Shown: positions 1-64,000 of the stretch, piece by piece | How the letters are laid out: every line of letters starts with the position of its first letter | Position numbering within the stretch: position 1 is the first letter of the stretch | Source of the DNA: Octopus sinensis | Taxonomy: Eukaryota | Length of the DNA stretch: 64,000 nt | Direction: 5' to 3' | Assembly (NCBI RefSeq): GCF_006345805.1 | Contig: NC_043013.1 | Location: 2,356,001 to 2,420,000 of the forward strand | Notes under the pieces: generated by a model | What the model saw: only the letters and a program-made list of their open reading frames with translations | Databases searched by the model: none | What the model was told of the DNA's origin: nothing | Position numbers and translations under genes: made by a program

Positions 1-158
1 GTTCTTTTGAGATCTTTGACACTGCAGCTTCTGCCAACTGATGTAAACCATTCCGCTCCATTTCAGACTCTTTCAGCTCACTTTTGATTTTGCTATCAGG
101 TAATCGTTGTTGTGGCAACGGTGCCAGAGACACGTTTGGTGTGAAGTGGCGTTCATAC
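1..158 (-). CDS. SKI: Ski/SnoN-family gene, downstream-most exon in window (continues past window start): (R)YERHFTPNVSLAPLPQQRLPDSKIKSELKESEMERNGLHQLAEAAVSKISKE
   Basis: Minus-strand acceptor ttattacag|G at 159-160. Open frame to the window edge. Phase-2 join with exon 2040-2129 (AG|G = Arg). PNVSLAP matches the PNVALAP motif of vertebrate Ski. Confidence 0.9.
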
Positions 159-642
159 CTGTAATAAATATTATGTGTGTGTATATAAAGATTAATGCTA
201 AAAACAATACATGTGAATGTCTACAGATAGATATTTATATATAATTGTTTTAGCAGAAAGGTAACCCTGTTCAAGCAGACTTGTCTTTAGAAGTATTCCA
301 GCAGTGAATATACCATATATTGGGACTTCTCTGTTCAGTGTTCATTACTTTTTTTTCTTTTTTTTTTACCAGAAGAATTTAGTAACATAATTAAGTCATT
401 TTAACCTGGTGTATAGAGCTTAAATTAAGATTTAATCTTTTGATAAAACCTTTTAATTCAAATCACTTTCAAAGCAAAACTTTGTACCATAGAACCAGGG
501 CAGTCTGTGCTAAGTTGGTATATAAAGGACTAAAACAATAAACGTGATTTGAGAGAAATTTGGCTACTATTTCTAACAGATCGAGCAACTGATTAGAGGC
601 TCCCCCCTCACTGATTTATATGTATAATAATTAGTGTGTGTA

Positions 643-860
643 AGGCAGTAAGTTAGCAGAATCGTTAGCATGCTGGGCAAAACGCTTAGCAACACTTCGT
701 CCATCTTTGTGTTCTGAGTTCAGATTCTGCTGAGGTTAGCTTAGCCATTCATCCTTTTGGGATCGATAGAATTAAGTAGCAGTTGATTGCCAGGGTCAAT
801 GTAATCAAATTACACACATCCTCTGAGATTGCTGGCCTTGTGCCAGAATTTGAAAGCAAT
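643..860 (+). mobile_element. tRNA-derived SINE family B copy (other copies 14933-15150 +, 42475-42697 -, 53375-53530 -, degenerate 7240-7440 +)
   Basis: Shared head ggc..gagctggcagaa.cgttagc, B-box-like gagttcaaattc and body gcctttcatcctttcggggtcgataaa..agtacc across copies. Confidence 0.85.
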
Positions 861-1610
861 ATTTAATGTGCGTAGTAAAGAAGGTTAACTTAAAAGCATA
901 ATTAATATCACAAGCTTGATCCTACTCGACAGTAATTTACGTAAATTGTTTTCCAACCATGACCTCAGCTAATGGTTGAACTAAAACATTGTGAGTGAAA
1001 TTGGAAACTCATTGAATGAATTGTTAATTTTTATCACTCATCATTCAGCTAGGTTGGCTTCAAGATTATTTTAGGAATACAAGCATCTGTGCAATACTCA
1101 ATCACTTATCCCACCCCCAACCCCTCTCTCTCTCTTCCCCACACACACACGCGTGTGTGTCGCTTTGTCTTGCACTGTGTGATGGATATAAACAAATGTT
1201 GCCATCATATGAGTGATGTCAGTTATTTCCAAACTTCCATGAAAGTATATCAGGTGACGGGGAAATATTACCTTGTTTTGAAACAAGGGTAGACAATGGG
1301 AAGGGCATCCAGCCGTAGAAACTTGTCATGATGAATTCCATCTGACCCGTGGAAAAATGTACACTAAAACAATGATGATGATGATGTGTGTGTGTGTGTG
1401 TGCCTTCAATATTTGAATACTAGCTTTTATTCATTTATACATAATACATACATGCATGTAGATGCATAGAGTTATGTGTGAATGCTAAAATGCTAATGCA
1501 TACATACACAATGAAAGTTACATACGTACATACATAGATATACACACAAACTCAGGTATACAAATTCTCTCTCTCTTTCTCTCACACACACCCACACACA
1601 CTTGAATGTA

Positions 1611-1830
1611 TGAGGGGGTACTGAAAAGTTTCTGGCTTTAAGGGTATCATCGCAAAAGGCCTGGTTGGAGGCTTGACATTCCGAGTTCTTTTACAGGACT
1701 TAGAAAAACTAAAGGATCGCTGCAAGAAGTGTGTTAATCTGAGAAAGGAATCTATTGGATAAAATCATGATTAACTGAGCCTCTTGTATTTTCTTTTACT
1801 CAAAGCCAGGAACTTTTTAGCCCTTCCTTG
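1611..1830. mobile_element. Mariner-like MITE
   Basis: Imperfect TIRs gagggggtactgaaaagtttctggcttt / aaagccaggaactttttagcccttcc. TA on the left flank. Confidence 0.7.
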
Positions 1831-2039
1831 AACACAGACACAGTTCTTGTGCAAACAGAGTCCAACACCAAAAAAAGGGAATCTCCCATCTGACTCTTCA
1901 CCAACACCACCCTACATCTAGTTTCCATCCATGCCAATCACTTCACAATCCCACACCTACCCAATCAAATACAAGAACAAAAACAAGATAACGTTTCAAA
2001 AACCAGAGTATATGTGGAAAAGTCCTGTCAGTTAATTAC

Positions 2040-2129
2040 CTTGCTGATTCCGAATGGGGTATCACACGTTCCGGGTGGAGTAAAACAGGTGGCCCAGTCT
2101 GTAGATAGGAGGGCAATGACCGAGGCAAG
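2040..2129 (-). CDS. SKI: Ski-family internal exon, 90 nt, phase 2-2: (S)LPRSLPSYLQTGPPVLLHPERVIPHSESA(R)
   Basis: Acceptor tgtattacag| and donor |gtaatt. In frame with both neighbours, no stops. Confidence 0.88.
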
Positions 2130-3496
2130 CTGTAATACAACAGACTAAACATCAATGATAGATAGGAGAACTTGCAGTGAGAGATGGCTGTGTGTATTGC
2201 TGGGTGGATCTATTCTACTACTGGGTGGCTACTGGGTATGTGGGATGGATAGAGCACTATGGGATAAAAACAGTGGGGGAAAGTGTGATGCAGGGTGTCA
2301 GATTTGGCTAAGGTATGTGGAAGTTGATTTGGGGAAGACAAAGCTGCTATAGTATGGATTAGGGAGGTATGGTGGATGTATATAATGTATGGTTGTAAAT
2401 TACAGGTAGCTAACAGATGTCTGCATGTGTAATGTGTATGTGCATGTAAACGCATATATGAATATGTGTGTGTGGGCAGTGTGCATGTATGTGTATATGT
2501 ATGTGTACATTGTGTGTGTGTGTAAGAGCTGAGGCAACAGACCGTTATACAAGAAATCAGTGAGATAAAGGTGGCTGGATGCAGTGTTTGGTTAGTTCAG
2601 ACTTTCAGGAGAGAGAGAGAGAGAGTGACAACTAATTGGCTGACTATTTGGCTATCTCCAAGAAGGTGCAAGTGTGGTGAGTTGTTTACATGTGTGCAGT
2701 GGCTGAGAGAAGCCAAATCGCAAGAGATGAAGCAAGTTGTAGCATCTACTGTTCTGTTTCGGTTAATATCAACAATCAATCAAATATTCTTTTTATTTAT
2801 ATTCACATTCAATCATCACTAGGGACCAACAGGGGACACAGTAAACAAAAGACAAAAACATAAAGACTTATAGGTTGACAAAAACAGTACAACTGAGTAT
2901 AGCTATGAAAATACAACAGACATCCTCTACAGACATAACCAAAGATATGTAAATATGGCTAATAAATATTCCTCTCTCTATTTACCTATGCATGTGTGTA
3001 TGTATCTGTGTGTGTGTGAGAGAGAGAGAGGTGAAATTAAGGTTATTTTTATTGGCAAAAGCTAGTTTAAAGAATAACAACAACATTTACTGATAGAGTG
3101 ACTCAATATTCAGACTAGAGCAACGTTTATTGTACAATTTGTATTGACCGGGATCTAATGACCCGTTAACAGTTCAAGGAGATCTCAATTCGTATTCACA
3201 GTGCAGCTTGGTGCAGTCCTATCAAATTGTTCAGCTCCTGTCAACCCATGCCAGCATGGAAGACAGGCATTAAATGATGATATACATGTGTGTGTGTGTG
3301 TGTATATATATTGCTTAGGTATTGCAAAACTAATAACCTGGTGTACAACTCAATATACATATGTTTCAGAACAAAGTGTTACAAGAGTATAGAGAAGTAA
3401 TTTGCAAAAGAGCTGACACACAAAAGATGAGTTACGTTATGAACTTCATAGCATAGTCATCATTTTTCCTGTGTCCTATCTTTTTCTTTATAAGTA

Positions 3497-3533
<37 letters not shown>

Positions 3534-5444
3534 TTAAAGAAGTTGCTTTAGAATGGCTAAGGTTCAATCAAACTGCATGGATGCTGTTGACAAAAAGTGT
3601 CTGTGTGTCACCCTCATCTTCATACGCACATTCTGATCATAATCAAAAGCTTTCAACATCTGTACAGACAAGATTGTTTTCCTTGCAGTCATCCCATAAA
3701 AACCATGTCCAAACTGTTCGTTGTTTGACAGACTGGAGAAATTATTACCTTGTTAGGAAACAAGCAAGGGTTTCTGCCAGAAAGGGCATACAGCCAGGCA
3801 CAATTATGGCACAAAGAATTCATATTCGATGATACTTGTAAGCATGTAGAAGCAGACATTACAATGATGATGATAAGTCAGGTGTATATGCTATTGTCAC
3901 CATTTTTAATGTCCATTTTTCCAAATTTGCATGGGTCTGACAGAATTCATTAAGACAGATCTTTCATTAGCCAGATGCTGTTCTGGTCACTAACCTTTGC
4001 TGCTTCCAAGCAAAGTAATATTTCCCCACGGTCCAACATCTTTTTACTTGTCTGACAGTGATATCAAGATAAGGAATCACAATCGCACATACATGTATAC
4101 GGTGGACTTCTTTCAGTTCCTGTCTCCTATCAGATCCATTCACAAGGCAGCAAAGGGCGATAGAAAAAAGACACTTGTGTAAGGGCTCATAAAGCGGGAC
4201 TGAACCCCTAACCATACAGTTAGGAAACAGACTTCTTAACCACAAAGCCATGTTTGTGCTTATATAAAATATATATACAATAGAGATGTAGAAGAGGGAT
4301 AAATGTAGAAATAGTAACATATTCACGTTCACATACACTTAGATTTTCTCATGACATATTCAGCCATGAGAAAGAGATCAAAGCTTCGAATTCAATCACT
4401 GAAATTAAACTTCAGAATGTTGAGGCGACAACATTGGCCCTGTCAGCAGTGAAAGAGAGGGATCTCTACATGAATACAAAACAACTGAATGAGATGGGTT
4501 TATATGTTTGTGTGTGTGTGTGTTGCTAAGGATGGACCTAAATGAATTCATGTATCTAGATCAGATGTGAGAATTGTTTATGAAAATAACTGAATATGTG
4601 AGTGTTTGTGTTTGCATAGAAATCATATGAAATGTTTGTTTGTTTTGCTTCTTTCTTTTCTATTGTGAAGATAAACAAGGTTATGTAACACTTTTGATCC
4701 ATAGATTGTGTCATATTTGTATAAGTTTAACAGACACAGCTAACACATACAGTATGAAGCTGTGATCTTTTCTGCAAGAAAACAACTCTAAATTGAACTT
4801 CCCCTTTCACTCTCCCGCCTTCCCCAAGTATTCTCTACACTGGCAAGGAGTATTATATGAAATCAGCTACCAAAGTCAAGCTACCCAAGGTGTGGTACCA
4901 GCTACGACTTAGGTGAAAGAGTGTATATAGAGCCAATAGGTCAAAACAGATCTGCCAATTTCTGTGAGCAGTCATTCATCAATCTAATGTGCCCTCATAT
5001 AAAGGTGGCATGCACCAACGTTTACTTGACCTGAGATTGAACAGAAGGCACAATGTTATTGCAGTTACTAGCTTTCGAAACAATACGTGTGTGTGTGTTG
5101 TAAAGGCACATGGCCTAGTGGTTAAGGTGTTGCACTCATGATTGCAAGGTTGTGGTTTCGATTCCCAGACTAGGCAGTGCATCATGTCTTTGAGCAAAAA
5201 GCACCTCACTGCACATTGCTCTGCAATCCCTTCGACATCTGATGTGAGCTGCATGCATTATGCACCCATACAAACAATGTCGATTTGATGGAGGGAGGGA
5301 GGGTGGGAGTAATGTACAGCACTTATAATGTAATCACTAGAAACAAATTACCTCTGAGGTTGTTCAGTAAGGAATTGCAGCAGAACCTTTATCTGTTTTC
5401 TAACAGGAGAATCCATACTATATATGTCTATATCTATCTATCTA

Positions 5445-5481
<37 letters not shown>

Positions 5482-6084
5482 TCACACACACATTCATATC
5501 TACATGCAGCTAATATTCTACGAGGTGTGGTGGTATGTGTGAGTGGACGCTAAATGATATATATATATATATCTTAGTACATGATACACTGGAGCAAGAT
5601 GTGAGTCCTTCAACAAGCTGAATCCTGTCAAACCATCCAATCCATGCCAGAGTGAAAAGCAACATGATATAACGATAAATAATGGTGGTGGTATGCGCAA
5701 AAACACACACAAACACACAGAAAACATATACAGTCGTTCGATTGGCTGAACTAGCAGGATCGTTGAATGCATGCATAGTGTTTGAGTATTTCCACAGACA
5801 GATGTATCCTTAACATAATTCGCAAATGCAGTTGGCAAAACAGTGTGTGACAAGGCTGGACCTTTGAACTACAGAACTACAATACAGCCAAACGGTTTCT
5901 ATACCACTGTTGCTACGGTCTGCCCAGTTTCAGTCTAATGATATGGGCCAACCCAAGGCTACGGGACATAACACCTGCCCAAGATGACACACAGAAAATG
6001 AACTATATATATATGCATGTATATATGTGTGCGTATATATATACACACAAATACAACATGTTAAAACACAGCCTCAATCGAACC

Positions 6085-6413
6085 CAGGGTTTTCTCAACC
6101 ATTTTTTATCTAGGGTCCCCCTTGGATTCCTATTTTATTTCGGTGACCCCCCCCCTCTCCCTTAGCTATTTGATATTTAAAAACTAGTTTTATAGAAACG
6201 TCTTTCAAAATTCTTATTTTGTTCTTCACACATACACTTACGTAAGCTGAACTCTGTAAAACATTTGAGAAAGAAACCTAACCGTTTCTTGCAATATATA
6301 CCAATACACACATCTAAAGCAAATACTCTTATGAATCCCCAATTTAGTATTTTGTGGCATGGACCCCCCCAAAGAAATCTTATATGGATCCTCAGGAGCC
6401 AATGAGAACCCTG
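6085..6413. mobile_element. hAT-like MITE, same family as 58124-58461 in the opposite orientation
   Basis: Termini cagggttttctca...tgagaaccctg. The internal sequence aligns with the reverse complement of 58124-58461. Confidence 0.8.
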
Positions 6414-6508
6414 ATTGAAAACTACCCATCTAACCTATGCTAGCATAGAAAAAATGGGCATAGAACAAACAAGCAAATACACACACTATATAATAAAGTA
6501 TATACATA

Positions 6509-6541
<33 letters not shown>

Positions 6542-6663
6542 TTATACATACATATATATATATGTACTCACACACACATTCATATCTACATGCAACTAAT
6601 ATTCTACGAGGTGTGGTGGTGGTATGTGTGAGTGGGAGTTTACCATCAAATTTAAGCACTTAC

Positions 6664-6863
6664 CTATCACGCATGATGTTAGGGGGCTGGGGTAAGTATT
6701 TGTTATCTTTCAGGGCAGTGATGAGACTCTGGGGCCACGCTGAGTACGCTGACACCGGAGCCATTGTTGGTTGTGCTGAATGGTGCGGGGACCATGGTGA
6801 AACTTGACTGGTTGGGCTTTCTTCGCTCTTCACACGTTTGCTATGTAACCAGTCATCAGAACT
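6664..6863 (-). CDS. SKI: Ski-family internal exon, 200 nt, phase 0-2: SSDDWLHSKRVKSEESPTSQVSPWSPHHSAQPTMAPVSAYSAWPQSLITALKDNKYLPQPPNIMRD(S)
   Basis: Acceptor ttttctgtctttccag| and donor |gtaagt. SAYSAWP and PNIMRDS resemble Ski SAFRPWSP and PALIRDS. Lies inside track ORF 6660..6893(-). Confidence 0.88.
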
Positions 6864-9800
6864 CTGGAAAGACAGAAAACAGATTAAGGTCATTAAGGAT
6901 TCCTGGTCAAGAGTAAAAGGGGTGGTGCCTGTTGAGAAGAGGATGCTGTGATGATGATAGTGTTGGTGGTGGTTGTTGTAGTGGTGGTGGTAGCAGCAGT
7001 GGGTGGTAGTGGTGGTGGTGGTGGTTATGATGTGGTGATTTTTGATGACAGTGGCAATGGTAGTGATGGTTTTGATGATGAAAAAGAGGATGACAAGATT
7101 GTGGTGGTGTTAGTTGTATTGGTGGTGGTGGTGGTGGTGGTGATAACGATGATAGCATTGACAATATTAAATGTATCAACAGATATAATTAAGGTGAGGG
7201 GTTTATTTAAATAAATAGTATATAATGAGGCAAGCAAGTATGAGCAGAATCAGTGGAGCTCCGGGCGAAATACACTGCAGTATTTGTGTCCATTAACATT
7301 CTATGTTTGAAAAACCTATCTCACTTGACTTTAATCATTCATCCTTCCCGTGGCCAATAAAAGACCGAGATCAATATAATCGACTGTAGCATGTCCCCTC
7401 CCTAAACTATGCGACCTCATGCCTATATAAGGAATCAATAATTTTTATACCCTGTATAAACAGCAATGATCTTTTCAAGTGCAACACCATGTCAGAATTA
7501 CCATGAAACGGAGCTTATTCAACAAAATCAACCACAAGAACTGGACTCTAAGAACAAAAGACAAGAGCCAACTGCAGAATGTAAAGAAAATGCAACTGGA
7601 TACCACAAAACATCTTGTCCAGCAATTAACCGATTCCGCCATACACCATTCTCCTACAGATCATTCTGACTTTCTACCTGAGTAACAAACATGTAGATCT
7701 TCCACAAAAAAACTGTTTGCCCCTTCCTCCTTCCCTTCTTTCATACTTTAACCTCTCATCTCCTCACATGACCCACCTGGGTTTTGAAGTTTCGCAAACT
7801 GCATGGCAACATTACAAGCGCTAACGCCAAAAAAAAATAATAATAAGCGTCCAGTACATGCTGGTTGGCGTTAGGAAGGGCATCCAGCCATAGAAACCAT
7901 GCCACAGCAGACATTTGAGCACAATGTGGTCCTTAGACTCATCGATCCCAGTCAAACCATTCGAGCCATGCCAGTAGGGAACACAGGCATTAAATGATGA
8001 TGTCTTTGGACAACCATATTTCAGACAAAAATATGAAAACTGCAACATACATAAGAAAAACAAACAGTTCAATAACAAAAGAGAAGGTTAGCAGCAGGAT
8101 GACAGATTACAGCCTTGTCCCATCAAAGGAAGCACTGGACTCAGTTGACCGTTTGATCCTTACAAGACATGCTATCAACTATTTCTTGTAAGCTTCACAA
8201 AATTTACAAAATCCTAGCTAACTGCATTTCCATGTCTAAGTTCTGTTGTATGTTGGCCACATTTAAAACCATTCTTTTCTGTGCATCACCTGTCATACAT
8301 ACAGTACTAAATGATTTACTCAATCTTTTCTCACTACACCTGCAGCTCTCTACGGATCCCTTTTAATCCATGTTATTTCTCTACTTTCAAAGTAAACTCA
8401 ATGAAATTATCTCAATCCGTAAGTCTAAAGGGCTCTAGTACAGCTATGGATACTGCTTTCTTATCACATAAAATAAACAATCAAAGACTATCTTCAGATG
8501 CTTTATATGCACATCAACAACTAGAGCCTCTTACTGCTTGATATGCAAGAAAGGCATAGAAACAGGAGTATAAATTTGTAGAGATGAATGACTGTCCCTG
8601 CTGTCAAATTCAGATACAGTACTGTCCAACATACAAGGCGAATTTTTCAGACAAAAATGTACAACCAAAGCAAGCAGGTAATCTTAAACACCAAGATGAC
8701 TTTTGAGGACTAAAAATTCCATGTGAAATACAGCAGGAAAGATAGACATGTTTAAATGTTTACACTAAGTACAATGTCAACTTGTATAGTAGAAAATATG
8801 GTTCACAGATATCACTTCCTCACAATGTACAAGGTGTTAATTCATTTATACTGTTTTAAATTTACAATAATTTAGCACCACATACAGTGTGTGTGTGTGT
8901 GTGTGTGTGTGTACATTTGGAGTGAAGAGTCACATTTTGTGAATTACAAATAAGAAAATGTAATTAAAACAAACTCATTAAACTTTTAGATCATTCTGCG
9001 ACTTTTGGGCCACCCTGTAATTAAAATAGGAACTTTTGAGTATTCAGGTATTTTGGAGATATCTCACGGAATGATGACCATTATGGGTTGCTCTTTCGCA
9101 AGGCATAGCACCCATTCAGCTACCCTGCCATGGATATGGTGAAGTCATGGGACTGCAGCATGGCAGCTTGTGAAGGAGTAGTGGAAGAGTTCAAATGAGC
9201 AGAGGAATCTGAGAAGATTGACCGTCAGGAGACACCAAGCTCTATCCATAGGGGTGGCGTCCATGGCTGTATAAATCAACTAGTGATTCACTATGACTCA
9301 AGTTTCCAATTCAAATTCATAAAAATGGAATTGGTTGGTGACAGAGGGGTTCGTGGGAATCTGTAAACGCAGCACGACCAAAGAAGAAGTCCGGAACTTC
9401 AACTCTTCTTCTTTTCCATCATCTGACAATCAATTGCTCAATGCAATTGGTAGGTTATAAATATCCAGGTCACTTATAGATATTTGGTTGGTCGTAGACA
9501 TTCAATCATTTACAAAGACATACCAGTGTATCTGACTGCCCAATGGTAAGTATCAATAGTACAAATCAATAAACAATGGTATCAGCAACAGACACGATTC
9601 GGAGCTTTGTCTTTACTAAGTCACTAATACTAATAAAACAACTTAACTATTGCTTTTCAATCTGATGGTGTACCAGAGTAATTTTTCCTGGTAGTATATT
9701 TCCTGAAATATGCTAGTTTCCTATACCTTTGCATGTACATATTGTACACCTACCAAGTGATTCTCTCATCACTAGCTTGGCAATTACAATGAATCTTAAG

Positions 9801-10305
9801 CCTTGCTGAGGAGTTCTAATAAGACTGAAACATATCAGGAGCTGTCTACTGTACTTGCTAGAATAATTTACATAATATTAGCCATTGACTAATGTTGTCT
9901 TCCTTGATGACAATTATTTCTAATTATAAGTACTAGAAGACACAGCCTAAGGTACTGATTGGTGGGATTGAACCTGGAGTCATATAGCTGCAAAATGAAT
10001 TTCTTAAACACACAACCACAACTGTGCACGTAACCATTACTATCACAACTATAAAAACTGCTACCACAACCATTGCAGGCAGCACCACTACCACTATTAC
10101 TACTACTGTTATTGCTGGCGGCAGAGAAGAAGGAATAGAGCCAGACAGAAAAATGCCCTACAGGTATTTAGTCTTACAGGTATATAAATTCCTAGCAGAC
10201 CAGCTGTACCTGTCATCAATCCATCCATCCTTGTACTTGGGGTGGAGTCAATCAACTATATTCCTTCTTTAAGAATGTCTGGCCTTCTGCCAATGTCAGA
10301 AAATG

Positions 10306-10337
<32 letters not shown>

Positions 10338-10685
10338 AGCAATACCTGATTTAGGCATGAGCCAAGCAAGCTACTGCTAGGGGCCACAAGATCTACAGGG
10401 GTCTCAAAATAATTAAAACCCATATATGTTTCCCTTTTTTTTTAGTGAGATTTTCAGGTGTATTTTTTTTTAAATGGCCTCCAAGCTTTATATAGCTTAG
10501 GGTCTCACCAAGTTAATTCAGGCACTGACTGCAAACACACCACCACCACCACCACTACTTCTACTGCTAATACTACAAGAACAACAAACGTTACTATTGT
10601 GACTAGTAATATTACTACTATTGCCACCACAACTAAAACTTAGTTTCACAGCTAAGATTATCCATGCTGCTGCTACTATTACAAA

Positions 10686-10719
<34 letters not shown>

Positions 10720-10892
10720 GAAACACTATTTTCTACAGTTGAATGTGCACTGCTACAACAATCAATCACCAGTGTCACCATTATACACACAGGCACATTA
10801 TTTCAACTAACCTAGCAGTATAATACAACACCATAAGAACTACCAACGTTGCTACTACTGCTACTACTTCCCCTCTGCATCTCTTGATATAA

Positions 10893-10923
<31 letters not shown>

Positions 10924-11219
10924 TATATATTAAAAATGGGGAGGGCCGGTTTAGGGGATAAGCTAAGGTTTCCTGTCCATAAAGGGTTTAACTTTACGGC
11001 ATATCGTCAGATCCCCAAAAACCTGTTGGCCCCAAGACCTCTTGAAAACATGGAGGGGGCATATTGCCTCACTACTAAAAGGTAACTTATTAAGAAATGT
11101 ATATATAGTAATACAACCAGCCGAGGCTTGAAGCACTACTGCTCTACACTATGAGAGTTACCCCCTACAATCAACACTGACTATTATTACTAGTGTCCCC
11201 ATGGCTACACACGCACGTG

Positions 11220-11278
<59 letters not shown>

Positions 11279-11452
11279 GCACACACAAATGTATATGTGT
11301 AGTAGAGTAGTAGTAATAGTAGCAGTGGTAGTGGTGGTGGTGGTAGAAGATATAGCTGTAATAGTCTGGATAGTGTGGAGTAATAGTACTTACGGTCATG
11401 GGTTAGTTGTATTAGTAGATATGCATACCTCTCTCTCTCTCTCTTTCTCTGC

Positions 11453-11484
<32 letters not shown>

Positions 11485-11728
11485 GAGAGCGAGGCAGTGA
11501 AACACCAGTACAATGACCTCACTCTCACCGCCACCACCACCAGAGTCAGAACTTACTACTGTCTCACACACACACACACACACATAAACACACACACACA
11601 CACACACACAGTCCATGAACTGGGTTACCAGCTACAATACCATAGTATTTTTAGTAAACAAGTAGCTTTACAGCAGCAGCGCCGCCACCACCGCCACCAC
11701 ACCACCACCAGCAATAGCAATCTGTATT

Positions 11729-11761
<33 letters not shown>

Positions 11762-12130
11762 CACACACATGTAACATTTCCAACCGTGTCATAACTTTTG
11801 AATCTTACAGTTCTAGCAGTGTGTGACATAGAAGCAAGAGAAATTGATAGAGAGAGAGAGAGGTGGGGGTGGGGAAGAAGTGATAAGTAGTCATAAGAGG
11901 AGGAGGAATGGGGGGTGACGAAGGAGGAGGGAAAGTGAGACTTGAACATAATCGATAAATTTTCACTTGGTCCCTCATTCCCACATTACTCGCAGCCGCA
12001 CTCACTCCACCTCACATCATCTGCAAAACACCCAATCACACAAAAGTGCTCTTTTAATACCTCTCTCCGTGTGTATGTACGTGTGTGCGCGTTGGCGTCA
12101 TATATATATATATATATATATAATAGTATT

Positions 12131-12484
12131 ACTCTTTTACTTGTTTCAGTCATTTGACTGCGGCCTGTGGAGCACCACCTTTTATTTTAGTACTTATTCT
12201 ATCGGTCTCTTTTTGCCGAACCGCTAAGTGACGGGGACGTAAACACACCAGCATCGGTTGTCAAGCAATGCTAGGGGAACAAACACAGACCAAACAAACA
12301 CACATATATATATACATATATACGACAGGCTTCTTTCAGTTTCCGTCTACCAAATCCACTCACAAGCATTGGTTGGCCCGGGGCTATAGTAGAAGACACT
12401 TGCCCAAGATGCCACGCAGTGGGACTGAACCCGGAACCATGTGGTTGGTTAGCAAGCTACTTACCACACAGCCACTCCTGCGCC
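12131..12484 (-). mobile_element. tRNA-derived SINE family A (the most abundant family here), with an internal deletion
   Basis: Head ggcgcaggagtggctgtgtggtaag with B-box ggttcagtccc, internal (TA/TG)n, tail gactgaaacaagtaaaagag. Confidence 0.9.
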
Positions 12485-12499
12485 TATATATATATATAA

Positions 12500-12537
<38 letters not shown>

Positions 12538-12539
12538 CA

Positions 12540-12776
12540 TACACATCTAATATATATAATAATAGTATATATATATATTTCATAAACATCAATATATATA
12601 TATATATAATAATATATATATACTATATACATAAACATCATATATATATATATATATATAATAGTATTATATATATATATATATATATATATAACATACA
12701 CATCATATATATATATAATTAGTATATATATATATATATATACATACACATCATATAGATATATATATAAATAGTA

Positions 12777-12808
<32 letters not shown>

Positions 12809-12870
12809 TATACATACACATCATATATATATATATATAAATAGTATATATATATATAATACATTACATA

Positions 12871-12916
<46 letters not shown>

Positions 12917-12954
12917 ATACACATACACATCATATATATATATATATAGAAATA

Positions 12955-12994
<40 letters not shown>

Positions 12995-13000
12995 CATATA
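12540..13000. repeat. Compound minisatellite: catacacatc(at)n...aatagt(at)n units
   Basis: About 6-7 recurrences of the two anchor words separated by variable (TA)n. Confidence 0.75.
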
Positions 13001-13224
13001 TGTATGTATATATATATACTATTTTTGGACATTTTTGTTGCTAATGAATGTGTAATAAAAGAGGAAGTTGGAAATTTATTGGTTTTATTTACCATAATAC
13101 GCGAATACATATAAATGTGTGTGTATATAAAATACGCGTATGTATGGGCATATATATAATGTATATATATACACATATATATAATGTATATATATATAAA
13201 TAATGTATATATATACATACATAT

Positions 13225-13622
13225 ACTCTTTTACTTGTTTCAGTCATTTGACTGCGGCCATGCTGGAGCACCGCCTTTAGTCGAGCAACTCAAACCCGGG
13301 ACTTATTCTTTTTGTAAGCCCAGTACTTATTCTATCGGTCTCTTTTTGCCGAACCGCTAAGTGACGGGGACGTAAACACACCAGCATCGGTTGTCAAGCA
13401 ATGCTAGGGGAACAAACACAGACACACAACACACACACATACATATATATATACATATATACGACAGGCTTCTTTCAGTTTCCGTTCTACCAAATCCACT
13501 CACAAGGCATTGGTCGGCCCGGGGCTATAGTAGAGACCACTTGCCCAAGATGCCACGCAGGGACTGAACCGGAACCTTGTGGTTGGTAAGCAAGCTACTT
13601 ACCACACAGCCACTCCTGCGCC
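13225..13622 (-). mobile_element. SINE family A, full length
   Basis: Complete head-to-tail match to the other copies, flanked by (TA)n. Confidence 0.92.
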
Positions 13623-13671
13623 TATATATATCTATATATAATGTATATATATATTACATATATATATATAT

Positions 13672-13751
<80 letters not shown>

Positions 13752-13752
13752 C

Positions 13753-13788
<36 letters not shown>

Positions 13789-13978
13789 ATACATATATAT
13801 ATATATAATACATATATATATATATATATAAATGTACACACGCATACATATATAGTATGAATATACATATATGTCTATATGTGTGTGTATATGTACATGC
13901 GTTAAACTAATACATCTTTTGTTGTTACACACCGTCTGTCTTGTTTTTTTTAAAAAATTCTCACTACTTATGTCTGTG

Positions 13979-14018
<40 letters not shown>

Positions 14019-14071
14019 ATGTGTGTGTGTAAATATATATGTACATATATATATGTGTGTGTGTATGTACA

Positions 14072-14274
14072 GGAGCTTTCTCCGTCCGGGTTGCGGATCC
14101 GTGGAACAAGCTGCCAGACGAGATGGTGAAGATGCTGACGACCGCTTTGTTCAAAGCCTCCCTGGACCTCAAGTGGCCTGAACTCTTTACATGAACACCA
14201 CCCTGTACTTAACTCCATGTCCCCCTACATGGCCTTGCTATTTGCTTTTGAGCCAAATTAACTAACTAACTAAC
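14072..14274 (+). mobile_element. 5'-truncated CR1/L2-type LINE 3' end: ORF2 C-terminus [40 protein letters not shown], short UTR, (TAAC)n tail
   Basis: The FSxRVxxxWNxLP...FKxxLD motif is characteristic of CR1-group ORF2 ends. Stop at 14192-14194. Tail is taactaactaactaac. Confidence 0.85.
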
Positions 14275-15219
14275 ATATATATATGTTTGGATTAACTATG
14301 TAAATATATATATATGAACATATTTATATATATAAATATACATATGTATATGTACATATATATATACATGTGTGTGTGTGTGTGTGCGTGTGTGTGTGTG
14401 TGTGTGTGTATATATTATTATTATTATTATTTGACTATTCAATCAAATGTAATATTTTTTTTTTATTCATGTTTTCAATTTATCTTCCTAGATTCAATAG
14501 GCAGAAACTGAGACGTATTGTGTGTGTGTGTGTGTGTTCTTGCTTTAACATTGTGACAGACGTAAACAAGCATCCCTGTTATACAAGTAGTTGGTGTCCA
14601 TCTTCAGTGAAAACGCATTTGGCCAAGTGAGTGACAGGAAAAACGTCTAACCGTCGAAAGTCCCTCGCAACAAAGCCCTGTCTAAACCAGGCGAGCATAG
14701 ACGGTATGATGATGATGATGATTATGATGATATATACACTAACAAATAGACAGACACATGGTACAGAGATGCTTCTTGTGTCCATGTTGCGATAGCAACC
14801 CTTAGGTAGCAGAAACCAGCTGACACAATCCCATCAAATAAGCATTCAATACATTAGTGCATTGTTTTGCATCCTATGTTTTATGCACATCGACTCATAT
14901 ATCTTACATTTTGATATTTCTATCTATCAAAAAGGCAGTGGGCTGGCAGAATGGTTAGATTGCTGGGAAAAAGATTCAGCAGCATTTTTGTCCGTCTTTA
15001 TGCTCCGAGTTCAAATTCTGTCAAGATCAACTTTGCCTTTCATCCTGTTGGGCTCAATAAAATAAGTACCATTTGAGTACTGGGGGTCAATGTAATCAAC
15101 TTACCCTGTTCACCAAAATTGCTAACCTTGGGCCAAAATTTGAAATCAATACTCTCCTCTATTAAAATGTATGCATATGTGCATATATGTGTGTGTGTGT
15201 ATATATATATTTAAGAGGG

Positions 15220-15897
15220 TGGAGTTAAATGCAGGTTTTATTCAAATCTTTTTACTTCCAACATATGTTTCGAAGAAAACATTGGTTTTAATCCAGAAGG
15301 CATAAAATAATGTAAAACAATGCAATCTTCTCATTAGAGAAAGAAACCAAACACATCAATAAGCCATTTTAACAGAATGTGATGACTGTGTATATGATGA
15401 AGGGAATACCAGCAAGTTTTTTTTTTTTTAACTGTAAATAGATATATTGTCAAAGGTAGTTTTTAGAAAGAGGAGGAGAAAGAAAGAAATCAGCAGAAAA
15501 CTAATAGTGGAAAGATAAAGAGCGATAGGTGAATAGGAATAAAGCTTAAAGTCTTGGAAGTAGATATATTTAGTAGAAGGGAAATGCAAGAAGACAGTCA
15601 AAGGTCGAATTTTATAGACTGGTAGAAATCACTTATAGGAACTAAAGGTATGTTTCTGCTAATGTTTGCAATGATAAACGTGTTCTATAAACATGTCTAC
15701 TAGAGGATTCTCTGAGTATAGGATGAAATACATTTCATCGATACAAAGCAGACAAAAAGATTTACTTTTATCATACAGAAATGATATAGATAGAACATTT
15801 CATTCCAAATCAAATTCCTTCTGGAATAATGTCAAGGTTTTCTTCGAAACATATATCAGAAGTAAAACGATTTGAGTAACACTTACATTTAACTCCA
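15220..15897. mobile_element. Penelope-like fold-back remnant with a degenerate hammerhead
   Basis: Imperfect inverted arms 15220-15300 / 15817-15897. The minus strand at 15255-15342 reads ttct-CTAATGA-gaaga...tcttc-GAAA-catatg-TT-ggaa. Confidence 0.65.
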
Positions 15898-16763
15898 TTT
15901 ATTTATGTTACACAAAATCATTTCATCAAACCCTGGCATTTCTACCTTTATAAGTAGGCTGTTACATCCTTGGTAATTGTGTACCTACATTCTCAGCACA
16001 ACACCATCACAACTGTTATTTATGCCCATTGCCATAAACCAATTACATCTCCCCAGCCATCACATCTGTTACTTTGATCTTGCAATTGTCTGCATTGAAA
16101 TTAGTAGCAATAAATTAGTAGTAGTGGTATAACTAATGGTAATTAGGTAGTGGTGCTGGGAAAGAGAATTACAAGTTCAACTGTAGGATCACCAATTTGA
16201 TATAGGAGATCTTCTATCATTCAGTTTTTTTTAAACTCTGCTTACAAACAACTGAGAACATTCCTAAAAGAAACAACCAAACAGATATCAATGAAAAAAT
16301 TATTATCCATGAGCAGAAGACTTTACACTTCAATAAGGAATCTACTTGATTTAACATTTAAACATTTAAACCAGCTGCATCAAGCCCAAATAGTCTACCT
16401 GTTATAGGTTCAAAATGGCCAGATCTGTCCTCTACATACCTACTGCAAACTGCTGACTTCCACTACATCACACAGGGTATCTCCTACAATGTGAACTATG
16501 GTTCTTTGATCTAAGGGCTAGCTGTTGCTATTGCAATGGTCCGCACTGATAAAATGTAATTTCCCATAATATCAGTTGTAATTCTCAGGTCACAAATGCA
16601 AATAAGCATTTTATTTTTGATGCTGTTTCTGAAGTACAGCCATGAAAGAGATGGTCATCAAGGAATTTACAAAACCATGTCTGCATGCCACACACACAAA
16701 CACACACACACACACATATATATATATTATATATATATATATATATATAATATAATATATATT

Positions 16764-16975
16764 ACTCTTTTACTTGTTTCAGTCATTTGACTGCAGCCAT
16801 GCTGGAGCACCGCCTTTAATCGAGCAACTCGACCCGGGACTTATTCTTTTGTAAGCCCAGTACTTATTCTATCGGTCTCTTTTGCCGAACCGCTAAGTGA
16901 CGGGGACGTAAACACACCAGCATCGGTTGTCAAGCAATGCTAGGGGGACAAACACAGACACACAACGCATATATA

Positions 16976-17020
<45 letters not shown>

Positions 17021-17228
17021 ATATTACTCTTTTACTTGTTTCAGTCATTTGACTGAAGCCATGCTGGAGCACCGCCTTTAATCGAGCAACTCGACCCGGG
17101 ATTATTCTTTTGTAAGCCCAGTACTTATTCTATCGGTCTCTTTTGCCGAACCGCTAAGTGACGGGGACGTAAAACAACCAGCATCGGTGTCAAGCAATGC
17201 TAGGGGGACAAACACAGACACACAACGC

Positions 17229-17259
<31 letters not shown>

Positions 17260-17439
17260 GATAATATATATATATATACGACGGGGTTTTTCAGTTTCCG
17301 TCTACCAAATCCACTCACAAGGCTTTGGTCGGCCGAGGTTATAGTAGAAGACACTTGCACAAGGTGCCACGCAGTGGGACTGAACCCGGAACCATGTGGC
17401 TGGTAAACAAGCTACTTACCACACAGCCACTCCTGCGCC
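16764..17439 (-). mobile_element. SINE family A with a tandemly duplicated 3' half (16764-16970 and 17026-17439)
   Basis: Near-identical ~210-bp blocks separated by (TA)n. Confidence 0.9.
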
Positions 17440-17465
17440 TATATATATATATATATATATATAAA

Positions 17466-17685
17466 AAATTAATAATTATATACATGTGTATATAATTATA
17501 TCAAGGGAGCAAGGGCGAAAATGACCTCTCTCCAACATACTTGAAATGCAGAGGCACTCAAATACTACCAGGAAGTATTTGATAATATTTAAAGTGCCTC
17601 AGCATTTCAAGCATGTTGAGATAGGTCATTTTTTGCCCTTGTTCCCTTAATATAATTATATACATATACATATAATTATTAATTT
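17466..17685. repeat. Imperfect fold-back (~100-bp arms), probable Penelope-like terminal remnant
   Basis: aagggagcaagggcgaaaatgacct...ttgaaatgcagaggcact versus agtgcctcagcatttcaa...aggtcattttttgcccttgttccctt. Confidence 0.8.
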
Positions 17686-17822
17686 AATGTATAAATTACC
17701 TATAAATATTTTGTAGCATGCTGACTACCTGATAAAAATCATTAACATGATTTTATCCTTATATTCTATATATATATTACGGAGATGTACTTGCACAGCA
17801 AGTGACTTGATCTGAAACAAAA

Positions 17823-18066
17823 ACAATTGCAGCGTGGACAGTGTTTATAAGCCATTTAAAAACACAAAATCCTTTAGATTAACTTCAACATTTAAATTCA
17901 ATTTGTCAAAATATTTTCGTCACTTTGAAACCATGACAGGTTCACTGAAAAAATTCTGTGCTGCATCAAAGCAACGAAAATATTTTGACAAATTTAAATG
18001 TTGAAGTGAATCTAACGGTTTTTGTGTTTTTAAATGGCTTGTAAACACTTTCCACACTGCAATTGT
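17823..18066. repeat. Imperfect fold-back (~105-bp arms); a single-arm copy of the same family lies at 51421-51555
   Basis: acaattgcagcgtgga...tttgtcaaaatattttcgt versus acgaaaatattttgacaaa...tccacactgcaattgt. Confidence 0.85.
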
Positions 18067-18074
18067 GTGTGTAT

Positions 18075-18450
18075 AGTGGCTGTGTGGTAAGTAGCTTGTT
18101 TACCAACCACATGGTTCCGGGTTCAGTCCCACTGCATGGCACCTTGGGCAAGTGTCTTCTACTATAGCCTCGGGCCGACCAAATCCTTGTGAGTGGATTT
18201 GGTAGACGGAAACTGAAAGAAGCCCGTCATATATATGTATATATATATATGCGTGTGTGTGTTTGTCTCCCTAACATCACTTGACAACCGATGCTGGTGT
18301 GTTTATGTCCCCGTTACTTAGCGGTTCGGCAAAAGAGACCGATAGAATAAGTACTGGGCTTATAAAAGAATAAGTCCCGGGGTCGAGTTGCTCGATTAAA
18401 GGCGGTACTCCAGCATGGCCACAGTCAAATGACTGAAACAAGTAAAAGAG
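18075..18450 (+). mobile_element. SINE family A (more copies: 20381-20720 +, 21680-22014 -, 42832-43157 -, 62366-62710 +; partials at ~4.1, 28.6, 38.9, 41.7, 46.5, 62.8, 63.7 kb)
   Basis: Same head, body and tail as 13225-13622, on the opposite strand. Confidence 0.92.
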
Positions 18451-19629
18451 AGTATGTATATATAATCATCATTAAGATTTATCGTCCGGTTGCTATGGTG
18501 ACATGAGTTGGAATGTTTCACAGGAACTGGTATGGTTAGGGGGTGACACCAGGTCATAGTCTGTTTTAAACTGGTTTCTACAACTGGATGCCCTTCCTAA
18601 TGCCAGCCACTCCTACATGGCACCAGCATCCACATCAATGCTTTTTACCAGGCACCTTCAATTTAGGATCTCAACTCTGTTGTGGTAGGTGGGTTTTGTT
18701 GAGTGCAGAAATATGCCACATGTCTCAGTTCTCTCTCATAAATATATATGTATATGTGCTTGTATGTTTGTTTCTGGGGGTTTTTTTCCCCTCTTAGCTT
18801 TAGAACAGGCATGGACAGCCATTTTTTTTTTTTATGAGAAGTGATAAGCAACAAGATAATATGGCTTATTATAAGGCAAGCTGCAACAGCTAAAAAACGC
18901 CCAAGGTCATTTTTTTGTTGGTGTGCCAGTCAGAAAATCCTGCGGGGCCACCTTGCCCACGACTGCTTTTACAACTTGTTCCCTAAGGTAGATATCAATA
19001 ACAGAACACTACTACTTGCATATTTTCACTGTTCTGTTTATAGATTCAATTTGCATAATACATGTTAGATGGTCTTTTTCTTAACCAGAAACCCACCTGT
19101 TCAAGATTACTGTTTAAACGGTTACTTAGCAACCTAAGAAGTAGTATCCTATGGTTATGGATTCAAATGTGAATTTCTGAGTACTGGATATACTCTAAGT
19201 TTTGAAGTGGCTTCTCATAAATGTTCTTTTTCTCATTGATTCTTAATGCAATATTCACACACAAATATTTATACATTTGCATGTAGCCACACAGAAGAAA
19301 ATAACACAAACACACATACATGAATAATCTCACAGAAAATACCATCCAATGGTCCTGTACTAGTTCTCTCACTACAACCAGTCTCTCTGGCCAAATCTTC
19401 TAAACCCTGACTGGAGCCTTACTTCACCCCTTTCTTACTCTCTTCTGTGCTACTAACTGTACTCCCTAGACATCATCTTCTATAGAGCCTCCAATTTTAT
19501 TAGCTACCCACACACACCATCTCTTTCATTTATACCAAGCCCCTAAACTAACAAAAACAACTGACTTGGGAACCAGAGACCCTTCCACACCTTCACCAGT
19601 ATGACAGGTGGCAATATACATAAATATAT

Positions 19630-19697
<68 letters not shown>

Positions 19698-22016
19698 GAG
19701 TGTACAGTGCTTGAGTACCAAAAGTGAGTGAGGTGTGTGTGTGTGTGTGTGTGGTTAGTTATATTGGTAACAAAATATACATATTTACACCTCATACCCA
19801 CTGACCATCCCACCCTGGGTATTGTTCTCATTTCTTCTCACACATCCAGCTCACCTCAACCTCTATAAATGTTTCTTTACACAACACTAATTTATATCAT
19901 TTGGTGAATTTTAATGACACCAGTCACAACTTCCTAAACAACAACAAGAACAACAACAAGCATAGGCCAATGAAGAAGTTTGTATGTGGTCACTGAATCT
20001 GCTAGAAATAGCAGCAAACTTTAAAAAAACAGGAAGGACATACTGAATGCTGTAGCCCAAGATAAACTGTGACTGAAATGTCATTGACCATAGATCTGCT
20101 TGATGAGAGCCAACCTGGGGTTAAATACAAAAAACTCTTTATGTGGTCAAATGTCTTGCTAGAAATAGCAATAAAATATCCCTAAAATCTGCTATCTTAA
20201 AAAAAAAAACAACAGAAAAGACACAGTAGATAGTGTAGTCCAAGATTATTCATTGATGGTCATGGCTGGTATGCCTTTGATCATATGTTTGCTCAGACAA
20301 GATCGACCTAGAAAGAATAAATTCTCAACTACCAAGAATTACCTCCTTTAGAATCACTTAAAAAATCTCCACAACTGCAGACACAGGTGTGGCTGTCTGG
20401 TAAGACGTTTCCTTCCTAAACACATGGTTCTGAGTTCAGTCCCACTGCGTGGCACCTTGGGCATGTATCTTCTACTATAGCCCACAAAAGCCTTGTAAGT
20501 GAATTTGGTAGACAGAAAGTGAAAGGAGCCCATTGTGTGTGTGTGTGTGTGTGGGTGGGTTTGTTTATGTCCTTGTAACTTAGCAGTTCAGCCAAAGGCA
20601 ACAAACGAATAAGCACTAGGCTTTAGAAAAACGAGTCCTGGGATTGGTTCCTTCAACTAAAAATTCAAGTCAGTGCTCCAGTATGGTCGCAGTCTAATGA
20701 TTGAAATCAGTAAAGGATAAAACTGCACTTCGGCCACTAGCAGCAGCAGCACCACCACTGCACAACTACCTACACATATACTAAAATGTAAAACCCGTGC
20801 CAAACAAAGCGATATGTTCTGATATAGCAATGCTGGCAGTTGTTTAAGTCCAGTTGGAAGCCTGCCATGCTTCACCACTACACCTCACCCCTTCGCACAC
20901 TGCATTCTTTTATAAAGCCATACCCCACTGCCTTAACTGAATATCGCTCCACCCTACTCTTCCGGCTCTGCCCGGACTACTTCATACAATCGTATCACTC
21001 GACTCCACCACACGCATTGCTCGGTAACCCACTACCATACACTACAATGTCCTGACCGCACGGGCATAAAACCATGACACACCACACTGTTGTGTAACAG
21101 TACACAACCACACTGACACCTCACACTGGGGCAGGACACTTTCCTACCCCTACCCCCACCCATGGCTGCATTACATCACTCTGGCTTACATTTCACTAAA
21201 CCTAAACAACACAACCTATTCTACTCAAAATGACCATTCACTGCAGCATAAAATACTGTGGTGTGTATATAATCTTAGACTGCGATGTGTATATAGAGAG
21301 GTACACAACAAAGTGTGTGTGTGTGCGTGTACACACTTTAAGTTCGTTTATGGGGAATGTTTTGAATATGCATATAAAAGCCCCCTGTTATTTTATGTCG
21401 GCTATAGCCTAATGATGCCAAATGACGATACCAGTTTTTTAGGGTTGCACTGAGCTGTGCCGATATAATCTCTCTCTATATAAACGGCAAAATGTCTGTG
21501 TGTGTGTCCTTTATACAAATCCACAATTTTTCAGTTAGAGGGCTCGCACTTTCTATGGTCATTCAAAACCGTCCAAGGGTGGTCATGCACATCTTTACAT
21601 TTCCCCAGTCACCCCGCAAAGCCATTAAAAATTCAATAGAAGTGACTTTTTTCTGAATTTTCTATCCAAAACCCAATCCCATGCTGGGGCACCACCTTTA
21701 GTCGAGCAATTCGACCCCAGGACTTATTCTTTGTAAGCCTAGTACTTATTCTATCAGTTCTTTTGCCAAACTGCTAAGTTAGGGGGATGCAAACACACCA
21801 ACATCAGTTGTCAAGCAATGGTGGGGGGAACAAATACACACACACACACATGATGGACTTCTTTCAGTTTGCACCTACCAAATCCACTCGCGATTCTTTG
21901 GTCAGCCTCAGGCTATGGTAGTAGAAGAAACTTGCCCAAGGTGCCACACAATAGGACAATCCGGGACCACGTGGTTGGGAAGCAAGCTTCTTACCACACA
22001 GCCATGCCTGTGCCTT

Positions 22017-22064
<48 letters not shown>

Positions 22065-22136
22065 GTGTGTGCATACATACATAAATACATACATACCTAT
22101 ATTGACATATAGATATACTTATACATTTACATACAA

Positions 22137-22192
<56 letters not shown>

Positions 22193-22195
<3 letters not shown>

Positions 22196-22525
22196 GGTGC
22201 ATGGCTCAGTGGTTAGAGCATCGACCTTACGATCGTGAGGCTGTGAGTTTGAATCCCTGACCGGGCTGCGTGTTGTGTTCTTGAGCCAGCCACTTTATTT
22301 CCCGTTGCTCCAGTTCACTCAGCTGTAGAAACGAGTGTGACATCACAGGTGCCAAGCTGTATCGGCCCTTGCCTTTTCTTTGGATAACATTGGTGGCGCA
22401 GAGAGGGGAGGCTGGTATGCATGGGCGACTGCTGGCCTCCCATAAACAACCTTGCCCAGACTTTTGCCTGGGAGGGTAACTTTCTAGGTGCAATCCCATG
22501 GTCAGTCATGACTGAAAGGGGTCTC
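22193..22525 (+). mobile_element. tRNA-derived SINE family C (also 53605-53930 -; related heads at 5102-5410 and 24318-24490)
   Basis: A-box tggctcagtggttagag and B-box gagtttgaatccc. The body matches the reverse complement of 53605-53930. Confidence 0.85.
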
Positions 22526-22528
22526 AGC

Positions 22529-22601
<73 letters not shown>

Positions 22602-22861
22602 ATTTATCCATAAATCAATTCTGATCAAGCACAGCTATGGTTACATGTATTCCAACTTTGGTCAACCCCTACTTTTTTTCTAGGCATGGCATAACTAGGG
22701 CTACATATGTAATGTGTCCTTTTTTTCCCTCCATTTTTCAAATAGTATGGGGTGGTACAGAAATTTGGCTGCTATTTCTAGCAGATTGAGTAAAGTTGTA
22801 GCTGACTTTTTCATTCACAAATAAAAAGGCTGTGCATATATGTATGCATATGCATGCATAA

Positions 22862-22904
<43 letters not shown>

Positions 22905-23291
22905 CACACATACATATATACACATAAGTCTACGTTGATTAACATATGTATTGGTAAAAGGTTATAATGTACACAGACTAATAGTAAATGTGATATGTAT
23001 ATAGTAATAAATCCTGTGTATAGTATAAGAGAGAGAGAGAGAGAGAGAGCATGGTATCGTATATATTTATAGAGATGTGATATACAGTTTACCAGAAATG
23101 GAAGAGGAACGGATAATTGCCATATATAAATAGTATTTAGTTTCATTCATTTACATTCCTGGTTCAAATCTCTGCAACAGTTTACTTTTCATTTCCTGGT
23201 CATCCATTCTGTGGGGTTTTGATTTAATATTAGTAACATACTAATTGATTACACTATTTCCTCTGCAAAAGTTTGCATGGCCTCCAGGTTA

Positions 23292-23323
<32 letters not shown>

Positions 23324-23440
23324 GCAGGGGTGGTAGTGTCGGTGACTAGTAAGTAAATATATTTAAATCTGAATATCAGTTCCTTACATGTGTGTTTGCT
23401 ATGTAGGTTGAGATTCACACTCTACATAACATGCATGCAT

Positions 23441-23503
<63 letters not shown>

Positions 23504-25791
23504 GCTGTGAAGCTTTATAAGAGACTCAGGGGCTTCTGTTATTGCACAAGAATGTAAACATATATTTGTATATTTTGAAGACAGAGCTCCAGTATGGCCA
23601 GCATTATGATGGCTGAAATAAAAGCAGAACAACAGATGCAAACACAAGCACATATACATACATATACACACATATACATACATATACACACATATACATA
23701 CATATACACACGTCAATACACATTTAGATACCAAAAACTGAAACGCACAAACAAGCTGTCTTCTCCTGATCTATCTCAAAGGTCAGTAACTCCAAATAAC
23801 TTAAGCCGTAATGTAAAATTATTATACACACAAACATACATGCATGCACCCACATATATACATACATACATGCACATTTATATATATATATATATATTTC
23901 TGAGAAGCCACTTCTAAGTGCAGTGTACAATGGAAAATACTAGAAGTGGGAGAAATGAAAACCATACAAAAGTGGTTGTCAAAACTGTAATTCATGCACT
24001 GCTGAAAAAAGATTAATATTGAAATACTCAAAGGAATCAGATGTTTACCATAATTCATAGTTGAAACAAAAAAAATCCAGAAAATGCAGTCATAAATAAA
24101 ATAAAATATGTCCTTGGGAATCAGACCTTGGAAAACTGGGAATCACACCTTGGAACCAGCACAACAACAGATTCGAGAATGTTAACTGCACTTAAACCTC
24201 TATCTTCTGGTTTTACTCATTAACATTTGTTCTCCACCTTGCACTCCAGATTATAGATGCTCTATAATCTATAATCTCTACCACTAGCCACCCTTATATC
24301 TATCTGTCTGTCTGTTGTGAAGGTGCATGGCCTAGTTGTTAGGATATTGCACTCACAATTAGGAGATTGTGGTTTTGATTCCCAGACCAGCTGTGCATTG
24401 AGTTCTTGAGCAAAACACTTCATTTCATGTTGCTCTGTCCACTCACCTGTACATGGATAACCTTGTGACAGATTGGCATACAAGGGTGAGATGGTGACTC
24501 AGGAAAATAGTTTGAATGGAGATCTTACAAGCCACATTTTGTATTCAGCAATCAAAAGGATGAACAGTACAATTTGTACTGTGAATCCTGATTGGTTGGG
24601 GTTGGTTGTTCAACAACATCATAAGTTGATCGATGATCTGCCTGACTGCCTGTCTATCTCTCACTCTCTCTCTATCAATCTATTCATATTTTTATATCTG
24701 TTCATCAACCAAGCTATCTATCCATCTATCTAACTTTCCTCATCTCCCTACTCTTTCCTTTTCCTTATTACGTTTTTTTTCCTCTTCTTTTTTCTCATTC
24801 TTTTCTTTCCATCTTCCATTCTAATTTCCAAACTAGTCACAATTCCTACCAAAAGAAGGGAGATAAACCCTTAGGTAAAAATCTAGGTTATTCCCTTCCC
24901 CTTTCCCTCCAACTCTATTTTCACCATCATACCCAGATTACTCTAATCTTTATAATAATAATTTCTGCTTTTATCTACACTGAAAGAAGACTCTCTCATG
25001 AGATCTAGGACAGCCTGCTCTAGATAATTATCTTACTATGACATACCACACAAAGCAATTTGTATCCTAACGGTTGATGGTATTACGTGATTAAGCTCTA
25101 CCAAACCAGTATTGAGTACTCTAGTTACAAATGCATTTGGGCTTTGTGTGTGTGTATGTGTGTGTGTGTGTGTGTGGATATATTTCATATGGAGGATGCA
25201 AGGCTGCTCCTACAATCGTTACAGCTCTGGTTGTAGCATTGGAGACACCTTAGCTCCATGGCTAAGGATATCTGCAATGCTATAAATGCGTGCCTGTGTG
25301 TATATATATATATGTATGTATATGTGTAGAGATACATATAAATGTGTCTGTGTATATGTGATACATATGGGTGTGTGCATATATATGCACACACACACAC
25401 ACACAAATACACACACACATATGCATATATACATTAGCATTTATACAAATTCACATAAGCAGGTGAGGGAATATACATTCACAAGTATGTTACACAATTT
25501 CACTCCACCAACATCGCATTCCTCTATCACCCCACCGAAACCATCATGCTAGGGTAGCAGACATAACAATTCCATTCTTGGTGAGAGGGATAAAGCGTAT
25601 CACAGAGATGGTGTGGTGTGGAGGAGGGGAAGAAGGGTTGGTGCTTTCCTGCGCCACCACCACCATCTCACATACCTCCTTTATATCTCTCTCTACATTC
25701 CTGGAGCCAGGTGGCTAGGGGGTGTGAAGGCGAGGGTGAAGGTGGGGGTGTGAATACTCGCAAATACGCAACGTTAACACAGCAGCTGTGT

Positions 25792-25825
<34 letters not shown>

Positions 25826-26565
25826 CTATGTTTCAGTTTATGCAGCAACACATACGCATGTGCTTACACACACACATACCTGCATGCATGTATGTGTGTA
25901 TTTACATACATATACACATACATACACACATGTATGGCACACAGATACACCAAATTGTATAGGCTTTTAACAAACACACACATACATACACATGCATATA
26001 CTGACATCTACACCCATAAAGATGAAACCACATCCAGTGTATGCGTGCATATGCACATGTGTGTGTAAATGTTTGTATGCATGTGTGAGTGTATACACAC
26101 ACACATGCATGCATACATACAATTACACACACAATATCAGCAAGCATACATATATAAACTGTACATAAGTCATCTTGTAGAGAGTAGCATACTTGCAAAC
26201 ATGCACTGGTATATAACACACACCACATTGATTGACGTGTATGCTAATGTGTGTGTGTGTGTGTGTGTAGAGCAAGAGAGAGAGAGAGAGAGACATGCAC
26301 ACACATACACAGACACGTGTACACGCAAATACAAATGAGCCGAGGAACCGTACATATGGTCAATCAACGTGTCAGAAACAGCAGCCAAACTTCCCTCAAA
26401 TCATACCCCTACCCTCTTATGGCAGAACACGACACATTATAGGATAGCATATAGGCCTTGCTGCACATCCTTAAAATACGACTGGATGGTTCCAGCTGGA
26501 ATGTCTTGGATCATAAGGCTTACTTAATCAATTCCAAACTAAGATTGAACAACACAAATGTATAT

Positions 26566-26599
<34 letters not shown>

Positions 26600-26840
26600 G
26601 CATATGTACATGCACACAAAAACTTCCATACAGTAAATACCACAGAAACAGACAAGTCCATACGTTTCCAACAACATGCTCTCGCCTCTCACTCACTCAC
26701 TCACTCTCTCTCATTTTCATCTATTCTTCTCTTCCTTTTTCACCCTCTCTCATTGACACTAGTGTTTCTTAGTCTCCCTCTTCTCCTTTTATACTTTATA
26801 TCATCCTTTCAGTCTATCTTCACTATACTATTTCGTACTA

Positions 26841-26878
<38 letters not shown>

Positions 26879-29800
26879 CTCTCCCTACCCCTCAGCTAAT
26901 TCTTTCTGTTTCTTATTACTTCTTACCTCCTTTCTCTCCTCTCATCCTTACTCCCTCCCCACAATCTATTCTCAAAAACTGCTAAGCGCTGTGGCTGTTA
27001 TACATGCTTACAACTGTGATCGCAATGATGATGATGATGTTGGTGGTAGGAGGGGTGGGAGTGATGGTGATGATGGTAGGGGTGATGATGATGATGATGA
27101 TGCTGAAAGCGTAGGAGGGAGAAGAGAGGAGTAACAGCACTAGAGAGAGAGAGAGTGAAAGAGTGAGAGAGGGAGTAGTGATGTATAACCTAGATACTGG
27201 CCAATAGACACATGTACACACGTTTGTTGCAGTATTGCCGCCAATATTAAAACACTACCACAAACAACAACAACAACAACACCAGCAGCGGAACCTCCTT
27301 CGACAAAGCTTCCACCACTGACTGACACCATTACCATCTCCAGCTACAACAACACAAGCAAAATGCACCACCATTTCACCACTGACATCACCACCACCAC
27401 CACCACCACAACTCAACAATATCACTGACAATACATAATATAACCCACTCCCTACCTCCGCCTCCTTGTCAGCATTACCACCACCACCACCACCACCACA
27501 CTATTATTACTTCTACTACTGCTGCTGCTGATGCAACTATTACTACTACTACTACCACCACTATTACAGCAAGCCAGGGAAGGAGCCTCTGCAGAGTACT
27601 TCAACCTGCTAGAAATAGCAGCCAAATCTTCAAAATGCACCCTATCATCTTAAGAGAGAAAAGCACATTGGATAATGTAGTCCTAGATACACTGTGATCA
27701 ACGCCACAAGCCTATGATCAAAGCCATTCTCTACCACCACCATCACCACCATTAGCAACTTGTGTTGGTGGCGGGAGAGAAGTCTTTGAACATAGGTCTG
27801 CTCAATCAGGGCTGACTTGGGCCCCCTAGTCAACAATAACAACTACCACCAGTGTTCGGTTCAAATGTACATCAATAAAATACTAGTTTGTTGTTGTTAT
27901 TGTTGTTGTTGTTGTTGTTGTATGCAGAGTATCCCAGCCTCACCCTGCTCTGTAATGGCCCCATGTTAGCAGATCCAACAAAGCCTTCATCTATTTAATT
28001 AACATCTACATCTATCATTATGTGTGTAGATGTTCCTGTTGGTATGTGCGTATGCGTTGCTGTAGATGTATGTGTACTTGAGATTAAAACGTCACAGACA
28101 TCAACTGTAAAAGTGAGTCAATGTGTGCGTTTGTGTGTGCGTATTAGATCTATGTGATGTGTGTGTATGTGTTAGATATGTACATTTTCCATATACATAT
28201 ATGCTGGATAGAGACAGATAGATCTGATCAAATGATCAAAAGAATCCACAATCAATTAAAAGAGTTCAATGTTAAGAACAGAGACATTTATTCAATGTAT
28301 TTCTTTACAAACTGGCCATGTTTCAACTATCAAAATCATTAGAGGTGGTCGGAGGGTGGATAGGCTATTGGCAAGTTTCACTTTCTACTTGGTCCAATGA
28401 AACAACTTAATTTAAAAAGTGCCATCAATTCTCATCAAGGAAGTACATCAGAAAATCCCAGCCTTTTCCCAATCACATCTGAACCATTGTATTGTATGAG
28501 AGCAAAGAATCCAGATTAATTTTATAGCAAAATAAAATAACTGTTTTGCTTCTTATTTTTCTTAACAAAAGTGACTGTTTTTTTAAATTTTTATTTATTT
28601 ATTGATTTCTACATGGCTGTGTGGTTTAAGAACTTTGCTTTCCAACTGCATAATTTTGGGTTCAGTCCCACTGCATGAAACCTTGAACAAATGTTCTCCA
28701 CTTCGCCATCTGCCTCTCAGCTGACTTGTGAGTGGATTTGGTAGATGGAAATTGAGGGAAGTTCCTTGCTTGTGTTTGTGCATGTGTGCACACATTTGGA
28801 TTTTCTTTGTTTTGAGATGGTACAATAGTCGTAAATGAGGTAAAAGAGCATTGCTTTCATACAGTGTCGTTTCTTTTCAGTCTTCCAGGGAAATATGATG
28901 AACCTGATGAAAATATTACCTAGTTGGGAGACAGATAAAGGTTGATGACAGGAAGGGCATCCAGTCATAGAAAATCTGCCTCAATGAATTCTGTTTGATC
29001 CATTTAAGCATAGAAAAGTGGATGTTAAAAAGCTGATGTTCATGATCACACACACACACACACACCTATATATGTAGGTCATTTTAAAAACTTTTCTGAA
29101 TCCTTTTCACAAAGGAGTTAGTTTCTAAGAACCAAAGAACAATCAATGAGTTTAGATTACAACAACAGCAAAATAATTATATTTAATATTAGAAAAGTGT
29201 TGCTGGCAAGATTTTCCTTAGTTCACTAGCAAATCAAATTTCAATTTCAATATATGTCACAAGATCCCTTTCATTACTCAGAACCCCAGTTTCTCCAAAC
29301 TGTTAATGATTCCCTATTTTCAGAATTGGTATATTGTAGCATGTCAAAAGAGGCAACTAAAACTGACCATAGAACACTAAAAAAGAACTGTTCAATCCAC
29401 ATCCACATGTAATAGTATAAGCAACAGTGGTCTCTACCCTTGAGAGTTGACAGGTTTTGTGCCACCTCATCTGTCTTTCCCCTCTTCTTGTCATCTATAT
29501 TGTGTTCACTATACTCCCACCCCAAGTTTCAAAGGAACCATTAACTCTTCAGCATTTTAACTGCTCTAAATATTCTACCTGTTTTATATGCAAACCAGCC
29601 ACATCATTGAAATCTCAAAGCTACCAGGTAAATGCCTGATTAATTCAAAACAATGTGAATAAATGAAGAATACATTTACCAAAGTAATCTGAATACTAAA
29701 TGGTTAAAAGCCTTCCTTTTTCAGAGCATCAGCTCCCTGAAATCTTCCCATCCTGCTCATATTTGCTTACTGTTATCATCAATTTGTAAAGCAATAAAAA

Positions 29801-30462
29801 AAATTATGATTTTAATTAACTACAATTTCTGACTTTCCATTCCACTCAGTTGTTCTTCCTTATTCCAGAAAACACTTTCATACTTTGGTCCACTAAAAAT
29901 TCCTTACTTTCTTCTAAAACTGTGGCAGCATTCATTCCTATTGTACATCTACCAAACCAGATATCATTTTATATGTATACAATGCTACTGTAGCTATAAG
30001 CATTTGTATATCATATTCCTGGAGGTAGCCTGAAGCTTGATAGAATAGTTACATAGCTTGCAGAAAATGATGAACATCTGCTGAAAATATCCAAAGTGAT
30101 GTGGTACAACAGAATTGTCTTATTATATTATAGAGGCCTGGTGGCATTCCTACCATTTACCAGGTATTTTACTAGTTATCACCATTTAGCACTTCAATGC
30201 TGAAGGTAAGATGTAATCTATCTGTCACTGGTTGAGCACAGGCTATTCACCTTGTCTATGTAGCTTTTAATCATATCATATATTCACATATATATGTACA
30301 TACTTACATACGCATGCACACACAACACAAACAGGCATAAATGTACACACACACACAAATAGATATACATATACAAAAATGCTAGAATGGAGCAAGATAT
30401 CTTTAAGAGCCGTACACTTTCACTCAAATGACTTAACTCAGCTCACTCTCTCATTCTTGTAT

Positions 30463-30980
30463 TATCATCATCATCAGTTAATGTCTGCTTTCCATGCTAG
30501 CATGGGTTGGATGGCTTGGTTGAGGACTGGCAAGCTAGAAGGATGCACCAGGTTCCAATCTGATCTGGCAAGGTTTCTACAGCTGGATACCCTTCCTAAC
30601 GCCAACCACTCCGAGAGTGTAGTGGGTGCTTTTTACATGCCACTGGCACAAGGGCCAGTCAGGCAGTACTGGCATCAACCATGCTTGAATGGTGCTTTTT
30701 ATATGCCACAAGCACAAGAACCAGTCAGGCAGCACTGGCAATGACCACACTTGAATGGTGCTTTTTTATGGACCATAAGGATGGGACCAATCAAGCAGCA
30801 CTGGCATTGACCATGCTTCAATGGTGCTTTTGACATGCCACCAGTATGGGTGCCAGTCAGGCGGAACTGGCATTGGCCACAACAGCTTCACTTGACTCAA
30901 CAAGCCTTTGCAAGCACAGTTTATTTCCCAATGATTGAAGGGTTCTCTTAAATGGGCCAGTTATGCTGCACTGGCATAGG
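30463..30980 (-). mobile_element. Degenerate RTE-LINE 3' UTR fragment with four ~65-bp internal tandem units
   Basis: Reverse complement of the 36.5-36.7 kb terminus. ggtgcttttta..tgcca...ccagtcaggcagcactggca recurs 4 times. Confidence 0.8.
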
Positions 30981-31849
30981 TCTAGGCCAGTATATATTTA
31001 TACCTAATGACAAGATAAAGTCAAAAGCTAGGGATTGCCAAAACATCTGAAGGGATATCCAGATCTGATATTAACACCAAACCTGGTGTGTGTCCAGATC
31101 CTTAAAACATCATACCCGATGGTTGGTTGTCCTGCATCACAGCTTTTACCCCAGCATCACAGTATATTTGCTATCTGCATCAACTGAAACCATTAACCTG
31201 CTGCTACCAACTTTGAAGTTGTGAAGATGTAGATTTACTTCTTTATTCTATGCCTTGTTAGAATAAAATGGACAACCATCTGCCCTTGATCCTCTGCTCT
31301 TTAGCCAAGTCTTGCTTTTTCATTCGGCAGAGTGTCCAAACTCACCATCCTCACCGAGCAAGCTTGGCAAGTACAATACATATATATCATTATTTTAACA
31401 TCTACTTTACTATGCTTGGGTCAGACAGACTTTTCTACAGCCAAGATGCTCTTTCTGTCACCAACCCTGACCTGTTTCCAGACAAGGTAATATTTCCTGT
31501 GGCCAGACAATGCCTGGCCACAGGAACAAACAACACTGCTTGTATGATGGTGATGTTCATTTACAGCCACCACATGATGTTAAGACAAGGGTGCACATGA
31601 CAAGATGCACATTGTACATACATGCGTGCATGTGTGTGTTAAGATGAGTTTTTTTTTTTCATGAGTATAAAATCTAATTTTTCAGTGTATGTATGTTATC
31701 TTTTACTTGTGTTAGTCATTAAGCTGTGGCCATACTGAGACACTACACACACACACACATGCATGCATGCATGCACAGACTTAGTCAGAACCCTTTCTTT
31801 TGAATGGCAGAAAAATTAAAAAATCAAACTAAACACTTTTAGTATATAT

Positions 31850-32262
31850 ATATATGCTTTTTTTACCAGTCATATACTGGGGACAATTCTAGTGACTATA
31901 TTCCTCTTATTTGACAATACATACATACACATATGCATGTATGTATGTATGTGTGTGTATATGTGTATAAAACAAGTCTTAAAAAAATTATATATATATG
32001 TGTATGTATGTATGTATGGGAGGGATCTTGTCTTCCGTAAGAAATTGTCATCACCGTATATGCTTTTTTACCAGTCATATACTGGGGACAATTTTAGTGA
32101 CTATATTCCTCCTATTTGACTATAAATACACATATGCATGTATGTATGTATGTATGTATATATGTGTATAAAACAAGTTAAAAATAAATTATATATGTGT
32201 GCGTGTGTGTGCATGTGTGTGTGTATGGGAGAGATCCTGTCCCCCCCCCCGTAAGAAATCAT
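31850..32262. repeat. Local tandem duplication (~205-bp unit x2)
   Basis: tatgctttttaccagtcatatactggggacaatt...gtaagaaat occurs at ~31850 and ~32058. Confidence 0.85.
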
Positions 32263-32615
32263 CATCATCATCACCAACATCATTACCTCAGGTTACATTA
32301 CTATTCATACATTATTCATACATTATTCACACATCCCTATATAACTTACATGTGCAGTGAACTTGCACCCACATACATGATCACACACACACACACACAC
32401 ACACATGCTTCCCTGCTTTTCCCTTGCTATTACTCCACCACCACCACCACCACCACCACACCGTTTACCTGTCACTTTGCCTAACCCCTGACCTAGTGAC
32501 CTTTATTAGACTCATGCCACAGTAAGAGGATGTTTACCTGATGGTAATGTCAGTCCTATACACAGTGCCATGTTATAGTGTGTACACACTGCAAATGATG
32601 TATACATATAGTGTG

Positions 32616-32648
<33 letters not shown>

Positions 32649-33292
32649 ATGCTTGTGTTTGTGTTCAAGTGTATATGTATTTCTGCATATGTGTTTCTGC
32701 ATATGTTGTCTATATAATGTGTATATAATTGTATACACGTGTATAATATTAATTTATAATGCTTCAATAAACAGTGTATTTGTCTTTCTTATATTGTCTT
32801 ACTGGTGCGCGCACACACACACACCTCACTAATCTGTAAATGGTAGAAGAAATATGCTTCTATGTGGGTGTATATATACATATATATGGGAGGGATCTTG
32901 AATGTTGAAGACACACACGTGTTCGTGTAGGTAAGTCTATATTAATAGTGGCTCCACCTATGTGCAATTAAGACTTGCAAGTGCCACCTACAGAGTAATT
33001 AATAGTCAGCGAGTTGAATTTAATTAAAATAAGAAGTGAGGGGTGGACAGAAGTAGGAGCAACGATAATTGCAAAGATGTTAGTGTTGGCTGTTGCTGTT
33101 TAGCCCAAGGCCTTCTCAGATTGATCATACCACTGATCAGAGCATTTTTAGCCATCACTATCTGACACATATAACAAGAAACTACACAATCCAATAAGGC
33201 CTTCATTTAAAATGAGAGGGGTACAGTTTTTGAGGGAGATTTAGCAGCTATTTCTAACAGGTCAAATTACCACATAAATACTCTCACACTAG

Positions 33293-33670
33293 TTACCTCC
33301 ATCTAAGTGAAGGTGGAGGTATTGTTTTCAGTTGCATTTTTTTGTCTGTGGACAAGATATCTCAAAATCCAAAGGATGGATTCGGACGAAACTTCCAGTG
33401 ATGATTGGCCTTGTGACTGGCACTAACTGATTCGATTTTGGGATCGATCCGGTACCAGACAAGGATTCTGGATTATTTTTCCCTTTTTTTTTTTTTTTTT
33501 TTTTTTTTTTCAAACTTAATTTTCGAGTGGATGGGTTCATTTTTGGTATTCCCGTTTGTGAAAGCAGTTGAGTTTATTTCAGATATGATCATTTTAAAAA
33601 TCCTCTCTGGCTGATCGTTGAGAGGTGTTGCCTCGGCAGAAGTTTGCACTCTCGGAATGCTTGTGTTTGT
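33293..33670 (+). mobile_element. Non-autonomous Helentron/DINE-1-like (HINE) element
   Basis: 5' ttacctcc...ggaggtattgttttc subterminal inverted repeat, short tgtc tract, core aagatatctcaaaa...ggatggatt..acgaaactt, and 3' ggcagaagtttgcactctcggaatgc stem-loop. Confidence 0.7.
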
Positions 33671-33778
33671 AATGCATTAGGGTGGTGGTATTGGTGATGG
33701 CACTGGTTGTGAATGCAGTGAAAATGGTACATGGTATTAATGTGTTAAGTGGCAATAGTGGTGGTGGTCGTCGTAATG

Positions 33779-33825
<47 letters not shown>

Positions 33826-34139
33826 GTGTGTGTGTGTGCATGCGAGCGCATGCAGAAATGTAACTGGAACAGTGATAAACTACATTAACAAGACATCTCT
33901 AAAGTGAGAGAAAACGAGAGAAAGACAGAGAAAGAGAGAACAATGATGCCATCAACAGGCCTTGTACATGGCTACCGAAAGCCAGCCAGTGGTATTACAA
34001 AGATTTCAGAGATTATTACATCAGTGTATTATTGGTAATGTTGGCAGCACACAGATGTCTTTACCATCATGCTCAAAGGTGACGCCACAGTGTGTGTGTA
34101 TGTGTGTGTGAGCATGCATGCGTGTTCATGAGATTATAC

Positions 34140-34195
<56 letters not shown>

Positions 34196-34440
34196 ATATA
34201 CATATACATATATTGATACAGAAATACGTAATCATGCACATATAAATAAATGGAAGCAAACGGAACATACAGTATTATATATACTTAATGACGTGCATAT
34301 ACGAACATGCATAATACATAAGCATGTATGCACATATTGCTGTATATTAAAGATCACGAATAAATGGGAAAAAATGTAAGACATCAAAAAAGGGTCATAT
34401 ACAAAGGTATGTATCTTCATACATTATAGATATATATAAA

Positions 34441-34545
<105 letters not shown>

Positions 34546-34661
34546 TATATATATAAATCTCTCTATATATATATATATATATAAAACTATATATATATAA
34601 ATCTCTCTCTATATATATATATGTATATATAATTATATATATATATACATATATAAAAATA

Positions 34662-34700
<39 letters not shown>

Positions 34701-35637
34701 CTAAAATATATATAATAAATCTATATATATATATATATAACACTATATATATATTTGTATATATAAATCTATATACATATATAACTGTATATACATATAT
34801 AAATATATATGCACAAACACATAATAAATACACGTGTATATGGGATTTGTGTGCATCGTGGGTATTCTTTATATTCTCTTTTGCCAGTAAATAGTAATAT
34901 AATAAAGGAATTCAGTTCAAACTCTACTTTAGGTGTACAAAGTCAGTCGATGTATGTTTCATGCATGTATGTTCATTACTTACTGTGGAGAGCAGGGGCA
35001 ACGTTATATAACAAACAACAATATCACTTTTCATATATTTATTTTACTTTCAATGCCAATGGTTATACAGGGGCCTATATACAACTGGCAATACAGTATT
35101 ATTAACACGTTATAAATACGCACACATGAACATGCACTCTCTCTCTCTCTCTCTCTCCTCTCACTCACTCAAACACATGTAGTAATAGCTAATAGCTCAA
35201 CATGCTGCAATTTCCCTTAATATTAAGAAAGCAAGCTTCTATATTGCAAGGAAGAGATTAAAAAAAAACCATGCACACACACACACACACACAAATTAGG
35301 TTGTAATCTTTTGACTACCCAACAAGAAAGCCATATTTGAAATATAGGTACATATTTGATATTAGTTTTCCAATATCTCGACTGTAGAAGAGATGATTTA
35401 AAATTGTATAAAGCGAACATTTCTATAACAAAAGAAAGACCCCCCTGACTGCCCCACTGCCCGATCTGCTTCAGTTTCATGAATACTTTTATACATTAAC
35501 TATGTATGTATATTTATATACCTCCACACACAAGCATACTATGGGTGCATAAATATGGTATCAGTATGTGTACATATATACATGTACATCTCACTTTCTG
35601 TGTGTGTGTATATATATTCCATATATTATATATATAC

Positions 35638-35672
<35 letters not shown>

Positions 35673-35870
35673 TATTATATATATATATTTATATAGTATT
35701 ATACGTCATCATCAACTATTATATATATATGTATATATGTTATATATATTTATGTATATATATATTATATGTATGCATATATGTGTGTGTGTGTGTATAT
35801 ATATTTGGATATATGTAAATATATACGATGATGATGATGTGTATATATATATATATTTGTATATGTTTTC

Positions 35871-36706
35871 CTGGAAGAGGTAGACCCAGGAAAACCTGGG
35901 ACGAGGTGGTGAAGCACGACCTTCAAACTTTAGGCCTCACTGAGGAAATGACCAGCGACCGAGACCTTTGGAAATATTCTGTACGTGAGAAGACCAGGCA
36001 GGACAAGTGAGCCCAGCCCACTTATGAATGCCTTTCCTCCCTTGGACACAAAGACCTGTTGAGGCAAGCGAAGTCGATATAGAACCTCATCCGACGACAG
36101 ACACCCATGCCAACCCCCTTTGCTTGCGAAGACATGTTGGGGCAAGCGAAATCGAAACTGAATTGAACCAGCCAGGATCCCTGGTCTGGTGGTACGTAAA
36201 AAGCACTATCCAACTCGTGGCCGATGCCAGCGCCGCTTCGACTGGCTTCCGTGCCGGTGGCACGTAAAATACTCCAATCCGACCGTACGACAGGCACCCA
36301 TGCCAACCCCCCTTGCTTGTGAAGACATGTTGGGGCAAGCGAAATCGAAATCGAATTGAACCAGCCAGGATCCCTGGTCTGGTAGTACGTAAAAAACACT
36401 ATCCGACTCGTGGCCGATGCCAGCACCGCCTCGACTGGCTTCCGTGCCGGTGGCACATAAAATACACCAATCCGACCGTGGCCGTTGCCAGCCTCGCCTG
36501 GCACCTGTGCAGGTGGCACGTAAAAAGCACCCACTACACTCACGGAGTGGTTGGCGTTAGGAAGGGCATCCAGCTGTAGAAACATTGCCAGATTAGACTG
36601 GAGCCTGGTGCAGCCTTCTGGCTTCCCAGATCCCTGGTCGAACCGTCCAACCCATGCTAGCATGGAGAACGGACGTTAAACGATGATGATGATGATGATG
36701 ATGATG
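35871..36706 (+). mobile_element. 5'-truncated RTE-clade LINE: RT C-terminus RGRPRKTWDEVVKHDLQTLGLTEEMTSDRDLWKYSVREKTRQDK*, long 3' UTR with a 193-bp tandem duplication, (GAT)n tail
   Basis: RGRPxKTWxExVxxDL...DRxxW is typical of RTE ORF ends. Stop at 36008-36010. Units 36094-36286 and 36287-36479. Shorter 3'-end copies at ~7860-8003, 38575-38710, 39250-39460, 47130-47385 and 56711-56875. Confidence 0.88.
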
Positions 36707-36958
36707 TTGTATGTGGAGAGTGTCATTCTCTTTTAGTGCCTAATTATTTAACAAATATGCTTTGACACACAAACTTACATAAAGAACCTTGCAACCCAAA
36801 TCCAAAAACAAAGTATTTGTGTGTGTGTGTGCGTGTGTGTGTATATATATATATATATACACACACACATATATATGTATGTATATATATATATAGATAG
36901 ATATACATGTGTGTATATATATGTATATGCATATATATATGTATGTATATGTATGTGT

Positions 36959-37059
<101 letters not shown>

Positions 37060-37802
37060 GTGCGTGTATATGTATATCATCTTCCATGCTAGCATGGATT
37101 CGAGTATATTAACTATAGAAAGTGAGGTATACATGTATATATGTACACATACTGATACCATATATATTTATGCACCCACAGTATGCTTGTGTGTGGAGGT
37201 ATATAAATATACATATATAGTTAATGTATAGTTGGAGTATATATGTATATATATATGTATGTATATATATATGTGTTATCGTATATGTGTATATGTTTGT
37301 GTATATATATAAAAATATATACACACATATATACATACACACACACACATAAATCCATTTGTATAACTGTGTGTTTGTACATGTTTGTATATTTGTGTCA
37401 AAGAGCCAAGTAAAGTGACACGAGCAATATAATCCTTCAGTACTTGAGACACAAAATCAATGCACACACACACACACACACATGTAGTAAGAATGAAGCA
37501 AGGAATAGACTACACAACCAATCACCTTGCGTGATATTGATGATGGTGTGTGTGTGTGTGTGTGCATTTGTGAATGCATAGCATGTGCAATATGCCTATC
37601 GTATATTAAACCTGCCAATAGGATACCAGGTGAAATTACCATCTAATTAAATTTTTAAAAAACAAATGTAGATGTGTATGTTTGTGCTTTGTGGCTTAGA
37701 CGTGAGGCAAGCGATGACCATGACCTTAGTATGCCTCCCCAGACTGGTCAGATTAATACAGATAATCTTTAGTTTGAGCAACAGTACATGTGTGTGTGTG
37801 TG

Positions 37803-37842
<40 letters not shown>

Positions 37843-38015
37843 ATGTATATATATGTGATGCATGTATACACATACATAAATACATACTTATTTAAGATGA
37901 TTAAAATTTATTTTTGGCTCAGCACTAAGTACAGCAGCTTGCACTCAACTACATTCTCATTCTGAAAAAGTACAGGGATATTTTCCATCATCTCTGTCTA
38001 TGTGTATATATATTT

Positions 38016-38285
38016 TTAATTATAATAAAGGGTTAATTGCAACAAGTTGCTCAAAACCACATACCGAAAATATTAGAAATAGCAGCCAAATAGGTCACTA
38101 TTTGTACTACTAGTAAAAAAGTCTCCACAAACAAACAGAATTTGTAACCCGGGTAACAAATTCTGTTTGTTTGTGGAGACTTTTTTACTAGTAGTAGAAA
38201 TAGTGACCTATTTGGCTGCTATTTCTAATATTTTTGGTATGTGGTTTTGAGCAACTTGTTGCAATTAACCCTTTATTATAATTAA
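38016..38285. repeat. Near-perfect 270-bp palindrome (135-bp arms, no loop, ~3 mismatches) centred on CCC|GGG at 38150/38151
   Basis: Direct arm comparison. The right arm continues to ~38385 with sequence related to the 3' end of the 49.5-50.2 kb element. Confidence 0.95.
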
Positions 38286-39618
38286 TATAATCCTTACCAA
38301 ATATGGTCATTTCCATACCGAAAAAACTACTAGGTGAAATTTATTAATTTTATTAAATTAATTATATTTCACCCTTTATGTGTATTGTATATATATATAT
38401 ATATGATTATTGAATGAAATAGGAACAGGAAATATGGAATGAACTCCATTAGCTTATGGTAGTTTGTGCAAAAAAGGAGTCACTGCACTCGTAGCTAAGT
38501 GCTTATGCAACATCTCATAGCTTCCTCAGAGCCATTAAAGTGAAATCTCTCTCCATCTCTTTCATCATCATGATCATCATCATTTAGCGTCCGCTTTCCA
38601 TGCTAGCATGGGTCGGACGGTTCAACTGGGGTCTGGGAAGCCAGAAGGCTGCACCAGGCCCAGTCTGATCTGGCAATGTTTCTACGGCTGGATGCTCTTC
38701 CTAACGCCAATATATATATATTGGCCGTCCAACCCATACTAGCATGGAAAACGGACGTTAAACGATGATGATGATGATTATATCACATTGCTTTACTGCT
38801 ACAGCCATTGCATTGTACCCCTGTTGATGTATCTAAACTCAGCTCATGTCAGTCAGGTGAAGCTAAAAACAAAAGCAATTAACATTCTACACACTCTATT
38901 TGCAATGTTTGGCATTAAAAAAAAATTCATTGGTATGGCTGTGTGGTAAGACACTTGCTTCCCAAACACATGGTTCATTGTTTAGTTCCTTTGTGTGGCA
39001 CCAGGGGGACAATTACTATGAAGGCCTCAGACAGACCAAAGCCTTGTGTGTTTCTGGCCTTGTGATGTGACTATGGTCAAAGCACTTTGTTTATTAAACT
39101 ATTGATGGGAACTGCAGAAAGAAGAGGAGAAAGAGAGAGAGAGGCAGACACATAGTCTGACCATCTGTAAGTAGCTACAGTTCCTGATACTACAAATAGG
39201 TGTACCTTGAAGAATCACATTCCATATAGCTGCAATTAGGTACTGATGCTAGTGCCATGTAAAAAGCACTGGTGATGGTGCTACGCGAACAAGCATCTGT
39301 AAAGTAGTTGGCATTAGGAAGGGCATCCAACTGTAGAAGCCAAGTCAAAACGGATTATGGACTCCGGTGTGGCTCCTGGCCTTGCCAGTTCCTCTCAAGC
39401 CATCCAACTCATGCCAGCATGGAAAATGGACATTAAATGATGATGATGATGATGATGATGAAAAGACAAATATTACAGGTGAAACTAGGGATACAGTTCT
39501 GCATAGGTTCTATGGATTAAAGCAATGGGCAAATGTCCAAACCTACAGAATCCCTCGGAGCCATGTGATATGGTAAGGAATAAAAAACATCATTACTAGA
39601 CTAAAATAAAATACTTAC

Positions 39619-39912
39619 CTGTTTTCGTTTTGTCTTACATCCATCGAACTTGTTCTTTATCTGATCAATGATGTCTTGGCATTTTTCTAGATTCTCTTGA
39701 TCTTTGGCAAGCATCAAATAGTTCCGCCAATGCGCAGAATCAAACCCCCAATGGCATATACGGTTCTCCATTGGGGTGTGTGAGTGACAAACAAATTGTT
39801 GTGGGTTAAAAAGTGCGTGGCATTCAGTGCAATAGATGCACTCAGCGTCCGGTGTATGATAGCGATCTGGTTGGATAATTCCTTTGCATTTGCCAAAACA
39901 TTCGTGATAGAC
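39619..39912 (-). CDS. SKI: c-SKI SMAD4-binding (SAND-like, Zn-binding) domain exon, 294 nt/98 aa: VYHECFGKCKGIIQPDRYHTPDAECIYCTECHALFNPQQFVCHSHTPMENRICHWGFDSAHWRNYLMLAKDQENLEKCQDIIDQIKNKFDGCKTKRKQ
   Basis: Hand translation gives the Ski/SnoN signatures VYHECFGKCKG, CxxCxxC, FVxHSH and ENRxCHWGFDSAxWR. Acceptor aaatag| and donor cag|gtaagt. Phase 0 join to 6863. Ski versus SnoN orthology is not resolvable by eye. Confidence 0.97.
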
Positions 39913-40649
39913 CTATTTTGAATTTTTTTTTTTTTTTTTTCAATGTTTGTATGCATATATAAATATAGTGTATGTTTGGAAACAAGTTGAAGCAAATTCA
40001 ATTAAGTTGAGCATCAGTTCAAGTTGGTAGTCAATTGGTTGGTTGGTTGGTTGGTTGGTTGTCCAAATGGTTTGAAGAAGAATCCAGTTTCAAGAGGGTG
40101 ATAAGACATACCGAAATGATGAAAAAGAAAAGAAAAAAAACAAAAACAATGTTATTAATATGGAATTAACAGAATGATTTGTATAGGTGATGGTGGATTA
40201 GAAGTGAAAGCAAAGGAAGGATTATGAGGAGGTGGAGATGAAAAAGAAGAAAAGCGAGAGAAAAGTGAAAGAAGAGAGAAATGCAAATGTGGGAAGAGAG
40301 AGAGAGAAATATCAGTGAAATGAAATGATAACACATTAAAACTTACGTAGACACCAAAACACCTAATTCTAGCTAAAACTGCAGCATAATGCAAATAAAT
40401 ACAAACATAAAAGGATAAATCAAAGTAAAGGCTCGGCACATTAAACACACATACAACAAACACTTTAACACAAACAGTGACTTATGTACAAACACACATA
40501 AACATGTATTCAATGTGAACAGATACAATAACATAAATACACGCAAAAACAATTATCATATTTACCAGTAATATAATGGGGGAACTAGTTATCTAGTTGT
40601 TGGTTAGAGTTATTATATTTATAACTGAGATGTTTGACACCGACACTAA

Positions 40650-40895
40650 TACATCCTTTATCATTTACACCACTAATACCCTCTGGAGAGGTACCAACAT
40701 CACTACATTGTACCTGAACCATATTTACACCTTCCAAATATATACATTACTAATGACCTTTGGTCTGGGATAAATATCACTACGTAATCTCGTTTGATTC
40801 ACATCACTAACCTTTGGACAGGTATGAACATCACCACCTCTAATTTTGACCATATGTACACCATTCACATCCTTTGGACAGGTACAAACATGAAG
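40650..40895. repeat. Old degenerate tandem repeat, ~4 units with core cctttggacaggtac.aacatcac
   Basis: The core recurs at ~40680, 40757, 40811 and 40871. Confidence 0.6.
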
Positions 40896-40986
40896 TCCCT
40901 ACCATGAATCACTTCACTTTATAGATATCACTTAGAATCTCCATAAAAACGAAAACATCACCACATGTCAATGCACAACCTAAATA

Positions 40987-41113
40987 CAGGGTGTCCATAA
41001 CGCCTGGGTGCATGGGGATTAACACATACTTCAAGAAATTATTATTTCGTATATTTAATTCTTTATGTTATGATTTTATTTACCCCATGTACCCAGACTT
41101 TGTGGACACCCTG
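40987..41113. mobile_element. Tc1/mariner-type MITE (127 bp)
   Basis: TA|cagggtgtccataacgcctgggtgcatgggg ... ccccatgtacccagacttttgtggacaccctg|TA: ~31-bp TIRs with a TA target duplication. Confidence 0.88.
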
Positions 41114-42066
41114 TACATCTAAGACTTTGAAACTGTATAAAAAAAAATATAACAAAGAAGCCTGCATGTGGCCACTCAAACAGGTAAAATTACCTGAAAA
41201 ATCTTATGTTCATCCTAATGACTTAAAAACAGACTAAGACTGGCTACCGTAGATAGCGAGAGAGTATAAATGCGTGTGTAAAGATTTTTTTTTTTTTAAT
41301 CATATCAAAAGCTAACAGTCTATTCAAAGTTTCACCTCAGGCTGGGTTGTTTACAATGTGGGATAGAATAAATTTTTGGCAGTTTATACAAAGGTATGCT
41401 GACCTTGGAAGGATGTGTGTCAGTGGAGTGATGTTTTTGAAAACTGATTTTAAAATGTAGAGTTGTAATGGAAAGATATTGTTAAGGTGTTTTGGAAGTA
41501 TGAATGGGTTGGGATAATCCCTACCTCTATTCATGTTCAGATTATCAATCAAATTAATTGAAATTATTAGAAAAATAGTTAAATTATTACGGATCACTTT
41601 TGTACTGGTTCACATACAAGGACTTAATAGTCTTAGAAAGAAATTAAAGACACTATTCATGAATCAGTCCCACTGTGTAGCACCTTGGGCAAGTTTTTCC
41701 TATTATAGCCCGGGGCTGACTAATGTCTTGTAAGTGGATTTTTTAGACAAAAACTGAAAGAAGCCCATCACACACACCTTCATTGATGTGTGTGTGTACA
41801 CTGCTGTCTCTTTGCCTTGATTTTATATGGCAGATGGAAATGAATATTACTGGAATGCAAGCAATATCATTTATTTCTAATCTTTTATGAAAATATGTCT
41901 GGTCAGGAAGAATAATAAATTATTTGGAAACAGGTGAAGGTTGGCAACAGCAAAGGCACCTGGTAGTAGAAAATTGGCCTTCAGATTCCAGCTATCCCAT
42001 GCACACACAGAAATAGATACATATACTTGAAGTCTCACATCATAGATACACATTTATATACACACA

Positions 42067-42097
<31 letters not shown>

Positions 42098-43188
42098 CAC
42101 AACGTTCCTTTACTAGTTTGCTTAATAATTAACGCCAACACAAATGTGCACACACATACACCAACATACACATATCTATATGCACACACACACACACACG
42201 CATACATACAGAATGCTATGTGTTGTTCAATTAATCCTATGATATTTCTATATTGATTTGTCGCTGGAGTGGTACATGGAGTGGTGTCAGGGTATATGGA
42301 GTGTTGTGTGGTTATGTGAAGTGGTGCACAGTTGTGAGCAATGGTATGTCATATGCAGAGGTATAGAGTGGTAGAGTACTTGTCAGTGTATGAGATGGCG
42401 TAGTTGTGTTGGGCCGTGTGCAATAGAGTGGTACAGAATTATTAGTCAGAGCAGAACACACTATTACCTATTTCTTTACAACCCACAAGGGGCTAAACAC
42501 AGAGAGGACAAACAAGGACAGACGGATTAAGTCGATTATATTGATCCCAGTGCGTAACTGGTACTTAATTTATCGACCCTGAAAGGATGAAAAGTAAAGT
42601 CAACCTTGGTGGAATTTGAACTCAGAATGTAGCGGCAGACGAAATACAGCTACGCATTTCGCCCGGCGTGCTAACGTTTCTGCCAGTTTCCCGCCTTTGA
42701 ACACACTATTACCACCACCAACACCACAGATACCTACACTGACTGCAATGCCACTTCCAGTGACACCTGAAGTTGAAGGTACAAGGCCATCATCATTCAC
42801 ACCTGCTCCCATATAAAAATTAAAGCTTTTTACCTTTTATTCGTTTCAGTCATTAGACTGTGGTCATACTGGGGCACCCCCTTGAGCAGTTTTAATTGAA
42901 TTAATCAACCCCAGGACTAATTTTCTTCTTAAGCTTGGGACTTATTCTATAATCTCTTTCGTTAAACCACTAAATTACATAAACACACACACATGATGAG
43001 CCTCTTTCAGTTTCTGTCTATCAGATCTACTCATAAGGCTTTGGTCAGCTGAAGTCTATAACAGAAGACACTTGCCCAAGGTGCCACACAGTAGGAGTGA
43101 TCCCAGAACCATGTGGTTGGGAAGCAAGCTTCTTATCATATAGCTATGCCTGTGCCTATATCCACACAGCCATTCTTGTGCCTATATG

Positions 43189-43490
43189 TTTATATATAAA
43201 ATTGAAGTTGTGTGTGTGAGACTCTGTCTCCTCCAATTTAGATTCCTAACTACTCCCACATTTTGCGGTGCAGTTTAACCAAAAGCGGGTATCTTATAGT
43301 CGTCATTCATATCGAGCCCTTCTGGGTATTAGCGCGCGTCTACGATGAGTCTACAATTTAAAAAAAAATTTACCATCATTTTTCCGCATTTTTAAGATCT
43401 TTGCTTGGGTTATATAAGGGAAGTAACTCTAAAAATGCTTATATAGTTATTTCCCTTACAAACCCAAGCAACGCCGGGCGATACTGCTAG
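43189..43490 (+). mobile_element. Non-autonomous Helitron (a possible Helitron-type 5' fragment lies at ~21474-21680)
   Basis: 5' (tt)tatatataaaa; 3' GC-rich hairpin cccaagcaacgccggg followed by CTAG|T. Confidence 0.75.
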
Positions 43491-43769
43491 TATATATATA
43501 TATATATTTTATTAATGTTTCAGATGACCTCTACAGGAATGTGTGCATATGTGAAAACTGTTATTAACGGTCCATATGTTAGGGGGACCAGGGTTTCTAT
43601 CCAGTAACATATGGTAGAGGGTAATGGGGTCCAGAGTCACTCTCTCTCTCTCTCTCTCTCTCTCTCGCACTAAGCAAGTGTATCTTCACCGATGTTCTAC
43701 AGTAAGAGTTGCTGTCAATTACTGGTAGAAGTTGAAGGTAATTAGACCAGCTTATACAACAATCATCAC

Positions 43770-43800
<31 letters not shown>

Positions 43801-44092
43801 GTTATCATCACCATTGTCCAAGAAGAGCATTACCTGTTTTAATCTCACCAATCTCAAAGGGCTGCAAAAAACCAATAAATATCTTTTTAATTATCATCAT
43901 CATCCTTATCAACATATTATATACTACAGCCTACCGGGGGGGGGGCATTAATACCCTACACCAGATGACCGAACAATTTCTTCTCCACACTCAACTCAAT
44001 GTTTCACCTTCATCCTTAATGTACAATGACAATGGTTGGCAGGCAGGCTTGATGCCATATGATATAATCAGTGCATGTGTGTGTGTGTGTGT

Positions 44093-44128
<36 letters not shown>

Positions 44129-44718
44129 CTGATCTGATGCACCAGCTCATCATCCCTCCAAGCCACAAAATAGCTCCCTACTAAAGCTGATTGACATCTA
44201 ACAATGTCACATTTAGAGCTCTACTGTCAGCAGGCCATATACAACTCTTGCCATCACAAGCAGTAGCTTCTCCACTCTCGCAATTATCTAATACACTACT
44301 GCCTTGCAGGGTCTTCACAATAAAAACTAGCTGGGATTCTACTACACCAGCAAAGAAGAACCAAATCAATGCAGATATCTTGCTTCACCATTCCTTACTG
44401 TAGTTCAACAGACAAACCAAATATTCTAGGTATTTCACCTCTAAGATTGCCTGGTGTTTAAATTAAAACCTTCCTAATAATTTTTAAACGTTTTTGTTGT
44501 CACATTCTATATATATATATACATACAACAAATTAATTAATTTGATATTATTAAATCCCTTAACATGATTATTTTCAAAATTAATTGAATTACATTTGCA
44601 CTATATTTCATTAGATATATATCTATGAAAGAGTTAAACTCTGCAATCTGAGTTATACACTGCCAATCAACACTGACCTTTGACATTCTTCACAACAATT
44701 TTTTTGACATTCTTTACA

Positions 44719-44773
<55 letters not shown>

Positions 44774-45803
44774 GTGTGCGTGTGTGTGTGTGTGTGTGCG
44801 TGCGTGGTGTGTGTATTAGAATATATACAAAGATGTGGTTGTGGTTGTTTTGTTGTTAACACAGTGGTCTTCTTGTTGTTCTTACCATAGACACCTAATG
44901 TTTCTGCTGTTGCTGATACTTTTAGCATACTCTGTTGTATTTTTTACCCTATTTCAAATCTGAACAAAAAAAGACTTATGGTCAGAAGCACTCCAGCTGT
45001 GGCCATCCTGCCATATTTTTTTTTCAGGCAGAACATATCAAGTTCTACATTATCCAGTTGTTGTGAAGGTTTCTTTTAACCGTTAAATGGTTGGTTATGA
45101 ATTTAGAAGAGGGCTGCTATATCTAGCATAGTGTCTCCCTTGTCCACTTTGGTTATTCTTCCTGTCATGAAGGCTGTAAATCTATAAATGTCTTCCAAGC
45201 CCTAAGGGTTCTTTAGGAGTCAAATGCTTAATTCATGGCATTAAGCAGGTTTCTCAAAATGGTTTCCAAGGAACTCCAAGGCACCACAAAAATACTCTGG
45301 TGTTTCACAATATTAGGTGACTTTTTACTAAAAATTTTGAAGAATCTCATTAAAAAATTTGCTGTTTACTATTTTCAAAATGTTAAATTATATTTCTCTC
45401 TTTAAAACATTGTTTTTTTATTTTTCATTTCATATTGTATTAAAATTAAGGTGCCAGAAGTTGTCCATAAAATGAAGATACAGGTTTTATGAGTTTTGGA
45501 AAATCATATAGTGGGGGGTTGTCTTCATCAAAATAAGTTTGGAAACAGCTGCCCCAGAGGCTACCCTTATTGTATGTCAGGTACCATTACCAGAAGATCT
45601 GGTAGTTACACCACTCAGTTGGGTGAAGTTAACAATACTGCCTAAATGCATAATAAAAGGTCAATGAAGGATTTGAACACAAAATGTTTGCTTGTGAGAG
45701 TGGATGGCTCAATATCATATATCATAGATTATTGAGTATTTTGTTTCTACCAGACACACAAAGAGATGGGGAAGAAAAGGTCTGGTAGCACATGCACGCG
45801 TGT

Positions 45804-45836
<33 letters not shown>

Positions 45837-47489
45837 GAGGAAGTAAGGAGACTACATGGAGGTTGAGAAAGAAATTCCATAAAAGAGAAGGCAGGTAAAT
45901 TGGTGGCAACAGAAGTCCCCAGTGAATATAGAGCATTAAAATAAAACAGCAAACTGAAGTAGGTATTAAAGTTGATAGGGTCAATTGAAAACCCCTGAAA
46001 GTGGTGCCCTGTTGCAACCACAGTCCAGTCAATGAGTGAAACCAATAAAAGAGTATAAGAGAAACAAAAGTTTGTTCTATACACATTCACACCTGCAGTT
46101 CCATTTCAGGTATGCAGTTAGCTTGGTGGGTCCCATTACTCAGCAAAAGATACAATTCATCAAACCTATTTCCACAGTTTCCATCTCAATTTCACTGGCA
46201 TAGATTAGGACAACCCAAAATCATGGCAAAACAGAAGACATTTTTCCAAGACTCTACAAAGTGGAATCAAATCTAAGCAAACCTCCAACCCATTTGGCTC
46301 AACACTTTTTTTTTTTTAATGTAAGATATTTTTTTGAGACTTTGCATGAGGTTATTCCTCACACTGGAGACACTTGCAGCAGAACAGGCTCTACAAAAGG
46401 CACTCAAGAGCTACAGGATGGTTAAACCAGACAACAAAACCAAGAATAGCTACATTCCAGCAAAAAATTTTATAAAAACCTCTACACAATTCCCAACTAT
46501 CAAATTTCATAAGGTTTGATAAGTTGACCTCAAGCCATGTAGAAGACACTTTCCCAAGGTACCAAAACCCAAGACTATGAAGTGTGGTCTGAGGGAAATT
46601 TAACAGCTTTTTGTAGCAAATCAAGCAAATACCTAGAATGGAAATTTCCAAACAGTGTGTTACAAGCATAAAGTGAAATCTGATGAATTTTCAGAAATAT
46701 TTTGGCTATAATTTGAGATCTGATTATGCAAAATATAATTAGATGTGACTTGATGATACATGGCACCTTATTTAATTGTGTGTTTGTTGATTTTGTGTCA
46801 CTAATAAAACTTTTTCAGTGAAAATTTTGTTTTTAAAAGGGGACAAACCCTGGAAAGCTGTGACATAGTGGGTCCTTCTTTCGATTCAGTAGTATTTATT
46901 GACATGAGAATTTTTTGGTAAATGTTAAGAATTAAATTAGATCACAGCTGGAAGCAATTGGGCTTCACAGATGGGGTGGCACAGATATGTCTATTGATCT
47001 CATCACCAAAACATAACGAGAGAATAGCAATCAAGTGAGAGAACCCCTCCCCCAATATTGGTGGCACACTCATGTTTTACAGTTGAGTGACTGGTTAACA
47101 GAATTATAAACGCACCTGTTCATTTAACATAACATCATCATCATCATCGTCATTATTTAACATCCGTTTTCTACACTGGCACAGGTTTGATGGTTTGACT
47201 GGAGCTGGTAAGGCCAAGGGCTGTACCAGGCTCCATTTGTCTGTTCTGGAATGGTTTCTATCGCTGGAGGCACTTACTAATGCCAACCATTCCACAGAGT
47301 GTCCTAGATGCTTTTTATGTGGCACCAGCATTGGTATCAATTCTACTCTGGCAGACAGGCCTTCTTGAGTACAGCAAGGCACCAATGTTGTCTCCTTCGT
47401 GGCAGTGGTGGTGGTGGGTGGTAGTAGCAGAAGTGCACGCTAGAATATTTTCTTCATAATATATATGTATACATACACACATATATTTG

Positions 47490-47764
47490 TTCCTTCTCAA
47501 GCCATGCCTGGCTCATAAGGGCCAGTTTCTCGGTTTCCTTGGCGTATAGGTTCCCCGCCTGGACGGGACGCCGGTCCATCGCAGGTGAGCTGCAAGATGC
47601 AGGAGGAAAGAGTGAGAGAAAGTTGTGTCAAAAGAGTCAGGAGAAGTTCGCCATTACCTTCTGCCGGAGTCGCGTGGAGTTTCGCTCATAAACACACACA
47701 TCGCCCGGTCTAAGATTCGAACCCACGAGTCCGCTGCTCTAACCACTAGGCCATGTGCCTCCAC
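47490..47764 (-). mobile_element. tRNA-derived SINE with a V-domain-like body
   Basis: Minus strand: head ggaggcacatggcctagtggttagag, B-box ggttcgaatc, body ctgcgatggaccggcgtcccgtccaggcgggg resembling the V-SINE conserved domain. Confidence 0.7.
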
Positions 47765-47802
<38 letters not shown>

Positions 47803-48027
47803 AGACAAAAAAAAAATGGAGAGGATATTTTACATCCTCTTCTTTTTCATATTTGCCTTATAAATCCTGGGTAAATTTCCAATTGACCCCCACCAATACC
47901 TTGTAGTCAATTGCAATATTGACATGTAATAGTAATCACTTGCTTAAAAAATACGTAGGTACAGATCCATTAGTATATTGGGTATATACTATCCCTTAGA
48001 TGGTTTCTTAACCTCTAACTCATACAG

Positions 48028-48036
48028 ACATATATA

Positions 48037-48074
<38 letters not shown>

Positions 48075-48505
48075 CACACACATATATACATACATATACA
48101 CATTCACACATATATATATACATACATATATATATGCATACATACACACACATATATATATACATACATACATATATATGCATACATACACACACATATA
48201 TATATATATACATACATATATATGCATACATACACACACATATATATATATACATACATATATATGCATACATACACACATATATATATACATACATACA
48301 TATATATATATGTATATATACATGCATATATACATATATATATGTATATATATACATGCATATATACACATATATATATATATGTATATATACATGCATA
48401 TATACATATGTATATATGCATACATATATATATATACATATATATATATATGTATATATACATACATATATACATATTTATATGTATATATACACATACA
48501 TACAT
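48028..48505. repeat. Long compound (TA/CA/TACA/TGCA)n microsatellite, representative of dozens in the window
   Basis: Direct. It explains the Y/I/H/T/C/V-rich ORFs on both strands. Confidence 0.95.
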
Positions 48506-48563
48506 AACGATATATTACTAGGCTTTTTGTTTCATTTTTCCCATCTATAAAACCAAACTCGCG

Positions 48564-48613
<50 letters not shown>

Positions 48614-49474
48614 GAGAGTCTTTTGATTCAGTTAATGTACGTATATTAAATTTATATTTATGTATTAAGCAGACTCCAGCCAAGTTGGCTGGAACTAGAA
48701 AAGAGAAGAGAATGAATGTGTGTGTAAGGCTGTGAACGGATTCGCGAATGTAATGTCTATATGCGTGTAATTGTACACGTACAGTACACACACAATTACA
48801 CGCACATGCATGTATGTGTGTGTGTGTGTGTGTGTGTGTGGTAATTGCTGTGTATCTGAAGAATGTATTTATTGTAAGTATATCTACAAATCGTACGTGT
48901 GTGTGTGTGCTATGGTTGTGTTAAGAGAGACCAAATTTAAAACTGTTCATGTGTAGAGAGTAAAAGAAAAAGCAAGGAAGATAAGGAGGAGAGTAGTGAG
49001 TGAATGCTTCTGTGGGAGGGGGGAGTGGGACGAAGGGAGTGAAGAGAAAGGGAGGGAGGAAGACGTGAGCAGCGACAACGGTAATGGTGGTGGCGGCAGC
49101 GGCAGCAGCAGCAGCAATGGCGTCAAAGGTGTGGGGTGAGCTAGATTCTTACCATAACTTCCTGCAAGCTGTCTAGACTATACTATGCTACTTATATAGA
49201 CACACGAAAAACACGATGTAAGTCTTGAGCATAGTGGTGGTGGCGGTGGTGGAGAGGGTGGAGGCTATGTGGTGGCGGTGAAGGTGGTGGTGGAGGCTAT
49301 GTAGAGGCGGTGAAGGTGGTGGTGGAGGCGGTGGTAGTCTTCTTTCGTATAACGGACAGACCAGGACACTTACATAGACAGCACTTAACAGCTGACCCAC
49401 ATAATAAATGTGTATGTGTGTGTATATATACATACATATACACACATAAAATACATAACTTGTATGTATGTATG

Positions 49475-49502
<28 letters not shown>

Positions 49503-49505
<3 letters not shown>

Positions 49506-50185
49506 CTAAGCAATTAAGGGTTTAGCAACGAATTGCCTTACCGCACACCGAATTTAGAAATAGCAGTCAAAGAGATTATAGCTATTTCTTCTACGAAGAA
49601 TTAGATAATTAGATAATAAGAATTAGATAATTCTACCTTACCCAGACTTCTACCTTACCCAGACTGGTGACACAAGCTTTCATTCATACTTTGAATTTGG
49701 TGATACTAGCTGTGGCTTCTAGCTCGCTCTGATACTGAATTGAGTTGGTGCCTTCTAGTATCTCAAAATTCAATATTCAATCATTCATGATTGTTTGTAT
49801 CCTGCGCTGATGAGAGAAGTCTGGGTAAGGTAGAATTATCTAATTCTTATGCTTTCCTAAGACTTGATCTCGAAACGTACGTCCGTAGGTGACTTAAAAC
49901 TGTATGATAGATTGCCGTTAATTTATTCTCTCTTACCTGTTTGTGTTTGCCTTTCAAATGCTGTGTCTTTACTGTGATCTCCCTTTTAGTAGAAGAAATA
50001 GCTATAATCTCTTTGACTGCTATTTCTAAATTCGGTGTGCGGTAAGGCAATTCGTTGCTAAACCCTTAATTGCTTAGTATTACTTAAATTTTCCTCGAAT
50101 GAGGCTTTTACATGCCGAAGACTACTTGGTGTAATTGATAATTATTCCAAATTAATTAATTTCACCCTTCATTGTTATTCATAAC
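49503..50185 (+). mobile_element. Penelope-like terminal-repeat remnant with an inverted 5' partial copy, inserted in (TA)n
   Basis: Perfect 92-bp inverted repeat 49503-49594 / 49989-50080 and a 36-bp inverted repeat 49616-49651 / 49815-49850. Internal hammerhead. No ORF, so the PLE assignment rests on architecture. Confidence 0.75.
49801..49889 (+). ncRNA. Type-I hammerhead ribozyme, structurally complete; predicted cleavage after GUC (C49883)
   Basis: Stem I cctgcg/cgtagg; core CTGATGA; stem II gaga-agtct...agact-tga-tctc; GAAA; palindromic stem III cgtacg; TC. Confidence 0.85.
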
Positions 50186-50286
50186 TATATATATATATAT
50201 CGATGTATGTATATCGATAGCCAGTGAACATACAGCGTAGAAAGAATCCATATATAAATGGATAAAAAATTTATTAGACAGAAAAT

Positions 50287-50330
50287 GCCTGTGACTTCGA
50301 AGTTTCGTTAGCAATGACTCATCAGAATCT
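50287..50330 (-). ncRNA. Hammerhead core lacking stem I (probably inactive)
   Basis: Minus strand: gatt-CTGATGA-gtca.ttgc.taac-GAAA-cttcgaag-TC-acagg. The flanks do not pair. Confidence 0.6.
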
Positions 50331-50360
50331 TTGACGACCTGGAAAATCACATTCACTCTT

Positions 50361-50424
<64 letters not shown>

Positions 50425-50615
50425 CGTGTGTATGTGTATATATGTATATATATATATATGTATAAGTATATATATATAAGCATATATATATAAGCATATA
50501 TATATAAGCATATATATAAGTATATAATTTATATATAATATATAACTTTATTTTAAGCAGCAGAAAATTCAACAAAATCTGTTCTCGTTGCCGTTCATCA
50601 GACAGTCTGATGAAA

Positions 50616-50653
50616 CTGTCTGATGAACGGCAACGAGAAACTCAGAGTAACAG
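50616..50653 (+). ncRNA. Minimal type-I hammerhead (GUA site) in the right arm of fold-back 50546-50686
   Basis: ctgt-CTGATGA-a.cg.GCAA.cg.a-GAAA-ctcagag-TA-acag. The first stem II pair is an A-A mismatch. Confidence 0.7.
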
Positions 50654-50785
50654 ATTTTGTTGAATTTTCTGCTGCTTAAAATAAAGCATATTACTCTACG
50701 ACTGGTATTTGAGTACTCTTTTTTCCACTTGTTTCACATTTATGTGTTTACTCCGGTATATATATATATATATATATACTATATA

Positions 50786-50820
<35 letters not shown>

Positions 50821-51093
50821 GTGTATATATATGTATATATATATATGTATATATATATATGTATATATATATATATGTATATACATATATATATATATAT
50901 ATATATAAAGAGGGGGAGAGAGAGATACATACCCGCACACACACATATAGAGAGAGAGAGGTGTACAAAAAAGTAGGTGTGCAGTAAATATCACATCAAC
51001 GTTATAATATTTAATTCATTAAAATTATTAGCACATTAAACTAGTCAGCCTCATTTTTGCTATTTAATGATAATGATGAATATATAACTTATA

Positions 51094-51314
51094 GAGTGAT
51101 GCCTCGACTATCGCGGGTGTTACGTTCCAAAACCCCACCCGCGATAGGTGAAAATCAGCGAAGTGGAAACAGTACTGTGGTGTAGTTTTTTTTTCCTGTT
51201 ATTTATATAATTTGTATTTTTATTTCATTATAAATGCAGTACACCACGGAAGAATCGGCGTAAAGCTTAAATAATAAGCCGCGATGTGAGCCGCGATATA
51301 GCCGGGGATTACTG
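51094..51314. mobile_element. pogo/Tigger-like MITE
   Basis: TA|gagtgatgcctcgactatcgcgg ... ccgcgatatagccggggattactg|TA imperfect TIRs. Confidence 0.7.
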
Positions 51315-51613
51315 TACTAATACTTTTATCGTAACTTAAAATAAAATGAGTATTTTCTTTTTTCATAAATGTATACCTACTTTTGCGCCAAACTATGTGC
51401 GTGTGTGTGTGTGTATAAACACAATTGCAGCGTGGAAAATATTTGTAAACCATTCAAGAACACACAAAAACCGTTAGTTTCACTTCAACATTTAATTTTC
51501 ATTTGTGCCAAAATATTTTTGTCGCTTTGAAACTGCGACCAGTTTCACTGACAAGACTTGGTGCTATACACGCAGACGCAGACGCACGCACGCACACGCA
51601 CGCACGCACACGC

Positions 51614-51647
<34 letters not shown>

Positions 51648-52404
51648 GAAATAATTAAGATTTAGTTAAATTAGATACTTAAGTTGGGGCATCAAGTCAG
51701 TCAGGTATGGTCCGCACACCTTGAAGTTAGGTGATGAAAAGCAAATAAGTAACAAAAATGTCCAGGTATCGGTGTATTACGACCGTCTGATGCGGCTTCA
51801 TTTAATTAATTGATCAATGAAAACACTATATGTGAGATGTGCTGAAACAATTGTCGTGATTAATGATAAATTTTCGTATATTCCATCTTCCGTCTTTCAT
51901 TTGCCGTGTGTGTGTGGTAACTATAATAATACATCGTAATAATAATAATAATATATATTCTCCGATTTAAAGCGACATTTATATATAAACAAATTGCCTG
52001 GAAAATGATGAGCTAACCCTAGCCAGAATCTAACCCACACATCAACACTTACACCGCTACATGCGGATCCGATTGGACCAAATGCTCACCCATCAATTTC
52101 AGGCAAATTTTACATATATATACTTAAACTGTCTAATACTACATAAAGTAATTATAAACACACCAGAATATATATATTATTGATATATAATTATAGATGT
52201 TATTGTACAAATAAGTTTCTATAATTGCTTTCTCTTACAAAGTCTTCTGGTTTGTTGATAAATATTATACACACATATATATACACACATATATACATAC
52301 ACACACACATACATACATACAACAACACACACACACACATATATATAATATATATAATATATATATATATATATATACACACACATACATTCACTGCTGC
52401 TTTT

Positions 52405-52435
<31 letters not shown>

Positions 52436-52575
52436 CGCGCGCGTTTGTGGGCGTGCTAACAATACTAAACCTGTTGTTAGAACTCAATATGCACACGCTT
52501 TAGAGAAAAGCATTTTGTGAGTATAGAGTGCAGTATTAATCACTGTATGACAAGGGAACATGAATCAATTTCAAT

Positions 52576-52722
52576 GGCTTAAAGCTGTTTCTACTATAAA
52601 AAGGAGTACACTCAGAACTGAGTGCACTATTTTTAATGGCTCTCAGGAGATTGACTATAAGACGTAGCACAAGCACTCAGCTCTGAGCACACTGCATCTT
52701 ATAACAGAAACAGCTGTTAGCT
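52576..52722 (+). mobile_element. Penelope-like fold-back with a degenerate hammerhead (related fold-back at 54872-55028)
   Basis: ggct-CTCAGGA-...tataaga...tcttata..-GAAA-cagctg-TT-agct. Inverted partial copy ggcttaaagctgtttc at the left. Confidence 0.55.
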
Positions 52723-52820
52723 AATTATGATGATTAAAGTAATTCTTGTTAACTTGTCAATCAGTTACACACGTGCACACACATGCGTACATATATAAGA
52801 GGTAGAGTACTGACATAGAT

Positions 52821-52853
<33 letters not shown>

Positions 52854-54231
52854 ATATTATATATATAATATATATATATATTATACATATCTACAAACCA
52901 ATAGATATTTCAAGCTGAAAATATACCTCTAAATTAGGATTCTGCTATTTTGATTTGCAAGTGGAACAGTGAAAGTATTCAATACTTTCCTGAAATCGAT
53001 TTTATACAGTCATCTCTAAATTCCAATGAGGGGTGGGGTCCTTAGTCAGAAGTCAGCACCTCCTCCGTGGATGAATTCAGTTCAACACACACACACACAC
53101 ACACACACAACAGAACAATAATAGGTCAAAGTAGTGGGAGTCACTAAATTGACTAAAGGCTCAAAGGTGGTACCCCAGCATGGTCGCAGTCAAATGAATC
53201 AAACCAATAAAAGAATAAAAACGTAAAAGAGCCGTGTATGGGTGCAGACAGTGATCAATGCCTCAAGTGAAACCCTGCTGGTGTGTGTGTGTGCGTATCC
53301 ATGGTGGCTTCTGCACAGTTTATGTATGCATATATTGCATGAATTAGTGTCTAAAAGTACATATACTGGTTTTAAATTTTGGCACAAGGCCACCAATTTT
53401 GAGTGCTGGTACTTATTTTATCAACCCTGAAAGGATGAAAGGCAAAGTCATCCCCAGCAGAATTTGAACTCAGAATGTAAGGACAGATGAAATGCCCAGC
53501 GTGCTAATGAATCTGCCAGCTTGCAGCCTTTATGATTCTGTATATTGATATCAACTGGTGTGGCGGTTTGCATGCCTTTCTTTCATTAATGTATAAGTAA
53601 GAGGGTAAAACCCCCTTTGGTTGTGAATGACCATAAGATTGCATCTAGAAAGTTTCCCTCCGGAGGCACAAATCTAGGTACGGTTGTTTATGGAAGACCA
53701 GCAGTTGCCCATGCATACCACCCTCGCCTCTCTCTCCATGCTACTAAAGGAAAAGTCTGATACAGTTTGGCACCAGTGATGTCGCAACTTATTTCTACAG
53801 CTGAGTGAACTGGAGCAACATGAAATAAAGTGTCTTGCTCAAGAACACAACACCACAGCCTGGTCTGACAATCAGACTCACTACCTCATGATTGAGCCCT
53901 ATGCTCTTACCACTGAGCCAGGTGCCTTCACACTGTACAAGTGTCAGACTGAAATATGTAATGGGCTCTACACATATAAAACCTAAAATGGTTAAGTGTC
54001 CCATACAATGGCTAACTGAGATTATTTGGGCAATTAGTTGGTTAAGAAATTTCACCTATGAATGCTTAAAAATCTAAAATTTTATAAAAGTTTATTCATA
54101 TCTGTTTATAAACAAACAACAAATATATGAGACTCAAACCTGTACTCATACTTACAAATACATTGTTTATATTCATTCTCCCTTATAGTGTCACATTCTC
54201 TCCTTATACATACATCTAAATGTAAATCATA

Positions 54232-54339
54232 TATATAAGAATTTTTTGCGTAAGATAAAAAAACCAAGGCTGTATAGATATTATGCTCTAATATACAGCC
54301 TTGGTTTTTTTATCTTATTACGCAAAAAATTCTTATATA
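54232..54339. repeat. Hairpin with ~50-bp arms
   Basis: tataagaattttttgcgtaagataaaaaaaccaaggctgtata / tatacagccttggtttttttatcttattacgcaaaaaattcttata. Confidence 0.9.
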
Positions 54340-54678
54340 CACACGCTGACATAGAACCAACGTTGAACCCTTTATTCGCAATATTACCAAATCTGGAACT
54401 TAACTATGGTCTGGCTATAGAACTTATTCAGCATTACCTGACACCTTTGGGTCCCAATGACACCATTGTCTCTTGTAAATCATATATATCTATATATATA
54501 TAATCAAAATAAGCAACAAGAACATCTTCGGTAATTTGGTATGATCGTTTCACACTACATCATTTTATTGTAAGTATTACAACAGTTTTAAAATGTTGAG
54601 CAATCATCAGACATTTATAGAGGTTTTATATATATATATATATATATGTGTGTATATATATGTGTATATATATATATG

Positions 54679-54716
<38 letters not shown>

Positions 54717-55464
54717 TTACATTTAGATGTATATATATTTACATTTAGATATATATTAAGCATTGTGAGACTGATAACCTGGTGTAGAACCTGGTTATAA
54801 CTTAGTGTAGGACTCAATATATGTATGCCTCTGAATGAAGCATATGTATGAGCCATAAGTACAGAGCCATAATAAGAAAATGAGAGGAGAAAGGAATAAA
54901 TGATTATCTTATCAACTTCATTGGCTTACAGCTAACATGTTTCAGCTATGAGGCCACTGTATCTTATAGAAACAGCTGTAAGCTAATGAAGTTCATAAGA
55001 TAATTCTTTTGTCAACTCATTTTCTTATACACGCACACACAAGCATAGAAGATAACAAGACGCAGTTCTTTTCACACTGATGTCCTCATATACAAAACAA
55101 CATACACACTCCATTACATACATAGAAATGTTCACATACAGATTTACATACAAAAATACACATACACATACATACACACACACACTCACACAAACATAGA
55201 AACTTATACATATGATCTACAAAAATATATATACAAATAAGGTAATGCACACATGTAGCTAACTAAAAATATATACATGCAGATACATGTATACATATAT
55301 TTAAATGTGCATATAAACATATAGACATACAAGCACACACACACACACACACACACGTATGCTTAAGCACCAAAACCTACCCAGAGTAAAGCATACATAT
55401 GCACATGCATGCACCAATGAACACAAACAAGAAATATAATATGAGCAAATGTCTAAAGGGACAA

Positions 55465-55564
55465 NNNNNNNNNNNNNNNNNNNNNNNNNNNNNNNNNNNN
55501 NNNNNNNNNNNNNNNNNNNNNNNNNNNNNNNNNNNNNNNNNNNNNNNNNNNNNNNNNNNNNNNN
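55465..55564. other. Assembly gap (100 N, placeholder size)
   Basis: Run of exactly 100 N. True distance and orientation across it are unknown. Confidence 0.99.
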
Positions 55565-55800
55565 AATATGACAGCCTCATCTTCTTCAACAAACTCCTAA
55601 TTACCCTTCACATAGAGGAAGGAGAGAGGCCACATATGCTAGAAAAGAATCTTCAACATGCTTTTGTGAACCTATTCAACAGAGTTGCCAAATTCCTCTC
55701 AACAAATTCTCCAAAGTATTGCAAAAACTATGAACAACCATCGTTTAAGATGTAAACAACACACACATACTACAGTATTTCAGTTTTAGAATAAGATAGA

Positions 55801-56209
55801 AGGATCTTTTCGGTTTGAACGGTAGTTTTTTCTAGCGGTGTCATATGAAATTGTCACCCATAATTATGACCCTAGTATCGATCTATTGCATTTCAATCTA
55901 TTTTAGGGTTAGGGTTAGGGGTGGTGGAAGGGTATCTTTTTTTCTTCAGAAATGTAAATAAACCCAATCTGTTTCTTAAATGAGGGATATATTCATACGG
56001 CACAGAATGTTTTTTAACTCAACAGACGGCAGTGATTGGTTGAAATTGAAGAAAAAAAACAACAAATATCTTACAAACTATAGAATGTTCTCAATAAAGC
56101 CAAGAGAAAAAGATGTTTTATAAACACATTCTACCAGTATACGAAGTTTAAAATTTTTTAGTTAACTAGAAATTATGTTAATAACTGCCGTTCAAACCGA
56201 AAAGATCCT
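55801..56209. mobile_element. MITE with ~27-bp TIRs and internal (TTAGGG)3
   Basis: aggatcttttcggtttgaacggtagtt / aactgccgttcaaaccgaaaagatcct. Flanks aagataga / aagataca (8-bp TSD, 1 mismatch). Confidence 0.85.
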
Positions 56210-56556
56210 AAGATACATCACGTCCCTCGATATTATAAGAGACAATTAAAAGAAACAGTGATAGAAAGACCATCCAGTTGTACAATATTGCTTGAAAAAA
56301 AGCTATTCAAGCCACACGAGCATAGAAAAACAGATGTAAAATGATGATGACAATTATAATAATATATAGTACATCATCTCACGACTGAGATAGGATGAGG
56401 ATTAATTATAACACTGATCAGATTGTAAACTCAAACCAGAACAAAACTAATACACAAGAAAACTGACTTTCCTCTCTACCCCACTGTATAATTAATCATC
56501 CTTTTTGATAAGAATACAGTCATTTAAATAACTTTCTCTTTTGAAATTTCTTGGTT

Positions 56557-56711
56557 CAAATTTATATTATAATCAATATAACCAAATTTATATTATAACC
56601 AATATAACCAAACTTATATTATAACCAATATAACCAAATAGATATTATAATCAATATAACCAAATTTATATCATAACCAATATAATATAATTATATTATA
56701 ATCAATATAAC
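56557..56711. repeat. AT-rich minisatellite, 26 bp x ~6
   Basis: Unit caaatttatattataa(t/c)caatataac. Confidence 0.9.
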
Positions 56712-57382
56712 TCTCGGAGTGGTTGGCGTTGGGAAGGGCATCCAGCTGTAGAAACTCTGCCAGATCAAGACTGGAGCCTGGTGCAGTCATCTGGTTCGCC
56801 AGCCCACAGTCAAACCGTCCAACCAATGCTAGCATGGAAAGCGGACGTTAAACGACGATGATGATGATGATGATGAATTTCCCATACAGCAGGCATCTCT
56901 GTGTATTTTAACCTCAGTAATTCATGAAGCCTATTCCATCTCTAACTCTAAAATCTTGCATTGATGGTTTAAACCATACTTTGCTCACACAGTCTCTCAT
57001 AAGATCAAAACAATTTCAAAGTTGTTACTGTGCTGCTAAAAAACAAACTTCACTCTTCCCTGCAGTCTATTTTAATTCCAGAGTTGTCTCCCCTGCAGTT
57101 CTTGACTAGAATTAGTCATTTACATTAGTTTTGTTTTTTGTTTATTCATTTTTTACTCATCACTAAGACTAATTGCATTAAGTGCCTCACTATTAATACC
57201 AACAGAGATGCTGAATTAGTTTCTTCAAAATATTTTATCTGTAGATGAAGACTGTGAGACTGGTTACAATAGTTTATCTAAATCTCTATATATACACTTT
57301 GTATGTCATTCATTTGTATTCTACAGTCCAGACACATGAACTGCAATGACTCAATCTAGCAATAAATAAATTATCATCAGAA

Positions 57383-57544
57383 GGCGTAGGAGTGGCTGTG
57401 TGGTAAGTAGCTTGCTTGCCAACCACATGGTTCCGGGTTCAGTCCCACTGCGTGGCACCTTGGGCAAGTGTCTTCTGCTATAGCCTCGGGCCGACCAAAG
57501 CCTTGTGAGTGGATTTGGTAGACGGAAACTGAAAGAATCCCGTC

Positions 57545-57576
<32 letters not shown>

Positions 57577-57772
57577 TTGTCCCCCCAACATCGCTTGACG
57601 ACCGATGCTGGTGTGTTTACATCCCCGTAACTTAGCGGTTCAGCAAAAGAGACGGATAGAGAATAAGTACTAGGCTGATAGAATAAGTACTGGGGTCGAC
57701 CTGCCCGACTAAATGCGGTGCTCCAGCATGGCCACAGTCAAATGACTGAAACAAGTAAGAGAGTAAAAGAGT
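57383..57772 (+). mobile_element. SINE family A, full length
   Basis: Complete copy. agaaggc is present at both ends (possible TSD). Confidence 0.92.
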
Positions 57773-58123
57773 AGAAGGCCAGCACAGTATTCAGCACTGT
57801 ACTTGGCTTCCCAATATTTAGTAGATATCCTGGTTCTAGTGCTGAGTTGAGATGATCTTTCTTCTAAAGTCAGTAAGACAAATCCCTGTTGAGATATACA
57901 TCTGATTAGGAAGAGTCCAGCACTTCACTCCACTCATCACAAACATTATTAGTGTGAGAGGAATGAATATGGCATTATTTATCTCATTCACATATATTGT
58001 AATATTTGAGGGGAATTAAACCAAAATCTTCAACAATAGAGATGTTGATAGGGTCAGGGTCAATTTTTGGTTTTTCCAGAAAGTGAGAAAATAGTACCAG
58101 CAATATACTGAGATGCTTTAAAC

Positions 58124-58461
58124 CAGTGATTCTTAACCAGGGTCCAAACGGCCCCTGAGGGTCCATATAAGATTTGTGGGGGAACACAACAAAATAGAAA
58201 ATTGGGAATCCATAATAATATTTTAAGGGCCCCTGAAAAAAATGTTGCTTTAGATGTATGTATTGCAAGAAAGAGCTACGTTTCCTTCTCAATTATTTTA
58301 CATAGTTCAACCTACCCACATTAATATGTGGAAAACAAAATAGGAATTTTGAAAGACATTTCTATAAAACTAGTTTATAAACATCGAATGGCTACTGGGG
58401 TACACCAGAATAAAATAGTAATCAAAGGGGTCCATAGATGAAAAATGGCCGAGAACCCCTT
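58124..58461. mobile_element. hAT-type MITE with a perfect 8-bp TSD
   Basis: ctttaaac|cagtgattcttaacc ... ggccgagaacccctt|ctttaaac. Confidence 0.88.
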
Positions 58462-59220
58462 CTTTAAACAAACCTCTTTCAATTTAACAAAATTTGGTCT
58501 TATACTGAAATAGCTGCAGAAGAGAAAAAACAGTTCTGTGTTTTGTACTCAATGTGAACTCTACGGCCACCATTTTTTTGTCAGCCTTACAATGAACATG
58601 ACAATTTTGTATGTACAATGATGTAAAAGAAAATAGAAGGGTCAACATGGTGACTATAATCTGAGAAGAGGATAACAAAGTTGAATATTTTTCTTATGAG
58701 ACACTACTTAAAGTCATATAATATTTAGTTATTGGTCATATAACAGACAGGACATACATTTAAGTGAACACAAGATAAACCACAGGATCCAATGATGATG
58801 ATGATGATGTTGTTCGCCATCTTCATACATCTGTTTTCTATGCTGGCTGGTGTAGACCAGTTTGAAAGGAACTGCTAAGTCAGAAGACTGCACTAGGCTC
58901 TGATGTCTATCGTACAAGGGTGAAGTAGTCTGAACACTATGTCCGGGAAAGAGACAGCATGACCAGAGCAGGAATGTCTTTGATTAGGAGTGCCAGCTTA
59001 TCTGTCTATCTGTCTATTTATATATCTATCAATGCATATAAGTATATGTATCTACATAGATTTTTGGTTTTTTTTTATTTTTATGTAAGCAAAAAACAGT
59101 CTACGTATCAAACCATCTAAATACCAAGTAAACAACCTAGCAATCTACCAATCTATTATGATGCTAGCTAAGTGTTTGTGAATGAATATGGGTGTGTGTT
59201 AATATAATTAAAAACATCTC

Positions 59221-59253
<33 letters not shown>

Positions 59254-59262
59254 AATATATAT

Positions 59263-59317
<55 letters not shown>

Positions 59318-59780
59318 TATATATATACATATTATATATATAATAGTGCAGCTTACTTCAGAATACTCCATTTTACTTTAAATATGATCAGACTAGTTCC
59401 AGTTCAAAAACGGAATGCACTTGTTGAACTAACTTGTTGAAAATGTTTTTCTGTAAGTGCATGAAAGAGCGAATATGCCGGTAAAAGCAAATTTGGAAGT
59501 CGCTTTTAGTTAGTATGTCAGATTTAAATATAGTGTTATTATTCAGCTGCACTATAGTACAAAAAATGTAATAGTTTCAAAAGGCAATTACTATTATTAT
59601 GAAAATTACTTGGAGCAACATTATTTGCAAGTAGAGGGAGAAAAACAATAGTAATTATACAATGTCTTTTTGAAATGAAATTTCACTGAGCTTATAAATA
59701 TATATATATATATATATAGACACCATGATAGATCATTAGCCACTACACACATTTTTTTTCTCTCCTTGTTTTCTGTGTCC

Positions 59781-59816
59781 CTTTCTGAAGAAGAGCGTAG
59801 GCTTGAAACGTAAAAG
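59781..59816 (+). ncRNA. Minimal type-I hammerhead (GUA site) in a short PLE-like remnant (~59720-59915) between (TA)n tracts
   Basis: cttt-CTGAAGA-a-gagc.gtag.gctt-GAAA-cg-TA-aaag. The downstream sequence recurs as a fragment at ~13900-13960. Confidence 0.75.
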
Positions 59817-59911
59817 ACTTTTTCTATTCCTGAGCGTTATACTAATACATCTGTTTGTTTTGTACACCACCTGTCTTCGTCTTTTGTTGTTTTTTTTTTG
59901 TAAACTCTCCC

Positions 59912-59962
<51 letters not shown>

Positions 59963-61387
59963 TTATATATATATATTCATGTGTGTGCAAGTTTAAACTA
60001 ATTTCATTAAACATTTTTTCTTATTACCTTATACGTTTTTATGCTCAATTTGGAACAATACTATTCTGAAGTTCAAAATGTTTCAAGGCGTCCTCAGCAT
60101 CACCTTCTGAATGAAATGATGATAGAGGAACCAAGGAACAATGAAACTGATAGTATTACTAATGCTTGATCTAACATTGGCTACTTTCATAGAGTATTTT
60201 ATGTGAGCTCTTTCCATGCATCAACATTTTGTTTGTATCATCTTTACCTAGATTTTTATTACATGTTCTGTATGTAATGTACAGTGATGGTTCTTTGTTG
60301 AAAATGCATAGTCAACTAATGAACAAAGTGTAACAGTTTAAGTCTTTAAGTTTGCAACTTACACATTTACATTGAAATTTGTATATTACATTGGTTTCTA
60401 AAACATGTTCTATGGCTTACAGGCTTGTCATTTTATATTTATGAGAAAGCTTTTCATTCTGGTGCTTTTATAATATATTCTATTACTTGTGGTTAATTTT
60501 AATACATATGTTCTAATTATGAGATTTTTAACGACAAATTCATACAGTCTATAAATAGAATTGCATTAGATTTATGTAGTATTGTGTATGTGTGGTTATA
60601 CTAGGTACTGTATCTGTTATGGGAATTTATTCTTGCAGTATGTTATTAGGAAAATACAAATCAAATCTGAGCACACAGATATAGTACAGGTGAAATAAAC
60701 TTTATAAGTAACCAGAAAGTTAGCAGTTAAACAAATGCTAAATCTAGGAATGATGGTTTTATCAGTTAGAATATCATTCCTGGGATTCCTGGTTGGCTCC
60801 TGCAAAACACAATATGCTGCTATCATCATAGTATTCTGATGAGCCTGAGAATATGTTGGAATGCTGGAGGACTTAGAAATGTTAGAAGGACTTCCAAGCT
60901 AAACATTAAACAACTGATAAGAAAATATGAAAAATCCTTTGTAAAAACAGATTCAAACACAAACATATTTCTGGTGTATGTATATGAATATATATATATA
61001 TATATATAAATATATATATATGATGATGATCTTATTGTATGCATTGCTCGAAGGCAGTGCAACAAAAGTTGTCAACATGTCAAAACCAGGAATTAAACCA
61101 GACTCACATAAAATTTCCATTTAATGTGCTTTGAACATGTACAAACATACGCACACACACAAACAAATATATACTGACAGACACACACATAAACATATAC
61201 ATGAATACACACACACACACATTTAATATATAACATATATATAAAATATATATACATACATACATACATACACACATATAATTTTATTTACACATATATT
61301 TGTATGTAAATGTATGTGTATAAATGAGATGTGGATGCATAAATCTGTACATTTGAGTAATTTGTGTGATAGAGAATGAGAGAGTAC

Positions 61388-61443
61388 ATACATCTAGATG
61401 TGTGTGTATATATATATATACACACACACCACACACACATCTA

Positions 61444-61493
<50 letters not shown>

Positions 61494-61504
61494 TCTAGAT
61501 GTAC

Positions 61505-61537
<33 letters not shown>

Positions 61538-61762
61538 TCTAGATGTACATATATATACACATCTAGATGTATATATATATACACACACATCTATATATAT
61601 ATATATATACACACACACATCTAGATGTATATATATACATATATATATACACACACACATCTAGATGTATATATATACACATCTAGATGTATATATATAC
61701 ACATCTAGATGTATATATATATAACACATCTAGATGTATATATATTACACATCTAGATGTAT
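61388..61762. repeat. Array of ~11 palindromic ACATCTAGATGT units separated by variable (TA)n(CA)n
   Basis: Direct count. Spacing varies from ~22 to ~58 bp. Confidence 0.9.
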
Positions 61763-61779
61763 ATATATGTATGTATATG

Positions 61780-61834
<55 letters not shown>

Positions 61835-62295
61835 TTATTTATTTATTATACAGCCTTAACTAGTGAGAGAATGACATTATGCCTTATACTATGTGTGTAT
61901 ATGCATGGTAGTAGTAGTAGTAGCAGTAGGAAAAGCAACAGCAGTATTAAAGTATTTCTCTGTGTGTTCCAACTTCTAGGTATGTTACCTTTAGTAGGGG
62001 GGAATTGTGAAATATGATACTGCAAATTTTCTTATTATATTTTATTTTGCTATTCTTTATTTTACCCTTCTTCTTCTCTTTTATCCTGTGTTTTATTCTA
62101 CCCAAAGGCACTGAGCGTGAACTCCTAAAATTTTCTCTTTTCACTTGTTGGAGAAAAATCGTTGGAAAAAGGATTTTGAAAATAAAATTGATAATATTTA
62201 AGAATAATGGCCTATTGATTTATTCATTTTTCTTTCATCTATTACTGTCTGTCTTCCTTGATGTCTGTTCATGAGTCTCCCTGTATGTTTATGCT

Positions 62296-62358
<63 letters not shown>

Positions 62359-64000
62359 ATAAATAGGCACAGGAGTGGTTGTGTGGTAAGAAGCTTGCTT
62401 CCCAACCACATGGTTCCGGATTCAGACCAAAGCCTTGTGAGTGGCTTTGGTAGATGGAAACTGAAAGAAGCCCGTCATATATATATATATGTGTGTGTGT
62501 GTATTTGTTGTTTGTGTCTGTGTTTGTTCCTCCACCATCACTTGATAACCGATGTGTATTTTACATCCCTGTCACTTAGCGGTTCGGTAAAAAGAGACTG
62601 GTAGAATAAGTACTAGGCTTACAAAGAATAAGTCTTGGGGTTGATTTGTTTGACTAAAGGCGGTGCTCTAGCATGGTCGCAGTCAAATGACTGAAACAAG
62701 TAAAAGAATGCATAAATGTAGAGAGAGAGAGAAAGAGAGAGAGGAGAATGATAGAATAGGCACAGGCATGAGTGTATGGTTAAGACATTCACTTAACAAC
62801 CACGTGGTTTCAGGTTCAATCCCTGTATGCAGCACATCTACTATGGCCCCAATTCACCTAATGCACTGTGAGTCATTACTGACTAACATTCTTTTAATTC
62901 TGTACTAGTTTCTATCACTGCAGTCATGCTGGAGCAACATTTGTGAAGGGTTTGATTGATCAAATCAATACCAGCCCTTAATGACTCACACTAATTCTAT
63001 TGGTTTCAAATTGCTGACTGCTATGTCACAGAGGGCATAAACAAACCAATACCACATACACATATATATTATGCATGTGCACATGTGTGGAAAGAGGCCA
63101 GTAAAATGATTATACATACATATATATATATATATATATACAAAGTAAGATAGGGGTTATGGAAGTAACCCACTATGGGATATCAGTTATCCAATATACT
63201 GCTGGTAAAGTACCCAAATACTAAATACATAAATGCTTATAATTGCAATGCAATTAATTCATTTATTGTATTGAATGGGTGAAAGTAAAAAATATTTTAC
63301 CATAAATTCATAATACAAATAAGAAAATGGAGGAACAAATTCATTTCGATCATCAACTTACGGATATTACAATTTCATATATATATATATATATATATAT
63401 AAATTAGAAATGGAAACCAAAATAATTAAATTGAATAATTTAATCATTAAACGATAAAGTTGATTCAATCTTATTATTTTATACAAACAAATGAGACATC
63501 TGGTAAATTACAGCTGGTTCTGCATCATTAAAAAATAACAGGTTTTTCAAGATTAATAGAATACCATTTTAAATACCGACTGTTACTCAGTTTCAGTTGA
63601 ATGTCCATCAGTTACATTTCCTATGTTACCAAACTCAATGATAAGGCATTGGGACTGAATCAGAATCCATAGCCTTAACACAGCTATGTCTAGTCTTATA
63701 CACACAGCCATATAAATGCCTGTGGTTAAGGAGTTTACTCCACATGCATGAGGCTTCTGCTTCAGTTCCAAAATGCAGCAACCTCAGGGAGACATATTTT
63801 AAATACTAAAACTGGAACAAAATACAGGGGTCAAGCTGATCAACTGAACCCTTCAAGGAGTTGCTCAAGGATGGCTTCAATCCAATGACTGAAACATGTA
63901 AAATTATGAGAATATATATGAATGTTCAAAGGAGATGTGTTTGCCAAAGTGCAGAGAACTCAATATTTTATAATTATAAAGCTTTGACAATCTATTGTTA

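What the first reader, a model, noticed from the sequence alone, without database searches (positions are those of the whole stretch)
49503..55028. Dense cluster of distinct hammerhead-bearing fold-back elements landing in (TA)n tracts
Within 5.5 kb there are at least 8 full or partial hammerhead-like motifs with seven different, mostly palindromic stem III sequences: cgtacg (49876), cttcgaag (50295, -), ctcagag (50641), aatatt (51512, -), caattg (51848), cagctg (52711 and 54972) and cgatca (54542, -). Others lie at 15262 (catatg), 17.9 kb and 59809. Most abut microsatellites and have an inverted partial copy. This implies several independent microsatellite-targeting PLE-like families. Family-specific stem III palindromes could act as self-recognition codes for dimeric cleavage (inference).
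Basis: partly seen in the sequence, partly recalled or inferred. Interest (0 to 1): 0.7.

Follow-up and report, generated by a model that had tools for sequence, protein, structure and literature searches.

The report
Pile-up of Penelope hammerhead tails
This 5.5-kb stretch is a real pile-up of cut-off ends from about eight families of jumping genes (three shown to be Penelope-like, the rest likely so) that sit in TA repeats and carry a known kind of RNA motif predicted to cut itself in pairs; the palindromes are shared between families, so they are not a family code alone, but one family with about 9,400 copies has a swapped core base pair.

Summary
The cluster is real and unusually dense: 6 GAAA–C…G palindrome–UH motifs, against at most 4 in 200 random tiles. 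Only 2 of the 8 window copies (A, C) are intact. 'aatatt' is ATAT, 'cgatca' is decayed CGATCG, and the caattg motif is a chimera of two families. Each motif except B belongs to a repeat family, most with hundreds to thousands of candidate places. C and H are 3' tails of Hydra-type Penelope-like elements, D of a Neptune/Nematis-type element, and A is a 586-nt non-coding tandem retrozyme. (TA)n targeting, inverted 5' copies and palindromic dimer-type stem III are all published for this class. The palindromes are under RNA-level selection (self-complementary centres, G·U variants, compensatory swaps), but several families share one, so they are no family code alone; in a dimer stem I is swapped too. 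The unusual part is family D: 9,649 pattern hits (control 259) with a G3·C8 core, known as a partly active lab mutant and not found as a natural variant in my four searches. The scan already reported the G3·C8 family elsewhere in this genome, and the shared-palindrome result in other genomes.

The parts
49662..50185 (+). Family A: 5'-truncated unit of a 586-nt non-coding tandem repeat (retrozyme-like); intact type I hammerhead (core 49807-49813, GAAA 49872, CGTACG 49876-49881, predicted cut after 49883)
   Evidence: 1,941 candidates, best copies 96-98%; 21 of 29 loci with a same-strand second copy; longest Met-ORF 34 aa
49503..49651 (-). Inverted partial copy of family A abutting (TA)n
   Evidence: arms 49503-49606 / 49977-50080, 95%; 49616-49651 / 49815-49850, 100%
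50293..50325 (-). Motif B: exact core and CTTCGAAG but stems I and II only 2 bp; likely an old decayed copy, family not assigned
   Evidence: DNA search finds only itself; pattern 152 hits, control 1; downstream flank not matched by family profile
50612..50756 (+). Family C: 3' tail of a Hydra-type Penelope-like element with intact hammerhead (core 50620, CTCAGAG 50641-50647; A.A at the base of a 2-bp stem II)
   Evidence: 335 candidates; RWK, DKT, CxCX5C in the linked ORF
50546..50611 (-). Inverted copy of C's hammerhead region (lacks the stem III segment)
51417..51565 (-). Family D: decayed 3' tail; family core is G3.C8-swapped (GUGAACA), insert ATAT; parent has a C-terminal GIY-YIG ORF end about 1.2-1.8 kb upstream
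   Evidence: 9,649 vs 259; 18 of 24 loci GTGAACA, none C3/G8
51647..51831 (-). Antisense 3' fragment of a CGGCCG-hammerhead family; its decayed GAAA-palindrome-UA lies at 51778-51789
   Evidence: (2,591 candidates)
51834..51905 (+). 3' half of a CAATTG-hammerhead family (GAAA 51844, CAATTG 51848-51853); no core here
   Evidence: 97% to L201, which has the full motif; 3 of 100 random tiles hold it
52621..52770 (+). Family F: old copy, core decayed (CTCAGGA 52642-52648; consensus CTGAGGA), CAGCTG 52711-52716
   Evidence: (624 candidates, 75-88%)
52577..52625 (-). Inverted partial copy of F
   Evidence: 78% to 52673-52721
54498..54620 (-). Family H: 3' tail of a Hydra-type element; core exact (54610-54604), palindrome decayed from CGATCG; (TA)n on both sides
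   Evidence: 1,949 candidates; L153 ORF remnant with CxCX5C, colinear with L157 and L167
54872..55028 (+). Motif G: imperfect fold-back of an F-like 3' half (GAAA 54969, CAGCTG 54973-54978), no core
   Evidence: 70% self-inverted

Best explanation
The region is a pile-up of 5'-truncated 3' ends of about eight repeat families, three of them linked to protein-coding Penelope-like elements and one a non-coding tandem repeat, each carrying a type I hammerhead motif with a palindromic stem III that likely cleaves only when two copies pair. Shown: the families, the ORF links for C, H and D, the tandem unit for A, fixed 3' ends next to (TA)n, inverted upstream copies, and selection for self-complementarity. 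Inferred from published Penelope biology: the element's endonuclease nicks AT-rich DNA, reverse transcription starts just downstream of the hammerhead and usually stops early, and a second priming event leaves the inverted arm; TA-rich stretches therefore collect many families. Inferred from topology: in a double hammerhead both stem III and stem I form between the two copies, so partner fit is set by both helices; the usual partner is the neighbouring repeat in the same transcript, so self-complementarity is selected while the actual letters drift by compensatory and G.U steps. Family D keeps the 3-8 tertiary pair reversed (G3.C8) and is predicted to retain reduced activity.
For: ORF links: L328 inverted copy - ORF - hammerhead; L329 hammerhead - ORF; Hydra motifs; H; D: L336/L345, L350, L356, L365. 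Relatives of the C ORF: 944 proteins at E<=1e-20, best hit carries GIY-YIG PF01541. TA adjacency A 23/29, C 28/29, H 14/24, CGGCCG family 17/24, D 6/24, F 7/29 against 7.3%; unbiased sample 15/20 within 400 nt against 27%. Palindromy without requiring it: 12 of 22 even-length clusters have a Watson-Crick palindromic centre (17 with G.U; 1/16 expected), 7 of 9 odd-length ones pair up to the middle base. Monomer hairpins +1.6 to +5.6 kcal/mol against dimer helices -5 to -19. Compensatory pairs in homologous flanks: CGTACG/CGGCCG, CTGCAG/CTCGAG, CAATTG/CGATTG/CGATCG. Published model: PMC4209133, PMC8557442, PMC11167929, PMC7229834.
Against: No cleavage, expression or circle was tested. No ORF link was found for B, F/G or the two E families. 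Pfam found no RT or EN family in my ORF pieces (0 of 9; 0 of 4 at a useful E-value); clade calls rest on motifs, not a tree. The compensatory variants L397 and L398 are single copies; an exact-flank pattern found only L397 itself (1 CGGCCG, 0 single-change CGGACG). Clusters are not fully independent lineages and 23 of the 31 are represented by one or two copies. TA content explains the density only partly (rho 0.26). In Anolis the hammerhead was dispensable for insertion in vitro and needed protein to cut (PMC11167929).
Confidence: 0.85

Rival explanations
1. Stem III palindromes, with stem I, are a selected self-recognition code that keeps co-expressed families from forming mixed dimers.
For: Among the 8 window families the computed homodimer is always the most stable (totals -28 to -41 kcal/mol; best heterodimer -16); 20,417 C-NNNN-G motifs (control 1,524) span many palindromes.
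Against: Orthogonality follows automatically from different palindromes. Families share palindromes; A and its relative at L370 share CGTACG by descent (66-68% identity over about 200 nt); two CAATTG families are nearly cross-compatible (-26 against -30/-31); only 16 C-NNNN-G palindromes exist. No test of selection for divergence was run.
Confidence: 0.12
2. Long palindromes let the hammerheads work as monomers with a short hairpin stem III; the symmetry is only a by-product of stem pairing.
For: Invertebrate retrozyme hammerheads with a 2-bp stem and tetraloop cleave efficiently as monomers (PMC7229834 passages); inserts of 8-10 nt allow 3-4 bp.
Against: A loop need not be self-complementary, yet centres are; computed monomer hairpins are all unfavourable.
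Confidence: 0.2
3. The hammerhead-like motifs are protein-binding or vestigial folds carried by the elements, not cutting ribozymes (most relevant for D, and for C, F, H with a mismatch at the base of stem II).
For: Hammerhead mutants did not affect insertion in vitro (PMC11167929); low activity of PLE hammerheads (PMC4209133); D's core is a partial-rescue type.
Against: The 3-8 pair is kept by a double change in D, as catalysis would require; cores are conserved across diverged families.
Confidence: 0.15
4. Chance motifs or DNA-level palindromes in AT-rich repeats.
For: AT-only half motifs do arise by chance (126-156 in shuffles against 253); B has no flank support.
Against: Strict hits 23 against 0-3 per Mb; pattern counts far above reversed controls; G.U variants are only symmetric as RNA.
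Confidence: 0.02

Closest known systems
Minimal and small-palindromic-helix-III hammerheads in pLTRs of metazoan Penelope-like elements (Cervera and De la Pena 2014, PMC4209133; parts 1-2 of 4 read). Lunse et al. 2017 (PMC5785218) is cited there-after in PMC6765202; not held, not read
   Same: Type I topology, palindromic positions 15.2-16.2 and loop 3, many consensus families per genome, mostly single truncated copies, opposite-strand pairs 100-700 bp apart, dimer model
   Different: Inserts up to 8-10 nt; several families with A.A or U.U at the base of stem II; a natural G3.C8 core where that paper reports U3-A8
Hydra-clade Penelope-like elements, including Hydra-1_Obim (Craig et al. 2021, PMC8557442; passages, section 11, supplement rows)
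   Same: C: RWK, DKT, CxCX5C, C-terminal EN, hammerhead, (TA)n insertion, inverted 5'-truncated copy; H: CxCX5C remnant
   Different: C spans about 3.5-3.8 kb in L328 against 'generally <3 kb'; identity with the published octopus family not tested
Animal non-LTR retrozymes (PMC7229834, passages; bioRxiv 10.64898/2026.07.22.740005, parts 1-2 of 5)
   Same: Family A: head-to-tail non-coding units with a type I hammerhead in each unit
   Different: 586-nt unit (longer than 170-400 nt, inside the 51-972 range of the preprint); inserts Penelope-style in (TA)n with inverted arms; RNA circles untested
Poseidon_Ac of Anolis carolinensis (PMC11167929; parts 1-2 of 4)
   Same: AT-rich targets, two 3' end points giving an optional tail, hammerhead near the 3' end; C3G/G8C double mutant partly active
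   Different: There G3.C8 is an engineered rescue; here it is the natural state of family D

Membership tests
Type I hammerhead ribozyme | CUGANGA, GAAA and UH core with stems I-III | tested here: met
   Window copies A and C; family copies of F, H, B-type, CAATTG and CGGCCG families. Not met by the window copies of D, E, F, G
Type I hammerhead ribozyme | Canonical C3-G8 pair (family D) | tested here: not met
   G3.C8 in 18 of 24 similarity-selected loci exactly, 0 with C3/G8; pairing kept, letters swapped
Type I hammerhead ribozyme | Self-cleavage after position 17 | not testable with these tools
   Needs in vitro assay or raw RNA reads; one search listed no RNA holder on record
Dimer-type metazoan hammerhead | Short palindromic helix III unstable as monomer | tested here: met
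EN+ Penelope-like element | RT plus C-terminal GIY-YIG ORF colinear with the hammerhead repeat (C) | tested here: met
   L327-L329; homologue P0001 has PF01541
EN+ Penelope-like element | ORF colinear with hammerhead (D, H) | tested here: inconclusive
   Endonuclease-end remnants colinear in 4 D loci and 1 H locus with 2 supporting; RT core not recovered
EN+ Penelope-like element | ORF colinear with hammerhead (B, E, F/G) | tested here: inconclusive
   No ORF within 1.5 kb flanks of the fetched loci; longer copies not sought
EN+ Penelope-like element | 5' truncation, inverted upstream copy, optional tail, (TA)n bias | tested here: met
   Inverted copy in A 7/29, C 22/29, H 4/24, D 7/24, F 6/29, CGGCCG 10/24; TA adjacency as; D tail of about 60 nt
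Hydra clade | RWK, DKT, CxCX5C motifs (C) | tested here: met
   against section 11 of PMC8557442
Hydra clade | Placement in an RT tree with reference clades | not tested
   Reference sequences not fetched
Neptune/Nematis clades (D) | CX2-5CxxC linker before GIY-YIG | tested here: met
   L365 translation; the clade cannot be chosen without RT
Non-LTR retrozyme (A) | Tandem non-coding units each with a type I hammerhead | tested here: met
Non-LTR retrozyme (A) | Expression as linear and circular monomer RNA | not testable with these tools

The most novel reading that the evidence does not exclude
Dozens of co-resident Penelope-like and retrozyme families use stem III plus the swapped stem I as a two-part, selected partner code, forming a natural library of mutually orthogonal dimer ribozymes that includes an active G3.C8-core member in about 9,400 copies.
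Probability: 0.1. Interest if true: 0.7.

Novelty: new variant of a known kind. Interest (0 to 1): 0.35.

Why it matters
The class and its features are known, so the cluster itself is ordinary for this genome, only denser. Two points are of use to ribozyme and transposon specialists. A high-copy natural G3.C8 core would complete the natural covariation set for the 3-8 tertiary pair and argues that catalysis, not just a fold, is being kept. The many palindromes with compensatory and G.U intermediates make the old double-hammerhead model and the unclear role of hammerheads in Penelope elements directly testable with matched natural pairs.

Tried and rejected
Rfam at E<=1: the 150 listed of 291 matches were microsatellite-driven miRNA/sRNA models, no hammerhead family among them; 141 weaker rows not seen. 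Pfam on ORF pieces blank; PDB sequence search blank; protein atlas not available. Single-strand folds did not recover the full hammerhead fold except stems I and II of A, and one of the seven inputs (L345) was the wrong stretch; expected for this motif, not used as evidence. B: DNA search and flank profile gave no family. ORFs near H in L330/L331 and near D in L184 were set aside as separate insertions. An early idea that the sequence upstream of D's hammerhead is an intron end was not tested. Search for more CGGCCG relatives of L397 found only itself. Lunse et al. 2017 not held. Neighbouring sequence outside the window was not obtained.
Full report
Setting. The window is G000:C17:2356001-2420000 of a 2.72-Gb animal genome rich in (TA)n and (CA)n. 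It is likely an octopus; this is inferred from repeat types I recall and from earlier scan notes, and was not tested.

Observation. All eight motifs are present. A strict type I descriptor (exact CUGANGA, stem II >=2 bp, GAAA, perfect palindrome, UH, stem I >=3 bp) gives 2 hits in the region (A, C) against a mean of 0.007 in 300 local dinucleotide shuffles, and 3 in the window against 0.1 in 30 shuffles. In a systematic 1-Mb sample (100 tiles of 10 kb) it gives 23 hits against 0-3 in 5 shuffles, which extrapolates to roughly 60,000 intact motifs in the genome. The region has 6 GAAA-C..G-palindrome-TH half motifs; 0 of 200 tiles of equal size exceed 4. Its TA-tract content is matched by 14 of 200 tiles, and motif count rises with TA content (rho 0.26, p 2e-4; 0.69 against 0.18 per tile in top and bottom quartiles). 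So it is a true hot spot, partly explained by target density.

Motif by motif. A: intact; 1,941 candidates, 40 scored, best copies 96-98%; head-to-tail units of about 586 nt with a hammerhead in each; no Met-ORF above 34 aa. B: exact core, 2-bp stems; DNA search finds only itself and its flank does not match the family profile, but the pattern core-gap-GAAA-CTTCGAAG-T has 152 hits against 1 control; likely an old copy. C: intact, a fold-back; 335 candidates. D: decayed here; 2,548 candidates. E: a chimera of an antisense CGGCCG-family fragment and the 3' half of a CAATTG family. F and G: one old CAGCTG family or close relatives, consensus core intact, window copies decayed or partial. H: consensus CGATCG, 1,949 candidates. 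Candidate numbers are first-look counts, not copy numbers.

Parents. Long C copies carry a broken ORF with RT motifs and a C-terminal endonuclease: L328 reads inverted copy, ORF, about 1 kb of 3' sequence, hammerhead; L329 reads inverted copy, hammerhead, ORF. It has RWK, DKT and CxCX5C, the Hydra-clade marks in section 11 of PMC8557442, whose supplement lists an octopus Hydra family inserting in (TA)n. 944 relatives at E<=1e-20; the top one has GIY-YIG. Pfam did not recognise my pieces. H: L153 has a CxCX5C endonuclease remnant 1.1 kb upstream, colinear with L157 and L167. D: four loci show an endonuclease end (CX3CxxC linker, YIGET) 1.2-1.8 kb upstream through a microsatellite-rich 3' region. 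No ORF link for B, E, F/G in the fetched flanks.

Insertion pattern. (TA)4 lies within 70 nt of the 3' end in A 23/29, C 28/29, H 14/24, CGGCCG family 17/24, D 6/24 and F 7/29 loci, against 7.3% of random positions; D is undercounted because many copies carry a tail of about 60 nt. In the unbiased sample 15 of 20 hammerheads have (TA)4 within 400 nt downstream, against 27%. Inverted upstream copies: 7/29, 22/29, 4/24, 10/24, 7/24, 6/29. Loci were the best matches to the window copies, so young copies are favoured. All of this matches the published anatomy of Penelope-like insertions (PMC8557442 passages; PMC11167929 parts 1-2). An inverted arm is antisense and cannot be a dimer partner; if transcribed it would likely mask the ribozyme (inference).

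Palindromes. With no palindrome required, 111 hits fell in 34 clusters. Of 31 clusters with inserts >=6 nt, 12 of 22 even-length ones have a Watson-Crick palindromic centre (17 with G.U; 1/16 expected) and 7 of 9 odd-length ones pair up to the middle base; some of the rest are likely chance hits or CpG decay. Genome-wide, core-gap(9-39)-GAAA-C-NNNN-G-TH has 20,417 hits against 1,524 control; in the 30 fetched loci 20 are perfect and 25 with G.U, and by eye about 67 and 85 of the 100 listed rows. A monomer loop needs no such symmetry, and computed monomer hairpins are +1.6 to +5.6 kcal/mol against -5 to -19 for the two-copy helix without initiation cost. Homologous flanks carry different palindromes: CGTACG/CGGCCG (alignment score 140, shuffle maximum 43), CTGCAG/CTCGAG (180 against 34), and by eye CAATTG/CGATTG/CGATCG, where the middle form is symmetric only through G.U. 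Two of these variants are single copies, and a follow-up pattern found no second CGGCCG copy. This supports the published double-hammerhead model (PMC4209133 parts 1-2; PMC7229834 and PMC6765202 passages).

Code idea. CGTACG, CAGCTG, CAATTG, CGATCG and CATATG each recur in sequence-distinct families, at least once by descent (A and L372, 66-68% over about 200 nt). In a double hammerhead stem I is also formed between the two copies (follows from topology). Adding stem I separates most families that share a palindrome (A/L370 -25 against -41 and -31; H/L380 -15 against -29) but not two CAATTG families (-26 against -30) (rough energies, one copy per family). Homodimer preference is thus expected, but nothing here shows selection for it. 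A search for hammerhead + heterodimer + palindromic + retrotranspos gave 3 unrelated papers by listing.

Family D core. Stem I (7 bp), a bulged base, a G-C-based stem II, GAAA-ATAT-UU are all in place, but positions 3 and 8 read G and C. The pattern has 9,649 hits against 259 control; 18 of 24 loci chosen by similarity to the decayed window copy read GTGAACA exactly and none C3/G8. C3G/G8C is a partial rescue in the lab (PMC11167929; PMC8495972 and PMC3884650 passages); natural U3-A8 is known (PMC3088659 passages; PMC4209133). Searches showed no natural G3.C8 case, but Lunse et al. 2017 and the supplements of PMC4209133 and the bioRxiv preprint were not seen and may hold one.

Earlier scan notes, read after my own analysis: the G3.C8 family and this kind of cluster were reported elsewhere in this genome, and the shared-palindrome result in other genomes. 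One note pointed me to the Hydra clade, which I then checked; before it I had leaned to Nematis for C.

Verdict. Real, mostly known biology; the proposed code is not supported as stated; the G3.C8 family and the compensatory palindrome series are modest new variants. Interest 0.35.

Noticed in passing
window 51092-51318: Short element with matching ends, resembling a Tigger/pogo-type MITE (recalled); 5 loci share 51092-51228.
   Followed up: no
window 54232-54339: 108-nt fold-back (86% self-inverted) between TA tracts with no hammerhead motif seen; next to it 54340-54475 resembles a repeat seen downstream of D in L343.
   Followed up: no
window 53149-53231, 53391-53548, 53603-53936: Three very common short repeats (56-121 of the fetched loci), resembling octopus SINE ends (recalled).
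   Followed up: no
families C, F, H and L388, L280: Consensus has a mismatch (A.A or U.U) at the base of stem II instead of G10.1-C11.1; C has only 2 bp plus a GCAA loop.
   Followed up: partly
L123-L146 (CGGCCG family): Core reads CTGAGGA in 7 and CCGAGGA in 4 of 24 matches; a U4C subfamily may exist.
   Followed up: partly
L276, L279, L195, L240:8748: U3-A8 core hammerheads with palindromic inserts in the fetched loci.
   Followed up: no
L367-L374, L384-L385, L395-L396: A second tandem family (about 558-nt unit, CGTACG) distantly related to A.
   Followed up: partly
L337-L366, just upstream of D's stem I: Branch-point-like and pyrimidine-AG sequence followed by ATG; many copies start near it. 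It could be an intron end as in Drosophila Penelope.
   Followed up: no
window 11010(-), 59785(+): Further hammerheads: a CCTAAGG-type copy with one mismatch and a minimal one with a CG insert.
   Followed up: partly
window 55465-55564: Assembly gap of 100 N just right of the cluster.
   Followed up: no

What the first reader, a model, noticed from the sequence alone, without database searches (positions are those of the whole stretch)
49801..49889. Structurally complete hammerhead ribozyme with an enlarged stem II, inside a young fold-back element
Seen: all core nucleotides (CUGAUGA, GAAA, GUC), a 6-bp stem I, a palindromic stem III (CGUACG) and an unusually long stem II with a ~35-nt loop. 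It is bracketed by a perfect 92-bp inverted repeat, which suggests a recent insertion. A 36-nt antisense copy of the stem II segment sits 165 bp upstream and could pair with and misfold it. Known: Penelope-like elements carry minimal type-I hammerheads with palindromic stem III that work best as dimers. Inference: this is a non-autonomous PLE/retrozyme-like family unlikely to be annotated.
Basis: partly seen in the sequence, partly recalled or inferred. Interest (0 to 1): 0.75.

Follow-up and report, generated by a model that had tools for sequence, protein, structure and literature searches.

The report
Long-armed hammerhead retrozyme with cut-site footprint
This is one scrambled copy of an abundant, protein-free 586-base repeat carrying a conserved hammerhead (self-cutting RNA) motif with an unusually long arm; it is likely spread by Penelope-type retrotransposon enzymes, and some shortened genomic copies begin exactly at the predicted cut, a hint that the RNA likely cuts itself in the animal.

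Summary
The hammerhead, the perfect 92-bp inverted repeat and the 36-nt antisense piece are all there. The element is one copy of a non-coding 586-bp repeat (at least several hundred copies). Copies form head-to-tail arrays, sit in (TA)n tracts and end at two fixed sites. Stems I and II covary across subfamilies, and the whole unit folds strongly on the ribozyme strand only. It works like an animal non-LTR retrozyme mobilised by Penelope-like (PLE) enzymes; the helper was not found. The fold-back is routine (18 of 46 insertions), and the antisense piece is a junction scar unique to this copy, not a family regulator. The '35-nt loop' is predicted to be mostly paired, and long arms are common in this genome. 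New evidence: 5 of 22 truncated copies start at the first base after the predicted cleavage site (p about 0.001-0.01), though reverse-transcriptase stalling is not excluded. Cleavage and circular RNA are untested. This scan found the same kind of element before, on other DNA of this genome.

The parts
49486..49505 (.). Left (TA)n target tract
   Evidence: sequence
49503..49594 (-). Short inverted arm (unit 544 back to about 453), starting at the family's first fixed 3' end; left arm of the 92-bp inverted repeat
49596..49665 (-). Junction scar: four overlapping antisense scraps of domain II (15, 11, 36, 18 nt), joined to the main arm through a 4-nt overlap; unique to this copy
49616..49651 (-). 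36-nt antisense copy of 49815-49850
49662..50122 (+). Main arm, unit positions 123-586 of the 586-bp repeat
49801..49889 (+). Type I hammerhead motif
49814..49871 (+). Long domain II (58 nt; 61 nt in most young copies), imperfect hairpin; 3-nt deletion in this copy at 49818/49819
49875..49882 (+). Palindromic stem III strand; predicted 8-bp intermolecular helix in a dimer
49883..49884 (+). Predicted cleavage site (after C17, unit 347/348); 5 of 22 truncated genomic copies start at unit 348
49989..50080 (+). Right arm of the inverted repeat; ends at the first fixed 3' end (unit 544)
50123..50190 (+). Start of the next unit (1-68) with a hairpin; ends at the second fixed 3' end (PLE-type 'tail')
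50186..50200 (.). Right (TA)n target tract
   Evidence: sequence

Best explanation
This is one two-armed, 5'-truncated insertion of a non-coding 586-bp repeat family whose RNA likely self-cleaves through a long-armed type I hammerhead, probably as a dimer, and is likely copied into (TA)n tracts by a borrowed Penelope-like reverse transcriptase/endonuclease. Shown: family, tandem units, two fixed 3' ends, TA targets, one arm from each fixed end in fold-backs, covariation, strand-specific folding. Inferred: multimeric transcripts pair through the palindromic stem III and cut after C17. The enzyme primes at unit 544 and unit about 61-68, one on each target strand, and the two cDNAs are joined with template-switch scraps; this gives the 92-bp repeat and the antisense pieces here. 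Templates cut at C17 give copies that start at unit 348, while uncut multimers or re-ligated circles give copies that run through the site. The helper is likely a Hydra- or Neptune-clade element. This particular copy is probably a poor ribozyme if transcribed whole.
For: Family: 2413 candidates, 40 scored, full-length hits 96-99% identical; 586-bp period. Of 46 insertions, 18 are two-armed; 55 of 64 3' ends fall in two clusters (about 523-553 and 46-69) and 57 of 64 abut TA. 14 of 18 fold-backs have one end in each cluster and none has both ends in one cluster. Covariation on 26 sequences: 96.1% of cells paired, 3 pairs with changes on both sides, 14 such cells against 3.5 shuffled, slid controls 16-40% paired. 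Core position 7 varies T/A/G/C. In 24 sequences from unrelated long-armed families, stem I pairs 86 of 120 against 58 shuffled and stem II 77 of 96 against 43. A sister family homologous along the unit keeps a hammerhead with the U3-A8 core variant. Circular fold z = -6.5 and -5.9 to -7.2 in three other subfamily units and the sister unit, with the opposite strand no better than shuffles. The minimum-energy dimer is the active-form topology in 5 of 6 variants, one of them (L003) without the closing pair of stem II. Truncated copies: 5 of 22 start at unit 348 and all five run 348 to 544/553; p = 7e-4 under a uniform model and 8e-3 against the local downstream rate. Intact Hydra-type (717, 727 aa) and Neptune-type (775-883 aa) ORFs exist in the genome. 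A fold-back fragment of the 727-aa family's terminal repeat lies about 360 bp away in a TA tract (98%).
Against: No cleavage or RNA data. No helper shares DNA with the unit, and PLE fragments beside family copies were separate insertions. RNAalifold on the MAFFT alignment did not recover the hammerhead fold. The covariation rests on about three events in related sequences, and core and stem III were fixed by the search pattern. 21 of the first 100 hits (counted by eye) have A instead of G at 10.1, yet amplified recently. Starts at +3, +7 and +9 are also over-used (11 of 22), as stalling at stem I or TA microhomology would give; one of the five +1 copies is ambiguous (p = 0.006-0.04 with four). 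No 5' end at 348 among 28 in the 46-insertion sample, which is biased to intact ribozymes. Within-array identity did not favour a single circular template (13 of 30). In the window copy the base of stem II has pairing probability 0.09 as a monomer against 0.98 in L002. In the literature, only 1 of 9 Xenopus retrozymes cleaved in vitro (10.64898/2026.07.22.740005), and hammerhead cleavage was dispensable for PAc insertion in vitro (PMC11167929).
Confidence: 0.72

Rival explanations
1. The repeat is a PLE-mobilised passenger whose hammerhead is a conserved fold that seldom cuts. Copies come from uncut read-through multimers, and the 5' ends near the site mark reverse-transcriptase stalling at stem I.
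For: 11 of 22 starts lie at +3 to +9. The A10.1 subfamily is young and common. PAc uses unprocessed RNA (PMC11167929). An earlier scan note on another family found no excess at the cut site (e1-9589730, untested here).
Against: Unit 348 lies inside stem I and has no TA microhomology, yet holds 5 of 22 starts against 6 over the 21 positions upstream. The catalytic core is kept, with a compensatory U3-A8 variant, across divergent families.
Confidence: 0.18
2. These are only the truncated terminal repeats (pLTRs) of a rare autonomous PLE that I did not sample, not a separate retrozyme.
For: Truncated pLTR-only copies dominate true PLE families, e.g. window 50613-50756. Only the best 40 of 2413 candidates were scored.
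Against: Unit 586 joins unit 1 seamlessly in arrays of several units in every subfamily examined. No linked ORF was seen in any family locus examined. The whole unit folds as one structure.
Confidence: 0.07
3. The antisense piece and inverted repeat are a selected switch that controls the ribozyme, or the element is a DNA fold-back transposon.
For: The predicted fold of the whole insertion is dominated by the antisense duplex.
Against: The junction is unique in the genome. Other copies carry different scraps or none, 28 of 46 insertions have one arm only, and arm lengths vary.
Confidence: 0.03

Closest known systems
Animal non-LTR retrozymes (Cervera and de la Pena 2020, PMC7229834, parts 2-3 of 6 read; Li, Clavereau and Pollet 2026, 10.64898/2026.07.22.740005, parts 1-3 of 5 read)
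   Same: Non-coding tandem repeats with one type I hammerhead per unit, GC under 50% (38%), highly self-paired RNA, weak stem III predicted to need dimers, proposed PLE origin.
   Different: The unit is 586 nt (150-450 in the 2020 paper; within the 51-972 range of the preprint). Domain II is 58-61 nt instead of a 4-bp stem with a small loop. Most copies are truncated or two-armed. Circular RNA is not shown.
Hammerheads of Penelope-like elements (Cervera and de la Pena 2014, PMC4209133, parts 1-2 of 4 read)
   Same: Type I, short palindromic helix III, enlarged helix II, U3-A8 core variant in the sister family, copies in opposite orientation close together.
   Different: Helix II there is 6-8 bp; here about 11 bp plus a further paired extension. 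No linked ORF.
Hydra-clade PLEs (Craig et al. 2021, PMC8557442; passages, section 11, supplement part 2 of 59 read)
   Same: (TA)n targeting, inverted 5'-truncated arm, a tail at one end only, and a relaxed 10.1/11.1 pair in many File S2 rows. File S2 also lists PLE-X1_sMoe (not a Hydra element) with a 9-bp stem II and a loop of about 35 nt, a precedent for an enlarged domain II.
   Different: No ORF. No DNA similarity to the Hydra families sampled here. Published Hydra domain II regions are much shorter.
PAc of Anolis (Frangieh et al. 2024, PMC11167929, parts 1-2 of 4 read)
   Same: Two internal reverse-transcription start sites that define genomic 3' ends; AT-rich targets; both strands cleaved and extended.
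   Different: PAc is autonomous, and no RNA reads began or ended at its cleavage site. Here some genomic copies start at the site.

Membership tests
Type I hammerhead ribozyme | Core CUGANGA / GAAA / UH | tested here: met
   position 7 is the variable one
Type I hammerhead ribozyme | Stems I and II with covariation | tested here: met
   few independent events, and RNAalifold missed the fold
Type I hammerhead ribozyme | Stem III | tested here: inconclusive
   pairing probability at most 0.04 as monomer; 8-bp helix in predicted dimers
Type I hammerhead ribozyme | G10.1-C11.1 pair | tested here: met
   G-C in this copy and in 56 of 68 distinct family sequences; A-C in 11
Type I hammerhead ribozyme | Loop 1-loop 2 tertiary contact | not tested
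   no analysis run
Type I hammerhead ribozyme | Self-cleavage | not testable with these tools
   indirect only: 5 of 22 truncated copies start at +1
Non-LTR retrozyme | Tandem units, each with a type I hammerhead | tested here: met
   (e.g. L008, L063, L065)
Non-LTR retrozyme | No protein coding | tested here: met
   longest stop-free stretch 51 aa (+), 72 aa (-)
Non-LTR retrozyme | Highly self-paired monomer, GC under 50% | tested here: met
Non-LTR retrozyme | Expressed as circular RNA | not testable with these tools
   only contigs available; the head-to-tail joint also stands in run X15 and in genomic tandems
Non-LTR retrozyme | Target site duplication | tested here: inconclusive
   both flanks are (TA)n
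Autonomous Penelope-like element | RT + GIY-YIG ORF between pLTRs | tested here: not met
PLE-type insertion | Fixed 3' ends with tail, 5' truncation, inverted arm, (TA)n target | tested here: met
Derivative of a Hydra- or Neptune-clade PLE | DNA homology to the pLTR of an autonomous family | tested here: inconclusive
   none in 42 GIY-YIG loci or 50 Hydra-type loci; the sample is a small part of about 5000 candidates each

The most novel reading that the evidence does not exclude
A hammerhead with a 60-nt structured arm, invisible to Rfam and to published descriptors, cuts in vivo, and its cut RNA is reverse-transcribed into the genome. The 5' ends of truncated copies would then record ribozyme cleavage in the germ line and show that PLE enzymes use both cut and uncut (or circular) retrozyme RNA, primed at two fixed sites on opposite target strands.
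Probability: 0.4. Interest if true: 0.62.

Novelty: new variant of a known kind. Interest (0 to 1): 0.4.

Why it matters
Whether PLE-associated hammerheads cut in vivo, and whether cutting matters for transposition, is open: rates in vitro are low and PAc does not need it. A young family with copies that start at the cleavage site makes this testable by counting breakpoints in the genome. Long-armed hammerheads are missed by Rfam and by the 7-17-nt spacer used for core searches in PMC8557442, so retrozyme counts are probably too low. The specific antisense-switch idea does not hold.

Tried and rejected
Intron inside the hammerhead: one search showed a 72-nt GT..AG skip in contigs of two runs. 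The same 301-nt contig lies colinear over its full length on a divergent subfamily copy, and no genomic copy has the exact skip; rejected. Expression: no RNA holder listed; contigs of guessed RNA runs cover all 30 bins but are not shown to be RNA, so they are not used as evidence. Helper search: GIY-YIG loci, flanks of 20 long-armed loci, unique upstream DNA of L152, sister family, Hydra-type families and adjacent fragments; no link found. Pfam gave no family for the two Hydra-type proteins and RVT_1 plus GIY-YIG for the Neptune-type one; the Hydra label rests on the RWK, DKT and CxCX5C motifs described in PMC8557442. Single-circle test by within-array identity: inconclusive. Whole-window Rfam: the 150 listed matches of 291 held no hammerhead and were mostly microsatellite-driven miRNA matches. 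A sequence look-up in earlier findings returned nothing. No breakpoint control elsewhere in the unit could be run, and 82 of 182 matches were not listed. Lunse et al. (PMC5785218) is not held; I saw only a review's passage on it. Supplements of the 2026 preprint were not seen and could list similar families.

Full report
Observation. All features are present at the stated places. Stem I is 49801-49806 / 49884-49889, the core boxes are at 49807-49813 and 49872-49874, the palindrome at 49875-49882 and C17 at 49883. The inverted repeat is perfect over 92 bp and the 36-nt antisense piece is exact. The motif folds better than shuffles (z = -2.8). Rfam finds nothing in 49600-50000 at E up to 10. Domain II (58 nt) is predicted to be a long imperfect hairpin, not a stem with an open 35-nt loop.

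The family. A search of the own genome gave 2413 candidates; the full-length hits among the 40 scored are 96-99% identical. The repeat unit is 586 bp and occurs head to tail. The core plus stem III pattern has 401 exact hits with T at position 7 against 0 controls (98 of the first 100 listed are this family, by eye). It has 254 more hits with other letters against 4 controls (many families). Older subfamilies reach 72-90% identity. The unit has no ORF and 38% GC. The genome is likely that of an octopus (inference: a motif of Hydra-1_Obim has 18 hits).

Anatomy of insertions. Among 46 independent insertions (60 loci, duplicates removed), 18 have arms in both orientations. 55 of 64 3' ends fall at unit 523-553 or 46-69, 57 of 64 abut (TA)n, and 5' ends are scattered. 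14 of the 18 fold-backs have one end in each cluster and none has two in the same cluster. I had seen the two ends myself, but the one-from-each reading was prompted by earlier scan notes and then tested. The window copy fits: a short arm from unit 544, a main arm from unit 68 back through 586 to 123, and four antisense scraps of domain II at the junction. That junction occurs once in the genome. So the 92-bp repeat is a routine second cDNA arm and the antisense piece is a scar. If the whole insertion were transcribed, the scar would be predicted to destroy stems I and II. These hallmarks match PLE insertions (PMC8557442 Fig. 2 legend; PMC11167929). A fold-back piece of the terminal repeat of an intact 727-aa Hydra-type element sits about 360 bp downstream in the same kind of tract.

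Is the ribozyme under selection? On 26 aligned sequences 96.1% of cells pair and three pairs show double changes; slid controls pair 16-40%. The events are few and the sequences related, and RNAalifold did not find the fold unaided. Among 68 distinct family sequences the stem extends to about 11 pairs around a 2x2 internal loop. In 24 sequences of unrelated families with the same stem III and long arms, stems I and II pair far above shuffled partners (0 of 2000 shuffles). A sister family homologous along the unit keeps a hammerhead with the U3-A8 core, a variant described in PMC4209133. The whole unit folds as a circle at z = -5.9 to -7.2 on the ribozyme strand only. Predicted dimers form the active topology through an 8-bp stem III in 5 of 6 variants (one without the closing pair of stem II); the exception is the window copy, whose 3-nt deletion favours a shifted stem. 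Against strict need for the canonical form, 21 of 100 listed copies have A at 10.1 (by eye); Hydra hammerheads in File S2 of PMC8557442 often lack this pair too.

Footprint of cleavage. I searched for copies whose 5' end abuts a TA tract within 30 nt around the site. The first 100 of 182 overlapping matches reduce to 23 places; one was an intact copy and was dropped, leaving 22. Starts were: unit 348, the first base after C17, five; 350, four; 354, two; 356, five; and six over the 21 positions upstream. All five 348 copies are single arms ending at 544 or 553, as run-off on a cut RNA would give. The probability is 7e-4 under uniform starts and 8e-3 against the downstream rate; with the one ambiguous copy removed it is 0.006 and 0.04. 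Stalling at stem I and TA microhomology can explain +3 to +9 but fit +1 less well.

Helper. Intact Neptune-type and Hydra-type ORFs are present, but none shares DNA with the unit. PLE fragments beside family copies are separate insertions. Hydra is favoured only by TA targeting, the relaxed 10.1/11.1 pair, a 717-aa family with a domain II of about 30 nt and earlier notes; Neptune also targets microsatellites.

Novelty. The element works like an animal non-LTR retrozyme and meets the sequence-level criteria; circular RNA and cleavage are untested. It is not an autonomous PLE. Searches found no paper on cephalopod retrozymes, on such long arms in animal retrozymes, or on genomic starts at the cleavage site; subscription papers and some supplements were out of reach. 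An enlarged domain II has a precedent in PLE-X1_sMoe. The scan has reported similar long-armed elements of this genome many times. Verdict: new variant of a known kind, interest 0.4.

Noticed in passing
window 38016-38390: Fold-back insertion of a sister family (556-bp unit, 2265 candidates) that shares the tail and carries a U3-A8 core hammerhead in fuller copies.
   Followed up: partly
window 50550-50756: Fold-back fragment of the terminal repeat of an intact 727-aa Hydra-type PLE, with a minimal hammerhead at 50620; 98% identical to L248.
   Followed up: yes
window 50325 (- strand): Another short hammerhead-like core with a small stem II.
   Followed up: no
L244:4147 and related loci: The 717-aa Hydra-type family carries a hammerhead with C instead of U at core position 4 in most copies seen, and a domain II of about 30 nt.
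   Followed up: no
L101:674-4374: Young Neptune-type PLE with a separate upstream 479-aa frame and no canonical hammerhead found by my pattern in its 3' region.
   Followed up: partly
L110, L114, L119, L142: A subfamily in which the apical part of domain II has grown by short duplications (about 64 to 82 nt) while the base stems stay paired, showing that arm length is free to change.
   Followed up: partly
L206:1500-1660 (- strand): The tail of this family lies directly beside the 3' end of a Hydra-1-like element in one TA tract.
   Followed up: no
L288: Symmetric fold-back in which both arms start at unit 329 with a TA tract between them.
   Followed up: no
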